Shown piece after piece: positions 1 through 64,000 of a DNA stretch of 64,000 nucleotides. Where the stretch lies: the IMG/VR virus record IMGVR_UViG_3300007276_000045, positions 1-64,000 of that record; one strand, written 5' to 3'. Position 1 is the first letter of the stretch. The number at the start of each line of letters is the position of its first letter. Below the pieces are notes generated by a model. The model was not told the origin of the DNA. It saw only the letters and a list, made by a program, of their open reading frames with translations, and did not search any database. The position numbers were made by a program, and so were the translations under genes. Origin of the DNA: a virus.

Positions 1-434
1 AATAGTTCATCCATCTCATCCCAAAGCTCTGACCCCATCGCTTCGTCAATAGGAGTAAGGCTACTACCTTGTTTTACGTTGTCAGCAGCCTTTCTAATCT
101 GATCAATGTCAGGGTGATGATGCGTGGGAGTTCCTGTTACATACCTACGGCTAACTTCGCTCCAAGAGAATCCTACCTGATGCTTGCCTAGCTGACGAAG
201 CACAAAGATAGGGCAATTGATGCGTAGAGTAACCACAGGGTGCCGAAATGGAAGAAGATGCTTTTCCCTTGCCAAGTAGTTAATAAGTTTTGTATCTTTC
301 TCATAATCAAAGTCTATATGCTCTTTGTCAAAGGAACACCTCGCAGCATTTACAACGAGAAGGTCTCCTTCCCTAGTGTGGTTTAGAAGTTCTACAGAAC
401 CATAGTCCAAAACATTAATCTTACTTGCACTCAT
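1..434 (-). CDS. thyX: Flavin-dependent thymidylate synthase ThyX (runs off the left edge; missing from the ORF track)
   Basis: Manual translation from ATG 434: MSASKINVLDYGSVELLNHTREGDLLVVNAARCSF...KHLLPFRHP...PIFVLRQLGKHQVGFSWSEVSRRY, containing the VNAAR motif and a variant ThyX RH-x7-S-x-RY motif. Confidence 0.93.
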   Translation of the reverse strand, partial: MSASKINVLDYGSVELLNHTREGDLLVVNAARCSFDKEHIDFDYEKDTKLINYLAREKHLLPFRHPVVTLRINCPIFVLRQLGKHQVGFSWSEVSRRYVTGTPTHHHPDIDQIRKAADNVKQGSSLTPIDEAMGSELWDEMDEL

Positions 435-897
435 GTAAATCCTTAATAGCTACGTTATAACAATTAGCCTTGACCCTGAAACCGTTAGCAGGATCAATCT
501 TTCCTTTCTTCATGAATCGGGCGTTGTCGAAATACTCTTCCTTCTTCATCTCTCCCAAGATCCAACCTTTAGACAGATCAGATAATACTCGGACAAATAT
601 ATACTTGTCACAGTTCTGCTTTGTGTTGAAAGCGGCCACTGAACAATCATAGTCTGGTTTTGGCGTTACTGTAGTACGTTTTGTTTTTACATCTACAGTC
701 TTACCCTCTGGGGTACGGAGGTCATAGTCGTAGGTGCTGTCAGTGGAGTAGCCTAGCTCCTCTCGGACTAAGATTTCCCCCAAACAGCCTGCTAGATTAC
801 CAGCACCCTTCTCAATAGAGTTTTTTAACTTACCAATTTCCATAGCACACTTCCTCGCTTCGAGGAGCATGTCATCCGTAATAGTTACTTCGATCAT
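421..897 (-). CDS. Putative PD-(D/E)XK nuclease-fold protein
   Basis: GCLGE...YDYDL...VDVKTK spacing typical of the restriction-endonuclease-like fold. Confidence 0.6.
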   Translation of the reverse strand: MIEVTITDDMLLEARKCAMEIGKLKNSIEKGAGNLAGCLGEILVREELGYSTDSTYDYDLRTPEGKTVDVKTKRTTVTPKPDYDCSVAAFNTKQNCDKYIFVRVLSDLSKGWILGEMKKEEYFDNARFMKKGKIDPANGFRVKANCYNVAIKDLHECK

Positions 898-2005
898 TTA
901 GATAGTCCTTAATTTCTTCTAGGTTTTGTGGGCTTCCATTAACATATTCGACATCAACTCCGTCACCGAAAGAGAAGCCTACTTCAGCGTCGATCTTCAA
1001 GGGTACGTCAAAGTGAATATTAAAGTTCTCTTTGATGAAAGGATAATCAACAAGCTGGGTGTGAACTACTTCCAAACATTCTTTGATGTGGTCCTTGTGG
1101 CAGATCAACTCAATACTATCGTGTACCGTAGCGCACACTCTCGCGTCGATCCCCCTTTCATTTAGAACCTTCTCTGTGCCGAGCAGACCACAAAGTAGAA
1201 TGTCGGAGGCAGTTGATTGGATAGTAAAGTTTAGCCCTTGCCTAGCCGCACGGTTAACCACCGAAAAATCTTTTGAACCAATATCAGGTAGATTGCGGCG
1301 ACGGCCAAAGATAGTGTAAGCATATTTGTTTTCCTTGATGAACTTCTCAACGAAGTCCATGTATTCGAAGATGGCGGGGTACACATTTTGATAGTTTGCA
1401 ATAATCTTCTTGGCTTTACCTACGGTAATACCCGTGGTCTCTGCCAAGTTAAAGGCACCGCCACCGTAGGCGATTAAGAAGGAGATAGCCTTTGCAATCT
1501 GGCGTTCATCTTTTGAGATCTCCTGCTTGTTGAACAATAGGCGAGCGGTGTAGGTGTGCAAGTCAGCACCTTCAGAGAAGGCTTTTTGCATGTTCCCATC
1601 CTTCGCAATGTGTGCTAGGACTCTTAGCTCCATGGCTGCGTAGTCAACCGTGATGAAGCAATAGTCTTCTGGGCAGTTGAAGAGGCTGCGGATATTATTA
1701 TCCGTATCTCTTGGTAGGGTGTGGAAAGATACACCCATAGCTTTCTGCGCGTTATATGCAGCACAAGAAAGGCGACCAGTAGCAGTGCCATCAAATCGAT
1801 AATCTACATAGACTCGATTAATGTCATTGTATTCAATTGCCTTCTTAGTCCCTTCGATATAGGTCTTGGTTAGCTTCTGCGACTTGCGAAGACCTAGGAG
1901 ACCCTTAATGAACCTTTGCGAATTTATTAGATCCTCGGTTGATTTTCCTTGCAGGACAGACTGGCTGATCCTCTTACCTTCATCTCTGTGATCCCACTTA
2001 CCCAC
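872..2005 (-). CDS. polA: Family A DNA polymerase, C-terminal polymerase subunit (part 3 of a split gene)
   Basis: TATGRLS, motif A DYAAMELRVLAH, motif B RQIAKAISFLIAYG, TIFGRRR, NFTIQSTASD, motif C TVHDSI; GTG start with GAGGAG 10 nt upstream. Confidence 0.95.
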   Translation of the reverse strand: MGKWDHRDEGKRISQSVLQGKSTEDLINSQRFIKGLLGLRKSQKLTKTYIEGTKKAIEYNDINRVYVDYRFDGTATGRLSCAAYNAQKAMGVSFHTLPRDTDNNIRSLFNCPEDYCFITVDYAAMELRVLAHIAKDGNMQKAFSEGADLHTYTARLLFNKQEISKDERQIAKAISFLIAYGGGAFNLAETTGITVGKAKKIIANYQNVYPAIFEYMDFVEKFIKENKYAYTIFGRRRNLPDIGSKDFSVVNRAARQGLNFTIQSTASDILLCGLLGTEKVLNERGIDARVCATVHDSIELICHKDHIKECLEVVHTQLVDYPFIKENFNIHFDVPLKIDAEVGFSFGDGVDVEYVNGSPQNLEEIKDYLNDRSNYYG

Positions 2006-2477
2006 GCTTATTTAGCTCCTCTTCGATGTGTTCCAGTAGTAGTTTAAGCGTAGGAGCAGACACGGAAGGTGTGCCCTTGGCTGTTCGGTCAGGAGGGTAC
2101 ATCTCGAACGCACCTTCACGGGTATATAATATCTCGATCAGGTCGTTATTTGAAGAGATGTTGTCAGAAGTCTGAACCTGCTTGAATGAGTAGAGATTAT
2201 CCTCCTCTTCAATATTAGCCACGCGGAGGTGGCGACCGACAGAATCTAGTTTCTCCTCACACACCTGCATCCCTTCATACTCCATATTAGAGAAGGTCTC
2301 AAGAGACGGCATGATGAGGGTATTAATAATCTTAGACATACCTAGATCTTCAAGCTTCTCTTGTATTAGATTGTAAAGCTTTAGAGTGAAGTATGTGTCC
2401 GCTGCGTTACCTTCACAGCAGTCGGACAGATCCATGTTTGCCCAGTCAAAGGTCTTAGGGTTCTTAATTGTAAGCAT
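1998..2477 (-). CDS. polA: Family A DNA polymerase, middle subunit (exo III helix and thumb; part 2 of a split gene)
   Basis: NAADTYFTLKLY (exo III region), MEYEGMQV, NISSNNDLIEILY (FNxxSxxQL equivalent), TAKGTPSVS thumb motif; TAATG overlap with the upstream gene. Confidence 0.88.
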   Translation of the reverse strand: MLTIKNPKTFDWANMDLSDCCEGNAADTYFTLKLYNLIQEKLEDLGMSKIINTLIMPSLETFSNMEYEGMQVCEEKLDSVGRHLRVANIEEEDNLYSFKQVQTSDNISSNNDLIEILYTREGAFEMYPPDRTAKGTPSVSAPTLKLLLEHIEEELNKRG

Positions 2478-3490
2478 TACAGGTTCTCCAGTTCGTCTGC
2501 GAAGTATAGTTTTACTAGATCCATAAGGCTCTTAGGTGCATTCTCATTGATGAGGTGGTGTGCGATCTTAGTGTCCCAAACATTCGTAACCTTGACACGG
2601 TGATTAATGAGGAACTTAAGATCAAACTTTGCGTTATGGAAAATCTTAATGTTGTTAGGGTTCGAGAGGATCTTTCGCACCGCATCCCAAGCCACATGTT
2701 TCTCTAGGAACGGTGAGTCTTTGTGATCAAGAGGAACAACCCAATTCTGATCTCCACAAGAAAACGCAATGGACATTACGCGATCTCTCCTAAAGTTCAG
2801 ACCTGTGGTTTCAATATCAGATGCTACAGGCTCCTTAGTGGAGCCTAGCTTCTCAACTAGCGATACAAGTTCTTCTTCCTCGGAGATAACCTCATAGGAG
2901 AAGTTCCCTTGGTTCTCTTTGCCAAGTACATATTTTTCATATGCATTTTTGATGTCTGTTTCGAAGAGGTATCTGTGTCGAGGCTCTTTAAGTACAGCAA
3001 AAGGATGGTAAATAGGAACAACGATGCAAGAGTGCCCAGAATTAGTAGAGTATTCATATGATGATCCACGCTTATTCATAATGCCGCTTTTCTTAATTAA
3101 CATTTTCATAGCTAAGTTGCCACAAGCAAGAACAAGGCGCGGCTTCACCTTGTCAATTGTAGCCTCTAAGTGCTGTCTACATAACACCATATTACTAGGT
3201 GTCATATCTGCCTCCTTCACAGAAGGACATTTTACTGAAGAGGAGAACGTAAGATTGTCGCCGGGGTAAATCGACTTCAATAACTCGCGCTCCTTTTTGG
3301 AGAATACTTCTAGTACCCCAAACTTACTGCGGAAGGAATCTCCCAAAACCAGAACGTCTGATTGGGAAAGTTCCTCGTAATCCATGTGGGCATACTCAGG
3401 CTTACTCTGTTGTAGTATTGTGCATCCATCACACAGTTCGTTACTGCAACTGGACTTAAGTCCTGAGTATAAGTTTTGTAGGTCGCTCAT
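2477..3490 (-). CDS. polA: Family A DNA polymerase, N-terminal subunit: family-4 UDG-like domain plus 3'-5' exonuclease motifs I/II (part 1 of a split gene)
   Basis: CDGC...VKCP...CRQHL...KPRLVLACG...PIYHP (UDG-like fold with Fe-S cysteines), then SDIETTG (exo I), HNAKFDL (exo II) and WDTKIAHHL. Confidence 0.9.
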   Translation of the reverse strand: MSDLQNLYSGLKSSCSNELCDGCTILQQSKPEYAHMDYEELSQSDVLVLGDSFRSKFGVLEVFSKKERELLKSIYPGDNLTFSSSVKCPSVKEADMTPSNMVLCRQHLEATIDKVKPRLVLACGNLAMKMLIKKSGIMNKRGSSYEYSTNSGHSCIVVPIYHPFAVLKEPRHRYLFETDIKNAYEKYVLGKENQGNFSYEVISEEEELVSLVEKLGSTKEPVASDIETTGLNFRRDRVMSIAFSCGDQNWVVPLDHKDSPFLEKHVAWDAVRKILSNPNNIKIFHNAKFDLKFLINHRVKVTNVWDTKIAHHLINENAPKSLMDLVKLYFADELENL

Positions 3491-3493
3491 CCG

Positions 3494-3504
3494 TCTATTA
3501 TAGA
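3494..3504. promoter_or_regulatory. Near-palindromic bidirectional -10-like box TCTATTATAGA between divergent polA part 1 and the gp55-like gene
   Basis: Minus strand reads TATAAT + 6 nt + ATG (3490); plus strand reads TATTAT + 5 nt + ATG (3507); intergenic gap is only 16 bp. Confidence 0.65.
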
Positions 3505-3506
3505 TT

Positions 3507-3863
3507 ATGGGGAAAAAAGTACATTACATAGATAACAAAAGATTTGAAGAAATTATCCCCCTCTACCTACGAAACCCTGAGGCTTACGAGGATGAGTTGA
3601 TGGGACTGTTCGATCTATTGATCACGAATATTATAGGAAGCTTCAAGTTTAATATCGACAAAGAGGACGCAAAACAAGAATGTTTCTTGCTGGTCCTAAA
3701 GACGTTGAAGAATTTCAAACCGTCTAAAGGATCTGCCTTTAACTATTTTACGACCGTCATTGTCAACAACCTCAAACTTCTATACACGAAGAATAAGAGG
3801 TATGAAAACAAACTCTCCGAGTATGGAGATATACTGGGTGATCAGAGACCCAGTTGCTTATAG
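3507..3863 (+). CDS. Short T4 gp55-like sigma factor for late transcription
   Basis: HYIDNKRF and NFKPSKGSAFNYFT match the HYVNN and NFDPxK...FxYFT motifs of gp55-family proteins; only 118 aa. Confidence 0.75.
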   Translation: MGKKVHYIDNKRFEEIIPLYLRNPEAYEDELMGLFDLLITNIIGSFKFNIDKEDAKQECFLLVLKTLKNFKPSKGSAFNYFTTVIVNNLKLLYTKNKRYENKLSEYGDILGDQRPSCL

Positions 3864-4168
3864 ACCATCGACAGGTAGTCCTCGGACTCCATACTCCCGC
3901 GCTTAAATTGCACAAGATGCGGAACCTTCGATGTCTTAAAGATGACAAATGCGTGAGGCATCATAAAGCTGTTCACCACATAAAGAGGCTTTAGTTTACG
4001 ATTAACCGGGCCGTCCGTCTTCATCCCTCGAACCTTTTCAATCAGTTCCTTGGAATGATCGTCCCACAGGGAGACAAATAAGACACCCATATCCTGCTTA
4101 GTCTTCCTCTGATTCCTAAGAATCTTATTCAGTTGATTCTCAGTACGAATGAATACAGGTGAGTACAT
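3842..4168 (-). CDS. Thioredoxin-fold protein lacking the CxxC active site
   Basis: Aligns by eye with thioredoxin: VLFVSLWDDHSK (vs VDFWAEWCGPCK), LYVVN strand, KVPHLVQFKRG (vs GIPTLLLFKNG cis-Pro loop); no Cys in the protein. Confidence 0.7.
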   Translation of the reverse strand: MYSPVFIRTENQLNKILRNQRKTKQDMGVLFVSLWDDHSKELIEKVRGMKTDGPVNRKLKPLYVVNSFMMPHAFVIFKTSKVPHLVQFKRGSMESEDYLSMVYKQLGL

Positions 4169-4524
4169 CAGTCCTCTACAATATCGACGTTTCCACTTGC
4201 AGTAGCTTCGTCAATGCCGACGAGCTTACCCTGATCGTCAAAGTTGAACCCTGACGCTTCATAGTCCTCACGGTTCTGTTCCATATGCTGGACCATGTTC
4301 GTGGTGAGTTCCTGCTCCAAAGCACGGATGCCATGGAAAAAGAGGGACCGTACAAAGTCGGTCATTCCGAGATCAGTAGGCTTAACAGCGTTTGCAAAGT
4401 TGCGGAAGGCTTCAGCCTCCTCCTGATTGAGTTTGAGTTGGAACTTCATTCTATTTTTACTCCGATAGTCGATTTTGATATTCCACCCCTCAGGATGGAA
4501 AGCGAATTTCAAGTCGTTAGACAT
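4168..4524 (-). CDS. Hypothetical protein, possible ribbon-helix-helix DNA-binding fold
   Basis: MKFQLKLNQEEAEAF...MTDFVRSLF strand-helix-helix pattern; overlaps the start of the downstream gene. Confidence 0.4.
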   Translation of the reverse strand: MSNDLKFAFHPEGWNIKIDYRSKNRMKFQLKLNQEEAEAFRNFANAVKPTDLGMTDFVRSLFFHGIRALEQELTTNMVQHMEQNREDYEASGFNFDDQGKLVGIDEATASGNVDIVED

Positions 4525-4562
4525 TATTGATTGCTCTATTATAGTAAGAGGTTTAAGAAACT

Positions 4563-5081
4563 ATGAATGATAATTACGATTTAAGTAAGCTTCGCAAAAA
4601 ACCTAAGCGGAAGAACAGCAGGACCAAAGGTAACACCTTCGAACGGCAGATTGCCAAGCTACTCAATGATAGATTCAAGACCGAAGAATTTTCAAGAAGT
4701 CCGGGATCTGGTGCATTTGCCACCACCCATACTCTACCTGAACACCTAAAAATTTATGGAGACTTGATTACTCCACAGAAATTTAAATTCTGTATTGAAT
4801 GTAAAAAAGGATACAATAATCAAAACTTATATAGTTTATATAATTATAGTAGCGACATCTGGAAGTTTGTAGAGCAATGTGAAAAAGATTCTGGAAAATG
4901 TAGCAGACTACCCATGGTCATCTTTAAGCAAGATAGACAGCCAACATTAGCCATTGTTCCCTATGATGTAGAGTTCGGACAAGATCTCAAGTACATAGAG
5001 GTTATGAAGCAGAAGAAGTACAGGATCTATTTATTTGATGATCTTGTTAAGTGCTGGGACCATTGTTGGTTTGATGCATGA
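4563..5081 (+). CDS. PD-(D/E)XK nuclease, Holliday-junction-resolvase-like
   Basis: NSRTKGNTFERQIA, RSPGSGA, GDLI, IECKK, PMVIFKQDR: the Hjc-like phage resolvase pattern. Confidence 0.75.
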   Translation: MNDNYDLSKLRKKPKRKNSRTKGNTFERQIAKLLNDRFKTEEFSRSPGSGAFATTHTLPEHLKIYGDLITPQKFKFCIECKKGYNNQNLYSLYNYSSDIWKFVEQCEKDSGKCSRLPMVIFKQDRQPTLAIVPYDVEFGQDLKYIEVMKQKKYRIYLFDDLVKCWDHCWFDA

Positions 5082-7593
5082 GCTTTTCTAATAGCTCTCT
5101 CTGACCTTTGAGGAAGGTTATAAACAACTCTTCTTCCTCAGCACTCTTATCTTCGGACAATACATTTCGATGACCAGACTTTGTACCCATAGTCCACTTC
5201 TGGTTACCTCTTGCAGTGTCACAAGAAACTAAGGTGTCCCCGGTCTTCCTATCTACTAGTTTGATGGTTCCCCCTCCTCCGTATTCGAAGTAGGCTTTAT
5301 TGTCTTTGATCTTTTGCAGGTTATCTTCCACAACAGCATTGTTTAGATACACACTTTGGTAACTATCACCCAACCCTCTAGTGACCCTTAAGGTCTCCTC
5401 CATACTTCCAGCAGCTTGGCTGTAGCACATTGTTGCCCAAGACTTCCACCCTTCATCCGTTACTTCGCCTTGTGGCATTTCTTGTTTTAGAACTTCTTGC
5501 TGAATATCCTGCTTCACTTTTGCCAGCGCATCCAAATCTTCCTTAGTAGCGTTAGGTCTCATAGCCCTCTTAGCTGCTTCAGCCCTTTCTTTATTTTTAG
5601 GACTCTGCTGCTTCTTCTCAAACCAAGTGTTGATCCAAGCGTCAGACATCTCTGGAGTAACTCCCAATGATCCGGGAGTTAGTAATCTATCGAACTCCGC
5701 AGTCTTCTCATCAATCTCTTTTTGTTTAGCGCAGCCAGCTTTTTGAGTTCCTGCTCCCGCACAGGAATTTAATCTTTTTGAGTTACGCTTTGCAAAGTCC
5801 TTTGTGCCTTGAGTCATGCCACCCGGTACATCACTGCCAACAGTTGCATTACCGCAAATAGCTTGGGTTCTACTACTTGATATCTCACCCACACCCCCCT
5901 TACTTTTTGAATCGGTAAGAGTTTTTAGCTCTACCTCCATGACGCAACCCCCTCCTTCGGTTGGAGTCAGCATGTTTTTAACTCCAGAACCTTCTCCCCC
6001 ACAACCATTCTTAGGGGTTCCTCCAAGCTTCTTTTCATAAGAAGCAGCAACCTTGTCACAGTCCTTATCAAACTCGAACTTAAGATCAGCTTTTGCCCCA
6101 GAATCGGTCATGTTTTTGTCCCCTTCGTGGGTAACCTTGGTTGGGATAAGATCTGGATCGTCACCGAAAAGCTGCTTGTCAAAGGTTTGGTTAACGAATG
6201 AAGTAACAAGGATAGACATCATGAGTTGCCTATCCGATGGCGTAGATGCCTGTTCAATGAAAGCCTCAGCCTTCTTTTCGTCCATCCCCATCTCCTCAGT
6301 TAGCACTCGCTGACATTCAATAACAAATTGGGCATCCTCGTAAGCGGCTTCCCCTTTTGCTAAAAGCTCCCCTAGCGCAACCGACCTACCTACAGAAAAA
6401 GTTTCCATCATTTGATCGTAGCTGCCATCACTAAGTGCATCTTCATAAGTATCGGAGATACTTTGCCGCATTTCATGGAGAGCCTTCTTCTTCTCTGCAC
6501 CAGTCTCAGCTTGGGCGAACTTCGCTTGCCCCCTCATGATGTTCGCAGAGATGGTCATGAATTTCTCTGCTACTGGACCACGGTAAGACTCATTTACACC
6601 CCCTGTTTTCGCAGGAGATTCAGGAGGTTTTGCGACAGGAATTTTATACTTTCTCTGATCCTCATCTGGTAGATTCTCTAGTTGTTTGTTATACCTCTCA
6701 GCTTCGTTATTAAGCTGATCAACCATATTCCTAAGAGCATCATTTTTTGGAGAAGACTTCTCTCTAAACTGGAATCCGATGCCCCTAATAAGAACACCCC
6801 CGCGAGTAATAGTAATAGACTCAAGAAGCTTGCCTAGTTTCTTAGCTTCGGCCTCACTCATAGGCTCTTCACTACCTGCTCTTCCCCGTAACTGCCTGAT
6901 AGATAAGTCAATTTGTTGAAGACCTTCTAGTGCTCCAAGCTTTTCTTCTGGGGAAAGCTTATCTGAATTAAACACTTGCTGCTCTAACCTTTCAACGTCC
7001 CCGAAAAAACCTTTGGTCTGTCCTGCGGCTACGTTTGCAAGGGAATCAATACCTCTACCTCTCTTCTCTTCCAGACCGGGTGTGATACCTGCCATTTGTG
7101 CAAGCTCTCTAAAAGAGGTTACTACTTTCTCTGTTAGGTCTTGTACTTGCTTGATCATAGCCAAGCCTTGATCATCTCCACCTTCGCCTTCTTGCCCCTC
7201 TTCACCAGTGTCGCCTTGGTCCTTGGTGTCGCCTTCTTCCTCACCACCACCTGCCCATGCTTTCACTAATTTGTTAGCATTACTATTTTCTTTTTGCCAA
7301 GAAGTAGCCAAGCTTCCGATCTGAGAGCCACTAAGTTTAATTCCCCAACCTGAGAGATTGCTTCCAGTAACACTAACACCTTTTCCTTTGGTTACTTCAA
7401 CACTTAAATTTTTACCGTTACCTAAGCCCTCTTCTTTATGGCCCTCTTCTTCATTACGAATTCGGCCTAATTCAGTAGCTACATCGTTTGCTACCGAAGC
7501 TAGATCAGCCGCTTCTTCCTCACGCAAAGAGAGTCTAAATTTTCTGCGCTTTAACTGTTCGTAATTTTCTAAGAGTGAGTAGTAGTAATCCAT
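5047..7593 (-). CDS. Large hypothetical protein (848 aa), possibly head-packaged, with a possible PD-(D/E)XK core
   Basis: Long ORF with its own promoter-like box; KADL...EVELKT motif; N-terminal LLE/LRE sites. Confidence 0.55.
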   Translation of the reverse strand: MDYYYSLLENYEQLKRRKFRLSLREEEAADLASVANDVATELGRIRNEEEGHKEEGLGNGKNLSVEVTKGKGVSVTGSNLSGWGIKLSGSQIGSLATSWQKENSNANKLVKAWAGGGEEEGDTKDQGDTGEEGQEGEGGDDQGLAMIKQVQDLTEKVVTSFRELAQMAGITPGLEEKRGRGIDSLANVAAGQTKGFFGDVERLEQQVFNSDKLSPEEKLGALEGLQQIDLSIRQLRGRAGSEEPMSEAEAKKLGKLLESITITRGGVLIRGIGFQFREKSSPKNDALRNMVDQLNNEAERYNKQLENLPDEDQRKYKIPVAKPPESPAKTGGVNESYRGPVAEKFMTISANIMRGQAKFAQAETGAEKKKALHEMRQSISDTYEDALSDGSYDQMMETFSVGRSVALGELLAKGEAAYEDAQFVIECQRVLTEEMGMDEKKAEAFIEQASTPSDRQLMMSILVTSFVNQTFDKQLFGDDPDLIPTKVTHEGDKNMTDSGAKADLKFEFDKDCDKVAASYEKKLGGTPKNGCGGEGSGVKNMLTPTEGGGCVMEVELKTLTDSKSKGGVGEISSSRTQAICGNATVGSDVPGGMTQGTKDFAKRNSKRLNSCAGAGTQKAGCAKQKEIDEKTAEFDRLLTPGSLGVTPEMSDAWINTWFEKKQQSPKNKERAEAAKRAMRPNATKEDLDALAKVKQDIQQEVLKQEMPQGEVTDEGWKSWATMCYSQAAGSMEETLRVTRGLGDSYQSVYLNNAVVEDNLQKIKDNKAYFEYGGGGTIKLVDRKTGDTLVSCDTARGNQKWTMGTKSGHRNVLSEDKSAEEEELFITFLKGQRELLEKLMHQTNNGPST

Positions 7594-7609
7594 GTGTAGT
7601 CTATTATAG

Positions 7610-7644
7610 AAAAAGCCCAGCCCAGATAGTTCTAGGCTGGGCTT
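7610..7644 (-). terminator. Intrinsic terminator after the tail tube gene
   Basis: Minus strand AAGCCCAGCCTAGA-ACTA-TCTGGGCTGGGCTT followed by a T run. Confidence 0.8.
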
Positions 7645-7671
7645 AGAATTTACTTATCTAGTTGTAATCTC

Positions 7672-8280
7672 TTAGACCGTGCTTGCAAGAGCACCGCCGT
7701 AGCCAGTATCTTTACCTACATGCTCCATGAAGTCATAGCGGAGTCCAAGTTCGATAGTATGGAATTCGTTAGTAGAGTAGTTAAACTCAGCAGTCTTCCA
7801 AGACTTGGGGTAAACTCCAGTCAACCGAGTTTCATACAGAGGTTGTCCTCTGGAATCCAGATGAACAATAATCGCTCTGCCCTTAAAGGTGTTGGGTTGC
7901 CCCCCTTGACCTTCGGTATGGAACTTACCCGTAGTGGGATCGTAGATCGAAGAGAACCACTGCCACAAGGCATTCGAAACACTCTTGTTGTAGAAGTTGT
8001 CAAAGGTAACCGTAAGCTCCTCAGGCGAAGCCTTACCGGGGTAGAAGACCTTATCGTTAACACGGTTAACTTCGATGTCCTCTACTGTCATGCCGACCTG
8101 AGAGACTTGCTTTGCAGCAAGAGTTAGGTCAGTAGGATTTGCTTGATTTACCAGACTCGGCATGTCAAGAAATTGAATCTCGAACTGGTATGCTCTTACA
8201 GAATCCAGTCCTTCCGAGATGATGGGCTTAATACTTCCCCTATTGGTTTCGGAAGAGACGTAGGTTGCTTTTTGTGCCAT
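7672..8280 (-). CDS. Tail tube protein (T4 gp19-like)
   Basis: YQFEIQF, FYPGKASPEELTVTF, WQWF, GVYPKSW...LRYDF; directly downstream of the sheath gene. Confidence 0.9.
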   Translation of the reverse strand: MAQKATYVSSETNRGSIKPIISEGLDSVRAYQFEIQFLDMPSLVNQANPTDLTLAAKQVSQVGMTVEDIEVNRVNDKVFYPGKASPEELTVTFDNFYNKSVSNALWQWFSSIYDPTTGKFHTEGQGGQPNTFKGRAIIVHLDSRGQPLYETRLTGVYPKSWKTAEFNYSTNEFHTIELGLRYDFMEHVGKDTGYGGALASTV

Positions 8281-8291
8281 AGTTATTTCTC

Positions 8292-10475
8292 CTAGCTAAT
8301 GCTCGCTGATTGTGAAGTGAGGTTAAGTTCGAAGATCACCATCTCAGCGGTCTTGGTGGGCTTGATAAGAACTTTACACCACATCTCGTTTCGATCAACT
8401 CGAATTGGCGTGTTAACAGTCTCGTTACAGATTACCTTGAACTCGGTAATACCTCTGTTGTTAGAGATGTCTTCCAAGAGAGGGTTAATTAGATCTTCAA
8501 CTCTAGCCCAAGTGAACCTATCGTTCGGCTCGAAGACTAGTCGTTGCGTCGAAGCGAGGATGACCTTCTTGATGTAGATCATCATGCGCCTTACGTTAAT
8601 CCTGTCCAGTGCGGTAGGTTGTCTTTGTGCCGTTCTTTGGCCGAAGATTGCGATACCGTTTTGGGGGAAGTTAACGATTGGGTTGATGCAGTTTCCACCA
8701 GAGTATAGTGAATCGCGATCACCTTGGTTGAGTACAACCTCAACATCCGTAGGCTTGGTCAAGCGGCCTCGTACAAAGCCAGCAGGAGCGAACCATGGGA
8801 AGGCTACACTATCCGTTACACCCATCTGACGCACACCGTAGATGGCAGGATCTAACCAGCGGTCCTTACCGTCAAAGACTTGGAAGACTTTGACCCAAGG
8901 CCAGTAGATCGTAGCGTAAGAACTGTTGATCGCAGCCGTTCTGGTCGTAGCGAAACCGTTACTCCAGTCAATCGCATCGCCAGTTGTACCCACAGCATAT
9001 GGAGGTGAGACAGCGGCGAGGAAGTCCGTGGTTCTTTCTGCAACCGTAATCAGTCCGTTCTGAACAGATTGTAGGTCACCAACACCCGGACCCGGAGCAA
9101 GAGCAATCGAGACATTCAGGATGGGATCATCCAGAGCTTCAATTCCAGTCTTACCACCAGTCGCCTTTACTTCACCAACAATCGTGCTTACCACATCAGC
9201 TTCAGCAGATGGGATACCACTATCACCCCCAGCCAAGTTGTAGGTTCCTTGAACCAGCTTGACGAAGCGAGGATCAGCAGCCACTCCAGTAACCCCACCA
9301 CCCTGTCCACCCGTTAGGGATACAGCACCTACTAAGCTCGTAAGAGGCTTCTCGAAAGAGGTAAGAGGCGTTGGGACAATATCAGTGTATTCACCAGTGG
9401 CATAGTTTGCAGTGATGAAGTTCGAGGTTCTAGCATCGTAGTTCGTACCAATCTGATCTTCGATGAAGGCAGAAGAAGTAGCACCTGCGATGAACGACTC
9501 AGCAGCAGAGCCTAGATCGTTTACAGTGAGTGCGTTATTCGCACCACCAAGAACACCTACTTCGAAGGAGACACCGCTAGTGTCACCGTCAGTCTTGGTT
9601 CCAGTGTTATAGCCTGCTCCGGGGAACAAACTCTTAGCATGGTAACTAGCCTTGGTAGTATCAATACTAGTTCCAGAGGCAGTCCCGTTCGCGGTGGCAG
9701 TCCCAGCACCGCCAGTGATGCTTAGAGGCTGAAGGCCAACAACATCCACATAGGTGAGGTCTGTTTTCTGGATCTGCATTTGAACGTCAACAGATGCTGC
9801 GTTACCCGCTGCAAGTGCAACGAAGAAAGAGGAAGCGTCAATGCCGTTTGAATCTGCGAAAGCACCAACCTTATCAGCGTCTAGTGATCCACCGACAACC
9901 TTTTTAAGTGCAGCAATCGTAGTTGCCCCTTGCGAAGCCGAGGTGCTTAACGTACCTTTAGCAACAGTATAAGTCTTGTTATCTACAATCTTAGTTCTGT
10001 TTTGGTCATAAGCAGTAACGATGAACTTAACAGAAGAGGTTTGGAGATCGGAACTACCGAGAGCGGAAACACCCCCACCAGCAGCCCGTGCAGGAACTCC
10101 ATCTTGACCAGCCATAAGCGGGAAGGCGTTAGTACCGCTAACTTGGAAGGCAGGGCAAGCACCGATCTGGACAGCAGCCGAAGCTTCTACTGCACTGTCA
10201 CCAGCACAGCGAATGAATCGCATCGAGTTAGTAGCCTCCAGAATCTCAAGCGCACCTTCAAGGGCCTGACCCTTAACGGCTTCGCTCGGTTCACCGAAGG
10301 TATCGACAAGCTGCTGTTGGCTAGTGATCAGCGTGGCTTTGTTGTTGTTTAAACCTGCGATTGGTCCTCGGTCTGCGAAACCGACGATACCGACAACAGA
10401 TGAATTAATTTGGGCGGGGTAGTCAGAGATATCCTTCTCAATGACATATACACCGGGGCTAACGTAGTTGGGCAT
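8292..10475 (-). CDS. Tail sheath protein (T4 gp18-like)
   Basis: MPNYVSPGVYVIEKD, WFAPAGFVRG, INPIVNF, FGQRT, DRINVRR, FEPND. Confidence 0.97.
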   Translation of the reverse strand: MPNYVSPGVYVIEKDISDYPAQINSSVVGIVGFADRGPIAGLNNNKATLITSQQQLVDTFGEPSEAVKGQALEGALEILEATNSMRFIRCAGDSAVEASAAVQIGACPAFQVSGTNAFPLMAGQDGVPARAAGGGVSALGSSDLQTSSVKFIVTAYDQNRTKIVDNKTYTVAKGTLSTSASQGATTIAALKKVVGGSLDADKVGAFADSNGIDASSFFVALAAGNAASVDVQMQIQKTDLTYVDVVGLQPLSITGGAGTATANGTASGTSIDTTKASYHAKSLFPGAGYNTGTKTDGDTSGVSFEVGVLGGANNALTVNDLGSAAESFIAGATSSAFIEDQIGTNYDARTSNFITANYATGEYTDIVPTPLTSFEKPLTSLVGAVSLTGGQGGGVTGVAADPRFVKLVQGTYNLAGGDSGIPSAEADVVSTIVGEVKATGGKTGIEALDDPILNVSIALAPGPGVGDLQSVQNGLITVAERTTDFLAAVSPPYAVGTTGDAIDWSNGFATTRTAAINSSYATIYWPWVKVFQVFDGKDRWLDPAIYGVRQMGVTDSVAFPWFAPAGFVRGRLTKPTDVEVVLNQGDRDSLYSGGNCINPIVNFPQNGIAIFGQRTAQRQPTALDRINVRRMMIYIKKVILASTQRLVFEPNDRFTWARVEDLINPLLEDISNNRGITEFKVICNETVNTPIRVDRNEMWCKVLIKPTKTAEMVIFELNLTSQSASIS

Positions 10476-10487
10476 TTAAATTATCTC

Positions 10488-10664
10488 CTATGCGTTTTTG
10501 ATCGAGATTAGACTTCGTTGTTGATATCTAATAACATCGTCAGTGATATACGAAGCAGGGACTTGAATACTCTGCTCTGGAGCTAAATAAAAGCTTTTAA
10601 CACCTTCTTCAGTTTGTAAATAGATGTTCCAGCTTTGTAGACTAGTGTTGGTGAGTCGCTTCAT
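10488..10664 (-). CDS. Small hypothetical protein (58 aa) upstream of the sheath gene; not in the ORF track
   Basis: MKRLTNTSLQSWNIYLQTEEGVKSFYLAPEQSIQVPASYITDDVIRYQQRSLISIKNA; AGGAG ribosome-binding site and TAAATA upstream; fills the gap. Confidence 0.75.
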   Translation of the reverse strand: MKRLTNTSLQSWNIYLQTEEGVKSFYLAPEQSIQVPASYITDDVIRYQQRSLISIKNA

Positions 10665-10680
10665 ATCATTATCTCCTTAG

Positions 10681-10686
10681 TATTTA
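10681..10686 (-). promoter_or_regulatory. Candidate late promoter TAAATA
   Basis: Resembles the T4 late box TATAAATA; intergenic, just upstream of an AGGAG site; same motif at 15602-15607 and 17716-17721. Confidence 0.5.
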
Positions 10687-10707
10687 CTCAACTTGTGAGG
10701 GTTTTTA

Positions 10708-11445
10708 TTATTTTTTTTCATATATAGTGGCATCCAATTTGAACTCTTCAATTTCACCTGTAGATGTGATGATAAATCTAGGGTTTGGAATATAGCCTTC
10801 TAATTTTACAGAAAAGGATCTCCTAACAACGCGCTCTTGCCTGTCAGAAGTATCCAGAGAGGATTTATCAGATTCTTGCTCAATATGAGCTTGAGCTACA
10901 TTAGTTTGTGCGGTCTTAATAACTAAGTGTGGGTTGAATAGTAGTCTAACTTGCTCGACCAACTGGTCCATATCAGCCTTATATTTGCACCACACATTAA
11001 TGTTGTACTCAATATCTACTGCTCTCGGAGCCTCACTAATGATACGAACTGCTCTTTTTTTCTCTTCACTCCAAAAAGTTTCGTTAATTATCTGTGCTGC
11101 TGGCCTTCTTCGGTTATCCGCATTTGCCGAGGAGTTTTGGCTAATAGATATGATGGGTAGAATAATGTTGTTTTCTTGCTTCAGCTTGGCGATGGTCCGC
11201 TCAGGGTTTGCGTGGATACATCTAACATCTACAACCTTATCCTCGGAGTTCATATACCCTAGAGTCCCAAGTTTAGAAATTATATACTGCAAAGCATCAC
11301 GATAGAAGTGAGGGATAATATTTACTTTATTAGTACGCTCTGCGATCTTTCTTCTTGCCCACATGGTGGGATCTTCCCCCACATCCGAGACAGAAATGTC
11401 ACCAGTCGCAAAGCTTTCTAACATAGTGTTTCTACTAAAGCTCAT
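10708..11445 (-). CDS. Tail completion / sheath stabiliser (gp15-like)
   Basis: Lies between neck and sheath genes; LPIISISQ, PRAVDIEYNINVW, QLVEQVRLLFNP. Confidence 0.7.
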   Translation of the reverse strand: MSFSRNTMLESFATGDISVSDVGEDPTMWARRKIAERTNKVNIIPHFYRDALQYIISKLGTLGYMNSEDKVVDVRCIHANPERTIAKLKQENNIILPIISISQNSSANADNRRRPAAQIINETFWSEEKKRAVRIISEAPRAVDIEYNINVWCKYKADMDQLVEQVRLLFNPHLVIKTAQTNVAQAHIEQESDKSSLDTSDRQERVVRRSFSVKLEGYIPNPRFIITSTGEIEEFKLDATIYEKK

Positions 11446-12034
11446 TATACCCTTCCTCTAAGCTCTTAACTACTTCTTGTCTTCCAAGAGGCTCAGATAC
11501 ATCAGTGAGGGGTGTATCTTGTACATCATCAGAGTCGCGCAGGAGTTTAGCAGCGCAAACAAGATGATAAACACCATAAATTTCAAAGCTATCTTCTTGG
11601 ACTTCGATAATCTCATATCTCTGGTTCTGGAACTTGGGTTGAAGGACATCCCCAGCCTTGAGATGCCCCTTAATTCGCTGCTCCATGTAGCTCTTATTGA
11701 AGATAAAAATCTGATCGTTAGATAATTCAATTCCAAACTCAGTTAAGTTTTCCTCAAGAACCTTTGGCTCATAGTGACCAAAAACTATAACGGGATCTTT
11801 GGAGACAGGCTTGTTTCGAGCCTCCATGTATACGTCATCAAACTGATCCTCACCCTGAACATACTGGTAGTATAGAATCTCTGACCCAGAGATCTTAATC
11901 ATCTCATCATCAACCATATTAAAAAGGTTGATGTCTGGGTTGACGGGATCAAAGAAACTTAACTCCCCACTAGACTCTTCAATCTGTGGGAGAGCAGGGG
12001 GTTTTACGTTAACCTTATAGTTATTATGAGCCAT
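11435..12034 (-). CDS. Neck / head-closure protein (gp14-like)
   Basis: EMIKISGSEILYY, DDVYME, LTEFGIEL, GDVLQ, YEIIEV. Confidence 0.75.
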   Translation of the reverse strand: MAHNNYKVNVKPPALPQIEESSGELSFFDPVNPDINLFNMVDDEMIKISGSEILYYQYVQGEDQFDDVYMEARNKPVSKDPVIVFGHYEPKVLEENLTEFGIELSNDQIFIFNKSYMEQRIKGHLKAGDVLQPKFQNQRYEIIEVQEDSFEIYGVYHLVCAAKLLRDSDDVQDTPLTDVSEPLGRQEVVKSLEEGYNEL

Positions 12035-12900
12035 TAATAAGTTGAGAAGCGAGCGGGTTCTTCGAACTCATCAAGCAATCTCTTGAGAAGAGCTTCTTTC
12101 TCCTCTTGGCTTTCCTTAACGAGAGCGTCACCATTTAGCTTCGCACCACCACCGGGAGAAGGCACAGTTTGGTACTTGCCTCTAATCTGGCCTAAGGTTC
12201 CTTTAGCACACGCTAAGGCATAGTTCTGAATCCAGTTCCTATACGCTGGGTGTAAAGTGTCAGAGTTTAAGCCTCTGTAGATTACAATTGCTACTTGGTT
12301 ATCTGTAACAGGCTTTGGACTGATGTGGAGGTATCTGTTGTCTAGCACCGAGAAGGAACCCTCTTGGCCTAAAATCTTTCTCATCATCTCCAGATTCTGC
12401 TGTAATAGGTAGAATTCCCCCACTCCAAAGTTTTGGAACAAGTAGTTATCTTGGAAGTATTTGATAAAGAAATCAAACTCCAAGGTACCAGCTTCTTGTT
12501 GGATGGATAGTAGGGTTTTTTTGTAGACCACATACTCTAAGTTGTTAAGAATATAACTCGGCAACTCGTAAGTGGACACCCCAGCAGTGCATTGAAAGGT
12601 TACAAACTGCGTAGAGAAAAGCGGAGCATGGTTATACATGGTAGTGACCGCTTCGTCAATACAAGTCTTAAGTTGGTAGGGAGTTAACTCCACCCTAATT
12701 ACGGGGTGCCCTAGTCTAGCTAAAACGAAGTCCTTAATTACTTCATCAAAGTGTGTAAATTCAACACCATCTACCGTGGTGGTGTTGTTAAGCTTCTCAA
12801 CATCAATCTCACCATTAGTTTTAGTGGCATCATTAACATTGGCTCCTGCATAGGGAGCAAAGCTATTACCGTATGCTGCTAGCTTCGGTCGAGTCGGCAT
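12034..12900 (-). CDS. Neck / head-tail adaptor (gp13-like)
   Basis: LARLGHPVIRVEL, WIQNYALA, LGQIRGKY, PGGGAKLNG. Confidence 0.88.
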   Translation of the reverse strand: MPTRPKLAAYGNSFAPYAGANVNDATKTNGEIDVEKLNNTTTVDGVEFTHFDEVIKDFVLARLGHPVIRVELTPYQLKTCIDEAVTTMYNHAPLFSTQFVTFQCTAGVSTYELPSYILNNLEYVVYKKTLLSIQQEAGTLEFDFFIKYFQDNYLFQNFGVGEFYLLQQNLEMMRKILGQEGSFSVLDNRYLHISPKPVTDNQVAIVIYRGLNSDTLHPAYRNWIQNYALACAKGTLGQIRGKYQTVPSPGGGAKLNGDALVKESQEEKEALLKRLLDEFEEPARFSTY

Positions 12901-13090
12901 CCTTAATCACCTTTTTAGTAGTTTGTTTGACCGCTTTCTTAACTGGTTGGGGTTTTGGTGTGCTGTCAACTGCGACAAAGCCACCTCTCGGAGTAGTCGC
13001 CGCATCAATTATATCCCCTTCTCGTACAAGACGGAGATTCCCCTCCTGCACAATGACTACGGGGTCTTTTGTGATGCAACGAAATTTCAT
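12866..13090 (-). CDS. Small hypothetical protein with a basic tail (possible head accessory)
   Basis: Overlaps both neighbours; lies after the capsid gene. Confidence 0.55.
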   Translation of the reverse strand: MKFRCITKDPVVIVQEGNLRLVREGDIIDAATTPRGGFVAVDSTPKPQPVKKAVKQTTKKVIKDADSTEASSIR

Positions 13091-13290
13091 AGCTTCTTCT
13101 TCTTCTTAGTAGCCTTCTTCACAACCTTTGGCTCTTCTACCACTGGCTTCGTTTGAACTGCTTCAGTAACCTCGATAAGCCAGTTCTGTAACCTTGGGGG
13201 TGCATCAGGAAGTTCGACAATCTGTCCGGGAATTAAAGTGGTTTTTCGATATCTCTCTTCGTAATCACCAACGTACATGTATTTTCTCAT
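13087..13290 (-). CDS. Small hypothetical protein with a Lys-rich tail
   Basis: GAGGAGG ribosome-binding site and CTATATAA box upstream; architecture similar to the next gene (PGQIVEL vs EGDIIDA, basic tail). Confidence 0.65.
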   Translation of the reverse strand: MRKYMYVGDYEERYRKTTLIPGQIVELPDAPPRLQNWLIEVTEAVQTKPVVEEPKVVKKATKKKKKL

Positions 13291-13323
13291 AGGAAGTTCC
13301 TCCTAATTATATAGGTAAAAGAG

Positions 13324-13355
13324 AAGAGCCGAGGAAAATTAATTCCTCGGCTCTT
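13324..13355 (-). terminator. Intrinsic terminator after the major capsid gene
   Basis: 13-bp perfect stem AAGAGCCGAGGAA / TTCCTCGGCTCTT with a 6-nt loop; pyrimidine/T run follows on the minus strand. Confidence 0.8.
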
Positions 13356-13382
13356 ATCACTTTTAAACTAACTTACGTTAGA

Positions 13383-14927
13383 TTACGGGCTTACTCGGTT
13401 ACCACCTAAGGGGCTAGCGAGAGCTTTCTGACCGGGTTGGTACAGGAAGTTAGCCGTAGCACCGACAAGTCGGATGATGCGGTAGAAGCGACCCTCAGGC
13501 GATACAGCAGCCTTACCGTAACGGGTAAGGATACCCTTCCTTGGTTGGAAGGTAGTCGGATCGGTGATGGTGGGAAGCTGCTGGAGCGGGATGTACGGCG
13601 AGTAGACGTAACCTGCATCCATCGGGCTAGAACCCTTGTAACCAATCATGATCTCGTCCTCAGGGTACATCGGGTCGATGTAGAGATCATACTTGCCAGC
13701 GAACTTGCCACGGTACTCAATGGAGTTAGGCGTAAGGTTCGTCGGACGATCAGCAGGAGCCATGCCACCCTCAAGCTTCGCAGCCGATTCAAGCATCGAA
13801 GCGATGATTGGAGAGGTGACTAAGAACGTACCCGGACCACGGAAGGTCGTGCGGTAGATGTCGTTCGAGGCAAAGTTGATCGCAGCAAGAAGGTTGGCAT
13901 ACACCTGACCAACGTGCTGAGGAGCAAAAGCGGTTCCACGGAAGTCGCCAGCTAAGTCCACAAGGTAGACGTTGCTGTTAGTTCCCGAAGGGTTAAACGC
14001 ACCAGCGTTAGCGAAGTCGTAGAGGTACTCGGTAGGAGTAAATCCACGCTCAGACGGGGTTTCAGTGGCAGTAGCCTTAGCTGAGTTGCGACCCGTAGCA
14101 CCGAAGTCGTTGGAGTTCGCCATGTCGAGAGACTGACGGTTCCAGCCCGTCATACCAGACGGATCGTAAGCGATCATACGAAGATCTTCAATAAGCTCAC
14201 GGTCGATTTCCAAGGTAAGTTCCTTAGAAAGAAGATCCGTAAGTTCACCCTCAAGGTTGAGGTTGTGGTATGCACGAAGGTCTTGAGCGGCTTCAAGAGT
14301 CCAGAGCGCACGCATCTTGCGAGTACGCGCAACAACGGGCTGCTGCTCAATGTGCATGTTCATCTCAGGGATTTCGTCACCCGTGAGAGTTTCACCAGCC
14401 GAGACACTGTAGCCGAGGATCGTAGTCGCATCCGGGAAGGAAGCGATTTGACCACCCATCGTAGCCGATGGCGCACCAGATGCGTTGTTGAAGACAGTAC
14501 TAAACTGAATATCATCGTTGCTCGTACCAGCACCCTGCTGGATGGAGCTTGCAGTGTTGCCACCATACGTCAAGCGGTACTTGCTGTAAATGGTTTCAGT
14601 GCGGTTGAACGATCCAGAGTGACGATCAGCACCGAGGTAGAAGATCTGTGAGACGGGACCACCCATCGGTTGAACACCGACAATGGCGTTGGCGATTAAC
14701 TGTGGATAAACGCGACGAACGAGAGGGAATGCAAACTTCTGGAACGTGCCAAGCTTACCGACAGAAGTCGGAGCGTCAGCTTCGTCAACTCGATCCTGCT
14801 TCTCAGCAAGAATCGACTTGGCTTGGTTCTCAAGCAGTTGTGCAGTAACGCTACGAGTGTAGTCGTTGGAGATCCCCTCAAGCACAGGCGACCACTTAGT
14901 CAAGAGAGTAGAATTTTCTTGTAACAT
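13383..14927 (-). CDS. Major capsid protein (T4 gp23-like)
   Basis: KWSPVLE, QLLENQ, PLVRRVYP, GVQPMGGP, ARTRKMRALWTLEAAQDL, EIDRE, YSPYIPL, TFQPRKGILTRYG. Confidence 0.98.
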   Translation of the reverse strand: MLQENSTLLTKWSPVLEGISNDYTRSVTAQLLENQAKSILAEKQDRVDEADAPTSVGKLGTFQKFAFPLVRRVYPQLIANAIVGVQPMGGPVSQIFYLGADRHSGSFNRTETIYSKYRLTYGGNTASSIQQGAGTSNDDIQFSTVFNNASGAPSATMGGQIASFPDATTILGYSVSAGETLTGDEIPEMNMHIEQQPVVARTRKMRALWTLEAAQDLRAYHNLNLEGELTDLLSKELTLEIDRELIEDLRMIAYDPSGMTGWNRQSLDMANSNDFGATGRNSAKATATETPSERGFTPTEYLYDFANAGAFNPSGTNSNVYLVDLAGDFRGTAFAPQHVGQVYANLLAAINFASNDIYRTTFRGPGTFLVTSPIIASMLESAAKLEGGMAPADRPTNLTPNSIEYRGKFAGKYDLYIDPMYPEDEIMIGYKGSSPMDAGYVYSPYIPLQQLPTITDPTTFQPRKGILTRYGKAAVSPEGRFYRIIRLVGATANFLYQPGQKALASPLGGNRVSP

Positions 14928-14938
14928 AGTATTTTTCC

Positions 14939-15580
14939 TTACTTAAGATTGGATTGAGGCATGAACTTCATAACCTCCGGGGTTAAGAGTTCGTTGTATG
15001 CCTGTGCTTCAGGCTTATTAACCTCTCTTTTGTCAACATCTTCTGCAATGATGACAGCTTTTTCGGAAGACTTAAACGGCTCGTCCTTAGATTCCTCTAA
15101 TACATCGACAGCCTCTAATAGAGTTGCCTTATCTTCCTTAAGTCTATCGACTTTCGAAGAGACAGCTTTCAGGGAAGTAGCAAGCTTCTCGTTTTCCTCA
15201 AAAGATTTTTTGAGTTCTTCGGTAAGCACACTAACCTCTTCTTCATGCTCTCTCTGTTCTTGAACGAGATCAGAAATTGCGCTTTCTTCATCGTCCTTCT
15301 TCAGTTCCAGTGCCATCAAAGTTTTAACTGATTCGAATAGCGAAGCGTTGCGTAGAACGTCACTCTCCTCATTCAATTCTCTCATGGCTTGGTCTTTTAC
15401 TTCGTCAACTCTAGAGCGGAGGAAGCCTTTGACCTTGGATTCAAGTTCACGGACTTTCTCATCCACCTGTTCAGTGATGACGGTGTTAACCAGCGTGGCA
15501 ATTTCCGTAATTGCAGCCTCCGAGAGACCCTCGGGCAGCAACTCAGCAATCGGCAGCGTTTGTTCGTTTGGTTTATTCAT
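14939..15580 (-). CDS. Prohead core scaffold (gp22-like)
   Basis: Acidic coiled-coil protein between the protease and capsid genes; many LxE sites. Confidence 0.8.
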   Translation of the reverse strand: MNKPNEQTLPIAELLPEGLSEAAITEIATLVNTVITEQVDEKVRELESKVKGFLRSRVDEVKDQAMRELNEESDVLRNASLFESVKTLMALELKKDDEESAISDLVQEQREHEEEVSVLTEELKKSFEENEKLATSLKAVSSKVDRLKEDKATLLEAVDVLEESKDEPFKSSEKAVIIAEDVDKREVNKPEAQAYNELLTPEVMKFMPQSNLK

Positions 15581-15637
15581 AGAGTTCGACTCCTATCAAA
15601 ATATTTACAGAATAACTGTAGTTAAGGTTAAAAATTT

Positions 15638-16243
15638 TTATTTTTTGCTTAGTTTATTTTTGAGCATCGTAATAAAAACTTTTTCAGATAATGCCTTATC
15701 ATAGGTCTGTCGTACCGTGTCATCAATAAATTTTGAATCCGTGGACTCGTTAACGAGGCCGGGGAAAGCTCCCTTCGTAGAAGGATCAGCAACCAGATCA
15801 AAAGTTACGAGCTTGAAGTCCTCGTTTACAACAGAATATTCACCTCTTTCTGTGAGAGATCCCATCCCTCTAGAGGAGATTCCGAGCTTAACACCACCCT
15901 TAATAAGAGCCTGTGCGACTTGGCCGCAAGGAGTATTAAGGATCTCAGCCTCACCAATCATCTCATCACCTCGCATTTGTAGCTTAGTAACTAGATGAGA
16001 GACATTGCCTAATTTTACCGCATCGTGGGTAGGGTGGTCAAGTTCACCCATGAGCCTGCGCTCAACAATAGCTTCATCCAACCGATTCATCTCCCGAACA
16101 AGAAGCTTCTTTTCATAGATTCTCTTGTTGTGGTTTGGGGAACCAGCGCGTTGAAAGATGCCAGCAATCTTCATAGTACCTGAAGACTTTGATTCCTCTA
16201 GAACTTGTAGTTCCTCAATAATAAATGTATCAGTAATAAACAT
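15638..16243 (-). CDS. Prohead protease (gp21-like)
   Basis: GIFQ, NKRIY, GELDHP, VSHL, ILNTPCG, LGISSRGMGSL, FDLVADPS. Confidence 0.96.
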   Translation of the reverse strand: MFITDTFIIEELQVLEESKSSGTMKIAGIFQRAGSPNHNKRIYEKKLLVREMNRLDEAIVERRLMGELDHPTHDAVKLGNVSHLVTKLQMRGDEMIGEAEILNTPCGQVAQALIKGGVKLGISSRGMGSLTERGEYSVVNEDFKLVTFDLVADPSTKGAFPGLVNESTDSKFIDDTVRQTYDKALSEKVFITMLKNKLSKK

Positions 16244-16686
16244 TAGGAGCCTCCTCCTTTAATAGCTTTCTTAGAGTTCTTGATCTTGTCTTTAGCACCC
16301 GGCCCGTACTTACTCATTAGTCTCTTACTTTTGGTAGCACCATGTTTAAGTGCTGTCCTATTAGAATGTGCTTTTACACTCTTCCAATCAGAAGATGGAG
16401 TAGACGCTCCCGGAGTAAAGCCTTTGGCAATTTTCCCAGAACTCTTCTTGCCCCAACCAGCTTTAGAAATTACATAAAGCCTATCGGAGCCTTTAGTGCT
16501 GAAGACCTGTCCAACTGTTCCTTGTTCTAGAGCCTTGGCAATAGTAGCAAAGACGCGCACCCGACCTTTAACAGCCTTGGTAGCACCTTTTTTCTTTGCA
16601 CCGTCTCTACTGGTATACTTCTCTCGGCCCTTGGATGATCCTTGGCCCGATTCGGCACGCCCCTCTAGAATATGGAATAAGCTCAT
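16243..16686 (-). CDS. Very basic hypothetical protein, candidate internal head protein
   Basis: MSLFHILE leader followed by a K/G/S-rich body; coupled to the protease gene. Confidence 0.6.
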   Translation of the reverse strand: MSLFHILEGRAESGQGSSKGREKYTSRDGAKKKGATKAVKGRVRVFATIAKALEQGTVGQVFSTKGSDRLYVISKAGWGKKSSGKIAKGFTPGASTPSSDWKSVKAHSNRTALKHGATKSKRLMSKYGPGAKDKIKNSKKAIKGGGS

Positions 16687-17129
16687 GATCTCTTAGCTTT
16701 AATACGCTTGAGGATTCGTTTTACGTTGTCCTCTTCGTCATCCTTCTTAGTGTCTTTACTTTGGGCACCACCCATGTTCACACCCAGACCACCAGCAGCG
16801 GTCATCTCGGTAATAGTTTGTTTCATTTCCGAAACAAGCTCCTTTAATTCACTGACTAAGGATTTTAGTTCAGCAACTTCCGTCAAGGGTTGAGGGGTTG
16901 GTGTTTCGGGGATGGACTCTTGCTGTACTTCAGGCTGGTTGCCTTCAGTAAGGGAAGCGACGAAATCATTAGGAACCTCGATGTTAGAAACATCTGGTAC
17001 CTGTTGAGTAATGTCTGGCGAGTAAGAAGATTGCACAGGGTTAAGAGTAGGAGGGGTGTTAAACCCCTGCCCACCAGTTTGTTCCTGAGCTAATAGCTTC
17101 TCCGCGAAATCTCCAACTGAGAACTCCAC
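16683..17129 (-). CDS. Hypothetical protein, candidate prohead core component
   Basis: GTG start; P/Q-rich segment then coiled coil; LTE/ITE sites. Confidence 0.55.
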   Translation of the reverse strand: MEFSVGDFAEKLLAQEQTGGQGFNTPPTLNPVQSSYSPDITQQVPDVSNIEVPNDFVASLTEGNQPEVQQESIPETPTPQPLTEVAELKSLVSELKELVSEMKQTITEMTAAGGLGVNMGGAQSKDTKKDDEEDNVKRILKRIKAKRS

Positions 17130-17136
17130 GTTAGCC

Positions 17137-17664
17137 TCACTTACCCTTCTTAGCAGATGCCTTGAGTTCCTTGACCTTCTTCATGACCTTAGCCTTCTTT
17201 GAAGCATTCATCTTCATTTCCTTAGGCTCGTCTTCTTCTGGGTCCATGGCTTCTTCAACTTCTTCCTCTTCCTCGTCTTCCTCTTCAACTTCCTTTTCGT
17301 CGGCAGCTTCTTCAAGAGTTTCAACGGCTTCAAGAATGTCGTTAACGTGCTCAGAGATACGCTCGTCGGAAAGTTCTTCCTCCAACTTAGACTCGCAGAG
17401 GGGGCAAACATGCTCCTCAACCGACTCCTTCATCTCCTTCTCGTCCTTCTCGTCCTTCTCGTCCTTTTCAGGCTTCTTGCCCTTCTTAGAGCGGAGCTTG
17501 GCGAGATCATCACCTTCGATGTCCCCGTCCTTATCCTTGTCCATGGCCTTTTGAGCGGGAGAGAGTTCTTTCTTCTCCTCCAGCTTAACCTTTGCGATGT
17601 CCCAAGCAGCGTTCTTGATCAGGGCATCTACATAACTTTCTTCAACTTTGATGTAATCAGACAT
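17137..17664 (-). CDS. Acidic hypothetical protein with an EF-hand-like loop and CxxC, candidate prohead core component
   Basis: DKDKDGDIEGDD loop, EKD tandem repeats, CPLC, poly-Glu tract. Confidence 0.6.
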   Translation of the reverse strand: MSDYIKVEESYVDALIKNAAWDIAKVKLEEKKELSPAQKAMDKDKDGDIEGDDLAKLRSKKGKKPEKDEKDEKDEKEMKESVEEHVCPLCESKLEEELSDERISEHVNDILEAVETLEEAADEKEVEEEDEEEEEVEEAMDPEEDEPKEMKMNASKKAKVMKKVKELKASAKKGK

Positions 17665-17761
17665 AATTATTTATCCTTTGTGGTATGCTCAGGACAGCTA
17701 AATGTCCCTACTTTATATTTAGCCGTATTATGGCTAGTGTTTTATTTTTTATTTAATTTTG

Positions 17762-18133
17762 TTACCCATTAGCAAAAACAGTGCTCTGGGTAGGCTCCTG
17801 AATGATGTGGTCGTTGACCAAAAAATAAGTATCCAACTCCCTTGCAACAGGCTGCCCATTAACATAAACGTCAGGTGATCCTGAGTTGCAAGGAGGCTCA
17901 TGAGGGGTACACAGGGGGTCTGTCGGACTGAGCTTGTAGTTTTTTGGGTGCGCTAGCATTAAATCTCCCAACCTTACAGCCCCGAACCCCTCTACAAATA
18001 CATCGGTAGAACATTCGTTGGTAAGAGGTTCTTTTAATTCCTTGCAGCATGGGCACACGTTCGGCTCAGGTGCTCCGTGCGCTACGCACGCTACCTCATC
18101 CCCACTCCCAATCCCTCTTGCAATTAATGGCAT
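17762..18133 (-). CDS. PAAR-repeat spike-tip protein
   Basis: PLIARG, DVFVEGFGAVRLGD, GSPDVYVNGQPVARELD, STVFANG. Confidence 0.88.
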   Translation of the reverse strand: MPLIARGIGSGDEVACVAHGAPEPNVCPCCKELKEPLTNECSTDVFVEGFGAVRLGDLMLAHPKNYKLSPTDPLCTPHEPPCNSGSPDVYVNGQPVARELDTYFLVNDHIIQEPTQSTVFANG

Positions 18134-18134
18134 A

Positions 18135-20891
18135 TTATTTATATAGCCTACCTAAGAATTCGGTAGGAAAGTATCTTGCGTTGTTAAGTGCAGTGCTTTG
18201 CACTTTATTTGTTAGAGGAGTTCCAGTTAACCTATCTGCTGTTAAGAATGTTTTTTCTAAATCCTGTAGTTCCACAGGCTCCACCTTAATGTTATTATAG
18301 CTGCCTGCGAATAGGTTAGATATAATAGTTCCGGGAACAAACTCAAAAAACTCAGCAACCTCTGCGGCAGTCATGTTAAAGAATACATCTGGCTGAAGAA
18401 TTCGTTTTCCTCTAGCCCCATCTTCAATATTATAATTATCGTCGATAGCCTTAACTCTAGAAAAGACTTCAGCTAGTGGAGATTTAATAGTTGTAAAACT
18501 TGTTTCTGTTCCATGCAGAGTAGAAGCTTCTCCAACCACGGATTCCCTAGCTGCATACTCAAATGCATAGTTATCTTCCTTAAGGGAAGGTGCTTTACCA
18601 TTCGCAGTCTTTGCTGACTGAACATAGTTTTCTTGGGCGACAGATTGCAAGGGGTTGTTTACAATACGCATGGTTCTAACTGAGTGTTGTCCCTCGACAA
18701 AGGTCTCAAGAGTAGATCTTCCTTGGTAGGGGGAATACTTGATTAGATTTGTTGGGTAGATCGCAAAGTCTGTATAAATTTTCCTAGCAAAAACCTTACC
18801 ATCTAAAGCTCTAGTAAAGTCCGTCATCTTTAGCTGAACTGTATTCTTCTCCAGCAAGTAGTTCCAAATAGGATCTCGATAATCAATATAGATTGACATC
18901 CTCGGTCCTGACCAAGAAGACACCGTTGCATTAAAGTTTTCGTAGTTATTCCCATTGGTAATGGAGTCCCAAGCTAACTCATAGTCTACAGTGGTATTGG
19001 TAAAATCTATGTCACCAGCAGCTTCTGTTCTAATAGTTTCTCTAGTGGACGAGAAGAGCATAACGGAAGGGATAGCCGAACCCTCGCCAGAAACCTCGAC
19101 GCTACCACTACCTCCATAAGTTAGGGAGCTAACGACTAACTCTGGTTCGTATGTTCGGATCATCGTCTCCTGTTGAGGTGGGATAACAAAAGCCTTGTCT
19201 CTGTTTGAGACGAGACTTACAGTTTCAATGGTAGAGTCTGCCTTCCTTACTTTAACAAACTCATTTAACTGATAAACAGAGGAGGTATTTGTGCCAGCAT
19301 CAGTAATACCTCTAACTGTAATCCCGTCATCATCTCTAACCCGAACACCTGTTAGCTTACCACTTTTTGTTTTTACCGAGACAGTAAGATCAATATCGGT
19401 AGGCATAGCACGCCATCTTTGGATCTCACGCTTCCTATCCCCATTCGAGTATTGACCAGTGAAGATAGACGCTGGTTGGCTATTTCTTACGATTGAGTAC
19501 TTAAGTCTAGATCCTGTATCGGTAAAGCCCTTGGGCATTTCAGGAACACCGTAGGGAAAGAAGGTCTTACCCGCTTTAATAATCTCATCTAAAACTTCTT
19601 GGTTATAACCACTTACAGTACCTAAAATAGTTGCTCGCCTAATAGCAGCAGTTAAAAGACCCTTACCGTCTTTTGAAGACACATTAAACTTACTAGCCTC
19701 TTCAAGCCGCTCTCTAGCAGAGTCTTTAAGGGACTCTGGAATGGCTTGTTGGTTATAAAGAACAGTGGATATACCGATACCACTAAAGGGAGTATTACCT
19801 CTAAGTACATCTCCTACCGCAACATTAATTTTATCTCTAAGCACTCCTTCGTTAGAGAAGACAGGGTTACCTGCTTCATTACGGGCGTAAGATAAAAGAG
19901 TTTGGTTTGTGGAAATCAGTAGGTTATGCTCTGGGTCAAATACTTCATCCTCTGTTGGGTATAACGGGAAGTTAGATACGTTATCTCCTGTCGCAGTTGC
20001 TTGTGGAGGAAGGTTTGCATTAGTATTACCGCTATTGATAACCTGTCCAACTATAGGATCTTGAGAGGTAGTAGTATTCCCAAAAGCGGGTGTATTGCTA
20101 CCTATTGCTACATTTCCCGGAGATACAGGAGTTCCTCCATTTTCACCACCATCAACTTCTTGCACATCCCCAGCAGATATACCCCCTCCCGGTTCTGTTA
20201 CATGACAGTAGGTGATACTCCACATCACCTTAGCAGTTTTGCAGGTCTTATTCCCGCACCCCCCAGAGCCACCACAGGTATGGTTCCCAGATAACACAGT
20301 CTTTTGATTTGTAGGCTGAGACGGGTTTCCAAATTGATCAGTTGCCCCATCTGGGGCCGCAGGAGGTTGATAAGTATCTTCGGGTCGAGGAGGTCGTTGA
20401 GTTCTAAGTTTGCAAGTATACGTCCAAGTAGCTACATATCTGCGTATCTTATAGCAAGGTCCACCACCACTAAGAGGCGAGTCGGTAAATGTAATCGTGG
20501 GGGTATTACTATCAGGTACACAATAACATGCAGCACCACCAGTAGTAGGGCCTTGGCCTCCACCGCCCTGACCACCCATTTGGCTCATCTGCCCTCCTCC
20601 CGGAAAAACAGGACCGGGGTGTGGAGGAATAGAAAAATCCATCTGGCCCATTTGACCCATCTGGCCTCCCATTTGCCCACCTCCATTATGGGAGATTGGG
20701 TCCATCATGCCAATGTTCATCTGACCCATCTGACCCATCTGACCCATTTGCCCACCGGGAGGTGCAGGTAGACGGTGACATACTCCCCCTACTGCGGGAG
20801 GAACTTCATTCATCTGACCACCGCCTTGACCACCCGGAGGGTCTTGGATCGGTGTATCTTCGCAATCACATTGGCTCAGATCCTGAGGCAT
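18135..20891 (-). CDS. Large putative virion protein with N-terminal GQM repeats and a Cys-rich domain
   Basis: 918-aa ORF in the tail gene run; GQMGQMGQM low-complexity N-terminus. Confidence 0.65.
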   Translation of the reverse strand: MPQDLSQCDCEDTPIQDPPGGQGGGQMNEVPPAVGGVCHRLPAPPGGQMGQMGQMGQMNIGMMDPISHNGGGQMGGQMGQMGQMDFSIPPHPGPVFPGGGQMSQMGGQGGGGQGPTTGGAACYCVPDSNTPTITFTDSPLSGGGPCYKIRRYVATWTYTCKLRTQRPPRPEDTYQPPAAPDGATDQFGNPSQPTNQKTVLSGNHTCGGSGGCGNKTCKTAKVMWSITYCHVTEPGGGISAGDVQEVDGGENGGTPVSPGNVAIGSNTPAFGNTTTSQDPIVGQVINSGNTNANLPPQATATGDNVSNFPLYPTEDEVFDPEHNLLISTNQTLLSYARNEAGNPVFSNEGVLRDKINVAVGDVLRGNTPFSGIGISTVLYNQQAIPESLKDSARERLEEASKFNVSSKDGKGLLTAAIRRATILGTVSGYNQEVLDEIIKAGKTFFPYGVPEMPKGFTDTGSRLKYSIVRNSQPASIFTGQYSNGDRKREIQRWRAMPTDIDLTVSVKTKSGKLTGVRVRDDDGITVRGITDAGTNTSSVYQLNEFVKVRKADSTIETVSLVSNRDKAFVIPPQQETMIRTYEPELVVSSLTYGGSGSVEVSGEGSAIPSVMLFSSTRETIRTEAAGDIDFTNTTVDYELAWDSITNGNNYENFNATVSSWSGPRMSIYIDYRDPIWNYLLEKNTVQLKMTDFTRALDGKVFARKIYTDFAIYPTNLIKYSPYQGRSTLETFVEGQHSVRTMRIVNNPLQSVAQENYVQSAKTANGKAPSLKEDNYAFEYAARESVVGEASTLHGTETSFTTIKSPLAEVFSRVKAIDDNYNIEDGARGKRILQPDVFFNMTAAEVAEFFEFVPGTIISNLFAGSYNNIKVEPVELQDLEKTFLTADRLTGTPLTNKVQSTALNNARYFPTEFLGRLYK

Positions 20892-20904
20892 TTAAAAGAC
20901 CTTC

Positions 20905-23664
20905 TTAGGTAACAGATCGGATGTCAACAAGGCTTGGTTGGTTGGGACTAGTAACGGGAGCTTGTGATCCTAGCAGGTTTGTAGTCGCTTGCCCATTAAT
21001 AACATTTTGAATAAGTGAATACTTGTTACCCGCAGCGTAAGCTTGGTTCCTAGTAAACGTATCCGACTTGTAGCCTACGATGGTAAACTTTACAGTTGGG
21101 TAGTAAGAAGCACCAGTCTTAGGAGCCAGCCTTCTCAAGTTTTGAACCCCTACTGTTTGTTTTTGCATGTCCCAATTAGTCTGCTTAAATTGTGGCAGAA
21201 CAACCGAGTAGCTTAAGAACTGATATAGTTTATTTTGATCGGAGTTAGCAGACTCAAAAGTTCCTGAATCGGTATCTAGCATATCCCCATCACCTTGAAC
21301 AAAGGAAGAATGATCTCTTCCCGGCTCAATGTTGACGTTATCTGCCATTGAGTTAATTTGGAAAACAGCGTGACGCAATCCAGATCCTGAATCGGTATAC
21401 ACTGGCCCCTTGTTTACGAACAACCCACCACCAGTACCAATGTTAGCATCATTCGTTGACATCCCAGTTATAGGAGAGCAGTTAGTGTATTCAACAATTA
21501 CGTCATAGTCGTTACACCAAGTGGGCAAGGTAACTTGAATCTTCTTGGAGCAAACATTATACCCCGCCTTCATCTGCTCATCACCTGTTCCAAATCCGTA
21601 AAGTCTAGACAGATGCGAGTTAGCGATTGCAGAGTTTTGAGAAACAACACCACCGGGAGCATAAGCTAGACCTCTGTTATTAGTGGTCGCATCAAAGTGC
21701 ATCCACCAAGATACCTTCGGAGTGTTTGCAAAAAACTGATTAAGGCTATTACTATCTACTGGCGCATCCCACTCTGGGAAAACAGGGATGTTTCTGCCCA
21801 CATCTCCCTGCGGTAATCCTAGGTAGGTTAAAGATCCAGATTGACCTCCTAAGCCCCCAGTGTTGGGGTCAGAGAGCCAACGCTTTAGACTGCCTTGTCT
21901 CTGCTCTACGATATACTGTAAGTATGCTTCTCGCAAAGTAAGATCTTGGCTCTCTAAGAATGCTTTAGGGCTAGTAAAGTTTAGCGAGTATTGAGTATTT
22001 GTCTCTGGGTTGGTATATGTCGTAGTAGACTCAGAGCCAAAGGGGTCAGTCGTAGTTTGTGTATAATCACACATGGTTAGCATGGTTCCTTCTACACCAT
22101 AGGCTAATCCACCCATAACATAATCCGTGTAGAGAGCTTGCCCATCCTTCTCAACCTCTTCTACATTATCAATCTTAGTGTTGAGAACATCGACAGCACG
22201 CTGAATCTGATAAGCACCTACAGCGGGGTTGGCAAATGACAGCGGAGGGTTTGCTCCTGCTACACCAGCACGTTCGTTATAGGTAAGCTCCGTAGTTCTT
22301 AGGAACGGACGGATATCAATGATATCGTCTTGGGTAATGTTGGTCTGGTCCTTCTTAACAACGACATATGCGAGCGGTAGAGCAGCCTGCCCAACCAGTT
22401 GGAAATCGTCAGCATCAACGTCAAGAGCGATAAGAGGAGCTATATTAAGTAGGTCATCGGGAGACGGGAAGCTACCGTGAACTTTCACACCAAGTCGGTT
22501 AGTAATTCCCTGATTTGCATCAGAGTTCTTATCAGACACATTTCCTACAATCCTAGCGGAACCAGCGGGAGGCGTGTCGGTGGCTCTTCCACCATCGGCT
22601 GTTCCAAGCACATTGGTAGTAGCATTGTTGGTAATACCGATGCCTGCACCCTTATATAAGCCTAGGACAGGCTGCGTAATCTTCTTTGGAGAAGCTGACG
22701 AGCCAGTGTTTCCAAAGCCAGTTTGGTAATCTTGTAGGGCTGCTCCAGAAGAATCTACTGGAACACTATACGCAACTAACAAGTCGATGCGCTGATCAGC
22801 GGTAATCGTAATCTTGTTTTCATTCTCATCATAGTAGTAGAAGTCTTCGTCGTTCCACTCTGGGATGTTAATCGTGGACTCTGGGAAATCTACAACAGCA
22901 GTGCGGAAAACACCTCGCCACATCTTAACAAAGGCTTGGTGAATATCAGCTAAGTCTTGGGCTTCATAAATAATCTGATCGCTACCCGCTACTTTACGCA
23001 GAGTTTGACCAGCTAAAGGGCCGAGAACATTATGTCCGGGCCATCTGTGTTGGTTGTTGGGGTCTACGTTTTTGTAATGGGGGTAATTACCAGAACCTTC
23101 TCCAGAAGAGAAAGTGCTAGGTTGCCATCCGTAGTTGCTCCCAACACCAGTGGAGGGTGATAGGTGGAAGGTATAAGTAAACTCTAGACCGTTAATGTTG
23201 TATGCTTTTCCAGCAGAAGCAGCACCTGTGAATCTATCAAAGATAGTCTGTCTGAGGCTGGATGCGAACACATCCTTCATAGGTGGGATGATGACTGGAG
23301 TGCTCTGAGGAACAGTTGAGTCTGTAGCTAGACTGAAGAGTGCTTTATCAATATCAAAAGCATCATTAATTCTAGAGTTGAATACACCAGCATTAACCGT
23401 GACCTGTCTACCTCCCGTAGACTTCGGCCTTAGTTGTTTAATAAGTGTTAGATCTAATTCACTGTTTGTCGTTACTAGCCCACCTACACCTGATCCTGAG
23501 CCTGATCCTGAGCTACCAGAACTGGAACCAGTTCCGTCTAACAACTTCTTAACGTATAGAATATTTTCTTCTAGTTGACGTAATGGAATATTATCTACTT
23601 CGTAGTAGTACGGATCATTCGCCTTGTAGTAGCGAATGGGTTGTGTAAACGTGTAATCAGCCAT
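20905..23664 (-). CDS. Putative tail fibre / baseplate-attached protein
   Basis: 919 aa, S/G/T-rich; N-terminal DNIPLRQLEE motif shared with the adjacent 1187-aa protein. Confidence 0.6.
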   Translation of the reverse strand: MADYTFTQPIRYYKANDPYYYEVDNIPLRQLEENILYVKKLLDGTGSSSGSSGSGSGSGVGGLVTTNSELDLTLIKQLRPKSTGGRQVTVNAGVFNSRINDAFDIDKALFSLATDSTVPQSTPVIIPPMKDVFASSLRQTIFDRFTGAASAGKAYNINGLEFTYTFHLSPSTGVGSNYGWQPSTFSSGEGSGNYPHYKNVDPNNQHRWPGHNVLGPLAGQTLRKVAGSDQIIYEAQDLADIHQAFVKMWRGVFRTAVVDFPESTINIPEWNDEDFYYYDENENKITITADQRIDLLVAYSVPVDSSGAALQDYQTGFGNTGSSASPKKITQPVLGLYKGAGIGITNNATTNVLGTADGGRATDTPPAGSARIVGNVSDKNSDANQGITNRLGVKVHGSFPSPDDLLNIAPLIALDVDADDFQLVGQAALPLAYVVVKKDQTNITQDDIIDIRPFLRTTELTYNERAGVAGANPPLSFANPAVGAYQIQRAVDVLNTKIDNVEEVEKDGQALYTDYVMGGLAYGVEGTMLTMCDYTQTTTDPFGSESTTTYTNPETNTQYSLNFTSPKAFLESQDLTLREAYLQYIVEQRQGSLKRWLSDPNTGGLGGQSGSLTYLGLPQGDVGRNIPVFPEWDAPVDSNSLNQFFANTPKVSWWMHFDATTNNRGLAYAPGGVVSQNSAIANSHLSRLYGFGTGDEQMKAGYNVCSKKIQVTLPTWCNDYDVIVEYTNCSPITGMSTNDANIGTGGGLFVNKGPVYTDSGSGLRHAVFQINSMADNVNIEPGRDHSSFVQGDGDMLDTDSGTFESANSDQNKLYQFLSYSVVLPQFKQTNWDMQKQTVGVQNLRRLAPKTGASYYPTVKFTIVGYKSDTFTRNQAYAAGNKYSLIQNVINGQATTNLLGSQAPVTSPNQPSLVDIRSVT

Positions 23665-23665
23665 A

Positions 23666-26600
23666 TTATAAATACCTGTCTAGATCGAATAGTGATGCGG
23701 ACCCAATACCTCTAGCCATGTCCGTTGAGTCTGTCGCACCTGTGCCCCCACCATAGTAACCAGCACCAAACCCTAGATCGGCATTGTGGAACCAGCTACG
23801 GTAAACCGAGAAAATCTTCTTTCTATTAGAGGTTCCTAACAAGCCGTTCTTAGCGTTTGCAAAGGTGTTTGCTGCGGATTCATCTAGCCAGATCTTATGC
23901 TCAGAATCATTCGGAAGCAAGTCTTTTGCATAGAAGAAAGAGGAGGCTACATTCTGCCCCTGCTGGTCAGCAGGCAGGCTTAAAATGTGTGAGCTAAATC
24001 CAAGCTCTTGGTAGATAGAACTTGGGTTATTGTAGGTTGCCCCCATGTCATTTAAGGAGCTACAGTCACCAGAGGTGTTATACCCCTGAGCAACAACTTG
24101 GTAAGGTGCCCCAGTCTTTAGCACCGCTTGATCACTAAACTGGAATCCCATACTGACGAATGCGGCTGGGTTTACTGGTGGCACATAAGCAGCACCAGCA
24201 GCAACTGGGTATCCTAGGTACTTAGCTCTGGAGGCAGGTGATACATAGATTCGGAAAGGACCAATGTTCTCCTGCTCAGTCTTACCGTAATAACCTAACT
24301 CCCCACCTGTCTGAACCCCTAATCCATACGAATCAAGAACACTCGCGCCAGAAGTATCAGGCGTTGACGATGGAGCACCTGACAATCCTGTGCCCGTATC
24401 AGCGGTCCACATAGCACTTGGTCCGTAGTAGTTACCACTCATATCCTGTGGGTGATAACCACTTACCATTAAGAACGAAGCATTTAACTCTGAGTTATCC
24501 GCAATGTTCCAAATCTTTAGTAGGTCACACGCAGTTCCAGAAAGATCGTAGTACGCTCCAGAGGTGTTAAGCCACCCACATGGGAACTTGGTATTAAGAA
24601 CATTAACAGTACTCCCCTTGGTAGCTCTGACACACATGCCTCCAAAAGATGCCCCTGAGAAAGTAGCTGGGGTTAGAGCAGAATCAAGCTGAACGTCTGT
24701 CCATACCTGCGTCTCACTAGGAGCTTTAAGAGTAATGTTCTTCGTCTGAGTTGGATACTCAGCTTGTGGACCAATATTAAATGTACCAGAGGCTACAAGA
24801 GGGTTAGCAAAGAACTGCATGTAACCCCCAGAAGTACAGAATGCCTTATTGTATCTAATGTCGTTAGTAGCGACAGTAGCAGTAGGGTAGTCTAGCCCAA
24901 GGTTAGATTGATACTTACTTGCCCACTCAACAGTGTGGTCCCCCAAATCCTTCATATTAATTACAGAACCCTTATCCGCAACTAATGAAGCTCTAGAAGA
25001 GTGTAGCTGCACCTTGGTATGGTTTGCTCCGTCAAGACCAATATTGTCTAGACCATAACCGCTAACATCCAAAACACCATCTCTCATGTGTGGTTGGAAG
25101 TTGACCGTAGAATTGTTTTGTGCTAGAACTGGGACACCGTATTGGGCGATACTAGTAGGTCCAGCAATGTTAATAGTGGAGCCTCCATCCGCGTAAACTC
25201 CAGCACTAATTTGCTGGGCCTGTAGCTCTACTGGGCCGAGGATATTAGTAACGTAGTTCTTAGTTCCATTTAGATCTAAGGTGCTTCCACCCTTAACACA
25301 GAATGCGGCACCGTAAGTCGGCCTAAAGTATGGAGATCCTTGAGTAGTGCTCTGAGCAGCAAAACTAGCTCTAAGCACGTTACCTGCATTAACTGCATTC
25401 ATGTAAGAGCTATCGTTTAGAACAACGGCAGGGTTTACAGAACCCACCGTGCTTACCTTTCCATCAACTCCGAATACCTTATTGAAAGCTAGGCGATTGT
25501 ATACATCATACATACCGCTAACTTGGGTAGGGATAAATTGCGAATTACTTAGGTTTGCATGTTGCCCGTTGAGTTCAAAATCACTTTGGAATCCAACAGC
25601 AGGTGTTAGCTTCTCCGCATTTAGGTTATAATTGAACACGGAGTTTTTAGCCAGCAGCCCATGTTGTTGGTTATGGTCAATCGTAAACATGGCAGTAGCC
25701 AGTTCAGAGTTAACTAACTCAACACCTACTTTATTTTGGTAAGAGCTAATAGCCGTTCCCATGCTGATGTTTGAACTCTTAGCTAGGATTCCTTGTTCGG
25801 TATTAAGAGAAGTCTGTAAGTAAATAGTTTGCGACCCAAAGATTTCAGTTGATGTCGGGGTGTCACCAGCAGTGTTCTTCCCATTCTTGTACCCATCTGG
25901 GGTTTTAAGAATCGAGTTTACTAAATCAACTCCAATTACGTTTCTAGTAAATTGGAACGGGGAGTCGATAGGTAGACCTAAGCTATCCTCAGTGGAAGAA
26001 CTGAGCGTTACTGATGAGTTAACCGCTCTCATGCCGGGAGTTTTCCTAGCACTATTTCTCGTATTTAGGTGCGAGCCATCGGTCAAAAGCTCATAGTTAT
26101 AGAAAGCTAAGAACCCTCTGCTTAAGGTTACGTCAGAGTTATCAATATGTAACCCCGCTTCCTTACATCTGGTTGCGGTGCAGTTTTCAACAACAACCTC
26201 AGAGTTTACAATATCAAACCCTCGGCTAGTTCGTTGCGATCCTGCACTAGTAATATCTGCTTGAGTAGCTCCGTCAACGCAGAAGCCTCTAATGAAAACT
26301 TTACCAGTGCAATTCTTAATAGTAACTTGGCTAAGGCAGTTATTGTATAGCATACCTACTGCTCTGTTCTTAGTCCCAGAACCAACCGCAAACTTAGTCC
26401 TTTCAATTACTTCAGTTTGGTAGTTGGGGTTTCTAATTACAATGTCATCAGAAGGAGTGGTATTGTCTGCATAAGCATCAAAAGCAAAAACATTAGCTGT
26501 TGGACTACCAGACTGCTTAAAGTAGGTTCCGTTATTATCGCTGAAGTTACAAGTGGTAGCAATTCCTCTAACAGTGGTGGTATGCGCTTGCTGAACCTCT

Positions 26601-27229
26601 GGGGCTAACGCAAACCCTCTAGCAAAACTATTCCAGAAGGTGAAAGTTGTAGCGTGCTTGTTGCCAACTCTCGCCCCCTTAAGACCAACACTAAATGTGT
26701 CAGTCATCGTACTGCTAGTGTCGGGGGACAGGAGCGTAACCACGCTATCTCCATCTGAAGCACCGTTCTCAGACGTTAACGCTACAGAAGAGGGGCTAGT
26801 GCTACTACCGCACATTACCTTTGCAAAGCCTCTGTTGATAATCTCGATGCCTCCCCCTGAGGCTACAAATTCCTTATTCTCCAGTCTAAGATCCCCAAGC
26901 TGACCACTGACGCAAACCTCAATAATTACAGGTTGTCTAATGGTATTAGGTAGTGCTTCCACAGCAGAAGAGACAGAACCAAAAACCTTTTTATTATCTA
27001 CACCACAGTCTGAGACTGTAAGCATGATGCTTGGAGCAGTTGCGGAGGCTGGGTAACCAGCCATTTCATGAAGCAGATCGTCTCTATCTTCTAAATCGTA
27101 AATAGGGAGGTTGTCTTGTTCCCAGTTATAGAAGGAACTGGAATCAAACTTATACACAGGATCAGTCCAGCTATTAATTAGCTGTCCAGTTCCAGATGCT
27201 AGATAAAGATCATCTTTATTAAATGCCAT
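23666..27229 (-). CDS. Putative tailspike with parallel beta-helix repeats
   Basis: FGSVSSAVEALP then repeated GxxIxNSxV motifs (GFDIVNSEV, GLHIDNSDV, GVDLVNSIL, GVELVNSEL). Confidence 0.65.
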   Translation of the reverse strand: MAFNKDDLYLASGTGQLINSWTDPVYKFDSSSFYNWEQDNLPIYDLEDRDDLLHEMAGYPASATAPSIMLTVSDCGVDNKKVFGSVSSAVEALPNTIRQPVIIEVCVSGQLGDLRLENKEFVASGGGIEIINRGFAKVMCGSSTSPSSVALTSENGASDGDSVVTLLSPDTSSTMTDTFSVGLKGARVGNKHATTFTFWNSFARGFALAPEVQQAHTTTVRGIATTCNFSDNNGTYFKQSGSPTANVFAFDAYADNTTPSDDIVIRNPNYQTEVIERTKFAVGSGTKNRAVGMLYNNCLSQVTIKNCTGKVFIRGFCVDGATQADITSAGSQRTSRGFDIVNSEVVVENCTATRCKEAGLHIDNSDVTLSRGFLAFYNYELLTDGSHLNTRNSARKTPGMRAVNSSVTLSSSTEDSLGLPIDSPFQFTRNVIGVDLVNSILKTPDGYKNGKNTAGDTPTSTEIFGSQTIYLQTSLNTEQGILAKSSNISMGTAISSYQNKVGVELVNSELATAMFTIDHNQQHGLLAKNSVFNYNLNAEKLTPAVGFQSDFELNGQHANLSNSQFIPTQVSGMYDVYNRLAFNKVFGVDGKVSTVGSVNPAVVLNDSSYMNAVNAGNVLRASFAAQSTTQGSPYFRPTYGAAFCVKGGSTLDLNGTKNYVTNILGPVELQAQQISAGVYADGGSTINIAGPTSIAQYGVPVLAQNNSTVNFQPHMRDGVLDVSGYGLDNIGLDGANHTKVQLHSSRASLVADKGSVINMKDLGDHTVEWASKYQSNLGLDYPTATVATNDIRYNKAFCTSGGYMQFFANPLVASGTFNIGPQAEYPTQTKNITLKAPSETQVWTDVQLDSALTPATFSGASFGGMCVRATKGSTVNVLNTKFPCGWLNTSGAYYDLSGTACDLLKIWNIADNSELNASFLMVSGYHPQDMSGNYYGPSAMWTADTGTGLSGAPSSTPDTSGASVLDSYGLGVQTGGELGYYGKTEQENIGPFRIYVSPASRAKYLGYPVAAGAAYVPPVNPAAFVSMGFQFSDQAVLKTGAPYQVVAQGYNTSGDCSSLNDMGATYNNPSSIYQELGFSSHILSLPADQQGQNVASSFFYAKDLLPNDSEHKIWLDESAANTFANAKNGLLGTSNRKKIFSVYRSWFHNADLGFGAGYYGGGTGATDSTDMARGIGSASLFDLDRYL

Positions 27230-27230
27230 T

Positions 27231-27857
27231 TTAGAAGTTTAACGTCCACTTAAAAATTAACGAGAAATCGTCTGTTTTTGTAATATTTGTAAAGGGCCTA
27301 TACGCCACCAAGTTAGATCGGTAAGTCGCATTACCCAGAGGGTTTTTCATAAACAGACCCACCTCATTTAAAGGCTCCGTTAAATCGTTACAGGAGTTTC
27401 TGTCTATGTAAAGTATATAGGTGACTGAGTTCAAATCCACTCGTTTGATTGCATTATCAGAAATAAGTGGGAATACCCAAGTATCACTGCCGTCAGAGTT
27501 GTCCTTGGGGGTACCGTCCCAGTCCATTAATTGGTGAGTCTCCACAGGCAATTTTGAATCACCGTTGGTATTGTAATCAGTGGTTCCGTTCTCCTGACCC
27601 AGCGCAGATGCTAGAAAGCTCTCGGAGACCCCGTAAGTGCTAATTTTATCATCCCCACCCACGCCTAGTTGGAAATATCTAACTTGAAAATTATCTACAG
27701 AGGTGGCACCTGACCCAGCATAAAGAAGCCCCAAACCAACTCCCATCCCAGAAGTAATGGTATTTGCTTCGTCAAAAAATAGTTCCTCATCGCCGCTCTC
27801 GTAAACTTTATAAATTTCCAAGTGGCCTGATACGTCAATAATGTCTGAGTTTTTCAT
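27231..27857 (-). CDS. Baseplate / fibre-attachment domain protein (paralog 1 of 3)
   Basis: GHLEIYK...NTITSG and EVGLF...LVAYRPF...FKWTLNF. Confidence 0.6.
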   Translation of the reverse strand: MKNSDIIDVSGHLEIYKVYESGDEELFFDEANTITSGMGVGLGLLYAGSGATSVDNFQVRYFQLGVGGDDKISTYGVSESFLASALGQENGTTDYNTNGDSKLPVETHQLMDWDGTPKDNSDGSDTWVFPLISDNAIKRVDLNSVTYILYIDRNSCNDLTEPLNEVGLFMKNPLGNATYRSNLVAYRPFTNITKTDDFSLIFKWTLNF

Positions 27858-27873
27858 AATTTACCTATTATAG

Positions 27874-28587
27874 TTATCTAATATGGAAAGGGGTTACTTT
27901 ACCTAAGCTCTCTGTATCTCCTTGAGAGAAGTGATCATCCACATTAGAATCTAGGCCCAAGAACCCTATGGACCAGTTAATAATTAAGGAGAACTCCGCA
28001 GTCTTATTTAGTGCTGCAAAGCTTCTGTATGCCATCAGAAGAGGACTCTCTTCGTAAAACCCTTTTGGATTTTTAGAAAATAGCCCTACCTCTGTAATAG
28101 CTAACCCATTGGCTGTGTTCTCATCTAAAACAATCTGAGACTCAAATGAGTCTAAGAAATTTTTAGTTACCGAACCCTTGGTAATATTTGCAAAGTAACC
28201 GTCTGCTCCACTAAAAACAACAGATGACAAGGGTGCTTTTGTTTGCTCAAGCTCCGTGTACACCCCATCCACTACACTGCTTGCATAAAAGCCTCTATAC
28301 TTTTGTGAGATAGTTAACTCTGTATCTTCCCCATACCCATCCCAGCTTACAGGAGCACAGACTTGGTACCAGAAACCAGAGGTATCAGTCGCTGCAAAGC
28401 TAGGAGCACCTGTTCCAATCTGGAAGTAGGCGGGTGAGTAGTCGGAGGGGTGCTTAGAGCCAACATCCTTTTGGATATCTAAAAAGGAGGAGCCAAGCCC
28501 CGCTGTGATCATGTTGGCACGATCAAGAACGGTTTCTTTGGTTCCATCTTTGTAGATTTTACAAATTGTTATATGTCCACTAATCAT
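27874..28587 (-). CDS. Baseplate / fibre-attachment domain protein (paralog 2 of 3)
   Basis: GHITICK...NMITAG and EVGLF...LMAYRSF...INWSIGF. Confidence 0.6.
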   Translation of the reverse strand: MISGHITICKIYKDGTKETVLDRANMITAGLGSSFLDIQKDVGSKHPSDYSPAYFQIGTGAPSFAATDTSGFWYQVCAPVSWDGYGEDTELTISQKYRGFYASSVVDGVYTELEQTKAPLSSVVFSGADGYFANITKGSVTKNFLDSFESQIVLDENTANGLAITEVGLFSKNPKGFYEESPLLMAYRSFAALNKTAEFSLIINWSIGFLGLDSNVDDHFSQGDTESLGKVTPFHIR

Positions 28588-29794
28588 GATCTGACCTAAA
28601 GTCTAATGTCCACCTAACTAAAAGAGAGGCGTGGTTTAAGAGTCCGGGAAGAGGTACAGTTCCTAAAAGCGGGACAGATGGAGACTGATCACTCGTAGCT
28701 GCCAAGTTAGACGAGAAGGTCTTCTTGGCAAAAAGTTTAAACTCTTGTTTTGTTACTCCCGATGTATCAATGTACAACGCATTATCTTGTAAGAAAGGGG
28801 CAGCGTTACTTTTCAAAGACTCTTTACAATCTAAGCCCCATAATCCCATTTGATGGAATCCTCCATACACGTTTAATGCTTGAACGTCCCATCTTGCAAT
28901 GTAGCACGCAATTGTTACACGGGGATCTTGAACAAACTCCCGTACATTTGCTGCGCCTGCTGTTGAGGAAACCATGGTATTGCCTACACCCGGTGCTGCT
29001 TGTTTGGAATAATCCACGGTAGCGAACCCTCTATAGTCCATACTACTGGCGTAATTAAATCCTCCAATCAAACTACTAAGATAAAAATAAGGTTGTTGAG
29101 TGGAACCGGGGAAATAGGAAGACGCGCAGTTTACCATTGCATTAACCGTTGGTCCTGTAAAGTCCCCATCAAAAGAGCTTACAATTACAGTCTGTGGTAC
29201 GTTCACCACAGTCACAGGTGTAGCATCTCCTGTCGGATAACCCCCTTGGAAGTAACTAGAGGGGTCACCACTAGCGAAAGCAATTCTGTTTTCTAAGTGG
29301 CCGTATGACCTAGTTCCATCCCCACTAAACATAGTGTATGCGGTGTCTTCTTTTTCGAGTCTCGTATCAAGAGGGTCTGGGTATGAGGGTAGATGATAAT
29401 TTGGAGTATAGGTTGAGACATCCCCAGCCACCTCTCTTGCGGAGTTACTCAGTAGTCGTAATGTTTTTTGTACACCAACAGCATTTAACATGTTTGAAAC
29501 ACGTTGAGAACCTGTCCCATCACACTGATCCCCCGGAGGAGTCCATGATGCACCAGATGGAAAAAAGAATCCATTCTCTTGAAACGCTCCACCCGCAGGA
29601 CCGAAAGACAAAGCTCCAAATCTCCAGTTAGAAGTGTCCATGACCCGTGGTGCTATACCCAGAGTGCTTGAGGGGACCGTCAGCATGTCCACAACAAGCT
29701 CGCCAGCACCATCCACCACAAGGTTACGAGCACTGTGTACGAGCCTCTGAGAGCCATCTGAGGCGATGGCATAAACTTCTACTTTACCCTTCAT
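28580..29794 (-). CDS. Baseplate / fibre-attachment domain protein (paralog 3 of 3)
   Basis: GKVEVYA...NLVVDG and QMGLW...LFAKKTF...VRWTLDF. Confidence 0.55.
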   Translation of the reverse strand: MKGKVEVYAIASDGSQRLVHSARNLVVDGAGELVVDMLTVPSSTLGIAPRVMDTSNWRFGALSFGPAGGAFQENGFFFPSGASWTPPGDQCDGTGSQRVSNMLNAVGVQKTLRLLSNSAREVAGDVSTYTPNYHLPSYPDPLDTRLEKEDTAYTMFSGDGTRSYGHLENRIAFASGDPSSYFQGGYPTGDATPVTVVNVPQTVIVSSFDGDFTGPTVNAMVNCASSYFPGSTQQPYFYLSSLIGGFNYASSMDYRGFATVDYSKQAAPGVGNTMVSSTAGAANVREFVQDPRVTIACYIARWDVQALNVYGGFHQMGLWGLDCKESLKSNAAPFLQDNALYIDTSGVTKQEFKLFAKKTFSSNLAATSDQSPSVPLLGTVPLPGLLNHASLLVRWTLDFRSDHD

Positions 29795-32700
29795 AAATAT
29801 CCACGCTTGAAACTTGGAAGAATCCGACAGGTGAAACTCCCCACCCTAAAGCACCGCCATCCATAATTGCCGTCTCATCCTCATACATGCCAGAGGCAGA
29901 GCGATAATTTAGGCGACTTCCACCACTAACTTCCATAACCGCAGAAGTATTGTAAGCATCTCTACTTGCTAAACCACTACTTAAAGATTTAAAGTACCTA
30001 CAAACAGATTTAAAATCTTGCACTGTTAGCTGGGCATCACCATGATCAGTTTCAATCACTGCATTATTATAGTTAGTTAGATCAACAATAGAAATCTCTT
30101 CGATAACTACAAACCTCCGCTCATCTCCGTCACGGACGAACAACTCGATTGCATACTTCTGGTCAGTCCTGTGAACGTAACCCTTAGCTTCTTCATACTC
30201 AGCAGTCGGAGGAGTTACTCCAAAATCATTATTTGTGGTAAACCTAAACTTCATCTCTTGTAGAGAGTTCTCGTTTATATTAACAATAGCTAGGGGGTTA
30301 GATCCTTCGACAATCTGAGTCTTCCCAATAGGCTCCCAACATCTATAATCATAAGTGGTCTCCAGAAGCGGCCCGTCTGCAACACTTTCTCCACGACCTA
30401 TTACGTTATCAAGATTGAATGTATCAAAAGTATTTAGTTGAACTTTATTTTCAACCCAGTTAATGCCTGCGGTGGAGTTTAAAAAGTTATTAGTTACTAT
30501 CTCCCATCTGTCAAACTCTCTACCACAGTCATCATATACACCTTGAGGATCAAAAGACCAGATATGCCCATACCCTTCATCCAAAGTATGAATCCAACAA
30601 CCAAGGCTTTGTCCTCCACATAAGTCGAAGCCTCTGGATATGTTGTGAGCTTTTACAGTTATCTCATATTCGTGATTAGGTTGTAAGAAGTTTTTTGCTT
30701 GAGTAGTATCTGAAGGGTCAATCACGATCCGAATTCTTGGGAAGGTTGACCCAGACTCACCTCGGTGATACTTGATAATTTGATTATTAATTAAGTACTT
30801 AGCGTAGGAGTACTTGCTTTGATCATCTCTAGACAACCTGAACAAGCTGAATGTTGGGTTACTAGGACCAGTGGGAACTGTCACATCCGATGATGTGTCA
30901 ACTAGCTCCACCCCACTAACAAGATGCTTATTCCTGAACTCAGGCTTAGAAAGGTATAAATCAGTGGAGTCCGAAGCGGTTACTGTGCCAACTTCATATA
31001 CACTTCCTGAAGTTCCTGAAATACTTAAGACTCCACTGCCATCAGCAAATGCGATATCAGCTTCGTATAAAGAAGAACTTGCAGACAAATACCCAGATGC
31101 ATCTAATGCTGACCCATCAGTGTCTAGGTTCGAGTTGTAGATTAGAGGGCCAAAGGAGTGTGAGAACATGTTAGGCACACCAAGGAGGTTATAATTGTTG
31201 GTTGTGCCATGCCCCCCAAAGAGACCCATGTAGTCATTGTACAGCCTATGAACTTTCCTACCAAACGTAAAGTGGTCATAGTCATGTATGCTTGTATCAG
31301 AATTATCGTTTTCAATAAGCTGGTTTGCAATTGATCTAATTACAGAATCCATTGGATCGTAAGTAGTGTTAAATTGATTAAACCAGTCTTGGAAACTAGT
31401 GGGCCTAAGCAGAGAAGACTCAGACGGCCAATCCGTATTACTAACTCCTGTCTGGGTATCGAAGCATCCTGAAACTAGAGAGCTTGCTTGTAGGTATTTT
31501 TCTAAATCATTTACACGGGTCATCATGTAAATGATTTCGGGTAGTTGCCCCCTTCTACCGTAGGTGTTACAACTAGATGTTGGAACATTCTGCTTTGCTC
31601 TAGATGCAAAAGTATTGCTTACATCATAGCCGAAGTGGGAGCTAGGGGAGGTAAGGTTTTGACAAATTTCCCAGACAGGGTGAACATCCCCTAGAAGATA
31701 ACCTATACCACAAGCTTGTGTATCTTCAACTAAAGATACCTCTTGGAAGTGTTGAGATGATGGGACAAAGCCTAGAGGCAAGTATCCTGTGGCTGACGAA
31801 TAATAACTAGTAGATAATTCTAGTGATCCGGGATTATTCCTCCCACCCCTAGTGAATAATTTACCCTCTGGTAAAAGGTTCTTAAAGCTTCTGCGTCGAA
31901 GTGAGTTTCTAGGAGCGGCTCCTCTGGCTACAAAATCAATAGCTTGGCCCGACCCAGAAACCATAATGTCATTAATGTTATTAACATCTATTCTTTTGAA
32001 GCGGTTTGGGGTTAGTCCTGCGGATAACGACAGATTAGCCATATCCACCGCGCAAGTAGCCCAGCCAGTGGTTACTGTTGAAGAACCTTCATACAGGTCA
32101 TTGAAGTTGGGTCTCCACTCTTGGCACGGATTATCAGCGATAGCATCTAGGCTGTCTGCAACACTTGATACCCCCACTAAGATCTCAGGCATAGCGTGCG
32201 CTGGGATAACTTGATTTAAGACTCGCACAACTTTGGTTAAGCCATACTTGCTTGTAGCCTCAAGAGCATCAGAGTTGAAGTTAAAGCTACTAGCATCAAA
32301 ATTAATAATAAAGTGGGAAGACTTACCGTTCCAGAGGGACAAGAGACTCACAGGGTCTGGTGTCCTTTCCGCTGTTACGTTCTTTAGAATAGTATCGTAA
32401 TTAGGTGCATACTTCTTTTCTTTTGTAAAGAATAGGAAACTGTTAATCGCGCTATCCGTATCCAAGGTTTTTACGGTGTTTACATCAATGTAATCCGTAA
32501 CTTGGTTTGCAAAACTAGTGTCTACACCATAGCATCTAAGGTAGTAATTAATCCTTTCAAGCATCCCCGACGAAATCTTCGTAGGCATGTAATACTGACG
32601 CTTCTCATACGGTGGGATGTATTGGATACCTCCTCTATATTGGAACACAAACTCTGGATCGTAGTGTAAAGTAAGCTCTTCCGACGCAGCTTCAAACTGC

Positions 32701-34343
32701 GATCCAACGAAGTATCGCACATCCCCTTCTGAGTCTACTTTAATATTATACGGCCCGATGTAAGCACCCGTGCCTTCCTCTGAACCTTCAGGCCATTGCA
32801 GTTGTGGCACTGGGAAGGGTTTACCTCCGAGGAAGAAAGAGTTTGGAAACTCCCTGACTAGATCAAACATTATCTTGTCTACCAACATCTTAATATTGGT
32901 GTTTAGATTAGCAGGATCATACTTAGTAACTCCGAACTGTTTTGCTAATTCAGGAGTGTAAGTGTCAAAGTTTTGGAATGCAGCAGAACTAGTAGCAAGG
33001 GAGTAGTAGATTAAGTCTGGAACGTAAGACTCCCAAAGCTCTTTTAAGTTCTGAGTGGGGGTACTGAATACTCCTGTAGAAAATAACGTATCAAGTAAAT
33101 ATTGGATTGACCGCTTCGTGCCTTTCATCTTATAGATGTCTACTGCGTTGCGAAGCTGTACTCGCCACTTATCAATGTCGCCTCCAATAAACTTCCAACC
33201 AATAAGTTCCCCAAGAAGTTCTAAGAATTCCTCAGGACACTTACCAATATCATAAAGAACATTAAGCTCTGCTTGTTCTGTTACTCGATCAGCGATAGCG
33301 AAAGAGATGGAGTCTACAAACCTCTTCAGTGGTCCTGCTTCTTCTACATCTGTAATCAAAACCCCATCAGCCGTAACAGAGGAGGTGTCAAAGAAGGATG
33401 TGAATGCAGACTTTACTTTGTTATCTGTGCTGTCTAGGAAGTGCGGGGAGTATACGATATCAACCAGAGTCTTCAACCGATCTACCTGTTGGGTACCGCT
33501 GGTGAATACGCCCACACTACTATCCAAGGAGGAGGTATAGCTTGCTGGGATAAGGTCATCCGTTGTCGTAAACGTAGGCTGGTTCTTCCAGAGATACTCT
33601 TGATACAGTGCTAGAGTATCTTGTAGTACGATTGATTTACCCTGCCATACTGTTTTTGCTAGAAGTTCTGGTAGAGCCGTGGAGGGGTCAAACGGAGTAG
33701 GCTTCAGCGATACTGGGGCTGGTCCTGATCTGTTTAAGAAATATACCCAACCTAAATTATTTGCTAGGTACTTATATGTTCCCGATGAATCATTAGAAAA
33801 CGCGCTAGCGGTCAGTGTGGCTAAGTTATCTGTTGCGTGGTCTCCCGCATGAACTAGAGGGATGCTAGGGAGGAGTGTTCCAGAAACGTAATCAACGAAC
33901 GCTTGGCTTGTCGCGTAGTCCTTTAGCTTTACGTTTAGAGGGGTTAGGATATTTCTTTGAAAATCATCCGAGTTAATCTGTGCTGGGTTTTGAGTTTTGT
34001 AGAAGTATCTTGCGAATCCTTGCGGGGTTCCTAGGCTAGAAAGCTCCTCATCATACGTTAGAGACGATACTGGGAATATGGTAGCTTGGTTCTTATTAGC
34101 AAGAATATGTGAGTTGATTAGCTGGTTAGGGTATGATACATGCGTCCCACTAATTGTCTGCTCATCGGAAAAATAAAACTTTGGAATAATCTTCCGAATA
34201 GCATCCGAGTAGTTTCTTTTAAAATACTGCTGCTCATCATTAGAGACTATAAGATCGTCCCTAGAAGTTACGACAGCCATGACCTCAGGTATAATCTTAC
34301 CCTGATCATCAAATCTAGATTTTTGGACGTATCTTCTTGCCAT
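29784..34343 (-). CDS. Large baseplate wedge protein (gp7 / P2 gpI-like domain)
   Basis: LYDIGKCPEEFLELLGELIGW...WRVQLRNAVDIYKMKGT and IPAHA motifs; follows the gp6-like gene. Confidence 0.75.
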   Translation of the reverse strand: MARRYVQKSRFDDQGKIIPEVMAVVTSRDDLIVSNDEQQYFKRNYSDAIRKIIPKFYFSDEQTISGTHVSYPNQLINSHILANKNQATIFPVSSLTYDEELSSLGTPQGFARYFYKTQNPAQINSDDFQRNILTPLNVKLKDYATSQAFVDYVSGTLLPSIPLVHAGDHATDNLATLTASAFSNDSSGTYKYLANNLGWVYFLNRSGPAPVSLKPTPFDPSTALPELLAKTVWQGKSIVLQDTLALYQEYLWKNQPTFTTTDDLIPASYTSSLDSSVGVFTSGTQQVDRLKTLVDIVYSPHFLDSTDNKVKSAFTSFFDTSSVTADGVLITDVEEAGPLKRFVDSISFAIADRVTEQAELNVLYDIGKCPEEFLELLGELIGWKFIGGDIDKWRVQLRNAVDIYKMKGTKRSIQYLLDTLFSTGVFSTPTQNLKELWESYVPDLIYYSLATSSAAFQNFDTYTPELAKQFGVTKYDPANLNTNIKMLVDKIMFDLVREFPNSFFLGGKPFPVPQLQWPEGSEEGTGAYIGPYNIKVDSEGDVRYFVGSQFEAASEELTLHYDPEFVFQYRGGIQYIPPYEKRQYYMPTKISSGMLERINYYLRCYGVDTSFANQVTDYIDVNTVKTLDTDSAINSFLFFTKEKKYAPNYDTILKNVTAERTPDPVSLLSLWNGKSSHFIINFDASSFNFNSDALEATSKYGLTKVVRVLNQVIPAHAMPEILVGVSSVADSLDAIADNPCQEWRPNFNDLYEGSSTVTTGWATCAVDMANLSLSAGLTPNRFKRIDVNNINDIMVSGSGQAIDFVARGAAPRNSLRRRSFKNLLPEGKLFTRGGRNNPGSLELSTSYYSSATGYLPLGFVPSSQHFQEVSLVEDTQACGIGYLLGDVHPVWEICQNLTSPSSHFGYDVSNTFASRAKQNVPTSSCNTYGRRGQLPEIIYMMTRVNDLEKYLQASSLVSGCFDTQTGVSNTDWPSESSLLRPTSFQDWFNQFNTTYDPMDSVIRSIANQLIENDNSDTSIHDYDHFTFGRKVHRLYNDYMGLFGGHGTTNNYNLLGVPNMFSHSFGPLIYNSNLDTDGSALDASGYLSASSSLYEADIAFADGSGVLSISGTSGSVYEVGTVTASDSTDLYLSKPEFRNKHLVSGVELVDTSSDVTVPTGPSNPTFSLFRLSRDDQSKYSYAKYLINNQIIKYHRGESGSTFPRIRIVIDPSDTTQAKNFLQPNHEYEITVKAHNISRGFDLCGGQSLGCWIHTLDEGYGHIWSFDPQGVYDDCGREFDRWEIVTNNFLNSTAGINWVENKVQLNTFDTFNLDNVIGRGESVADGPLLETTYDYRCWEPIGKTQIVEGSNPLAIVNINENSLQEMKFRFTTNNDFGVTPPTAEYEEAKGYVHRTDQKYAIELFVRDGDERRFVVIEEISIVDLTNYNNAVIETDHGDAQLTVQDFKSVCRYFKSLSSGLASRDAYNTSAVMEVSGGSRLNYRSASGMYEDETAIMDGGALGWGVSPVGFFQVSSVDIYEG

Positions 34344-35962
34344 TAGATTAGAACAGTGTTGATAGTAAAGTTATTTAGCTGAATAATCTCACTAAAATCG
34401 ACCTCGGTAACCTCTGGGAGATTGTCAATCGTGGAGTACCTAACACTAGGTAGTCTGAAGATCTCCCTGTTTAGCTCCGAAGCTATAAAAGGCTTACCAA
34501 AATCAGCATTATCAATATTGAAATACTCCCGAATTATCTCAGCAACCTCTTGCTCAACCTGCTGTTGGCGAGGAGATAGCTCTCTGTCAATGCGAATAGT
34601 TATAACTATATCTAAAGTTCTAATTAAGCCATCAACCACTACTACTTCATCCGTTAGCATCTTCTTAGGTTCAATCTCTTCTAACAACTCCTGCTTAAAA
34701 GTAGGAGAAGCTTTTTGCAATCTAAGATCATCTGCCTTCTCTAAAGTATACATGTCAATTACGTTGCCTGATGAAAAAGCGTCTCTAACAGCAGCAGTAG
34801 TTTTACCTACGGTTCCTTGTTTTGATCTAAACGTATTACCAATAGCAATAAAGTCCTCAAGAGTTACAACCCTATCTTGTCGTTTGAAAGTATATGGGGC
34901 GTACTTTTTAGCGTGTTCGGCAGTTTCTGCCTCTGCTCCACCCGTGGCAGGTGTTCTGTTTTCTACCGTTAAGGATGTCGCACCTCCTGATCCTGCTCGG
35001 GCTGTTGTTTCTACATTTAACACCCCTTGGTCCAAGTTTCCTCTAGATCCTCCTCCCACTCTATAGGCTACAGTAAACTCAGCACCTGCGGGTGGGGAAA
35101 TGCCAATAGCATTATCCCCAAAAAGAACAGTGGCTGCGTAGTTATCATCGTAGACCACTTGGAAAATTTTATCAGTTCCACCAGAGGCTGAGTATAACCT
35201 ATCTGCCTGAGTATAGGCTCCGTTCGCGTCTGAGTCTTCGTTTTCCGTGGTCACAAAAACTTGAACACTTCCCTCCACAATCGGAGAGTTTGTTAAACCA
35301 ATTCTTTTGTTACCTTCTAAAGTATCAAAGGTGCCTTTCTGAATAGCTATGGCACCCTCAAGCAAAGCGCAGTTCTCAAACACAGAACTAGCCCCTGTTG
35401 CCCCACCATTTGCAACTTCAGATTGTTCGAAGTTTAATTGTGCAGCAGCATTCTGAATATCCTCAATAGCATTATTTGTAATTTTGTAAAGAGTATAGTT
35501 TACAGGAGCACTATCTTCCTTAGATGTAATAGCAACTGTTCTATTAGTAGGAACAATACTCACTGGGAAATCGTTATGGTCTGAGGGGAGGGTTTGGTTG
35601 GTTAGCCTAGCCCCAGCCCCAGCAGCTAACGGACCTTTCATGTCCACGCCTACTAGCTCCAAAAGTTTCTTAAGGTTATTCCTATTTTTTACAGTTCTTA
35701 AGTAGTTCTCGTTAGCCAACATGTCCCCCTTCAAGGATAGGACACTGCCCATGTAGGAGACTACTTCAATAAGCATCATTCCTAGATCCGACTCTGAGAA
35801 GTTTTGATAATCCTCAGGGTAGACAGCCTTGATGTATGAGACGAGGTTTTCTCTAAGCGAGAAGAAGTCCGTTCCCGCGTAGTCAATATACTCAACCTTT
35901 TTTCTATCAGGGATAGAGGCGAGCTTCATAAAATCACTGTTTGCTGTTCCTGAAAAAGACAT
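34343..35962 (-). CDS. Baseplate wedge subunit (gp6 / Baseplate J-like)
   Basis: DFFSLRENL, NFSESDLG, FGDN, YRVGGGSRGN, GGAEAET, QDRVVTLEDF. Confidence 0.92.
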   Translation of the reverse strand: MSFSGTANSDFMKLASIPDRKKVEYIDYAGTDFFSLRENLVSYIKAVYPEDYQNFSESDLGMMLIEVVSYMGSVLSLKGDMLANENYLRTVKNRNNLKKLLELVGVDMKGPLAAGAGARLTNQTLPSDHNDFPVSIVPTNRTVAITSKEDSAPVNYTLYKITNNAIEDIQNAAAQLNFEQSEVANGGATGASSVFENCALLEGAIAIQKGTFDTLEGNKRIGLTNSPIVEGSVQVFVTTENEDSDANGAYTQADRLYSASGGTDKIFQVVYDDNYAATVLFGDNAIGISPPAGAEFTVAYRVGGGSRGNLDQGVLNVETTARAGSGGATSLTVENRTPATGGAEAETAEHAKKYAPYTFKRQDRVVTLEDFIAIGNTFRSKQGTVGKTTAAVRDAFSSGNVIDMYTLEKADDLRLQKASPTFKQELLEEIEPKKMLTDEVVVVDGLIRTLDIVITIRIDRELSPRQQQVEQEVAEIIREYFNIDNADFGKPFIASELNREIFRLPSVRYSTIDNLPEVTEVDFSEIIQLNNFTINTVLI

Positions 35963-36465
35963 TATCCTATAGTAACCTCAACATCAAAAATATCTAACGA
36001 CTGATCAAGTAATTGAAGTGTTAGACTAACATAAAGCTGAGATCTCTCTGCCTGAAGAGGGTCTGAGTAGACAGACAACGTGATAACATTTACAGAGCTA
36101 AAATACCTCTCTAGTGTTCTAAGAATGTCTTGCTTTATTAAATAATAAGTTGTTTGATCTAATGGCTCAAACAGGTACCTTTCTAAGTTAAGGCCATAGT
36201 CTGGTAACATGACGCGCTCGCCTTTGTTACACATAAGAAGCTGCCTTAAGTTATTTCGAATGAGTTCTCTACCAGTCTCACCAGTGAAGTATGACCCCTC
36301 ACCTGTGTTATTTTGAAGGCTGGGGGGAGCACCTGTGACCGTCTTAAACTTACCCACAAGTGGGTAACACATACCCAGCTTCTTCTTATACTTAGACTGT
36401 ACCTTTCTTTTTACAGAAAGGCTGGGTTCAGCACCATATAAATTATTTGAAGTAGTAGTAGCCAT
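35962..36465 (-). CDS. Baseplate wedge subunit (gp25-like)
   Basis: IRNNLRQLL...KGERVMLPDYG...LFEPLD. Confidence 0.9.
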   Translation of the reverse strand: MATTTSNNLYGAEPSLSVKRKVQSKYKKKLGMCYPLVGKFKTVTGAPPSLQNNTGEGSYFTGETGRELIRNNLRQLLMCNKGERVMLPDYGLNLERYLFEPLDQTTYYLIKQDILRTLERYFSSVNVITLSVYSDPLQAERSQLYVSLTLQLLDQSLDIFDVEVTIG

Positions 36466-39400
36466 TAATAGGAGTAAGTTCTAATATTTGTGAAAAAGCC
36501 TTTTTGTGCATTGTAGTTCTTCAATACTTCTACTGAAGTTAAGGCTCTATTATATAGCTTCATACTACCAATGAACCCATGTAGACCACTTTTTTTGCCG
36601 CCAAACTCTCCACCCATGAAGTTCATGCCTTGAGTGGTTCCAGCATAATTAGCTAAGTATGTTGCTGCGTCTGGGAAATCTATAACGTGCATACCGTCCG
36701 TGTAGCCCCCTCCGATAACCCACGGTGTCAACGCGGTCATGCCTCCAATAACTTTAGGGGTAGGCCCTTCCCACCACCAAAAGTCTCTAAATCCTAAGGC
36801 ATCTGGTGGGAATAAGGGTGCGTTAGGGGGTAGATAACTTTCAAAAGATTTTGTATAACTAAACGAATTAGAGTCCACCGTGGATGGAATATTCGGTGGA
36901 GTAGCCTCAGTAGTTCCAAAAGTGTCCGCAATGCTAGCAGTCGTTAACTCCTCACCGTTTAAGTATATGGATACTTGATCCATGCCATAGTCAATAGTAA
37001 TGGCCGTATGAACAAATGCGGTGCTACAGTCATTAAACTTATGACCTCCTGTAGTTGCGCTAGAAGTGTCAACCCTAATACCGAAGTACCCACTAGGAGG
37101 AACCTCATCTTGGATGCAATACCCAGAAGATCCTGATGCTGTTAGGAAAGTAACTGCGCTAGTATTGACTGACTGCGTAGGACTCATATGAAACACTAAT
37201 CCTGCGTTAAGATCATTATCTGCTGGGAGGTTTGATGGAGGCAAGTTCTTAGTTAATCTACGGTCTCTACTAAACCCAATAAGAAGCCCTTTGACAGCAT
37301 TGCTATTTGGGGGTGCTCCTGCCGCATCTCCAGTTGTGGCTCCACCCCTATTCTCACATCCTAAAATAACTCTATGGATAGATGATAAGCTACTATCAGC
37401 ATTCCAACCCGGATCATTCGGATTCGCTAGGTCTGGGACATGTGTCCAGAAATCAAAGGATGCTCCTGTTTGTCTGTATAAAAGGCTATCAATATTGTCA
37501 AAGCCTTCTTGTAGGCTAGCATACCCATACGGGCGATATGCTGAATGCAGATACTGGGTGTTGTTTGTTCTAGAAGAGGCTTTGCTATTCCCGTCCCCAT
37601 CAACACCTGAGAAGAAGTTACACACTCCTCTAAAGTAAGGCACACCGATCCCTGACGGGAAAACGCTATCTATTGAAGAAGCTACTATCTGAGCAGGTGC
37701 CTCAAATGTAGACGAGGTAGCACAGTTAATGGACAAATACTTGTCGGAGTCTGGTAGAACTAGGTCTGCGTCTAAGAAGTTATAAACCGCAGCAAGACCG
37801 TCTGTTGATATCATATCGGTTAATGAGAGGACGGTTCCACTAGTGCCCGATGCTCCGGGATCAGAGGTAATAATTTGTCCAACTCCAACCTCAGGAACTA
37901 TAAGATCTTTAGCAGTAAACTCGTCTTGAGGAACTTCACTCTTAATAAACTCAGGGCAAAGGGGCAACACTACACCAGAAACCTCTGCTGGGTTAAATAA
38001 TAGATTCTGCTGCTTAGATTGCTCTACTGCGATAAGACCCGCATCTAGATTTTGGAAGTTGTTGATAGGGATCTCTCCCAAAACAGCAGGCTGTTCGGCT
38101 GGTGCTAGCAGAACATGCACTTCAATCTGCTTCTTGCGTCTTTTGATTTTGTTGTCGTGATCTGCAATCTTAGAGAACATGACTTGTCTTTGGTTACTAA
38201 GGACCGCACTGTCTTCAGTATACCCTGAAGATTTCAACTCCCCAACATAAGCGGATAGATCATAAAGTTCTCGGTTTCTATTATCAATTAGAACCTGTAA
38301 GAAATGATCGGTGTCGTAGTATTGTTGAATCTGAGGATCTTCATTAATATAATCCAAATCAAACGCTGTGTTAGCCCACTTGTTAAATGTGTGCCAACTT
38401 ACGATCTCACCCTTACCTCCAATATTAGGATTGTATGCGTGTAAATACTTTAGTGCCTCAGGAGGAACTCCTGTTCCTGCTCTCGGATTCCCAGATGCAT
38501 CGTAGTAAATAGCACTTACAATGTTGGTTATACATCCAGAGTAGTTTAATCCTCCACCATAAGAATCATAATAAATCCCTGTACGCGAGAACAAGAACTG
38601 GCCCTGATTGGAGACAGGAGGCTCCATCCCACTTACATTAATTACATCTACAAACGGGTTAAACCCATCATCGCTAGGGATGATAGGGTTGCCTTGGGCA
38701 TCTGTCTCGCAGTCGATTAGTTTAAACGAGGTAAGCCCTGAGAGCGCGTCTCCCAGCGTTTTGCTAGGGTCGTTAGGGTCAGGCATGTTGTTCCAGAACA
38801 CAGGCTCAGGGTTGTTCTCAGGGTCTGCCTGACGCGCTTGTTTAATCTCTCGGATGGACTGTAGCTGCTTATCTGCACCAGCCACGAAACCAGCGGCTTG
38901 CTCTAAAGTTTCTTTATTATCGTCGTAAACTTGGCTTGCTGCTTCTAGTGCTGGGGGAGGTGGGTCGAATGCAATCTCTTCTCCCGTTACGGGATCAATA
39001 GCCGTAAAGCCCACCATCTTATCTGCGATTGCAGATGGGCCTTTTTGCAATGCGCTATAGGATTTAAATTGGTCTAAACAATTCTTAACACTATCAATCT
39101 GGTTCCCGATGTTTTGCCCAATTACAACAGCTTGTGCTCCAAACCCTAGGATAGTCCCTAGACCTTGGAGATCATTAAGCCCCTGTAAGGCGTTTTGCTC
39201 AATACCTTTATTGGAAGAACTTGAAACAAAAACAAACCTTCCAAGAGTAGTATCATACTCTACGATACCCGTATCAAGGAATACCGAACGCATAACATCT
39301 TTGAATACGGAATCGGCTAATGCCTTACCTTCATTAATGCCTTTCGACATATCGTTTAGGATAGGTGATGGGAAGGCTTGAAGAACCTCCTTTGTAAAAT

Positions 39401-39506
39401 CCAACATACATTGAGGAACTCCGAACTGTGCCCCTAAGGCACCCAGAACGGGTTGATCAGATGTGGTAATAATACCTGCTGCTTTTGTGAAATCAAATGT
39501 TGCCAT
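36465..39506 (-). CDS. Virion protein with a C-terminal LamG / ConA-like domain
   Basis: SFDFWTH, FVHTAITID...IYLNG, WVIGGG, GFIGSMKLYNRALTSVEVLKNYNA. Confidence 0.75.
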   Translation of the reverse strand: MATFDFTKAAGIITTSDQPVLGALGAQFGVPQCMLDFTKEVLQAFPSPILNDMSKGINEGKALADSVFKDVMRSVFLDTGIVEYDTTLGRFVFVSSSSNKGIEQNALQGLNDLQGLGTILGFGAQAVVIGQNIGNQIDSVKNCLDQFKSYSALQKGPSAIADKMVGFTAIDPVTGEEIAFDPPPPALEAASQVYDDNKETLEQAAGFVAGADKQLQSIREIKQARQADPENNPEPVFWNNMPDPNDPSKTLGDALSGLTSFKLIDCETDAQGNPIIPSDDGFNPFVDVINVSGMEPPVSNQGQFLFSRTGIYYDSYGGGLNYSGCITNIVSAIYYDASGNPRAGTGVPPEALKYLHAYNPNIGGKGEIVSWHTFNKWANTAFDLDYINEDPQIQQYYDTDHFLQVLIDNRNRELYDLSAYVGELKSSGYTEDSAVLSNQRQVMFSKIADHDNKIKRRKKQIEVHVLLAPAEQPAVLGEIPINNFQNLDAGLIAVEQSKQQNLLFNPAEVSGVVLPLCPEFIKSEVPQDEFTAKDLIVPEVGVGQIITSDPGASGTSGTVLSLTDMISTDGLAAVYNFLDADLVLPDSDKYLSINCATSSTFEAPAQIVASSIDSVFPSGIGVPYFRGVCNFFSGVDGDGNSKASSRTNNTQYLHSAYRPYGYASLQEGFDNIDSLLYRQTGASFDFWTHVPDLANPNDPGWNADSSLSSIHRVILGCENRGGATTGDAAGAPPNSNAVKGLLIGFSRDRRLTKNLPPSNLPADNDLNAGLVFHMSPTQSVNTSAVTFLTASGSSGYCIQDEVPPSGYFGIRVDTSSATTGGHKFNDCSTAFVHTAITIDYGMDQVSIYLNGEELTTASIADTFGTTEATPPNIPSTVDSNSFSYTKSFESYLPPNAPLFPPDALGFRDFWWWEGPTPKVIGGMTALTPWVIGGGYTDGMHVIDFPDAATYLANYAGTTQGMNFMGGEFGGKKSGLHGFIGSMKLYNRALTSVEVLKNYNAQKGFFTNIRTYSY

Positions 39507-40726
39507 TATGCTGTGTATGGTCCTCCACCAAGACTGTCGTTGATTCTAACCTGAGGTCCACCATCAATGGTAACCACTCCTCCGTTAATGTCAACTGCGC
39601 TCTGTCCATTAATTTGTACTTCTGGGCTGTTAATCTCCACCTTCGTATCGCTCTGTAGTGTAAGCTTTCCAGCGGCAACAACGTCAACGCTGCCCCCACC
39701 ATCAATTATGATTCTAGAGTTTTGTCCCGGAGTATTTATATAGATCACTGAGTCATCTTCTTTTGCTTCGAGAGAAATGTTGTTATGATGACTCACCAAT
39801 TGAATGCACCCAGTGGTCTGATTTCCAAAGACCCCTTGGCGACTAGCCTTATACCCGCCTACTCCCGGATCTCCAAGCTTGGTATGCTTCTGGGCACCAT
39901 ACTCTTTAGACCCTGTAGACTTGTTTTCGATCTGCATATTCAAACCATCTTCTACCCAAATATGAAATCTGTTAAATAGGGTGTACATATTAACAGGACC
40001 GTGAGTACGCATATGGTATTCCCCCTCTGCAAAGGGGCTTTCTGGGCTAAGGCCAGTGCTCCAAATGAAGAAGTCCTTACCCCTGTGCTCGTTTGTCATT
40101 ACAATACCGTCAACGACTGGGGAGTCAACAGCTTGAATACGTTTACCATTTCCACTCATGATACCAATGGCATAATCTTGGAATGGGTCGGCAGATTCAG
40201 AAGTTGAGTTGTACCTATCGGTAATCTGGAAAGCGTCACCTCGGTGGTTAGTAAAGCCTAGCTGCTCAGGGATTACACCCTTTCCATCATACATTCCTTT
40301 GAATCTTTCAGGAATCCAACCTAGGTTTTCTTTAGTGGAGACTGCTACCTGATCTTCTGCTAATCCCGGACCATGCTGTCCCGGTTTGTTTTTTGGCACA
40401 TACTCAGTGCTGGGCGTGGCTTTCTTATTTGCAAAATTTCTATCTTGTTGGTTGTTCCCCTCAATAGCTCCCATAACAGAACCCAGATAAAAGTAACCCT
40501 TAAAGTTATCTCCATCTAATGCTGCGTTTGGTTCATACCCTACCAAAACTTGAGCACCTACAGGTGGTAAAAAGAACGCACCTTCCTTGGAGTTTCCGTA
40601 AGGAGACACATACCTGACATTCTCCACAATAGCTCTACCCTCTTCAACGGGTCCAAACGAGACCTTAAATAGACCTGTTCTGGAGATGTCTGCTTTTGAT
40701 TTTACTGTTCCAATTTTAAGATCCAT
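39506..40726 (-). CDS. Baseplate spike protein (gp5 / VgrG-like OB fold and beta-helix; no lysozyme domain seen)
   Basis: D..RTGLFKV, YVSPYG, LPPVGAQVLV, FYLG; C-terminal repetitive beta strands. Confidence 0.7.
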   Translation of the reverse strand: MDLKIGTVKSKADISRTGLFKVSFGPVEEGRAIVENVRYVSPYGNSKEGAFFLPPVGAQVLVGYEPNAALDGDNFKGYFYLGSVMGAIEGNNQQDRNFANKKATPSTEYVPKNKPGQHGPGLAEDQVAVSTKENLGWIPERFKGMYDGKGVIPEQLGFTNHRGDAFQITDRYNSTSESADPFQDYAIGIMSGNGKRIQAVDSPVVDGIVMTNEHRGKDFFIWSTGLSPESPFAEGEYHMRTHGPVNMYTLFNRFHIWVEDGLNMQIENKSTGSKEYGAQKHTKLGDPGVGGYKASRQGVFGNQTTGCIQLVSHHNNISLEAKEDDSVIYINTPGQNSRIIIDGGGSVDVVAAGKLTLQSDTKVEINSPEVQINGQSAVDINGGVVTIDGGPQVRINDSLGGGPYTA

Positions 40727-43470
40727 CAGTCATCCTCATTGGGTTTCGCAAGCCCCTTGTTTCCGGGTCTTGATAGGTAGAAAGTAGATTTAGCAGACTG
40801 CGCTGAAATTGAATGCTTAAACCCAATCATATTATAGATGCCACTAAACCAAGTAGTATTGCCTTTATAGCTTTCTTGGGGATTATTTGGGATAGTAATT
40901 CTAGGTTCCACACAGTGAACAACACACGCCTTATTTAACACTCTTCGATCTGTGGATAAGGCAAACATAGGCAAAGTGCTAATGTTTCCATTCAAAGCCA
41001 TCTGGTTAATATTTTGTGTTACACGAACACTATTTGCAATCGCTGCCTTACTGGGATTCTTTGAAGGAGTAACCTGCTCCATGGTGGGCTTAGAAGCTTT
41101 GTATAATTGAGAAAATGCTTCCCACATAAATTTCATGAACTTTTGTTTACCATCCAAACCGCCGAACCAGTCACTTGAGAAAGACTTGTCAGACATGTTC
41201 TGATACTTATCGGAGTCTAATTGATCGAAAACCTCTTGCCACTGCTCGAAGTTTTGGATATCATCTCCACTGAGGTAATCGTGGTCGTAGTAATTTTCCA
41301 TCAACTTTTCAAAACCCCTAGGCACTTTTGTCTCAGGGTCAACGTCAGTCAGATCTAAAGTTGCAATGCCCTTAAATATGCGTGCAGCCTCGGCTTCAAA
41401 GCCAGCAGGGATCATACCTGCTACGCCTCCAAAAGCCTGCCTTCCAATCGGGCTTGAGGAGTTCATTGCTGCAATATACTGATTGTCTAAATTAAAATTA
41501 ACAGATAAGATATTTGGGTTCTTATTTCCAAAGCTAAACAATGGCATTCGAGAAGCTAGTAAAGGATTAGCTTTTTTCGCATCCTTGGAAGCGTTCTGTA
41601 AGTTTGTATCTGCTGGGAAGGTAGCGTCTAATTCGTTACTACCATTGTACTGTTTTCCAAAGGGGCCAATCCAACTAGTAGGAACAAAGTAATCGAACAC
41701 ATCTTTAGCAAACTCTGAATTAAGACCTCGTAGCTGATCCAATCGGTGAACGTAGTCGGTTAGTTTCTCATCAACGTAGGCTAATAGGTCACCTGTGTCT
41801 GCAAAAGAAGCATCCTTTATAGTTTGCTCCTCTGCATCTGCGTCTTGTGCCTTTGCTCTAGCCTTAGCAGTTGTTTCATAAACTCTACCATATAAAACTT
41901 GATCTACAATGTTTCTTTCGCCCCATAGAAGAACAGGCTGTCTATTATTAGTAATTAGACCTTTTTCAAATAAAATCTGAATAAGGTTGAAGTCGGTAAT
42001 AACATTAACCTGATTCATAAACTGAGTGGGGATGGCTTTATCGTCTGGAGCGTATTCAGCCATCTTGTTTGCGATGGCCTTACCTACCTCACTTAGAGTC
42101 TGTAGGAAGGTCTTCTTAGGAATTTCAGTTTGTAGAACTGCTCTGTAGTGATTCTTAGCAAACCAATCTGTTACCTTATCAGCAGATCCACACTCCTCAA
42201 TATACTCAAAAACATTCTCTCCGATAGCTCCTGTGAAGTTAGAATCTGATCCCGTATCAACCTCACACATACCTAATCCTATACCCTCCAAACACTTGGA
42301 ATATCCTAGCACATCATCCGCTAAATCTTTCCAACTGCCGGGATTGGGGGCACCGAAGTCCGTCATCCCTAAAGTAAGAACCTCCCCTACGGAGGCGTAT
42401 ACACTATCTTGCATCTCAGCGTAATACCCCTGCAAATAGAAGTCTAAGTCTGGCATGAAGACCAAGACGTTTTCAGATTTATTAGTCGCTGATCTAATGA
42501 AATTTTCTATAGCTCCAACTACGGCCCAGTGAAGGCTAGGCTTAAAAGAATTACCGTCCCCATCGAAACTTAACCCCTCCTCAACTTCACTCCTCTCCGA
42601 AGCTTGAATTTGGTAGGTTTTTACAAACTCATCTGCCTCCTTCTTAAACCCTTCCTCACTGAATAGTCTAAATTTTGAAACACCCTTACATAGTAATCCT
42701 TTATTAAAGTTAATACCAAGAGGACTAACTCCGAGTTGGGTCAAGTTAGGATGAATACTTTTTCCAGTAAAGTGCATAGTTAAAGTTCTAACACCATCGC
42801 CTGTAAACCCATAATCAATTCTAAGAATTTTTCCGAAGCACTGCACAGGTGCCCAGTCCTGCAAGTTGCTCCCTATACCATAGGTGATATACACCTGCCT
42901 TTGCATCTTACCCGTATAAGCTTTTAATTGATCTTTAATAGATTGATTTTTATCATCATCATCTAATACAGAAGTATTTGCAATCTCTGTTTCTATTGCA
43001 TCAAGCTTATCTTCAAGTTTTGTGCGTTCCTGTTTGAGATCCTCAAGATTCTTCTTTGGACCAATATAGTTTTTCCTTTGGGCATTTTCTTGGTCTTTCT
43101 TTAATTGAGCAAGTTCATTGTCAGCTAAAAACTTCTCAGACTCTAAAGCCTCTAGACGCTGTAGGAATGGGTCTGATTTAATATCTAACTGCATCCCCAA
43201 GCTATTGTCTAACATCTCACTCTCAAAAACACCTTGTGGGTCCATGATCTTTAGTTTCATTTGGTTATCAGAATCTCCTCCACCAAATGAATGAACCAAA
43301 TCCAGAAAGTTTGAATTCGGAGCATTAGAGAAGATCATGGTTTCTCGTTTCTTACCATCGCTCTGACTATCAATAAACTTTTTAAACGAACCAAAATCCT
43401 TAGTGTTCTGGAACGCGATCATTGCTTCAGGGTCGTAGCTAACTACGATGTTGGCAGCAGGGATATACAT
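40726..43470 (-). CDS. Putative baseplate hub protein (gp27-like position)
   Basis: Between the LysM/gp53-like and gp5-like genes; VYITYG and C-terminal FSGIYNMIGFKHSIS...STFYL typical of hub proteins. Confidence 0.55.
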   Translation of the reverse strand: MYIPAANIVVSYDPEAMIAFQNTKDFGSFKKFIDSQSDGKKRETMIFSNAPNSNFLDLVHSFGGGDSDNQMKLKIMDPQGVFESEMLDNSLGMQLDIKSDPFLQRLEALESEKFLADNELAQLKKDQENAQRKNYIGPKKNLEDLKQERTKLEDKLDAIETEIANTSVLDDDDKNQSIKDQLKAYTGKMQRQVYITYGIGSNLQDWAPVQCFGKILRIDYGFTGDGVRTLTMHFTGKSIHPNLTQLGVSPLGINFNKGLLCKGVSKFRLFSEEGFKKEADEFVKTYQIQASERSEVEEGLSFDGDGNSFKPSLHWAVVGAIENFIRSATNKSENVLVFMPDLDFYLQGYYAEMQDSVYASVGEVLTLGMTDFGAPNPGSWKDLADDVLGYSKCLEGIGLGMCEVDTGSDSNFTGAIGENVFEYIEECGSADKVTDWFAKNHYRAVLQTEIPKKTFLQTLSEVGKAIANKMAEYAPDDKAIPTQFMNQVNVITDFNLIQILFEKGLITNNRQPVLLWGERNIVDQVLYGRVYETTAKARAKAQDADAEEQTIKDASFADTGDLLAYVDEKLTDYVHRLDQLRGLNSEFAKDVFDYFVPTSWIGPFGKQYNGSNELDATFPADTNLQNASKDAKKANPLLASRMPLFSFGNKNPNILSVNFNLDNQYIAAMNSSSPIGRQAFGGVAGMIPAGFEAEAARIFKGIATLDLTDVDPETKVPRGFEKLMENYYDHDYLSGDDIQNFEQWQEVFDQLDSDKYQNMSDKSFSSDWFGGLDGKQKFMKFMWEAFSQLYKASKPTMEQVTPSKNPSKAAIANSVRVTQNINQMALNGNISTLPMFALSTDRRVLNKACVVHCVEPRITIPNNPQESYKGNTTWFSGIYNMIGFKHSISAQSAKSTFYLSRPGNKGLAKPNEDD

Positions 43471-43476
43471 GATATA

Positions 43477-43779
43477 TTATAGTGGCAGCCTAATTGCTTC
43501 ACCAGATTTCAATTGTTCGAATACATCAAAAATAGCGTTTCGTTCACAAATTACCCACCAAGAAAGAGGACTCTCTAAGAACAAGTTTGAAATCAAATCA
43601 GGTCGATGCTCGTAACCTAGTGGAATGTTTCCATTAGTGTTTCTAAAATTTCTAAGACCCTTCTCGCCTGCGAAGAAGTCCTCATACTGTGCGCTGCCTA
43701 CTGAAGTTTTTAAAACCTTTCCTTTGTGTTTAATCTCAACTTGCCCGTAAGACGATCTTGAACCTTTTTTTCTTTCCAT
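43477..43779 (-). CDS. Baseplate wedge LysM-like protein (gp53-like)
   Basis: RPDLISNLF...WWVICERN...G..IRLP. Confidence 0.75.
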   Translation of the reverse strand: MERKKGSRSSYGQVEIKHKGKVLKTSVGSAQYEDFFAGEKGLRNFRNTNGNIPLGYEHRPDLISNLFLESPLSWWVICERNAIFDVFEQLKSGEAIRLPL

Positions 43780-44651
43780 TAGTTAGACCCCTTCCAAAAT
43801 CCACCCGCAGCCAAGGGGTCTGTGGTGTGTGGTGAGTTAATAGCACTTTCCCATCCTGTTAAGTTATCTCTCTTTGTAAATACAGCAGGATCATAAGTGC
43901 TAAAATCTCCAGTCCTTATTTCCTCTAAATTGAGGCTAATTTTTACAACTCTAGGTGTAGTGGTTTCTAAGTCGTAACCTCCAGCTTCATCATAAGAAAT
44001 ATTATACGATTTACAAACACAAGGAACTTGTTGATACATCGTGCCAAAGTCTATCCTAATCAGTGGTGGGCCAAGCAAGGGATTAGTAGCTTTATTAACT
44101 ACAGAAGTTCTGAGTAGCGCAACGAAAAATAATAAAGTGTCTAATACTCTGTTTCTGTCCGTCAAAGATAAAGTATTTAGAAAAGCAGCATTTAAATCAA
44201 CCCCAAATGGCCCATCAAAATTATCATCATCTAACTGTAGCCGAACAAAAGCTTTTTCTACTGCTAGAGACAGTGATTTGTTAGGGTCACCGGGTAAAGG
44301 CTTTGAAGAAAACTTAGCGTCCTTCGTGAATAAAAGTTGCTGGGACTCCTTGCTACTGCCTGAGTACACACGAATAAACCTACTAATTCCCATTGGGTGT
44401 TGTGCTAGGTGAGGTAGTGTCATGTTGAAAGACAACTTAAACTTCCTAGAGGAAGCTCCTGTGTATGCATATAATGCGCCTGCTCGCCCTATGGGGTTAT
44501 ACTCAGCGTAGTTAGCACTTTGGGTTTCCGTGATCGTTGGGTTCTCGTAAAAAGGTAAGAAGACTGTCGTGGTTTCTCCATCTTCACTAGGGTATTCAAA
44601 GATGAGTTTATTCCTCTCAGAGAAATATCTGTTATTAAAAAAGTTACTCAT
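43779..44651 (-). CDS. Tail-tube initiator / baseplate tube-like protein (gp48/gp54-like)
   Basis: ANYAEYNPIGR...YAYTGASSRKFKLSF, GPPLIRIDFG, PCVCKSYNISY; directly after the tape measure gene. Confidence 0.7.
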   Translation of the reverse strand: MSNFFNNRYFSERNKLIFEYPSEDGETTTVFLPFYENPTITETQSANYAEYNPIGRAGALYAYTGASSRKFKLSFNMTLPHLAQHPMGISRFIRVYSGSSKESQQLLFTKDAKFSSKPLPGDPNKSLSLAVEKAFVRLQLDDDNFDGPFGVDLNAAFLNTLSLTDRNRVLDTLLFFVALLRTSVVNKATNPLLGPPLIRIDFGTMYQQVPCVCKSYNISYDEAGGYDLETTTPRVVKISLNLEEIRTGDFSTYDPAVFTKRDNLTGWESAINSPHTTDPLAAGGFWKGSN

Positions 44652-47035
44652 TAGTCTCTACCTGCTGGTTGACCTAAGGGGGATGAATTGTCCATTGTTT
44701 CCTGAACTTGCTGTACCCTTCGGTTATGGAGTCGCGTCTGCTCACCACCGTTTTCATAAATATCTACTAGGATCTCATTCATCTTCTGTTGCTCGCGAAT
44801 CTGCTCCCGCAACATCCGCGCCACTTCTCTTTGAGGTTGACGGCCATCGTCTTTGAATCGCTGTGCCTTCGCTCGGGTTTCCTCGATTTCTTTAGGGTCG
44901 GTGTATCTAGTGTCTGTGCGGTAGTCCGTCTTCATCTTTGGCTGATTTGAACCTAGCTCGGCACTTCCAGCAAAAGGCACAGAGATCTTTGGCTTCGATA
45001 CCGCCTTAGAAGCCTTAGAAGCCGCAGAAACCTTAGCTAGTTTCGTAATATCACCCGCTTTAAGTTGCCCTAATGAGGGGCCTAAGGAGGATACTGCCTC
45101 CGATAGAATGCTAAAGCTTTTCGCTAGCTCAACTAGTGCAGGAGCGTGCTTGCCTAGTTGGATAAGTTTATCAAGAGGATTATTTCCTCCCGTAAAGAAA
45201 CCTACAATACCTCCAACAAGACTTCCAACAGTTAATGCAGCGAAGCCTGCGGACAAAGCAATTAAAGAAAGTCCTAACAAAGTGATCTGTAACGGACTAA
45301 TACTACTCATCCTCTTTAGGGCTTTTGAGAACTGCTCCATTGGTGGTCCTGCTAGACTTAAAGCGTAAGCTAGGGGGATAAGTGCAACACCTAGTGCTGC
45401 GATTCCAAGGACTCCAGCAGCAAATGCTACCCCACCAACGCCCGTACCAAGTAACATACCTAAACCAAAGGCAGCGGCACTGAAGATAACTAATGCGCCA
45501 GCTAAGAGCAGGATACTACCGATCCCTACTCCCTTAACCATATTTAAAGCTTTTCCAAAACCCATTAAACCTAAGGAAAGTCCTCCAATAGCAAGAACTC
45601 CCATTAGAACTTTCGGGTTGCCAAAAGCAGCGACTCCCTTGGCTATCCCTTTAAGCACTCCACCAATGCCCTTTCCAATACCCTTACCTAAACCTTTTAC
45701 ACCTTTCCCTATTCCGGCCAAACCTTTTCCAATGCCACCGCCCATTGCGCCACCACCACTTGCTGCACCTGCCGCTCCACTCGCAGCACCTTGTGCAACT
45801 CTGGCTACGCCTCGCGCTATCACTAAGGCTTTAAAAGCAATAAATGCTGCGGTAAGAGCAACAATAGCTTTGGTGGCTGTAAGAAGGATTGGATTGTTTA
45901 GAATAACACCAGTAACCGCTGTTAGACCTTGGACAACTTTGGTCATTGCCCACTGGAGAGGAGAAAATACTGTGCTGTAAAAGTTATCTAACGTGTTGTT
46001 AAACTCTTCTTTAATTCTCTTCTCTTCTGCTACGCTCTGCAAGTACTCTCCAACACTCTTATTCTGAGCCTTCGCTTGAATCACTAACTGGTCGTATGTC
46101 TGCGCGGATTTAGCCATCGCTGGTCCGAGAGCGTCTTCTACGGCTTTGTATGCAATAGCGGGGTCTCCAGTTCCTGCGAGATAAGACTCATACATTCTAC
46201 TGGCTTCCGCTCCAGCAGCCTCAACCATTCGTAATGCATTTTTAGTAGTATCACCTTCTTTATTTAGAAGAGCATTTCGCTCATTCATTACGCCTAGCTG
46301 GCTTGCTAAAACTGCTCCCTCAGCAGATGTGAAAGCGGTCATTACATCTGCTGCCATATCACCTGCTTCTTGACCAAGAGCGGCACCTAGTCTGGCTGTA
46401 GCCTCGGCAATTTCGGGTGCGATACCGAGAATTTTGTACATGGGCATGGCTTTATCCAACCCTTTAATAGTACTCATAAGCTCATCGGTGGTCATGCCGT
46501 AGTTCTGGCTCATGGTCATGATCGTTTTCCCAAGCTTGCCTTGCTGCTCCGAGGAAATACCAACACCGAAGCCAAGCTCACCCATTTGTTTCAAAAGCTT
46601 CTTAGAATCACCGCCCGTTAACTTTGTGTATAGAGCAAGCTTATCCATTCCCTTTGAGTTAACCTCAATACCTGCTGCAAACTTCTCCCCTTGGATCTCA
46701 TACATATTTGAGAACCCAGTAAGCTTACCAGCTAAATCATTGTTTGACTGTGCCTGTCTTTCTACAATCTTATTAAGATTAAGACCCCTAGAAAGACCTT
46801 TCTTCTGGAGATCAAAAGATTGTTTAATTGCTGCCTCAACAGCCGCAGACCCCTTCTTGACGGCCCCTTCAACGCTGGGAAAACCCTTCCTAAGATTTTT
46901 AGCGGATCTGTCTAGAACGCCAAGATTCTTATCATCATTATCCTTCTTCTCTTTGTCATTTTGCTCCTGACGATCATTTTGGCGTGCTAACTCGCTCAGA
47001 ATGTCTGCCAAGATGTCTTTTGTTGAATCAGCCAT
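44651..47035 (-). CDS. Tape measure protein
   Basis: 794 aa; helical, A/G/L-rich, with hydrophobic stretches; upstream of the tube initiator and hub genes. Confidence 0.75.
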   Translation of the reverse strand: MADSTKDILADILSELARQNDRQEQNDKEKKDNDDKNLGVLDRSAKNLRKGFPSVEGAVKKGSAAVEAAIKQSFDLQKKGLSRGLNLNKIVERQAQSNNDLAGKLTGFSNMYEIQGEKFAAGIEVNSKGMDKLALYTKLTGGDSKKLLKQMGELGFGVGISSEQQGKLGKTIMTMSQNYGMTTDELMSTIKGLDKAMPMYKILGIAPEIAEATARLGAALGQEAGDMAADVMTAFTSAEGAVLASQLGVMNERNALLNKEGDTTKNALRMVEAAGAEASRMYESYLAGTGDPAIAYKAVEDALGPAMAKSAQTYDQLVIQAKAQNKSVGEYLQSVAEEKRIKEEFNNTLDNFYSTVFSPLQWAMTKVVQGLTAVTGVILNNPILLTATKAIVALTAAFIAFKALVIARGVARVAQGAASGAAGAASGGGAMGGGIGKGLAGIGKGVKGLGKGIGKGIGGVLKGIAKGVAAFGNPKVLMGVLAIGGLSLGLMGFGKALNMVKGVGIGSILLLAGALVIFSAAAFGLGMLLGTGVGGVAFAAGVLGIAALGVALIPLAYALSLAGPPMEQFSKALKRMSSISPLQITLLGLSLIALSAGFAALTVGSLVGGIVGFFTGGNNPLDKLIQLGKHAPALVELAKSFSILSEAVSSLGPSLGQLKAGDITKLAKVSAASKASKAVSKPKISVPFAGSAELGSNQPKMKTDYRTDTRYTDPKEIEETRAKAQRFKDDGRQPQREVARMLREQIREQQKMNEILVDIYENGGEQTRLHNRRVQQVQETMDNSSPLGQPAGRD

Positions 47036-47451
47036 TATTTAAGAAAAACTTTGTATATCTCTTTCATCTGTTCGAGCTTATAGGTACGATAGCTGTCGAT
47101 ACCTAGTAGCTTAATCAGACTCTTTTTAATCTTACCATAGTAAGATGCAACTCGTCTCTTCTTATATAGGTTATCTACGATAGCATTCACTACATCCTCA
47201 GAATTACCATCTAATTTAAAACAACTGACAAGTTTTCCTGATAATCCCGGAAAAACTCCATCTCCTCTTCTATTCTTAATTATAAGGATAACACGCTGGG
47301 ACTGACTACCGGGACCAACCCCTAGAAAGTATCTAAAGACTAATAAATCTCCCGGAGTTATCCTACTGGCACTAGCAGGCATAGGCTGGAGAATCTTCGG
47401 TCCTCCAACTACTCCTAAAAATTCCTTGGTTTCTTTTGAAAAACGTGGCAT
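47035..47451 (-). CDS. Basic hypothetical protein, possibly gp2-like DNA end protector
   Basis: PGDLLVFRY...YRTYK pattern reminiscent of the T4 gp2 family. Confidence 0.4.
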   Translation of the reverse strand: MPRFSKETKEFLGVVGGPKILQPMPASASRITPGDLLVFRYFLGVGPGSQSQRVILIIKNRRGDGVFPGLSGKLVSCFKLDGNSEDVVNAIVDNLYKKRRVASYYGKIKKSLIKLLGIDSYRTYKLEQMKEIYKVFLK

Positions 47452-47485
47452 AGTCCTGCTCTAATACTATAAATTATATAAGCTT

Positions 47486-47776
47486 ATGAATACTGATATT
47501 GATCTCGTTGATTTTATGGATTTACTAAACTACACTCTACACAAAGACTTCGTAGAGAAATGGAGATATAAATACTCTGAGAAGTTTATAAAGCATTTCC
47601 AGATTAAAGTTCTAGAATCACTTAACAAACAGAAGATTTTAAAGAGAAGTAGTCTATTCAATTACATGACCAAGAAGTGTAGGTACTCTCCAGACCAAGT
47701 AGAAAACTTTTTCATTTCCATAGACATTAGTATATACTCACCCCTGATCGTAAATGACAAACCGAGACAAAAATGA
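47486..47776 (+). CDS. Hypothetical protein
   Basis: 96-aa ORF preceded by an AT-rich TATA-like box; no recognised motif. Confidence 0.6.
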   Translation: MNTDIDLVDFMDLLNYTLHKDFVEKWRYKYSEKFIKHFQIKVLESLNKQKILKRSSLFNYMTKKCRYSPDQVENFFISIDISIYSPLIVNDKPRQK

Positions 47777-47873
47777 AATTACCCAGACCCTACTGGCTAT
47801 TCTCTTCATGGAGAACTTTCCGGGTCTTACCCGGTTGATCCTATTGGGCTGGCAGCTTTTCTTTCTAGCTGTT

Positions 47874-48665
47874 TTACTTCTTCTTCCGTTTGGATTTTTT
47901 GCTAGCCTTTAAGGCAGTAATCCTTTCCTCGCAGATGTGCCCAGAATTGAACTCGGGACACATAGGCTTGTAAGCACACCAGTTGCAGAACTGATTCTGC
48001 ATGGCATGGAATTGATCCTTCTTCATCTTTCGGATCTTCCAGATCTGATCAACCTTCTCCTTGATGTAGTGCTTGATCTGATTCGCGGAATACTTACAAC
48101 TGACGAAGTGGTTGGTGACGGGGTAGTAGTGTGCTACCGTGATCTTATCCAACGACACACCCAGCTTCTTATGGATGGCAAAGGCGTAGCCTTGCATTTG
48201 TCGGTCTTGATACAGGTCTAGTTCCGATAGCTCACGCTTTGAAGTCTTGTAGTCAATGATGAGGTAGCCCCCATCCTTGCCTTTGATCACTCGGTCGATA
48301 ACACCATTGAACTTGATGTCCTTCTCTTTGTCATACACAACTTCATACACCATCTCAGTAGAGACGGTCTCCTGTAAAGTTGCATTGAAGCGGAGGAAGT
48401 TCTCTAAACACGTTTTGATCTTCGGAGTATAACTTTCTGAAAACGTGTAGTCTTTTTTGGCCTGCTCGGCTATAACAAGTAGCTGATCGAGCGTGGTAGC
48501 TTGATAGCCATCCTCTAAGATTTTATGAATAAACGAGCCAAAGTGAAGAGCGTCAGTGGGAGCATCAGAAGGCTCGGGAAGACGATCAACATACCGATAA
48601 CGGTATTTGAGTTGGCAATCTTTGAAGGTTTTGGATTTTGATTCGGAAATTGTATTAATGAACAT
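47874..48665 (-). CDS. RecB / AddB / Cas4-like PD-(D/E)XK exonuclease with four Fe-S cysteines
   Basis: KDCQLKY, GSFIHKILE, GVIDRV, IIDYKT, QMQGY, CNWC...MCP. Confidence 0.88.
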   Translation of the reverse strand: MFINTISESKSKTFKDCQLKYRYRYVDRLPEPSDAPTDALHFGSFIHKILEDGYQATTLDQLLVIAEQAKKDYTFSESYTPKIKTCLENFLRFNATLQETVSTEMVYEVVYDKEKDIKFNGVIDRVIKGKDGGYLIIDYKTSKRELSELDLYQDRQMQGYAFAIHKKLGVSLDKITVAHYYPVTNHFVSCKYSANQIKHYIKEKVDQIWKIRKMKKDQFHAMQNQFCNWCAYKPMCPEFNSGHICEERITALKASKKSKRKKK

Positions 48666-49662
48666 TATAGTACCTCAGTATATTAGAGACTACCTGACGG
48701 AGAAGTTCGAAGAAAATTACAGGTTATCTTCTAGCAACGATGAGATGATCGTCCCGTCTCTTTTTGTTCCCGACGATTACAAGCGTCACATGTCCGTAAA
48801 TTTGAATACGGGGTTGTGGCAATGTTTTAAGAGCGGAAACAAGGGTAACTTTATCCAGCTTTACGCATACCTAGAAGGTATCACTTATAATAAAGCTGAG
48901 TCTGCGATCCTATTCAAAGAGCTTCTCGACGGTGAAGTATTTAGTGCTCCTAAAGAACTACCTAAGAAAAAGCATAATCCTAAGAGGCAGGAAGAGCTTG
49001 GTCTTATTCCCGTCACAGTGGATTCTTATGAATCAGAAAACAGTCTGATTCAGAAAGCTTGGGCTTTTCTGTATGAGCGTGGTCTTTTTAACCTAAATCC
49101 TGATGTGGAGTTCTCTCCCACATACTACATCGCCACTAAGGGCATCTACAGAAACCGTCTGATTATCCCCTTCGAATATAATTCGCAGATTTTTTACTTT
49201 CAGGCACGAACTTTAGCGGACGAGACACCTAAATATCTTAACGCGACTGGGGACTGGCCTAAGTCCTCCGCAGTTCTATATCCGTATGATACTGAAGCGG
49301 ATCACCTTGTGGTGTGTGAGGGACCACTAGATGCCATCTCACTACAGTTGCAGGGTGTGAATGCTACTTGCACGCTAGGTTGTTCAATTTCTGATCTTCA
49401 AGTCGAGGAATTGAAGTCTTTTGAAGGGAAGATCATCGTAGGTTACGACAACGATGCAGCGGGGAAGAAGGGGGTAAACAGGTTTGATTATCTGCGCCGT
49501 CTAAAAAGGATGGCAGACTTGCACATCTGCCATCCACCTTCGGAAGTTAAAGATTGGAACGAGGCCCATATGAAGAGTATAGGCTTAAAGCGTTTTGTCG
49601 AATTGCGTACTACGAAGTACGACTACGACTACCTTGTTGATCACCTCCTTACGACACTGTGA
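48658..49662 (+). CDS. dnaG: DnaG-type DNA primase (likely start ATG 48658 rather than TTG 48607)
   Basis: RNRLIIPF, FQAR, PKYLN, Toprim motifs VCEGPLDAISL and YDNDAAG, KDWNE. Confidence 0.9.
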   Translation: MNIIVPQYIRDYLTEKFEENYRLSSSNDEMIVPSLFVPDDYKRHMSVNLNTGLWQCFKSGNKGNFIQLYAYLEGITYNKAESAILFKELLDGEVFSAPKELPKKKHNPKRQEELGLIPVTVDSYESENSLIQKAWAFLYERGLFNLNPDVEFSPTYYIATKGIYRNRLIIPFEYNSQIFYFQARTLADETPKYLNATGDWPKSSAVLYPYDTEADHLVVCEGPLDAISLQLQGVNATCTLGCSISDLQVEELKSFEGKIIVGYDNDAAGKKGVNRFDYLRRLKRMADLHICHPPSEVKDWNEAHMKSIGLKRFVELRTTKYDYDYLVDHLLTTL

Positions 49663-50575
49663 GGTAGTACAGCGGACTTATAATTGTCTGATTTAGCAAG
49701 GTGTATTTTACTTGCACGCTATACGTCCCTGTCAAACTTCCAAAAGTTCCGTTCGTGAAGCTGGACAACCCGTTAATTTGGGTCGTGTCCCAGTTCATGA
49801 TAATAGTATTATCTTTAGTAATAGTAGTTGTTGAGTCAGCAAACGAGGATACTGTAAAGGGACCATCAAAGTTGTGGTCTTGGTTGACCTTCTTGATCTC
49901 CATCGTTGCGCTAGTAATTACAGAGTCTTTGAAGATATTCTGAACAGTGTCAGTCATGCCTTCATTCTGAACTGTAGTCTCAGTACTTACCTTAAGATCA
50001 ATCTTCTCCCCGAGCCTAACCTTCTTATTCATTAATTTGTTAGAAGTGGTTAGCAGCAGCGGTTCCGTGAAGGCGAAGAAGGTATCTTCATGCAGGCTGA
50101 AGTGGTTTGTAATTACTTGATACTTAGATGCTGAATCTAATTTGACCGTCCAAAGGTCAACGTAGTCACCTACAGAAGAAAGGCTAGAAACGCAAAGCTC
50201 TGTGGAGGAGTTGGTATCATACCCAGAAAGGGATAAAGTCTGGTCCAGAACAACAACGTAGTCCCCCGTCCCAACTTTATAAATTCCACTAGCTGTGACA
50301 GAGGGTATGTAATTACTGCTGTCAAAGTTATCATGAGAAGTGAGGGTCTGCCCCGAAGCCCCGTATGTCATTAAGGGTGTAGAGCTAACGAGGTTCTCAC
50401 TATCGAGTACTGTATTAGGGGTTAAAGTAGAGGACTTAGTGAATAGTTGGACTGAGCTAATCTCATAAGGATCAACGTATGCCCCGTCATTTATAAAGAA
50501 GACGCGCAACCCTACTCGCTGGCTCACGTTAGGGCGATTTCCTCTATCTACGATTACTGTGTTGTTGACTTGCAC
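49649..50575 (-). CDS. Putative Ig-like / beta-sandwich virion protein
   Basis: S/T/V-rich; GIYKVGTGDY, GDYVDLWTV, GTYSVQVKY; GTG start. Confidence 0.55.
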   Translation of the reverse strand: MQVNNTVIVDRGNRPNVSQRVGLRVFFINDGAYVDPYEISSVQLFTKSSTLTPNTVLDSENLVSSTPLMTYGASGQTLTSHDNFDSSNYIPSVTASGIYKVGTGDYVVVLDQTLSLSGYDTNSSTELCVSSLSSVGDYVDLWTVKLDSASKYQVITNHFSLHEDTFFAFTEPLLLTTSNKLMNKKVRLGEKIDLKVSTETTVQNEGMTDTVQNIFKDSVITSATMEIKKVNQDHNFDGPFTVSSFADSTTTITKDNTIIMNWDTTQINGLSSFTNGTFGSLTGTYSVQVKYTLLNQTIISPLYYLTVS

Positions 50576-50738
50576 GCTTTTCCTCTTCTATTTCTTGGCT
50601 GAAAAACTCTAAGAACGCCGACCGATCCGCTCGGCTCATGTCCTTTACGTCCGCATAGCTGAATCTGACATGCTTCACAAGTATATAGGCTTCATGAAGC
50701 AAGTCTTTTAAATTAAAAGACTCAGCTATTTGCTCGAA
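50544..50738 (-). CDS. gp51-like frame with no convincing independent start, probably reached by -1 frameshift from the gp26-like gene
   Basis: -1 frame reads FEQIAESFNLKDLLHEAYILVKHVRFSYADVKDMSRADRSAFLEFFSQEIEEEKRASQQHSNRR*; the L.KH..FSY.DV..M...R pattern is gp51/gpT-like. Confidence 0.7.
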   Translation of the reverse strand, partial: FEQIAESFNLKDLLHEAYILVKHVRFSYADVKDMSRADRSAFLEFFSQEIEEEKRASQQHSNRR

Positions 50739-51496
50739 AAAAAATCCGCTGTAATCGGTAGCTCCATACTTTCAACATGATCGCAGTATGAACAGGCAAA
50801 TCTCACATTAGTATCAATGCCATAATTCGTGCAACCTAATGCTTCCATAATAATGTGAGCATCTTTGATAGGTAATTGAGGAACTACCTTAGAGATAACA
50901 GATTTAGCATCGTATCCTCCAATGCTAACAATAAATCTCCACAAGTTATTTAGTGTGGTCTCTGAGTTAGTAAAGTATCTTTCATCTTCAACACGCGGAA
51001 TCTTAACAACTACCTCCTTTTTTAGGATAGGCAGTTGGACTTTCATGGGATTGGTAAGCTCTTCATCAGCGTAATTAACATTAAACGTGTCCAGTGCAAA
51101 CACTACATTGTTTTCCGACTTACAACTTGGGCAGTTAATAGTAACATGGTAGTTTGGTCCGTAGGAAATCTCTCGTAGCTTCATTAGCATGTAGAGTTTA
51201 TCCATCTGCAAAAGCTGTGCAATGTCAATATTGGTCACACACCTAGCCAGTAGCTTATTAATGATATCACTCCCCCCGTCTTTCTTAGACAACATGCTCT
51301 TTTCATCCGCAAAACTCATTGGGCGCATCGTAATTGGCATACTAGGGTCTTGAAGAGTGTAAAAACGGTTCTTTGAAGGAAGGTCTACCTCGATAGCATC
51401 GTTAGATGGCATCTCTTTCAAGATATCATCAATAATAGACTGGTCACCTTGGGGGAACTTCGTCTCTTTTGGATTTGGGTTGGTTGGTTCTGACAT
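50726..51496 (-). CDS. Baseplate hub assembly chaperone (T4 gp26-like)
   Basis: LPSK, MRPMSFADEK, DKLYMLMKLREISYG, CPSC and CSYC, C-terminal DFF. Confidence 0.82.
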   Translation of the reverse strand: MSEPTNPNPKETKFPQGDQSIIDDILKEMPSNDAIEVDLPSKNRFYTLQDPSMPITMRPMSFADEKSMLSKKDGGSDIINKLLARCVTNIDIAQLLQMDKLYMLMKLREISYGPNYHVTINCPSCKSENNVVFALDTFNVNYADEELTNPMKVQLPILKKEVVVKIPRVEDERYFTNSETTLNNLWRFIVSIGGYDAKSVISKVVPQLPIKDAHIIMEALGCTNYGIDTNVRFACSYCDHVESMELPITADFFSSK

Positions 51497-51530
51497 AAAA
51501 AATACTCCTACTGCGGTACACAGAGCTATT

Positions 51531-51539
51531 CTATAATAG
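51531..51539 (+). promoter_or_regulatory. CTATAATAG box, candidate leaderless promoter for uvsW
   Basis: TATAAT + 6 nt + ATG (51544); no Shine-Dalgarno. Confidence 0.55.
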
Positions 51540-51543
51540 TCTG

Positions 51544-52920
51544 ATGAAGATCCATATAAACACTCTAAAATCTAGGATAGAAACGGATAACCAATCTCTC
51601 CTTGATGCGTTATATAGCCTATACTCTGAAAAAACTCCCGGATACCAATATTCTCCCGCGTACAAGCGGCGACAATGGGACGGGAATATGCACTTTATCA
51701 CTAAAACAGGCACATTTAGGACTGGATTGTTAAATAAGGTGTTAGAAGACCTTGAGAAGATTGGTTGTACACCTGAGCTTTGCTATGAAAATGCACAAAA
51801 AGTGGACACTTCTACACAAAACTACGAAATTGATAACTTTTCCTACTACTCGTACCAAAAAGAGCTAATTGAAAAAGGTTTAGAGGAACAGCGCGGAATC
51901 ATAAAATCCCCTACAGGGTCTGGAAAAACACTAATTATGGCTGGATTGGTTAAAGCACTGGCTGGAAGGAAAATGGTGCTTCTTTTTAACGCAAAACAGC
52001 TACTTACACAAAGTTATGATTTTCTTACTAAAACTTGTGGGATGGATAATATTGGCCTTTGTTTTGGTGAGGGTTATATTTACGGTGATATTATGCTTTG
52101 TACTGTCCAGAGCATTGAAAAAATTCTAGACACGCACTTGGAAGAAGCCGAAGTTTTGATGGTAGATGAGTGTCATGAGTTTGGAAACGGCAAGACTACA
52201 CTAGCTGCCCTACAAGCCTTCCCTAAGGCCCTGTATCGCTTTGGGTTCACCGCAACGCCACCATCCGACAAGATACCCAAGTTGAACCTAGAGGGTGCTC
52301 TAGGGCCTGTGTGGGCCTCTGTGGAGACTGCTGGTCTTGTGGAGTCAGGAAAGCTCACTAAACCCATTATTCAACTGATTGATAGACCTTACACGGCAAG
52401 TGGGGCAGACGAAGATATGTCCTATCTTGAGGCATATGATGAGTACATTGTCTATAACGAAGATAGGAATAATATAATTAAGGATGTAGTTAATGAAATT
52501 AGAAAAAACAACAAACAATCTCGCATACTTATACTTACCAAATCACTTGATCATGGAAGAACCTTGGAGGAGTTGCTTGGAGACGGGCCAGTTCAGTTTC
52601 TACAGGGTGAAAACTCGCTCGGAGACAGGTATCAGAGTATTGCTAAGTTCCTCGGACATAAAGAATCTAGTGTCCTTATTGGCACTAAAATTCTCCAAAC
52701 AGGAATCAACATTGAGGAAATCACCCACTTCATTAACGCAAGAGGGATGAAGTCTGAAATAGCAACCCTACAGGCTCTGGGAAGAGCCTTACGCCGACAC
52801 GAATCTAAGGACAAAGTATTTGTATACGATTTCTTAGATAAAGAAAAATACCTTCGCGAGCACTCTAATGCTAGACGAAGGCACTACAAGAAAGAAGGAC
52901 ATGAGGTACGCACAATATGA
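51544..52920 (+). CDS. uvsW: UvsW-like SF2 DNA helicase
   Basis: N-terminal PGYQYSPAYKRRQWDG, SPTGSGKT, DECH, TATP, QALGRALR. Confidence 0.9.
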   Translation: MKIHINTLKSRIETDNQSLLDALYSLYSEKTPGYQYSPAYKRRQWDGNMHFITKTGTFRTGLLNKVLEDLEKIGCTPELCYENAQKVDTSTQNYEIDNFSYYSYQKELIEKGLEEQRGIIKSPTGSGKTLIMAGLVKALAGRKMVLLFNAKQLLTQSYDFLTKTCGMDNIGLCFGEGYIYGDIMLCTVQSIEKILDTHLEEAEVLMVDECHEFGNGKTTLAALQAFPKALYRFGFTATPPSDKIPKLNLEGALGPVWASVETAGLVESGKLTKPIIQLIDRPYTASGADEDMSYLEAYDEYIVYNEDRNNIIKDVVNEIRKNNKQSRILILTKSLDHGRTLEELLGDGPVQFLQGENSLGDRYQSIAKFLGHKESSVLIGTKILQTGINIEEITHFINARGMKSEIATLQALGRALRRHESKDKVFVYDFLDKEKYLREHSNARRRHYKKEGHEVRTI

Positions 52921-53144
52921 AAACCCCCGATGAAATTAAGGAAAGCAAAAGTAAGTTTAACACATCAGAGATTAGCGATTTAAGTTGGCTATCGGCTGAG
53001 TTGGAAACTTTTATTAAGGATGACGAGGTTAGTGTCCAAGGACTACAAACACTGGAGAACATGACCAACACTCTTAATAACTTTAAGCGGACGTATACTC
53101 AACGTATCATCCGCTTATTAAAGAGTGCTCACATAGTAGACTAG
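52917..53144 (+). CDS. Small helical hypothetical protein coupled to uvsW
   Basis: ATGA overlap with the helicase stop; GAGG upstream. Confidence 0.6.
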   Translation: MKTPDEIKESKSKFNTSEISDLSWLSAELETFIKDDEVSVQGLQTLENMTNTLNNFKRTYTQRIIRLLKSAHIVD

Positions 53145-53383
53145 TTACCCTCAGCGATTCCGGGAATCTTAATATTTGGGTTCTCCATTTTAAGCCTAAG
53201 CCCCCAGTTCTCCATGTCCCGCACGGTCCACTGATCTTCAAGCTTCTGCTCTAATGTGTCGAGCTTATAATTAATGTTAGTAAGCTGAGTGCTTATCCAG
53301 ACTACACCTCCACAGAGGGCAATCACCATGCCCAGTGGCATTAGAGTCTCTTTCGAGAGTGTAAGTGTTTTTGTTTTTTCCAT
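53141..53383 (-). CDS. Small single-TM membrane protein with a coiled coil
   Basis: Hydrophobic LMPLGMVIALCGGVVWI segment followed by heptads. Confidence 0.6.
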   Translation of the reverse strand: MEKTKTLTLSKETLMPLGMVIALCGGVVWISTQLTNINYKLDTLEQKLEDQWTVRDMENWGLRLKMENPNIKIPGIAEGN

Positions 53384-55317
53384 TATGCTATTCTGACGAT
53401 ACTCACGGTGGTACCAGATTTAAACGCGCAATTCCCTGTACTGGCTGTAGCGGTAAATTCGATGTCCCACGAAGTTCTACCTACTTGTCCTACCCACTCT
53501 AGTGTCATACATTGAGGTGAAATAACCGAGTAACTGTTATTAGCGATAGTATGCTTAGTACTACCATTAATATCTAGATCAATAGTAACAGTAGGGTTGA
53601 CAGCACTGTTTGAAACTATCGCACACAGTAGAACTCTGTAGACTCCAGTCCCTGTGCCAACTCGCCATGCTGCCGGAGTTGAACCATCTGGGTCTTTGGT
53701 AAACGTCAAGAAGGTGTCATCACCTGCTGCTGCGCCAGTTGGGATACTCTTTACTGTAGCCGTATCCCCGTCAGAAGATAAACCTTGTCCTAGATTGGAG
53801 ATTGTTGCGTTATTTGAATCGCCAAGGAATCTAGTCCATAGGAACTCCCCATGCATGTGTGGAGCAGCCCAGTTTTCAGAAATAGTGGCTACAGTACCAT
53901 CATAATCAACAGTGCCAGTCGTGGAATAGGATAAAGGAGCATTAGTATCAATAGCCACACCTGAGAGATTAATACTTTTAGCAAAGTTACCCACTCCAGA
54001 CACGTTCAAGCCAGCGTTAGTCTTTAGTCCAGCGGTAGTAACGATCCCTCTAAAAGTTGCAGCAATCGAATTAAACTGGTTGGAGGGAACATCTCCACTA
54101 TCTTCAGGGTCAGCATCGCCAGCAAAGTATGTAATGGGCAGACCTGTAACATCTAAGATAGTGTTATCACTCTTTCTAATCTTGTCTGCTGCAATATGCC
54201 CAGACCCAGTAGCGGCAAGAGTTTGCCCTGAAATAAAGAGAAGAGTTACGGGACTATTTCCATCACTACCTTCAATAAAGTTGCCATCACTACCAAATAC
54301 ACCTTGCGAAAAATCGAACTCGGCACCGACTTGATCACCCGGAGTAACGATTCCAAGAGCAACATCATTCATAGGTCTCAACCCGTAGGATGAACCCTCT
54401 GCGTTCGGCATGAATTTAAATACTTGTCCACCTCTAGGGTTAGGGCCTGTAAATTTAAACTCTCCTGTTAGGTTAGTGGGCATGGAAAGTCCAGCAACGA
54501 CAATCCTATCCTTTGGACCCGCATCTCCCTGAGCACCTTGAGTACCTTGAGCACCCTGAGAACCAGTATCACCAACAACCTTACCTAGCTCCTCAAGTAA
54601 AGTACTACCATCTGGCTTAATGAAGTCCACAAAAAGACTAGGACCAGAGATCCTCGCCCTAGTAAACCCTGATCCTGCTGAACCAGCCGCGCCATCATTT
54701 CCATTAGATCCATTATCACCAACAACCTTACCTAGCTCTTCAAGTAAAGTACTACCATCGGGTTTAATGAAGTCCACAAAAAGACTAGGACCAACGATCC
54801 TCGCCCTAGTATACCCTGATCCTGCTGATCCGTCAGACCCGTTAGTACCGTTAGATCCATTATCACCAACAACCTTACCTAGCTCTTCAAGTAAAGTACT
54901 ACCATCGGGCTTAATGAAGTCCACAAAAAGGCTCGGGCCAACGATCCTCGCCCTAGTATACCCTGATCCTGCTGAACCATCCGAACCATCCGAACCATTA
55001 GATCCATTATCACCAACAACCTTACCTAGCTCTTCGAGTAAAGTACTACCATCTGGCTTAATGAAGTCCACAAAAAGGGTTGGACCCAAGATCTGCGCCC
55101 TAGTATACCCTGATCCTGCTGATCCGTCAGACCCGTTAGTACCCGCTGGCCCTTGTGGGCCTTGTGGGCCTTGTGGGCCTTGAGCACCCGCGCCACCTGA
55201 GCCTCCCGAATACATCCCACAAATGGGAGCACAGATCTCGTCCCCTGCGGGTAGCTCCTCGAAGATAATCTGCCCGTTAGCGTCAGTCCCTAATACAAGA
55301 GGTATGCGATCTGCCAC
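53383..55317 (-). CDS. Collagen-like repeat fibre protein
   Basis: GPQ/GxN triplets interrupted by four 49-aa repeats; beta-rich C-terminal domain. Confidence 0.75.
   Translation of the reverse strand: MADRIPLVLGTDANGQIIFEELPAGDEICAPICGMYSGGSGGAGAQGPQGPQGPQGPAGTNGSDGSAGSGYTRAQILGPTLFVDFIKPDGSTLLEELGKVVGDNGSNGSDGSDGSAGSGYTRARIVGPSLFVDFIKPDGSTLLEELGKVVGDNGSNGTNGSDGSAGSGYTRARIVGPSLFVDFIKPDGSTLLEELGKVVGDNGSNGNDGAAGSAGSGFTRARISGPSLFVDFIKPDGSTLLEELGKVVGDTGSQGAQGTQGAQGDAGPKDRIVVAGLSMPTNLTGEFKFTGPNPRGGQVFKFMPNAEGSSYGLRPMNDVALGIVTPGDQVGAEFDFSQGVFGSDGNFIEGSDGNSPVTLLFISGQTLAATGSGHIAADKIRKSDNTILDVTGLPITYFAGDADPEDSGDVPSNQFNSIAATFRGIVTTAGLKTNAGLNVSGVGNFAKSINLSGVAIDTNAPLSYSTTGTVDYDGTVATISENWAAPHMHGEFLWTRFLGDSNNATISNLGQGLSSDGDTATVKSIPTGAAAGDDTFLTFTKDPDGSTPAAWRVGTGTGVYRVLLCAIVSNSAVNPTVTIDLDINGSTKHTIANNSYSVISPQCMTLEWVGQVGRTSWDIEFTATASTGNCAFKSGTTVSIVRIA
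54565..55150. repeat. Four tandem ~147-bp repeats within the fibre gene
   Basis: Anchor AAGTCCACAAAAAG recurs at about 54623, 54770, 54917 and 55064 (147-bp period); encodes GSGYTRARIVGPSLFVDFIKPDGSTLLEELGKVVGD. Confidence 0.92.
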
Positions 55318-55320
55318 TTA

Positions 55321-57105
55321 TTAACCCTCTTGTGATTCGTCCTCGTCCTCGTCTTCGGATTCTTGCTCAGGCTCATCACCTTTCATACCTGCGAGCAACT
55401 CATCCATATCCTTCAAAGCCTCTAAGAACTCTTCCTTCTTCATTGGCTCTGCTTTTTCCTCTGAGTCCTCGGTTTCTGGTACGACTGGTTCCTCAGCCTC
55501 TTCTTTTACCTTCTTCTTCTTCTTCTTTTTAGATTCGGTTTTCTCATCAGGGCCTTCCTCGCCACCCTCTTCAGAGTCAGCGTCATCATCATCTCCACCA
55601 CCACCTCCAGCGGTACTGAATGGAGCAGGCTTGGAGAACTCAGCAGCACCTTCCTGTGCTTTTTGGACTGAATCGTCTTCCATATCGGCTTCACTGGCTG
55701 GGTCTTTTTCATCGGCCTCAGCCTTCTTCTTCTGCTTCTCTTGTTCAATACCCAACTTATCCTTCTCAATCACCTTAGCCTTGTCGTGCAGAAGCTTGGC
55801 CTTAGCCTTTTCAAGAAGCTCTTGGGTGTTAACATTCTCATCTAAGATATCTTCAAACGAGATGCTTTCAGCTAGGGTAAAGTCTTCACAGAAGGAAGTA
55901 TACCCACAAGTTTCAAAGCATTCTTGCAGAACATCATTAACATCAATAACCTCTACACCGTTTTTCTTCTTCAGGAGTAAAGCAACTTCTGATAACGTGG
56001 ACTTAACAACGCTACCTTTAGGAGCTAATCGGGAGAGAGCTTCAAAAATCACAACTTGCGTATTGGCTAGGCTAGAGAACGTAGCCGTTTCCTTAAGGTT
56101 CTGGACATTAATACCGTACTTCTCATTTAGAAGATTAAGGATAATCTGCTTAAGAGGCTTCTTCATCTCGTAGATTCTAGAGCTAAACTCTTTAATATCC
56201 TTAGCGGAGATTGCGTTATGATCGGTTAAGCTAAAAGCGTTAGTAAGACTCTCGTTTAGTTGACGCTTAGTAGTTAGTGCGAGAAAGGGAACATCCACAA
56301 CGGCTTCGACTAGCGACTCAAGAACTGTCTCATCGTTATCTTCAAAGAGTAAGCTAGCGAGTTGGCGAATATGGGGGTTAGTAGCCCAAACATCTTCAAA
56401 GTTCTTCTTGGATTCAAGAAGTTCCTTCTTTACAAGCTCTTGCTTGCAGACCAAATCGTAAACCGACTTGTTGATCCCTTTAGCGACACGGTAGCTGCCT
56501 GATTCTTGAAGAGCTTCGAAAGATAGACGCGGGAAGTTAAAGGCTCTCGATACGGAGTCAGAAAGTTTAATCGAGTTCTCTACTTCTTGTACCTTTTGCA
56601 CCGTCTCACGGTTTTCTTCAAGGAACTCCACGATCTGAGGCATAATCTCTAGGAATCGTTGGAACTGCTCAGTGTTAACGATGTCTTGGCTATCACCGAA
56701 AACAGCAGACTTCTCATCTAATCGCTTCTTCACGTTCTGGAACTTCAACCGATTCTCCCAAAGGGACAAAAGCTCGTTGAAGCTGCCGTCAGCATCATTG
56801 TAGCGATCCTCATTTAGATCCCCAACAAAATAACTAACCTTTCGATCCACAAAGCTGTCGAACACTTCGTTGTCTGAGAAGATCTCAGAATCTTGGATAG
56901 TGATGTTGCTAAAGGCTAAATCCTCTTGGCAATCATAGTTACCTGAAATAACCTTACCATTTTCAGTAAGGTAGGCTACTTTTTGGTCTTCACTATCAAT
57001 AGAGAACAACTCTACATTTTCTCGTAAAGATCTACCTAAGCAATCACCTAACTTAAGTAGGTTCGTAACGGTTGTGTTTCTGTTTTCGAATAAATGATCA
57101 AACAT
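55321..57105 (-). CDS. Hypothetical protein after the portal gene, candidate prohead core protein
   Basis: 594 aa with a very acidic C-terminus and many LxE sites; AGGAG ribosome-binding site. Confidence 0.6.
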   Translation of the reverse strand: MFDHLFENRNTTVTNLLKLGDCLGRSLRENVELFSIDSEDQKVAYLTENGKVISGNYDCQEDLAFSNITIQDSEIFSDNEVFDSFVDRKVSYFVGDLNEDRYNDADGSFNELLSLWENRLKFQNVKKRLDEKSAVFGDSQDIVNTEQFQRFLEIMPQIVEFLEENRETVQKVQEVENSIKLSDSVSRAFNFPRLSFEALQESGSYRVAKGINKSVYDLVCKQELVKKELLESKKNFEDVWATNPHIRQLASLLFEDNDETVLESLVEAVVDVPFLALTTKRQLNESLTNAFSLTDHNAISAKDIKEFSSRIYEMKKPLKQIILNLLNEKYGINVQNLKETATFSSLANTQVVIFEALSRLAPKGSVVKSTLSEVALLLKKKNGVEVIDVNDVLQECFETCGYTSFCEDFTLAESISFEDILDENVNTQELLEKAKAKLLHDKAKVIEKDKLGIEQEKQKKKAEADEKDPASEADMEDDSVQKAQEGAAEFSKPAPFSTAGGGGGDDDDADSEEGGEEGPDEKTESKKKKKKKVKEEAEEPVVPETEDSEEKAEPMKKEEFLEALKDMDELLAGMKGDEPEQESEDEDEDESQEG

Positions 57106-57155
57106 TTCTAACTCCTTGTCTTTTATAATAGACCATGTTTATATAGTAAAGCTAC

Positions 57156-59033
57156 TTAGATATTATTTTGGGGATTTCGTACATTTCTGTTCATAACCCT
57201 ATCTAACGCTTTTGTTTTAGTGGAACCGCTACCAGATTCAGAAATTATTTTCTTCTTAAGTCTAGCAAGAGCGGCATGAGTTTTGGGATCAATGGATTCC
57301 TTCTTAGGCTTGGCCTTTTCGACTTCCATTTGTCTTTCAGCATCAGCCTGTTTAGAACCTTCATCACGGTCAGCATCAGCGTCCTTACCCTTCTGCTCGC
57401 GATCCATGTCCTTGTCTTTGTTTTGTTGGTCAAGACCAGACTGCTGTTCAGCCTCTCCCTGCTGATCTGCTGCTTCCTCTTCTTTCTCTTTCTTAAGCTC
57501 CTCCTGCATCTGCTGGATTTGCTCCTCAGTCATGTCGTAGAACTCTTTATAGATGGTAGATTTAGGAAAAATACCTAAGCCCACAACTGCCTGTACTACG
57601 CGAGCTTTTTGCTCATCAATTTCCATTTTTCTCTTAGTAAATACATCACTAGGGTCTGGAAGCTGGATACGAAGTTCTTTAAACATGCTGGCTGGGTAAC
57701 CTACAAGAGCAAGGTGTCTACGAGCAATCTGCTCTAAGCCCATCTCCATTTGCTGTTGAACGCGACTAATAACGCGAGCAAACTTAGCATCTAATTGTGA
57801 CAGGTTCGCCTTACGCTCAGGGGACTTATCCTTCTCAACAATGTAATCCTTCGGAACCTTCAGTGCAGCCAGAAGCTTATCACGGAAGTACCTTACATCA
57901 TCAACCTCACCTAAGTTTTGTGCGCCGGGGAGCGTGTCAATCTTAGTGCCTTGGTTTCCTCTTGTGGGAACGAAAAAGTCCTCATCAGCACTAAGTGGGT
58001 TGTAGCGAGAATCAACAGTGCCATCATTAGCGTTGTAGTATTTTTCCTTCTTGAACTTCTCCTTTACCTTTTCGATGAACATCTCAGCTTTGGTAGCTGG
58101 CATGTTGGCAACGTCAATGTAGAAAATTCTTCTTTCAGGTGCTCTAGCTAGACGGTAGATAAGCATCGCATCTTCCATAAGCTTGAGAGAGCGGAATACT
58201 CGAACAGCTAGGGCTGCAATAGACTTACCGTATGGGTAGAATGCAGGGTCAGAAGTTCTAAGCCTAAAGTGTACAATCTGGTTTCTATCTAAAGTGATAT
58301 ACTTAGAACTAGCCATATTACCAGCCATGCTACCAAATGCTTGCCAATCATTATCCTCTGGAATCTCTTGCAAGAAATCCGTAAGGTAGCCGTATTCATT
58401 CTCCACCCGAATAATAAAGTTAGGGTTTAGAACCTTTAGCCTTTGCAATCCTCTTTTTGGATGATTAACATCGAGAACCGTTTCGATAAAGCAGTCCCCA
58501 TATTTGCAGGTATTTCTGATGATATCCCAGTAGTCCCTATCTAGCTGAATCTTCTTGAAGCACTTATTTACCTCATCCACAACCATCTGGCTATCAGCAA
58601 GAACAGTCCATCTCTCGTTACGCAGATTTTTTTGAGTCGAATCGTCAGCATAGATATCAAATGCAACCCCGATTTCGGGATAATCATCCATCTCCTCATA
58701 CTTTGTATAACGCTCCCTCCTGTTCTTCTCCAGTTCAGGAAGCTGCAATGTGGTCCTACTAAGAGCACCAAGAGCGGGGAGAGTATCGGGCTTGACAGTA
58801 TCGACATTCTGTACCGTGTCTCCAGCTAGGGTGGCTTGAGGAGTTACCCCATCATCTGCCTGCTTTGCCATATAAGGCGCAGCCTTTGTAGCAAAGAATC
58901 TAGCGAGGAATTGGCCTAACCGACCTGACGGCCAGAAGTAAGGACCAGTGTTACTATCAGGTGTGTTTGAGAATTTAGTATTGCCGATGGCATCCTCATT
59001 TAACTTGTCTTCGTCTTTTATTTCATCAGCCAT
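57156..59033 (-). CDS. Portal protein (gp20-like)
   Basis: LKLMEDAMLIYRLARAPERRIFYIDV, EDFFVP, IDTLPGAQNLGEVDDVRYF. Confidence 0.97.
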   Translation of the reverse strand: MADEIKDEDKLNEDAIGNTKFSNTPDSNTGPYFWPSGRLGQFLARFFATKAAPYMAKQADDGVTPQATLAGDTVQNVDTVKPDTLPALGALSRTTLQLPELEKNRRERYTKYEEMDDYPEIGVAFDIYADDSTQKNLRNERWTVLADSQMVVDEVNKCFKKIQLDRDYWDIIRNTCKYGDCFIETVLDVNHPKRGLQRLKVLNPNFIIRVENEYGYLTDFLQEIPEDNDWQAFGSMAGNMASSKYITLDRNQIVHFRLRTSDPAFYPYGKSIAALAVRVFRSLKLMEDAMLIYRLARAPERRIFYIDVANMPATKAEMFIEKVKEKFKKEKYYNANDGTVDSRYNPLSADEDFFVPTRGNQGTKIDTLPGAQNLGEVDDVRYFRDKLLAALKVPKDYIVEKDKSPERKANLSQLDAKFARVISRVQQQMEMGLEQIARRHLALVGYPASMFKELRIQLPDPSDVFTKRKMEIDEQKARVVQAVVGLGIFPKSTIYKEFYDMTEEQIQQMQEELKKEKEEEAADQQGEAEQQSGLDQQNKDKDMDREQKGKDADADRDEGSKQADAERQMEVEKAKPKKESIDPKTHAALARLKKKIISESGSGSTKTKALDRVMNRNVRNPQNNI

Positions 59034-60556
59034 CTTATATCTTCCTCTAATTCTTGGTTAACCGCGTCATGGACAGTGGACCTCATAGGTTCTGGAGGTC
59101 TACGTTCTTGTTCTTCTAGGCTATCTTTCATCTCTAAGGGACCACTCCCTGCTAATGTATGTAGTAAAAATATAGAAATTGAAAGGCTCATAATTAAATC
59201 ATCATGCTTGCCTTCATCAGCAGTAATCTTTCCATTATCGTCAACAATAAAAGTTAGAAGCTCCTCCACAGTTCTTTTAGAATTAATTTTAATAAAGTTG
59301 TTTCGAATGTATTCTTCCATCCTAGCTAGAAGTTCCTCACGGTTCCTCGTCGTGACCTGAATACCAAAATCGTTTTTATCATCAATCCATAGATTGTCAT
59401 ACTCCATAACATTGAACATCCAATCAATCAGGTTGTTGCCGATTGTGTTCCGCTCAATAATTACGGATGCATTATTATATAGATTAGCTTCGTTAGTTAA
59501 AATTTGAGCAAGTTCATTAATTGGGGTTTTATTGGAGTAAAATTCCGCAACTTGCTCACCTGTGTAGGCATTAAAAATATGAAAAGCGGAATTATCCCGT
59601 TCCCTACCTAAGCTCACATCTACCCCAATCACATATTCGTGCTCTGGGCTAGGGTCTTTCCAGACCCGCATCTTATTATTGTACTTAATCCAGTAGTCTT
59701 CGTTCTGCTCCTCTACCAACCTAGTGAGTAGGTAACCCTCCAAATAGGTATCACCTGTACCGAGGAACTCACACTCATACTCTTGAAGCCACTGCTTTAG
59801 GGGCATGTTAGCTTTTGTAGTTTTTTCCCAATCATCTACATGAAGATCTTTCTTTTCCATCTCATCGTAAAGAAAATCAAACCCCTCCATCCGTTTATAC
59901 TCAGGGTGGGATTCCCAGTTAATGTCAATAGCGTTGAAGGAGTTCTCCTTTGCTAAGGCTTTGTGATACACATCATAATACCAATTGCCAATACCATTAA
60001 CGGTAGAAAGGACAAAAGCCCTACCTCCTGTGGAGATAATTGGGTATACAGCAGCCCAAATAGTGTCAATGTTTTCAATGAAAGCAGCCTCGTCAATAAT
60101 TAGAAGGGAGCCAGCTAGGGAGCGGCCTGATTGCTTGCCTGATGGGCGAGACTTGATTGAAGAGCCTGTGGCTAACTTCATGGTATGTTTGTTATCTTCA
60201 ACTAACTTAGGTCTTAAGAACACGGGAAGTTCTTCGTACATAATTTTAATACGATCCAGAACCTCCGTTGACTCAGCATCACCTTTTGACAAAATAACTA
60301 CTTGCTTGTGTTTCTGGAACACGATCATCCACAAGGCATACGCAGCCGAGATCGTAGTGCAACCAGCCTGTCGGAACTTTCTTAGAATATTAAACCGATG
60401 TTCTTGCAAACATTTTAAAATATCCGTTTGAAAAGGGTATAACTTAAAGGGGACAAGACCACGAACGGGGTGAGTGACCTTGATGTAGTTAGAAATAAAA
60501 TAACTAGCATCAGCCCTACACTTCTTAAACTCTTCTACTAATTCTGCTTGTTCCAT
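59018..60556 (-). CDS. Terminase large subunit (gp17-like)
   Basis: FKLYPFQ, RQAGCTT (Walker A variant), LLIIDEAAF, LSTVNG, QEYECEFLG, GVDVS, HDDLIM. Confidence 0.97.
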   Translation of the reverse strand: MEQAELVEEFKKCRADASYFISNYIKVTHPVRGLVPFKLYPFQTDILKCLQEHRFNILRKFRQAGCTTISAAYALWMIVFQKHKQVVILSKGDAESTEVLDRIKIMYEELPVFLRPKLVEDNKHTMKLATGSSIKSRPSGKQSGRSLAGSLLIIDEAAFIENIDTIWAAVYPIISTGGRAFVLSTVNGIGNWYYDVYHKALAKENSFNAIDINWESHPEYKRMEGFDFLYDEMEKKDLHVDDWEKTTKANMPLKQWLQEYECEFLGTGDTYLEGYLLTRLVEEQNEDYWIKYNNKMRVWKDPSPEHEYVIGVDVSLGRERDNSAFHIFNAYTGEQVAEFYSNKTPINELAQILTNEANLYNNASVIIERNTIGNNLIDWMFNVMEYDNLWIDDKNDFGIQVTTRNREELLARMEEYIRNNFIKINSKRTVEELLTFIVDDNGKITADEGKHDDLIMSLSISIFLLHTLAGSGPLEMKDSLEEQERRPPEPMRSTVHDAVNQELEEDIRWLMK

Positions 60557-60587
60557 GATTGTATGCTAACTTTTACTATTATAGTCC

Positions 60588-61268
60588 ATGAAGATCTTCG
60601 CAGTAATATGTACTAGAACTAATAATTTCAGCAAAGTTACACGGGACTTGTTAGATACACTATCTAGCTTTGGTGTGCAAGTTAAAGTGATGACAAACCA
60701 AACATCTATCTTTGAAGCCTACAAAAAAGGACTAGACAAGTGTGATGCAAGCAGTGAGGATATCGTGATATTCTGCCATGACGATATTGAGCTTTTGGAT
60801 ACTAAGGCCGACTTCATAGCTAAAATAGCTTCTTGCTTACGAGAGAATACAGGCATCGTAGGCCCAGCAGGAACCACACGGCTTGGCCCTGATGCCGTAT
60901 GGTGGAATTACGACAACTGGAGGGCTGGTTTACATAGCGGAGCAGTGTATCACCGAGGCGAGAAGGGTCAAATATACAACACTGAATACGGACCCTACAG
61001 AAGAGTGGTAGTTTTAGACGGTCTATTCCTAGCGGCTAGAAAATGTGTATGGGATACCGTAGGAATGGGCAAGCCAGACTACTTTAGAGGGGACTGGGAC
61101 TTCTACGATCTCCATTATACCAGCAAAGCACACAATTCAAAGCTAGAGAACCACACAATTCCCATAAAAATCATCCACCACTCCGCAGGGGATATCGTGG
61201 GCAGAGATTCTTGGCACAAAAACCGAGAAGCCTTCATAAATAACACTTCACTACCCTTGGTTTCCTAA
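60588..61268 (+). CDS. GT-A fold glycosyltransferase (family 2-like)
   Basis: SIFEAYKKG, IFCHDDI, VGPAG, VVLDGLFLA, WDFYD, IIHHS. Confidence 0.82.
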   Translation: MKIFAVICTRTNNFSKVTRDLLDTLSSFGVQVKVMTNQTSIFEAYKKGLDKCDASSEDIVIFCHDDIELLDTKADFIAKIASCLRENTGIVGPAGTTRLGPDAVWWNYDNWRAGLHSGAVYHRGEKGQIYNTEYGPYRRVVVLDGLFLAARKCVWDTVGMGKPDYFRGDWDFYDLHYTSKAHNSKLENHTIPIKIIHHSAGDIVGRDSWHKNREAFINNTSLPLVS

Positions 61269-61552
61269 TGGAATTACTTATCTGGACACTCGTTAGTTTT
61301 GGAATCACTTTCTCAGTGACTCACGGCAAGATTTTTGCCAATATGCGTAAAAACGCAGCAGAGGAGAGCCAAAAGCTTGGAGAACTCCTCCACTGTCCCA
61401 TGTGTTTGGGATTTTGGGTTGGAATGTTGCTTAGTGTAGCTTGGAAAAGTATCACTGGCAACTTTATCCTTGATGGGTTCCTCTCCCTATCAACGTGTTG
61501 GCTGCTTTTCACAGTCAGTTGGGCATTAGCCCTGCACGATGATAGGGTTTAG
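61268..61552 (+). CDS. Small membrane protein with CxxC (DUF1360-like)
   Basis: Three hydrophobic segments; LGELLHCPMCLGFWVG. Confidence 0.75.
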   Translation: MELLIWTLVSFGITFSVTHGKIFANMRKNAAEESQKLGELLHCPMCLGFWVGMLLSVAWKSITGNFILDGFLSLSTCWLLFTVSWALALHDDRV

Positions 61553-61609
61553 TCAGCACCCGTTACTACAGTGAGCTACCCTTGGTAGCATAAACCTTTT
61601 AGTTAGCAT
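61553..61609 (-). CDS. 18-aa peptide MLTKRFMLPRVAHCSNGC (not in the ORF track)
   Basis: GGAGG Shine-Dalgarno just upstream of ATG 61609; follows the PAP2 gene and ends exactly against the convergent stop at 61552. Confidence 0.55.
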   Translation of the reverse strand: MLTKRFMLPRVAHCSNGC

Positions 61610-61621
61610 ATACCCTCCAGT

Positions 61622-62287
61622 TTATCGTTTTCTAGTGGTGAGATCAATCTTTTGATCATATTTTATAGCCTCTTTATTAGTTTTTAGGAGACTATAAAGT
61701 CTTTTAGCTAAGTAGACCCCAGCTTTGTGGTCAGAAGGATAGTGGAAACCCGCCATAATTCTCCCCTGCCCACATTCTTCCGCTGCCCTGAGAAGGTTCT
61801 TTCGATGCTCTGGGTATTTCGCAGCGTAGATCTCAGCAATCAGTCTTGATTGGGTCGTGTGTCCACTAGGGTAGGCAGGAGTTTTTGCCGTTCGGCTACC
61901 CAAAACGTCTAATTCTATATCGTAGTAGGGAGCAAGCTGAAAGGGTCGAGGTCTATTGAAGCTGTTTTTGATAGTTTTTACAATGTATGCACTTTCAGTC
62001 AAAATCTTATCAATAAACTGCTGGTCATACTCCAAACCGAAGATGTCCATATACCGTTTCACAGCAAAAGCTGGGTCAGTATCATGTTTCTTAATACTTT
62101 TTATGATACCATCTGCTCGTAAGTAGGTCGCACCCTGAACTGCTAGGAGATCCTTCCCTGTTGCCAGACTGGAGTTTTCGCTTGGTGGGGGAAGAGCAAT
62201 GAATTCTGCTCCGTCCCGAAACAAGGTTATTTCTCCTTTTGGCTTTCTTAATTTTGTAGAGTAAACTAAATCGTCTACCGGGTCCAT
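61622..62287 (-). CDS. PAP2-superfamily protein (acid phosphatase / vanadium haloperoxidase-like), soluble
   Basis: KNSFNRPRP, PAYPSGH, GRIMAGFHYPSD; no TM segments. Confidence 0.88.
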   Translation of the reverse strand: MDPVDDLVYSTKLRKPKGEITLFRDGAEFIALPPPSENSSLATGKDLLAVQGATYLRADGIIKSIKKHDTDPAFAVKRYMDIFGLEYDQQFIDKILTESAYIVKTIKNSFNRPRPFQLAPYYDIELDVLGSRTAKTPAYPSGHTTQSRLIAEIYAAKYPEHRKNLLRAAEECGQGRIMAGFHYPSDHKAGVYLAKRLYSLLKTNKEAIKYDQKIDLTTRKR

Positions 62288-62311
62288 TTGTATACCTCAA
62301 CTATTAACACG

Positions 62312-63208
62312 CTAACAGTTCCATTTACGAAGAGCCTTGTTGATACGAGAGTTCGGATCACTGGCAGTCTTCTTGGAGGTTAGGCGTTTCTTCATACCAC
62401 CCATTCTAGAGCAGAAAGACTTACGGCGACCAGCAGCCTTACTACCTTTCTTAAGCTTAGATGGCTTCGTGGTTACAGCAGTCTTTAATTTAGAACCGGG
62501 GTTCTTTCTACGGTAGGCAGCAACGCCCTTGGCCGTCAGACCACCAGCACGGGACTTGTGAACACCCATCTTCATCTTTGGCATCGTGCCCTTCTTCTCG
62601 TCCATGTCTTCGGTCTTGCTCTTACCATAGTTTGCAGCACCTTTCTTACGGCACTGAACGAGTCGGCCAGAAGCATACGCAGAAGGCCATACCTTAGCAG
62701 TTGCTTTTACCTTACTGTAACAAGCATCCTTTTTTTCAAGGAGTTGTTCTGCCAATTTGACGTATACGGTTTCTTTTTGTTCCTTTCTCATTTTAAGTCC
62801 TTTTTTAGTAGAAGGAGTATTAATAGGTTTGCCTGATCTTTCTGGATTTGGATCATCCCTGCGCTTTTTACGAACCGCAGCACTACGACCCTTTTTACCA
62901 AGTGCAGCAGCCTTCTCTTTAGAGAAGCATTTGGGTTTCGCTTCTCCCTCCTTACGACCGCCACACTTACCTAGCTTCTTTCCCTTGGAATCATAGCGAT
63001 CCCAACCACCACCTTTGAACCAGCCTCGTAAGCCACCCTTATCGGAGCCTTCTCCTAAGCCAGCGTCTTCAGCATCCATCTCAGCCTCTTCTTCGTCATC
63101 ATATTCGGTAACCTTTTTACAAGATCCCTTCTGACCTGATACCTTACCGGGCACCCTACGATACCCCGACCAACACTTCTTTTCTTTGATTATTTTTGAG
63201 ATGGACAT
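62312..63208 (-). CDS. Basic multi-module protein (C-terminal module DUF6321-like), candidate internal head polyprotein
   Basis: Modules KKCWSGY, GGLRGWF, KKDACYSKVK...WPSAYAS, and GGLTAKG...RRKSFCSRM...LRKWNC. Confidence 0.75.
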   Translation of the reverse strand: MSISKIIKEKKCWSGYRRVPGKVSGQKGSCKKVTEYDDEEEAEMDAEDAGLGEGSDKGGLRGWFKGGGWDRYDSKGKKLGKCGGRKEGEAKPKCFSKEKAAALGKKGRSAAVRKKRRDDPNPERSGKPINTPSTKKGLKMRKEQKETVYVKLAEQLLEKKDACYSKVKATAKVWPSAYASGRLVQCRKKGAANYGKSKTEDMDEKKGTMPKMKMGVHKSRAGGLTAKGVAAYRRKNPGSKLKTAVTTKPSKLKKGSKAAGRRKSFCSRMGGMKKRLTSKKTASDPNSRINKALRKWNC

Positions 63209-63324
63209 GTATTACCTCTTGCATTATTATATAGCAGTCATTGGCCCGAAGGGCCGCGAAATTTTAAAGCCCGCTCTAAGTACTTAGCCCTATATATTAT
63301 AGTTCCCGCTTTTAGGAGGCCCAT

Positions 63325-63762
63325 ATGACGAAAAAACGACCCGTGTTTGAAGATGATGATTATACAGAGCCACGCACTCAGTTTGTGGTAAAAGATACTA
63401 CCTCTGCCTTAAAGATTAAGCGCGAAGAGCGCAAAGAAGCCGAGAAGAGATTCAAAGCTGTTATTGAAAAATCTAGAATGGAGCAGAAGCTAGAGCTTCA
63501 AAAAATGAAGCTTCAAATGACCGCTCGCGAATCAGCATCTAAGCATATCGCAGTGTTCGGTCCCCTGTACCTACTAGTTCTTGTTGGAGCATTCTTGTAC
63601 GCAGTACAATATATTCCCAGCAGCGAGATCTCAGTTGTGTCCTCAATTTTAACCTTGCTCATAACAATGTTCGGAGCCAACCTCAGATCTATTGTGGCTG
63701 GTGAGACAGATACTGGGAAGATCAAGGATGAACCGCCCAAAAAAGTAGAAGATAGTAAGTAA
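63325..63762 (+). CDS. Two-TM membrane protein with an N-terminal coiled coil (holin-like topology possible)
   Basis: AGGAGG ribosome-binding site; IAVFGPLYLLVLVGAFLYAV and ISVVSSILTLLITMFGA. Confidence 0.65.
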   Translation: MTKKRPVFEDDDYTEPRTQFVVKDTTSALKIKREERKEAEKRFKAVIEKSRMEQKLELQKMKLQMTARESASKHIAVFGPLYLLVLVGAFLYAVQYIPSSEISVVSSILTLLITMFGANLRSIVAGETDTGKIKDEPPKKVEDSK

Positions 63763-63835
63763 TTCGTTCTTACCCGTTTGAAGTTTAGCTATATAAATTA
63801 GAGAAGAGAAACACAACTCATCCTAGGAGATAATT

Positions 63836-64000
63836 ATGACAGACAGTGACAGCAGAACACCCTTACCACCAGCAGACTTCAGCCCTGCTCTCCCAGACTA
63901 CAATAGCTCAGGTACCGCAAGCGTAAGCGGTACTGGTTTTTCCGCGTCGAATGCCTTTGGAGGACCATGGTATATTGAGACCCAATCTCTTAATATCGAA
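63836..64000 (+). CDS. Hypothetical protein running off the right edge
   Basis: AGGAG site and CTATATAAAT box upstream; MTDSDSRTPLPPADFSPALPDYNSSGTASVSGTGFSASNAFGGPWYIETQSLNIE, open to the window end. Confidence 0.65.
   Translation, partial: MTDSDSRTPLPPADFSPALPDYNSSGTASVSGTGFSASNAFGGPWYIETQSLNIE

What the first reader, a model, noticed from the sequence alone, without database searches (positions are those of the whole stretch)
872..3490. Family A DNA polymerase encoded as three separate, translationally coupled subunits
Seen: the PolA motifs are colinear but distributed over three ORFs: UDG-like + exo I/II (337 aa), exo III + thumb (159 aa), and palm/fingers (377 aa). Junction 1 is a TAATG overlap with GGAG 8 nt before the ATG. 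Junction 2 is an 8-nt GTGGGTAA overlap with GAGGAG 10 nt upstream. The two junctions shift frame in opposite directions (-1 and +1), have no slippery heptamer and carry no intein or intron sequence. Extra helical segments flank break 2 (LLLEHIEEELNKRG and MGKWDHRDEGKRISQSVLQGKSTEDL). Established: Pol I, T7 and SPO1-type PolA are single chains, and T4-like phages normally use family B gp43. Inference: a heterotrimeric PolA whose proofreading site is assembled from two polypeptides and whose thumb is shared between two.
Basis: partly seen in the sequence, partly recalled or inferred. Interest (0 to 1): 0.85.

Follow-up and report, generated by a model that had tools for sequence, protein, structure and literature searches.

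The report
Three-gene split phage DNA polymerase
This uncultured aquatic tailed phage, like many related phage contigs, encodes its Pol I-type DNA polymerase as three separate conserved genes cut inside the proofreading domain and inside the thumb, so the enzyme most likely works as a three-protein complex and is not a broken gene.

Summary
Three minus-strand ORFs, 2477-3490, 1998-2477 and 872-2005, carry in order a UDG-like domain with ExoI/II, ExoIII with the first half of the thumb, and the rest of the thumb with palm and fingers.

It is not an assembly error. Contigs from four other runs cross both junctions without indels. All 80 of 80 IMG/VR relatives examined keep part 2 and part 3 as separate ORFs. 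In 39 of the 73 loci where junction 1 can be read, unrelated genes sit between parts 1 and 2. One locus has a gene between parts 2 and 3. No intron, intein or conserved slippery site was found, and all three parts are under purifying selection.

A two-gene form (part 1, then parts 2+3 fused) and a single-chain UDG-exo-pol form also exist.

Physical assembly into a heterotrimer is inferred, not shown. Split PolAs are already in print, as the exo|pol split of T7-like cyanophages (PMC10201439). I found no paper describing this three-piece, intradomain split. It is a new variant of a known kind. This scan has already found the same three-gene polymerase on other genomes.

The parts
2477..3490 (-). 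polA part 1 (337 aa): UDG-like domain plus ExoI and ExoII of the 3'-5' exonuclease
   Evidence: The profile of 24 homologues matches family-4 UDG 4zbx (E 3e-14) and Klenow chain positions 7-136.
2930..3361 (-). UDG-like (family 4) domain, residues about 44-187 of part 1. Four Cys are invariant (C20, C23, C88, C104). The stretch aligned to the UDG 'GEAPG' segment reads LSDS-like.
   Evidence: The motif name and the Fe-S role of the Cys are recalled, not tested.
2498..2896 (-). Exonuclease N-terminal part, residues 199-331. ExoI is D225/E227 (DIETTGL); ExoII is N286/D290 (HNAKFDLKFL). All are invariant in 24 of 24 homologues.
2475..2489 (-). Junction 1: GGAG, 8 nt, then a TAATG stop/start overlap (frame -1).
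   Evidence: The same overlap occurs in 34 of 73 evaluable relatives.
1998..2477 (-). polA part 2 (159 aa): ExoIII helix (invariant D27, with invariant G23 where Klenow has Tyr), the linker, and the ascending thumb with its tip hairpin and PSxS motif.
   Evidence: The AF2 model has pLDDT 92.4.
1998..2021 (-). Junction 2: GAGGAG, 10 nt, then a GTGGGTAA start/stop overlap (frame +1).
   Evidence: An 8-nt overlap of this type occurs in 66 of 80 relatives, and four other arrangements in the remaining 14.
872..2005 (-). polA part 3 (377 aa): descending thumb helix, palm and fingers. Invariant in 23 of 23 homologues: motif A D121, motif B R168/K172/F176/Y180, motif C H295-D296.

Best explanation
A single ancestral UDG-like/exonuclease/polymerase (UDG-PolA) gene has undergone two gene fissions. 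The phage now makes three polypeptides. A carries the UDG-like domain and ExoI/II. B carries ExoIII and the first half of the thumb. C carries the second half of the thumb, the palm and the fingers. They are most likely made from one transcript, with stop/start overlaps and Shine-Dalgarno-like GGAG/GAGGAG elements giving coupled translation. They most likely reassemble non-covalently into one Pol I-shaped replicative enzyme, in which B bridges A and C by completing the exonuclease fold of A and the thumb of C. Shown: the three separate, conserved, selected genes, the positions of the cuts, and retention of the catalytic carboxylates. Inferred: coupling, co-assembly and activity.
For: (1) The three pieces are colinear on one polymerase profile. 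On Klenow chain numbering they map to 7-136, 158-294 and 299-584. (2) Of the 80 IMG/VR loci examined (the best 80 of 214 matching stretches; 61 distinct part-2 DNA sequences), 80 of 80 have part 2 and part 3 as separate ORFs with their own start codon (GTG in 67, ATG in 13). None has part 2 fused to part 1 or part 3. (3) Junction 1 holds 173-2403 nt of unrelated DNA or genes in 39 of 73 evaluable loci. Junction 2 holds a 585-nt insert with a gene in 1 of 80 loci, L064. (4) Junction 2 occurs in five arrangements: an 8-nt overlap in 66 loci, spelled GTGGGTAA, GTGAGTAA, GTGTCTAA, GTGGCTAA, GTGGTTAA or GTGGGTAG; ATGA in 10; a 26-nt overlap in 2; a 1-nt overlap in 1; and a gap in 1. So there is no conserved slip site. 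(5) In the whole-library search with part 2, 81 of the 146 cluster representatives that matched are stand-alone proteins of 150-190 aa, mostly matching end to end. (6) Contigs of four runs from four studies cross both junctions with 0 gaps, and no indels are listed. (7) pN is 0.08-0.22 against pS 0.55-0.93 for all three parts in 5 pairwise comparisons. (8) Catalytic residues are invariant: D225/E227/D290 in part 1, D27 in part 2, D121 and D296 in part 3. (9) The new termini are themselves conserved: part 2 starts ML in 43 of 43 homologues, and part 1 ends with a conserved LYFxxELExL. That fits docking surfaces better than loose ends. (10) No second polymerase (PF00136) is found in the 72.7-kb record, though the record is only about 65% complete.
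Against: There is no direct evidence of binding or activity. The single complex job returned 'no answer', so I do not count it either way. Part 3 modelled alone has low confidence over residues 1-103. That could reflect a missing partner or simply a shallow alignment. The Klenow ExoIII Tyr position is an invariant Gly in the split family, and the motif C Glu is Ser, so proofreading or catalysis may differ from Pol I. The record is incomplete, so another polymerase could exist. No RNA or proteome data are available.
Confidence: 0.85

Rival explanations
1. Assembly or sequencing indels, or a decaying pseudogene, broke a single polA gene.
For: Two frame changes within 500 nt of one gene are what indel errors would produce.
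Against: The same breaks occur in 80 of 80 relatives at 59-86% part-2 identity. Contigs from four runs have 0 gaps across both junctions. Purifying selection acts on all three parts. Start codons are conserved at both junctions.
Confidence: 0.01
2. Programmed recoding, for example a +1 shift at GGG_TAA_G of junction 2 or a -1 shift at junction 1, makes a fused chain. The ORF boundaries would then be regulatory and would not mark subunit ends.
For: In this window a P-site GGG followed by a stop could in principle allow an RF2-like +1 slip. In the part-3 frame, the last stop lies only three codons upstream of the GTG.
Against: The GGG_TAA context is replaced in relatives by GAG_TAA, GTC_TAA, GCT_TAA, GGG_TAG, ATGA overlaps, a 26-nt overlap and a 585-nt gene insert. 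A start codon is kept in 80 of 80 loci. The GAGGAG spacing of 10 nt fits initiation and does not fit the 3-nt spacing of the RF2 shift site (the RF2 rule is recalled). Junction 1 holds whole genes, some antisense, in 39 of 73 loci.
Confidence: 0.04
3. The pieces are rejoined by an intron or by a split or ordinary intein.
For: Phage polymerase genes often carry group I introns and inteins (stated in PMC10580990, passages read).
Against: The junctions are overlaps of 1 and 8 nt, which leaves no room for an element. No Rfam match above noise was found in 1-6000 (the only hit was mir-84 at E 0.62). There is no Hint/intein Pfam hit in any part. The extra residues flanking break 2 (12 + about 30 aa) are far shorter than split-intein halves (sizes recalled).
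Confidence: 0.01
4. The three proteins no longer form one enzyme. Part 3 would be an exo-less polymerase, part 1 a free UDG-like/nuclease protein, and part 2 an accessory factor.
For: Gene order can be interrupted by other genes. The ExoIII Tyr is lost. Binding is unproven.
Against: Part 2 carries the invariant ExoIII Asp and half of the thumb, and neither is a folding unit on its own. The part-2 model is elongated (pTM 0.52 at pLDDT 92.4). It matches PolA large fragments only loosely when taken alone (best Foldseek E 0.13, rmsd about 10 A). In every locus where all three parts can be seen (73 of the 80; the other 7 are cut upstream by the contig end), they lie together and in order.
Confidence: 0.08

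Closest known systems
S-SBP1-like / S-TIP37-like (clade B) T7-like cyanophage PolA, split into exo and pol genes (Czernecki et al. 2023, PMC10201439, passages read; PMC12695635, passages read)
   Same: It is a natural gene fission of a phage family A polymerase into separately translated, adjacent genes. There is no intein or intron, and the products are presumed to re-associate.
   Different: It has one cut at the exo/pol domain boundary, and the new termini are described as solvent-exposed. Here there are two cuts, both inside structural units (between ExoII and ExoIII, and inside the thumb). The termini are conserved and there is an N-terminal UDG-like domain. The lineage differs: the best GenBank phage matches of part 3 are SPO1-type and actinophage PolAs at about 29-34% identity.
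Single-chain UDG-PolA of phages (SPO1, SP-10, SP-15; N4-like cluster 17) (PMC10201439, passages read)
   Same: The domain order is the same: family-4 UDG-like, 3'-5' exo, pol. An unsplit 778-aa metagenomic relative with this order exists (P0126).
   Different: Those are one polypeptide. Here the same order is spread over three genes, and the Klenow ExoIII Tyr position is Gly.
MEP401-type OM43 phage PolA, two ORFs separated by a small unknown ORF (PMC10580990, passages read)
   Same: A split PolA with an unrelated small ORF lodged in the gap, conserved across a group of metagenomic genomes.
   Different: It has a single cut inside the PF00476 polymerase domain, in a podovirus-type 43-kb genome. 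No cut in the exonuclease is described.
PhiKZ split family B polymerase DNAP-N/DNAP-C (bioRxiv 10.64898/2026.09.30.755723, abstract read)
   Same: Experimental precedent that a phage polymerase encoded in separate genes forms a stable stoichiometric complex.
   Different: Family B, two pieces, different fold details. It is a chimallivirus.
Split gp43 (PolB) of some T4-related phages and the split nrdA of Aeromonas phage Aeh1
   Same: 'Genes in pieces' in T4-type phages whose products reassemble.
   Different: Those splits are associated with homing-endonuclease insertions. No HNH, GIY-YIG or LAGLIDADG gene was found among the 10 inserted ORFs I scanned.

Membership tests
Family A DNA polymerase (Pol I type) | Polymerase domain matching PF00476 above the curated cut-off | tested here: met
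   Part 3 scores 258.7 bits against a cut-off of 34.3, over profile positions 65-380 of 381. The best PDB match is Bst Pol I at E 1.6e-54.
Family A DNA polymerase (Pol I type) | Catalytic Asp of motif A and motif C, and motif B R/K/Y | tested here: met
   D121, D296, R168, K172 and Y180 are invariant in 23 of 23 homologues. Motif names and roles are recalled. The Glu after the motif C Asp is Ser (HDS) in all 23.
DEDDy 3'-5' proofreading exonuclease of PolA | Four carboxylates (ExoI D and E, ExoII D, ExoIII D) | tested here: met
   D225, E227 and D290 are invariant in part 1. D27 is invariant in part 2 and aligns to the Klenow ExoIII Asp. The residues lie on two different polypeptides.
DEDDy 3'-5' proofreading exonuclease of PolA | ExoIII Tyr four residues before the Asp | tested here: not met
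   The position is Gly in 43 of 43 stand-alone part-2 homologues and in the 6 forms with parts 2+3 fused. It is Tyr in the unsplit relatives P0126 and P0127.
UDG-PolA (Czernecki et al. 2023) | N-terminal family-4 UDG-like domain ahead of exo and pol | tested here: met
   PF03167 scores 32.6 bits against a cut-off of 24.3. The profile matches family-4 UDG 4zbx at E 3e-14.
UDG-PolA (Czernecki et al. 2023) | UDG catalytic residues retained | tested here: inconclusive
   The segment aligned to the UDG active-site loop differs (LSDS-like), while His-Pro and four Cys are conserved. No activity can be read from this.
S-SBP1-like split PolA | A single fission at the exo/pol domain boundary in a T7-like PolA | tested here: not met
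   The cuts map to about Klenow chain positions 149-152 (between ExoII and ExoIII) and 294-299 (thumb). The genome is a contractile-tailed phage, with sheath and tube genes.
Intron- or intein-interrupted polymerase gene | An intervening element with ribozyme or Hint features | tested here: not met
   The junctions overlap by 1 and 8 nt. There is no Rfam hit and no Hint Pfam hit.
Programmed ribosomal frameshift gene | A conserved slippery site with no independent start on the downstream frame | tested here: not met
   Junction 2 takes five different arrangements, and a start codon is present in 80 of 80 loci.

The most novel reading that the evidence does not exclude
The tripartite layout is a functional innovation and not merely a tolerated fission. 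In this reading, subunit B (ExoIII plus half of the thumb) is a separately dosed adaptor that couples the grip on duplex DNA to a remodelled proofreading site, in which the ExoIII Tyr is lost in the whole split clade. The two cut sites have become stable intergenic slots where the phage lineage swaps accessory genes. The thumb cut may have been gained or lost more than once.
Probability: 0.25. Interest if true: 0.75.

Novelty: new variant of a known kind. Interest (0 to 1): 0.58.

Why it matters
Family A polymerases are the textbook single-chain polymerases and are workhorses of biotechnology. A natural, widespread version has its proofreading site built from two chains and its thumb from two chains. 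This shows where the fold tolerates cuts and gives ready-made split points for engineering. It also raises a question: does separate synthesis allow regulation of proofreading relative to synthesis? Practically, gene callers and marker-gene surveys that expect one polA ORF will miscount or mis-annotate this abundant aquatic phage group.

Tried and rejected
Steps that led nowhere or gave weak results:

- Complex prediction with all three chains (alignments A3, A1, A4; partner = part 2) returned 'no answer'. The score was 0.91, but the control with chain 3 replaced scored 0.87. I use it neither for nor against binding. Pairwise jobs, which the tool suggested, were not possible because the cap is one job.
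- The look-up of sequencing runs listed no RNA holder, so nothing can be said about expression.
- The promoter/terminator scan of 300-3700 found 9 promoter-like sites against 6.3 +/- 1.9 in shuffles, none placed at a junction. It is not informative.
- Foldseek of the part-2 model against the PDB gave only weak matches (best E 0.13), almost all to PolA large fragments. I use it only as a hint that part 2 alone is not a compact domain.
- The AF2 model of part 3 alone had pLDDT below 50 over residues 1-21, 32-50 and 59-103, and below 55 on average in every 10-residue block up to 110. The helical nature of its N-terminal extension is therefore only weakly supported.
- blastn of the region against GenBank phages gave no match. 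tblastn of part 2 gave 20 records, all weak matches inside intact PolA genes. tblastn of part 3 gave at most about 34% identity among the 40 best records listed.
- The genome-contig scan with part 2 found no relative, so there is no host clue.
- The tree of the part-2 region is the quick version only, built on 161 columns, with 47 of 99 inner branches unresolved. Thirteen of 14 unsplit rows form one clade (support 98). The 6 fused-2+3 rows fall in several places among stand-alone rows (for example P0090 with P0065, support 95). This hints at repeated gain or loss of break 2 but does not establish it. Rows left out: 40 fragments under 150 aa, P0107, P0108, P0130, P0141 and P0145.
- Homing-endonuclease origin of the cuts: 10 inserted ORFs were scanned. 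Only 2OG-Fe(II) oxygenase-type hits in L064 came up, and no endonuclease family apart from a weak endonuclease V PHROG hit (E 4e-4) on the L064 junction-2 ORF.
- Far-T4 affiliation was considered. The Far-T4 paper (PMC4360716, passages read) does not describe polymerase splitting, and I did not test membership.
- Literature searches for a three-piece PolA found none. A term search inside PMC6302109 gave zero occurrences of split, UDG and similar terms.
Full report
**1. Observation.** The window holds three consecutive minus-strand ORFs: 2477-3490 (337 aa), 1998-2477 (159 aa) and 872-2005 (377 aa, GTG start).
- Junction 1, read directly, is TAATG (2479-2475), preceded by GGAG (2489-2486) with 8 nt between.
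- Junction 2 is GTGGGTAA (2005-1998), preceded by GAGGAG (2021-2016) with 10 nt between.
- The frame offsets are -1 and +1.
- Part 1 matches Pfam UDG and DNA_pol_A_exo1. Part 2 has no Pfam match. Part 3 matches DNA_pol_A from profile position 65 to 380.
- All three are colinear on PHROG 17, at positions 481-785, 794-926 and 931-1257.

**2. Where the cuts fall.** I built family profiles for each part: A3 with 24 sequences, A1 with 43 and A4 with 23.
- Against solved structures, part 1 positions 198-327 align with Klenow chain positions 7-136, part 2 positions 7-147 with 158-294, and part 3 positions 31-321 with 299-584.
- Break 1 lies after the ExoII helix and before ExoIII. ExoI D225/E227 and ExoII D290 are on part 1 and are invariant. 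The ExoIII Asp (D27, invariant) is on part 2.
- Break 2 lies just after the conserved PSxS segment of the thumb. About 12 residues at the end of part 2 and about 30 at the start of part 3 stand where Klenow has about four. So the cut sits inside a lineage-specific insertion in the descending thumb helix.
- The AF2 model of part 2 (pLDDT 92.4, pTM 0.52) is an elongated set of helices (17-44, 48-68, 74-96, 110-119, 141-158) with a small hairpin at 130-138. This confirms a C-terminal helix next to the break.
- The N-terminal helices of part 3 are predicted only at low confidence.
- Names and roles of Klenow residues and helices are from my recall of the literature.

**3. Not an artefact.**
- The search for related loci with part 3 gave four independent relatives at 75-78% identity, all with the same three-ORF layout and the same junction sequences.
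- With a 10-sequence part-2 alignment, 214 IMG/VR stretches encode a relative. The best 80 were fetched and all were examined.
- Part 2 and part 3 are separate ORFs in 80 of 80. Part 1 is seen upstream in 73 of 80; the other 7 are cut by the contig start.
- No ORF combines two parts. Part 3 starts with GTG in 67 loci and ATG in 13. The 80 loci hold 61 distinct part-2 DNA sequences.
- Contigs from four runs of four studies, none flagged as a possible source of this record, bridge both junctions with 0 gaps, and no indels are listed. These are assembled contigs at depth about 3-6, not raw reads.
- For all three parts pN (0.08-0.22) is far below pS (0.55-0.93, saturated) in five comparisons.

**4. 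The junctions are real gene boundaries.**
- Junction 1 is the TAATG overlap in 34 of 73 evaluable loci. In the other 39 it is a gap of 173-2403 nt.
- The gaps hold unrelated ORFs: a 91-aa hydrophobic ORF (L005/L006, L032, L061); antisense ORFs that share a GESIWNTY-like motif (L037, L039, L043, L050, L073); larger antisense ORFs (L059, L068); and a 2OG-Fe(II) oxygenase (L064).
- Junction 2 is an 8-nt overlap in 66 loci (six spellings), ATGA in 10, a 26-nt overlap in 2 and a 1-nt overlap in 1. In L064 it is a 585-nt gap holding a 179-aa ORF.
- This variety removes any conserved slippery site. The antisense inserts at junction 1 and the L064 insert at junction 2 make a read-through fusion impossible in those genomes.
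- No Rfam family matches in 1-6000 apart from noise, and no Hint domain was found.

**5. Breadth and history.**
- A whole-library phmmer search with part 2 found 146 cluster representatives. By length: 81 are stand-alone proteins of 150-190 aa; 40 are shorter fragments; 6 are proteins of 515-563 aa that begin at the same ML... start and continue into a part-3-like polymerase (break 1 only); 2 are truncated versions of that kind; and 17 are longer proteins with an internal match, among them unsplit PolAs.
- One two-gene locus was fetched, L007. It has a 332-aa part 1, then a 92-aa unrelated ORF, then a 563-aa fusion of parts 2+3.
- P0126 (778 aa) is a single chain with UDG-like, exo and pol regions in the same order.
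- The simplest history runs from single chain, to a cut at break 1, to a cut at break 2.
- A quick, poorly resolved tree places the fused-2+3 forms at several positions among stand-alone forms. Repeated gain or loss of break 2 is possible but not shown.

**6. Peculiarities of the split clade.**
- The residue aligned to the Klenow ExoIII Tyr is Gly in 43 of 43 stand-alone part-2 proteins and in all 6 fused-2+3 forms. The unsplit P0126 and P0127 have Tyr.
- Motif C reads HDS instead of HDE in 23 of 23.
- The UDG-like domain keeps four invariant Cys and the His-Pro segment but differs in the loop aligned to the UDG active-site motif.
- The new termini are conserved: ML at the start of part 2 in 43 of 43, and LYFxxELExL at the end of part 1. 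Since junction 1 overlaps by a single nucleotide, overlapping coding cannot explain this conservation. It points to protein-level constraint, plausibly docking.

**7. Context.**
- The window is part of a 72.7-kb IMG/VR virus record estimated to be 65% complete.
- It encodes a tail sheath, tail tube and major head protein, so it is a contractile-tailed phage.
- Next to the polymerase are ThyX (3-434), a PDDEXK endonuclease (4563-5081) and a divergent sigma-70 region-2-like gene (3507-3863).
- No family B polymerase is detectable in the record.

**8. Mechanism.** The best-supported reading is a heterotrimeric PolA.
- Part 2 completes the exonuclease fold and active site of part 1, and completes the thumb of part 3.
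- In this window the three cistrons are arranged for coupled translation.
- The gene structure, conservation and residue retention are shown. Coupling, assembly and activity are inferred.
- The single complex-prediction job gave no verdict and is listed only under Tried and rejected.

**9. Comparison with what is known.**
- Czernecki et al. 2023 (PMC10201439, passages read) describe UDG-PolAs as single chains. They describe an exo|pol fission in S-SBP1-like T7-like cyanophages as the first split seen in PolAs. That fission arose by a frameshift plus a new start, and its termini are solvent-exposed.
- Clade B T7-like cyanophages are treated as having a split polymerase in PMC12695635.
- MEP401-type OM43 phages have a PolA cut within the pol domain, with a small ORF in the gap (PMC10580990).
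- PhiKZ has a split PolB that forms a stable 1:1 complex (bioRxiv 2026, abstract).
- I found no paper describing a three-gene PolA cut inside the exonuclease and the thumb (searches; term search). Supplements were closed.
- The case is therefore a new variant of a known kind.
- Earlier notes of this scan describe the same three-gene polymerase on other genomes, with the same conclusion. They led me to the Czernecki paper, which I then read myself.

**10. Verdict.** Interest is moderate to high for polymerase and phage-replication specialists.

Noticed in passing
window 2409-2411 (part 2 residue G23): The position aligned to the Klenow ExoIII Tyr is an invariant Gly in the whole split clade (43 of 43 stand-alone and 6 of 6 fused-2+3 forms). 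It is Tyr in the unsplit relatives P0126 and P0127.
   Followed up: partly
window 1115-1123 (part 3 H295-D296-S297): Motif C reads HDS instead of the usual HDE in 23 of 23 homologues, and a Glu two residues later (E299) is invariant.
   Followed up: no
window 3842-4168 (-): A 108-aa ORF lies two genes upstream of polA part 1, and an ORF of similar size sits at the same relative position in L003 (654-983) and L004 (2848-3153).
   Followed up: partly
window 3507-3863 (+): A 118-aa gene, divergent from polA across a 16-nt gap, matches Sigma70_r2 just above the cut-off (25.4 bits against 24). It may be a phage late sigma factor.
   Followed up: no
window 421-897 (-): A 158-aa ORF overlaps the 3' end of polA part 3 by 26 nt and has only sub-threshold Pfam hits. 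It is absent from L004/L005, where ThyX follows part 3 directly, so this is another variable slot.
   Followed up: no
L064 3366-3923 and 4539-5078: One relative carries a 2OG-Fe(II) oxygenase gene in junction 1. It also carries a 179-aa ORF in junction 2 (sub-threshold DUF6445 hit; PHROG 'minor coat protein' family). This is the only locus of the 80 with an insert between parts 2 and 3.
   Followed up: partly
L037, L039, L043, L050, L073 (junction 1 gaps): Antisense ORFs of 85-207 aa share a GESIWNTY-like motif near the N-terminus and have basic tails. This is a recurrent gene family lodged between parts 1 and 2, with no Pfam or PHROG hit for the two members scanned.
   Followed up: partly
L005/L006 4253-4528, L032 972-1247, L061 3726-4001: A 91-aa hydrophobic (membrane-like) ORF, nearly identical in these loci, is inserted in the sense direction at junction 1 with stop/start overlaps on both sides.
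   Followed up: no
window 5047-7593 (-): An 848-aa ORF between the endonuclease gene and the tail tube gene has no PHROG hit. It is rich in Gly, Glu and Lys.
   Followed up: no

Follow-up and report, generated by a model that had tools for sequence, protein, structure and literature searches.

The 64,000-nucleotide window analyzed here (positions 1 to 64,000 of the IMG/VR virus record IMGVR_UViG_3300007276_000045) encodes a cysteine-free protein of 108 amino acids (3842..4168, minus strand), which is a member of the thioredoxin-fold superfamily and stands outside the thioredoxin enzyme family, since it has no CxxC motif and scores below the Pfam threshold. The protein is probably a binding partner and not an enzyme. 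The window derives from a distant T4-like myovirus, in which gp23, gp20, gp18, gp19, gp15, a gp21-type protease, gp25, and UvsW were identified; the phage clade is one of uncultured aquatic T4-like phages.

Sequence, fold, and family of the cysteine-free protein

The ORF starts with ATG and contains no cysteine codon, while the plus strand over the same positions is interrupted by many stops; thus, the cysteine-free reading frame reported in the initial annotation was found again, and its location on the minus strand was established. Its characteristic motifs are W35-D36-D37-H38-S39 (residues 35–39) and K81-V-P83-H-L (residues 81–85). W-C-x-x-C with the nucleophilic cysteine was absent, W-D-D-H-S occupying its place. 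Neither Pfam (E ≤ 0.1) nor PHROGs (E ≤ 0.01) gave a match, so that the end-to-end likeness to thioredoxin is invisible to standard models. In particular, the gathering threshold of PF00085 was not reached (nothing at E ≤ 0.1), and PF02966, the DIM1 family, was not matched.

The AlphaFold2 model, built on an alignment of 53 sequences, had a mean pLDDT of 84.8, and its order of secondary-structure elements (b-a-b-a-b-a-b-b-a) was that of the thioredoxin-fold superfamily. A Foldseek search of this model against PDB returned 246 matches at E ≤ 1e-3, the top ones all being thioredoxins (E values of 1e-6 to 1e-4, the best 9.9e-7; TM scores of 0.6–0.73, with 0.66–0.73 in the best group). The structure search of BFVD matched viral thioredoxins at 8–20% identity. 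The family profile run against PDB sequences matched poplar thioredoxin-like 2.1 (PDB 5nyk, E 8e-4), with W-D-x-x-S placed on W-C-R-K-C and P83 on the cis-proline; by this alignment, a cis-Pro loop is predicted before strand 4. The nearest named clusters in the ESM Atlas were viral thioredoxin (0.95) and DIM1 (0.94), these being feature scores that serve as a lead only. The thioredoxin pattern noticed earlier from the letters alone, including the tryptophan and the cis-proline, is therefore supported by the model, the Foldseek check, the profile match, and a distant family member close to the Pfam cut-off, described below. The reading of the protein as a redox-dead thioredoxin is likewise supported: the fold is that of thioredoxin, and aspartate stands in place of the nucleophilic cysteine, which makes thiol-disulfide exchange impossible.

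A word-indexed search yielded 90 homologues, none of them named and most from aquatic metagenomes, and a profile search through 1.84 billion representatives yielded 119 clusters (50% identity, E ≤ 1e-3). Members are about 100–160 amino acids long, except for one junk-like repeat protein of 805 amino acids, and fusion of the domain to another protein was not found among the 1.84 billion representatives. The family is confined to phages and has neither a Pfam nor a PHROG model. A tblastn search with the window protein found nothing at E ≤ 0.01 among 50,697 phage records; thus, no cultured relative is known. The gene was matched in all 157 sources examined, and we regard it as a real gene.

Residue statistics were obtained from an alignment of the window protein with 190 other members (n = 191). 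At position 36, 176 members have Asp, 7 have Cys, and 4 have Ser, so the nucleophile has been lost in 184 of the 191. At position 39, Ser was found in 133 members and Cys in 45. CxxC is complete in only 2 members, CxxS occurs in 5, and D-x-x-C in 43. W35 (178/191), P71 (182/191), and the cis-proline P83 (187/191) are kept almost throughout. The conserved segments, namely W35-D36, M70-P71-H72, K81-x-P83-H84, and S95-E96-D97-Y98, would correspond, judging from the fold and the 5nyk alignment, to the loops around the old thioredoxin active site.

The cysteines that persist in part of the family could mean some residual chemistry, either one-cysteine redox in the D-x-x-C, CxxS, and CxxC members or a new catalytic or metal site formed by Asp and His. 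Besides the cysteines at positions 39 and 36, a distant syntenic member with W-C-K-W-S and two recurrent histidines (H72 in 149/191, H84 in 87/191) speak for this reading. However, the window protein and 92 other members (93/191) are entirely free of cysteine, H72 and H84 are not conserved in the wider family, and a cysteine left alone at the resolving position is, by the established mechanism of thioredoxin, unable to attack a substrate disulfide. We consider residual chemistry very unlikely.

The same distant W-C-K-W-S member reaches 21.9 bits (E 1.2e-5) on the Pfam Thioredoxin model, close to the cut-off of 23.5, which indicates a descent of the family from genuine thioredoxins, with the nucleophile since lost in most members. 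The seven members with Cys at position 36 are interspersed with Asp-bearing ones in the family tree (five changes), although a tree of so short a protein is only suggestive. The codons of Asp and Cys are two bases apart; together with the repeated exchange, this would make the two residues functionally interchangeable here and hints that selection keeps a negative charge or a thiolate at position 36.

Gene neighborhood and the split polymerase

We collected 156 related IMG/VR loci with three alignments, covering near and distant subgroups; each count below is taken over the loci that extend far enough to show the feature in question. Along the minus strand, the thioredoxin-like gene is preceded by the sheath and tube genes, the gene of an 848-aa protein, and a 118-aa ORF, and followed by polA1, polA2, and polA3, with two plus-strand genes inside the block: a PDDEXK gene before the 118-aa ORF and a sigma-like gene between the thioredoxin-like gene and polA1. 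The start of polA1 lies at most 1.5 kb downstream of the thioredoxin-like gene in 128 of 128 cases; the convergent sigma-like gene comes next in 142/143, the 118-aa ORF is directly upstream in 151/152, and the PDDEXK gene is present in 147/147. This order is kept down to 21–39% identity of the thioredoxin-like protein. Co-occurrence with the polymerase, which had been proposed as a check, is thus complete and carries little weight: gene order from sheath to polymerase is conserved as a whole throughout the clade, and no member of the family was found elsewhere, so adjacency to the polymerase does not discriminate between partners.

The position on the same strand about 350 bp from polA part 1 (which begins at 3490) was given correctly in the initial annotation, which overlooked that the gap is filled by the opposite-strand sigma-factor-like gene (Sigma70_r2; 3507..3863, plus strand; PF04542, E 1.3e-5; PHROG sigma factor match in a relative). 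This gene is convergent with the thioredoxin-like gene and overlaps its 3′ end by 22 nt. Its product, 118 amino acids long, comprises sigma-70 region 2 only, covaries in rate with the sheath (0.34), and is possibly a gp55-like late sigma factor. The identities to relatives are 21–39% for the thioredoxin-like protein, 34–50% for polA3, and 51–70% for the sigma-like protein, the most conserved of the block.

On the other side, the stop of the 118-aa ORF (4168..4524, minus strand) overlaps the start of the thioredoxin-like gene. Its AlphaFold2 model (pLDDT 77) consists of a beta-hairpin, two helices, and an acidic disordered tail of variable length; Foldseek gave no match to this model at E ≤ 1e-3, and no family was assigned. 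An RHH identity for this protein was dropped on account of that model and the lack of a Foldseek match. The rate of the 118-aa ORF covaries with the tail tube (0.40–0.48), as strongly as that of true partners, and with the sheath (0.24), and the protein may be tail-related. The PDDEXK/RusA-like nuclease gene (4563..5081, plus strand; PF24608, E 3.2e-30) is divergent from it.

A weak sigma-70-type promoter-like site (4538..4567, minus strand; 10/12 matches) was located upstream of the 118-aa ORF, and a weak terminator-like hairpin with a 5-pair stem (3814..3829, minus strand) after the stop of the thioredoxin-like gene. Promoter-like sites in the region numbered 16 against 12.3 expected, which is not significant alone, and terminator-like hairpins 11 against 6.4, near the shuffled expectation. 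Together, the two sites faintly hint that the thioredoxin-like gene and the 118-aa ORF form a two-gene unit apart from the polymerase. The T4 late-promoter motif TATAAATA had 4 matches against 2.7 expected, none of them near the thioredoxin-like gene. A strong intrinsic-terminator-like hairpin (7613–7644, minus strand; 14 pairs, 8 of them G-C, followed by a run of T) separates the tube gene from the 848-aa gene. The 848-aa protein (5047–7593, minus strand), which follows the tube gene, contains low-complexity stretches rich in Gly, Glu, and Asp and is not matched by Pfam; it was detected by tblastn in only 12 of 63 related loci, which points to very fast evolution, and the 3′ end of its gene overlaps the opposite-strand PDDEXK gene.

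The thioredoxin-like protein evolves faster than its neighbors (tree length of 28.5 vs. 13.6–21.9). Such a rate is typical of proteins that interact with the host, and would suit a decoy of host thioredoxin that occupies the host thioredoxin reductase, or thioredoxin-dependent defense and stress proteins, and so rewires the host. The protein keeps the whole shape of thioredoxin and a conserved face for partner binding but has lost the chemistry, which agrees with this, and a cyanophage thioredoxin is described as toxic to its host in the available text of a preprint (bioRxiv 10.1101/2025.10.05.680603). Nevertheless, the gene is a fixed core gene, in one position in every locus, within the replication and structural backbone and not in a variable accessory region. 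We judge the decoy explanation unlikely.

The family A polymerase is encoded in three parts on the minus strand. Part 1 (2477..3490) contains a UDG-like domain (PF03167, E 1e-7) and the 3′–5′ exonuclease (PF01612, E 2.4e-22). Part 2 (1998..2477; 159 aa), recognized by PHROG 17, by alignment, and by a weak Pol nu match, comprises the end of the exonuclease domain and the first thumb helices. Part 3 (872..2005; PF00476, E 1.1e-76) comprises the remaining thumb, the palm, and the fingers, and has a GTG start overlapping the polA2 stop. The UDG-superfamily domain forms the N-terminal ~190 amino acids of polA1 and has invariant cysteines C20, C23, C88, C104, and C123. In many loci, 140–2327 bp of extra DNA lie between polA1 and polA2, and in one relative an opposite-strand ORF of 142 aa was found there.

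Residue 26 of polA3 aligns to about 265–269 of Bacillus large-fragment chains, and polA2 carries the preceding thumb helices; thus, the break between polA2 and polA3 falls in the thumb. Stop and start codons overlap at both junctions, as TAATG at polA1/polA2 and GTG..TAA at polA2/polA3. A programmed +1 frameshift at the latter was considered and rejected, as the last codon of polA2 varies (GGG, GAG, GTC, GGC, GGT) and the GTG/ATG start is kept; termination–reinitiation is more likely. In loci L001–L080, polA2 and polA3 were separate ORFs in 55 of the 55 loci where both were seen, and in L081–L156 they formed one ORF in 37 more distant loci, were separate in 10, and were ambiguous in 10. In the fused forms the thumb connection is short and ordinary; in the split form polA2 ends with about 9 extra residues and polA3 begins with about 27, both stretches being well conserved. 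In the fused-form polymerases of L137 and L149, a Lys/Arg-rich insertion of ~15–30 residues follows the T-G-R-L-S motif and could add DNA contacts.

A T7-type thioredoxin-binding insertion was not found in the polymerase, as had been noted earlier: polA2 extends only ~40 residues past the pre-insertion helix and the fused thumb is short, leaving no room for a loop of ~76 residues. The further proposal that a new interface might have arisen at the thumb break is weakened. The break itself is in the thumb as proposed; however, the 37 fused loci keep the thioredoxin-like gene, and its retention whether the thumb is broken or whole makes an interface created by the break unlikely.

Rate covariation and replisome content

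Evolutionary-rate covariation was calculated for eight proteins of the block from 157 sources, of which 79 supplied the full set; these were reduced to 63 by discarding sources with at least 97% identity. Branch lengths were re-estimated for each protein on a single topology, and residual rates were correlated over 123 branches; for sheath, SbcC, and ribonucleotide reductase (RNR), which were included afterwards, the trees were pruned. With only 102 columns, the thioredoxin-like protein gives noisy estimates, although signals of polA2 (143 columns) and of the 118-aa ORF (84 columns) were still clear. Known partners covaried well, with 0.35–0.62 among polA1, polA2, and polA3 and 0.40 for sheath and tube; RNR and polA3 gave 0.46.

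For the thioredoxin-like protein, the value with polA3 was 0.17–0.26 (p 0.02–0.06), which is lost on correction for at least seven comparisons. With polA1 it was 0.04–0.07 in the main analysis, falling to −0.12 on pruned subsets, and with polA2 −0.06 to 0.03, rising to 0.09 on pruned subsets. RNR gave 0.26 (p 0.057, 28 taxa); PDDEXK gave 0.18–0.30 in the main analysis and 0.02–0.05 on the smaller SbcC and RNR subsets; the sigma-like protein gave 0.07–0.21 and the 118-aa ORF 0.07–0.19. Values with the tube (0.05–0.14), sheath (0.10), and SbcC (−0.09) completed the set. No pair was significant after correction for the number of comparisons. The covariation of the thioredoxin-like protein leans faintly to DNA-metabolism genes and away from tail genes, and the pattern does not look like that of an obligate polymerase subunit.

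These values bear on a redox-independent adaptor or chaperone that would serve RNR, the sigma-like factor, or the 118-aa protein and have no direct role at the polymerase, which we regard as a real possibility, albeit short of probable. The gene arrangement fits it, with the translational overlap with the 118-aa ORF and the nearly invariable presence of that ORF upstream and of the convergent sigma-like gene downstream, as do the covariation with RNR and with the sigma-like protein. A class-II-type ribonucleotide reductase is encoded a few kb beyond the polymerase, and phage thioredoxins are classically tied to RNR, according to the available text of the preprint cited above (bioRxiv 10.1101/2025.10.05.680603); non-catalytic thioredoxin-like proteins acting on a bacterial-type RNA polymerase are described in plastids, in the part of the source at hand (PMC6570768). 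On the other hand, the covariation with the 118-aa protein is low, that protein following the tail tube instead; the values for RNR, sigma-like, and 118-aa proteins all lose significance on correction; and a protein without cysteine cannot reduce RNR.

The replication genes were analyzed in one relative with a complete genome of 130.6 kb, which encodes a gp32-like SSB, a DnaB-like helicase, a Toprim primase, UvsW, SbcC, the RNR large subunit, two deaminases, and the split polymerase, with a match to a UvsX/RecA fragment. Among the ORFs searched (108/144 by Pfam and 34 by PHROGs), neither a clamp or clamp loader nor a thioredoxin or glutaredoxin came to light; the remaining ORFs belong to the structural region, and the corresponding part of the window was scanned. 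Divergent clamps could escape the Pfam and PHROG models, and two unassigned ORFs of ~300 aa adjoin the helicase gene. The gp45 clamp model PF02916 gave no match in five related genomes, in a search whose control also gave no match anywhere. Six-frame searches with PF00085 and PF00462 revealed no canonical copy of thioredoxin or glutaredoxin; with PF00085, none of the five related genomes exceeded the cut-off (best 21.9 bits vs. 23.5). The 130.6-kb genome (L158) also has a metabolic island encoding ketopantoate hydroxymethyltransferase, a TPP enzyme, two radical-SAM proteins (one of them B12-binding), a DegT-type aminotransferase, an epimerase, a sugar kinase, and glycosyltransferases.

Proposed role and comparison with known systems

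We propose that the protein may be a catalytically dead descendant of a phage thioredoxin that kept the fold and the four loops around the old active site. It would act as a redox-independent protein-binding module, docking its partner by the former active-site face, and the fixed negative charge of Asp36 may replace the thiolate that reduced thioredoxin carries. The field of action would most likely be phage DNA replication or nucleotide metabolism, and the single most likely partner the family A polymerase, with an accessory or processivity-type role. The contact with the polymerase would have to differ from the T7 loop and be independent of the thumb break.

This reading as a whole, a dead thioredoxin serving as a binding module in DNA metabolism with the polymerase as the likeliest partner, is tentative. 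The polymerase comes first among the specific partners because T7 sets a precedent, the gene sits upstream of polA1, no clamp was detected, and the covariation with polA3 gives a weak signal, and naming it is still somewhat more doubtful than the reading as a whole. More doubtful again is the most specific version, in which the Asp-bearing thiolate mimic would be a subunit for processivity or assembly in a T4-like replisome that lacks a clamp and has a two- or three-piece polymerase, bound through a non-T7 interface. Several facts argue against a polymerase role: the convergent gene lies between polA1 and the thioredoxin-like gene; the rates show no covariation with polA1 or polA2, compared with that among the polymerase parts or between sheath and tube; and the protein is not fused to others, has no T7-type insertion to bind, and is kept in the loci with an unbroken thumb.

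Replicative family A polymerases need a factor that holds them on DNA, and T7 borrows host thioredoxin for this; for most other phage PolA enzymes, we know of no such factor. A clade that is clampless by detection and has a cysteine-free thioredoxin fixed beside its polymerase makes the question testable with four small recombinant proteins. If the polymerase-subunit reading were true, it would be an independent, virus-internalized reinvention of the T7–thioredoxin solution. Whatever the partner, the gene belongs to the core of a widespread phage lineage, has no annotation, and offers a clean natural case of a Cys-to-Asp change that makes thioredoxin a non-redox module. In the literature searched (main texts), we found no description of a Cys-free phage thioredoxin clade; the family was likewise not described in what was searched on redox-inactive or phage-encoded thioredoxins as polymerase factors and on the PolA of this phage group.

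Among known systems, the pair of T7 gp5 and E. coli thioredoxin resembles the present case in having a thioredoxin fold used without redox chemistry, a family A polymerase nearby, and no detectable sliding clamp. As far as the available text of the sources goes, T7 uses host thioredoxin independently of redox (bioRxiv 10.1101/2025.10.05.680603; PMC3556154), on a thumb loop of gp5 of ~76 residues, 258–333 (PMC3556154). There the thioredoxin is host-encoded, carries CGPC, and sits on the loop, whereas here it is phage-encoded, has Asp for Cys, and is encoded upstream of a polymerase whose thumb lacks the thioredoxin-binding insertion of the T7-type pair. The thioredoxin of cyanophage Syn5 is similar in being phage-encoded, of ~100–110 aa, of thioredoxin fold, and linked to genome replication. 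Canonical phage thioredoxins, as described in the text available, are redox active with CGPC or CAPC, unlike this family, with its widespread loss of the nucleophile and its failure to reach PF00085. The preprint on phage thioredoxins, in the part available, kept only canonical active sites and reported no confident predicted binding to a polymerase (bioRxiv 10.1101/2025.10.05.680603); with that restriction, it would have missed the Cys-free family.

Poplar thioredoxin-like 2.1 (5nyk) is the best sequence match of the profile, with the Trp, the active-site positions, and the cis-Pro aligned; however, it is a plant enzyme with an intact W-C-R-K-C, and the marginal match shows superfamily membership only. 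DIM1/TXNL4A, the 15 kDa protein of the U5 snRNP, has a thioredoxin fold without a working CxxC and is a pure protein-binding subunit. It is a eukaryotic spliceosome component, and its likeness to the window protein is limited to the ESM Atlas score, PF02966 being unmatched and nothing pointing to a kinship closer than the superfamily. By analogy, we read the thioredoxin-like protein as one that would work most like the thioredoxin of the T7 replisome or like dead thioredoxins of the DIM1 type.
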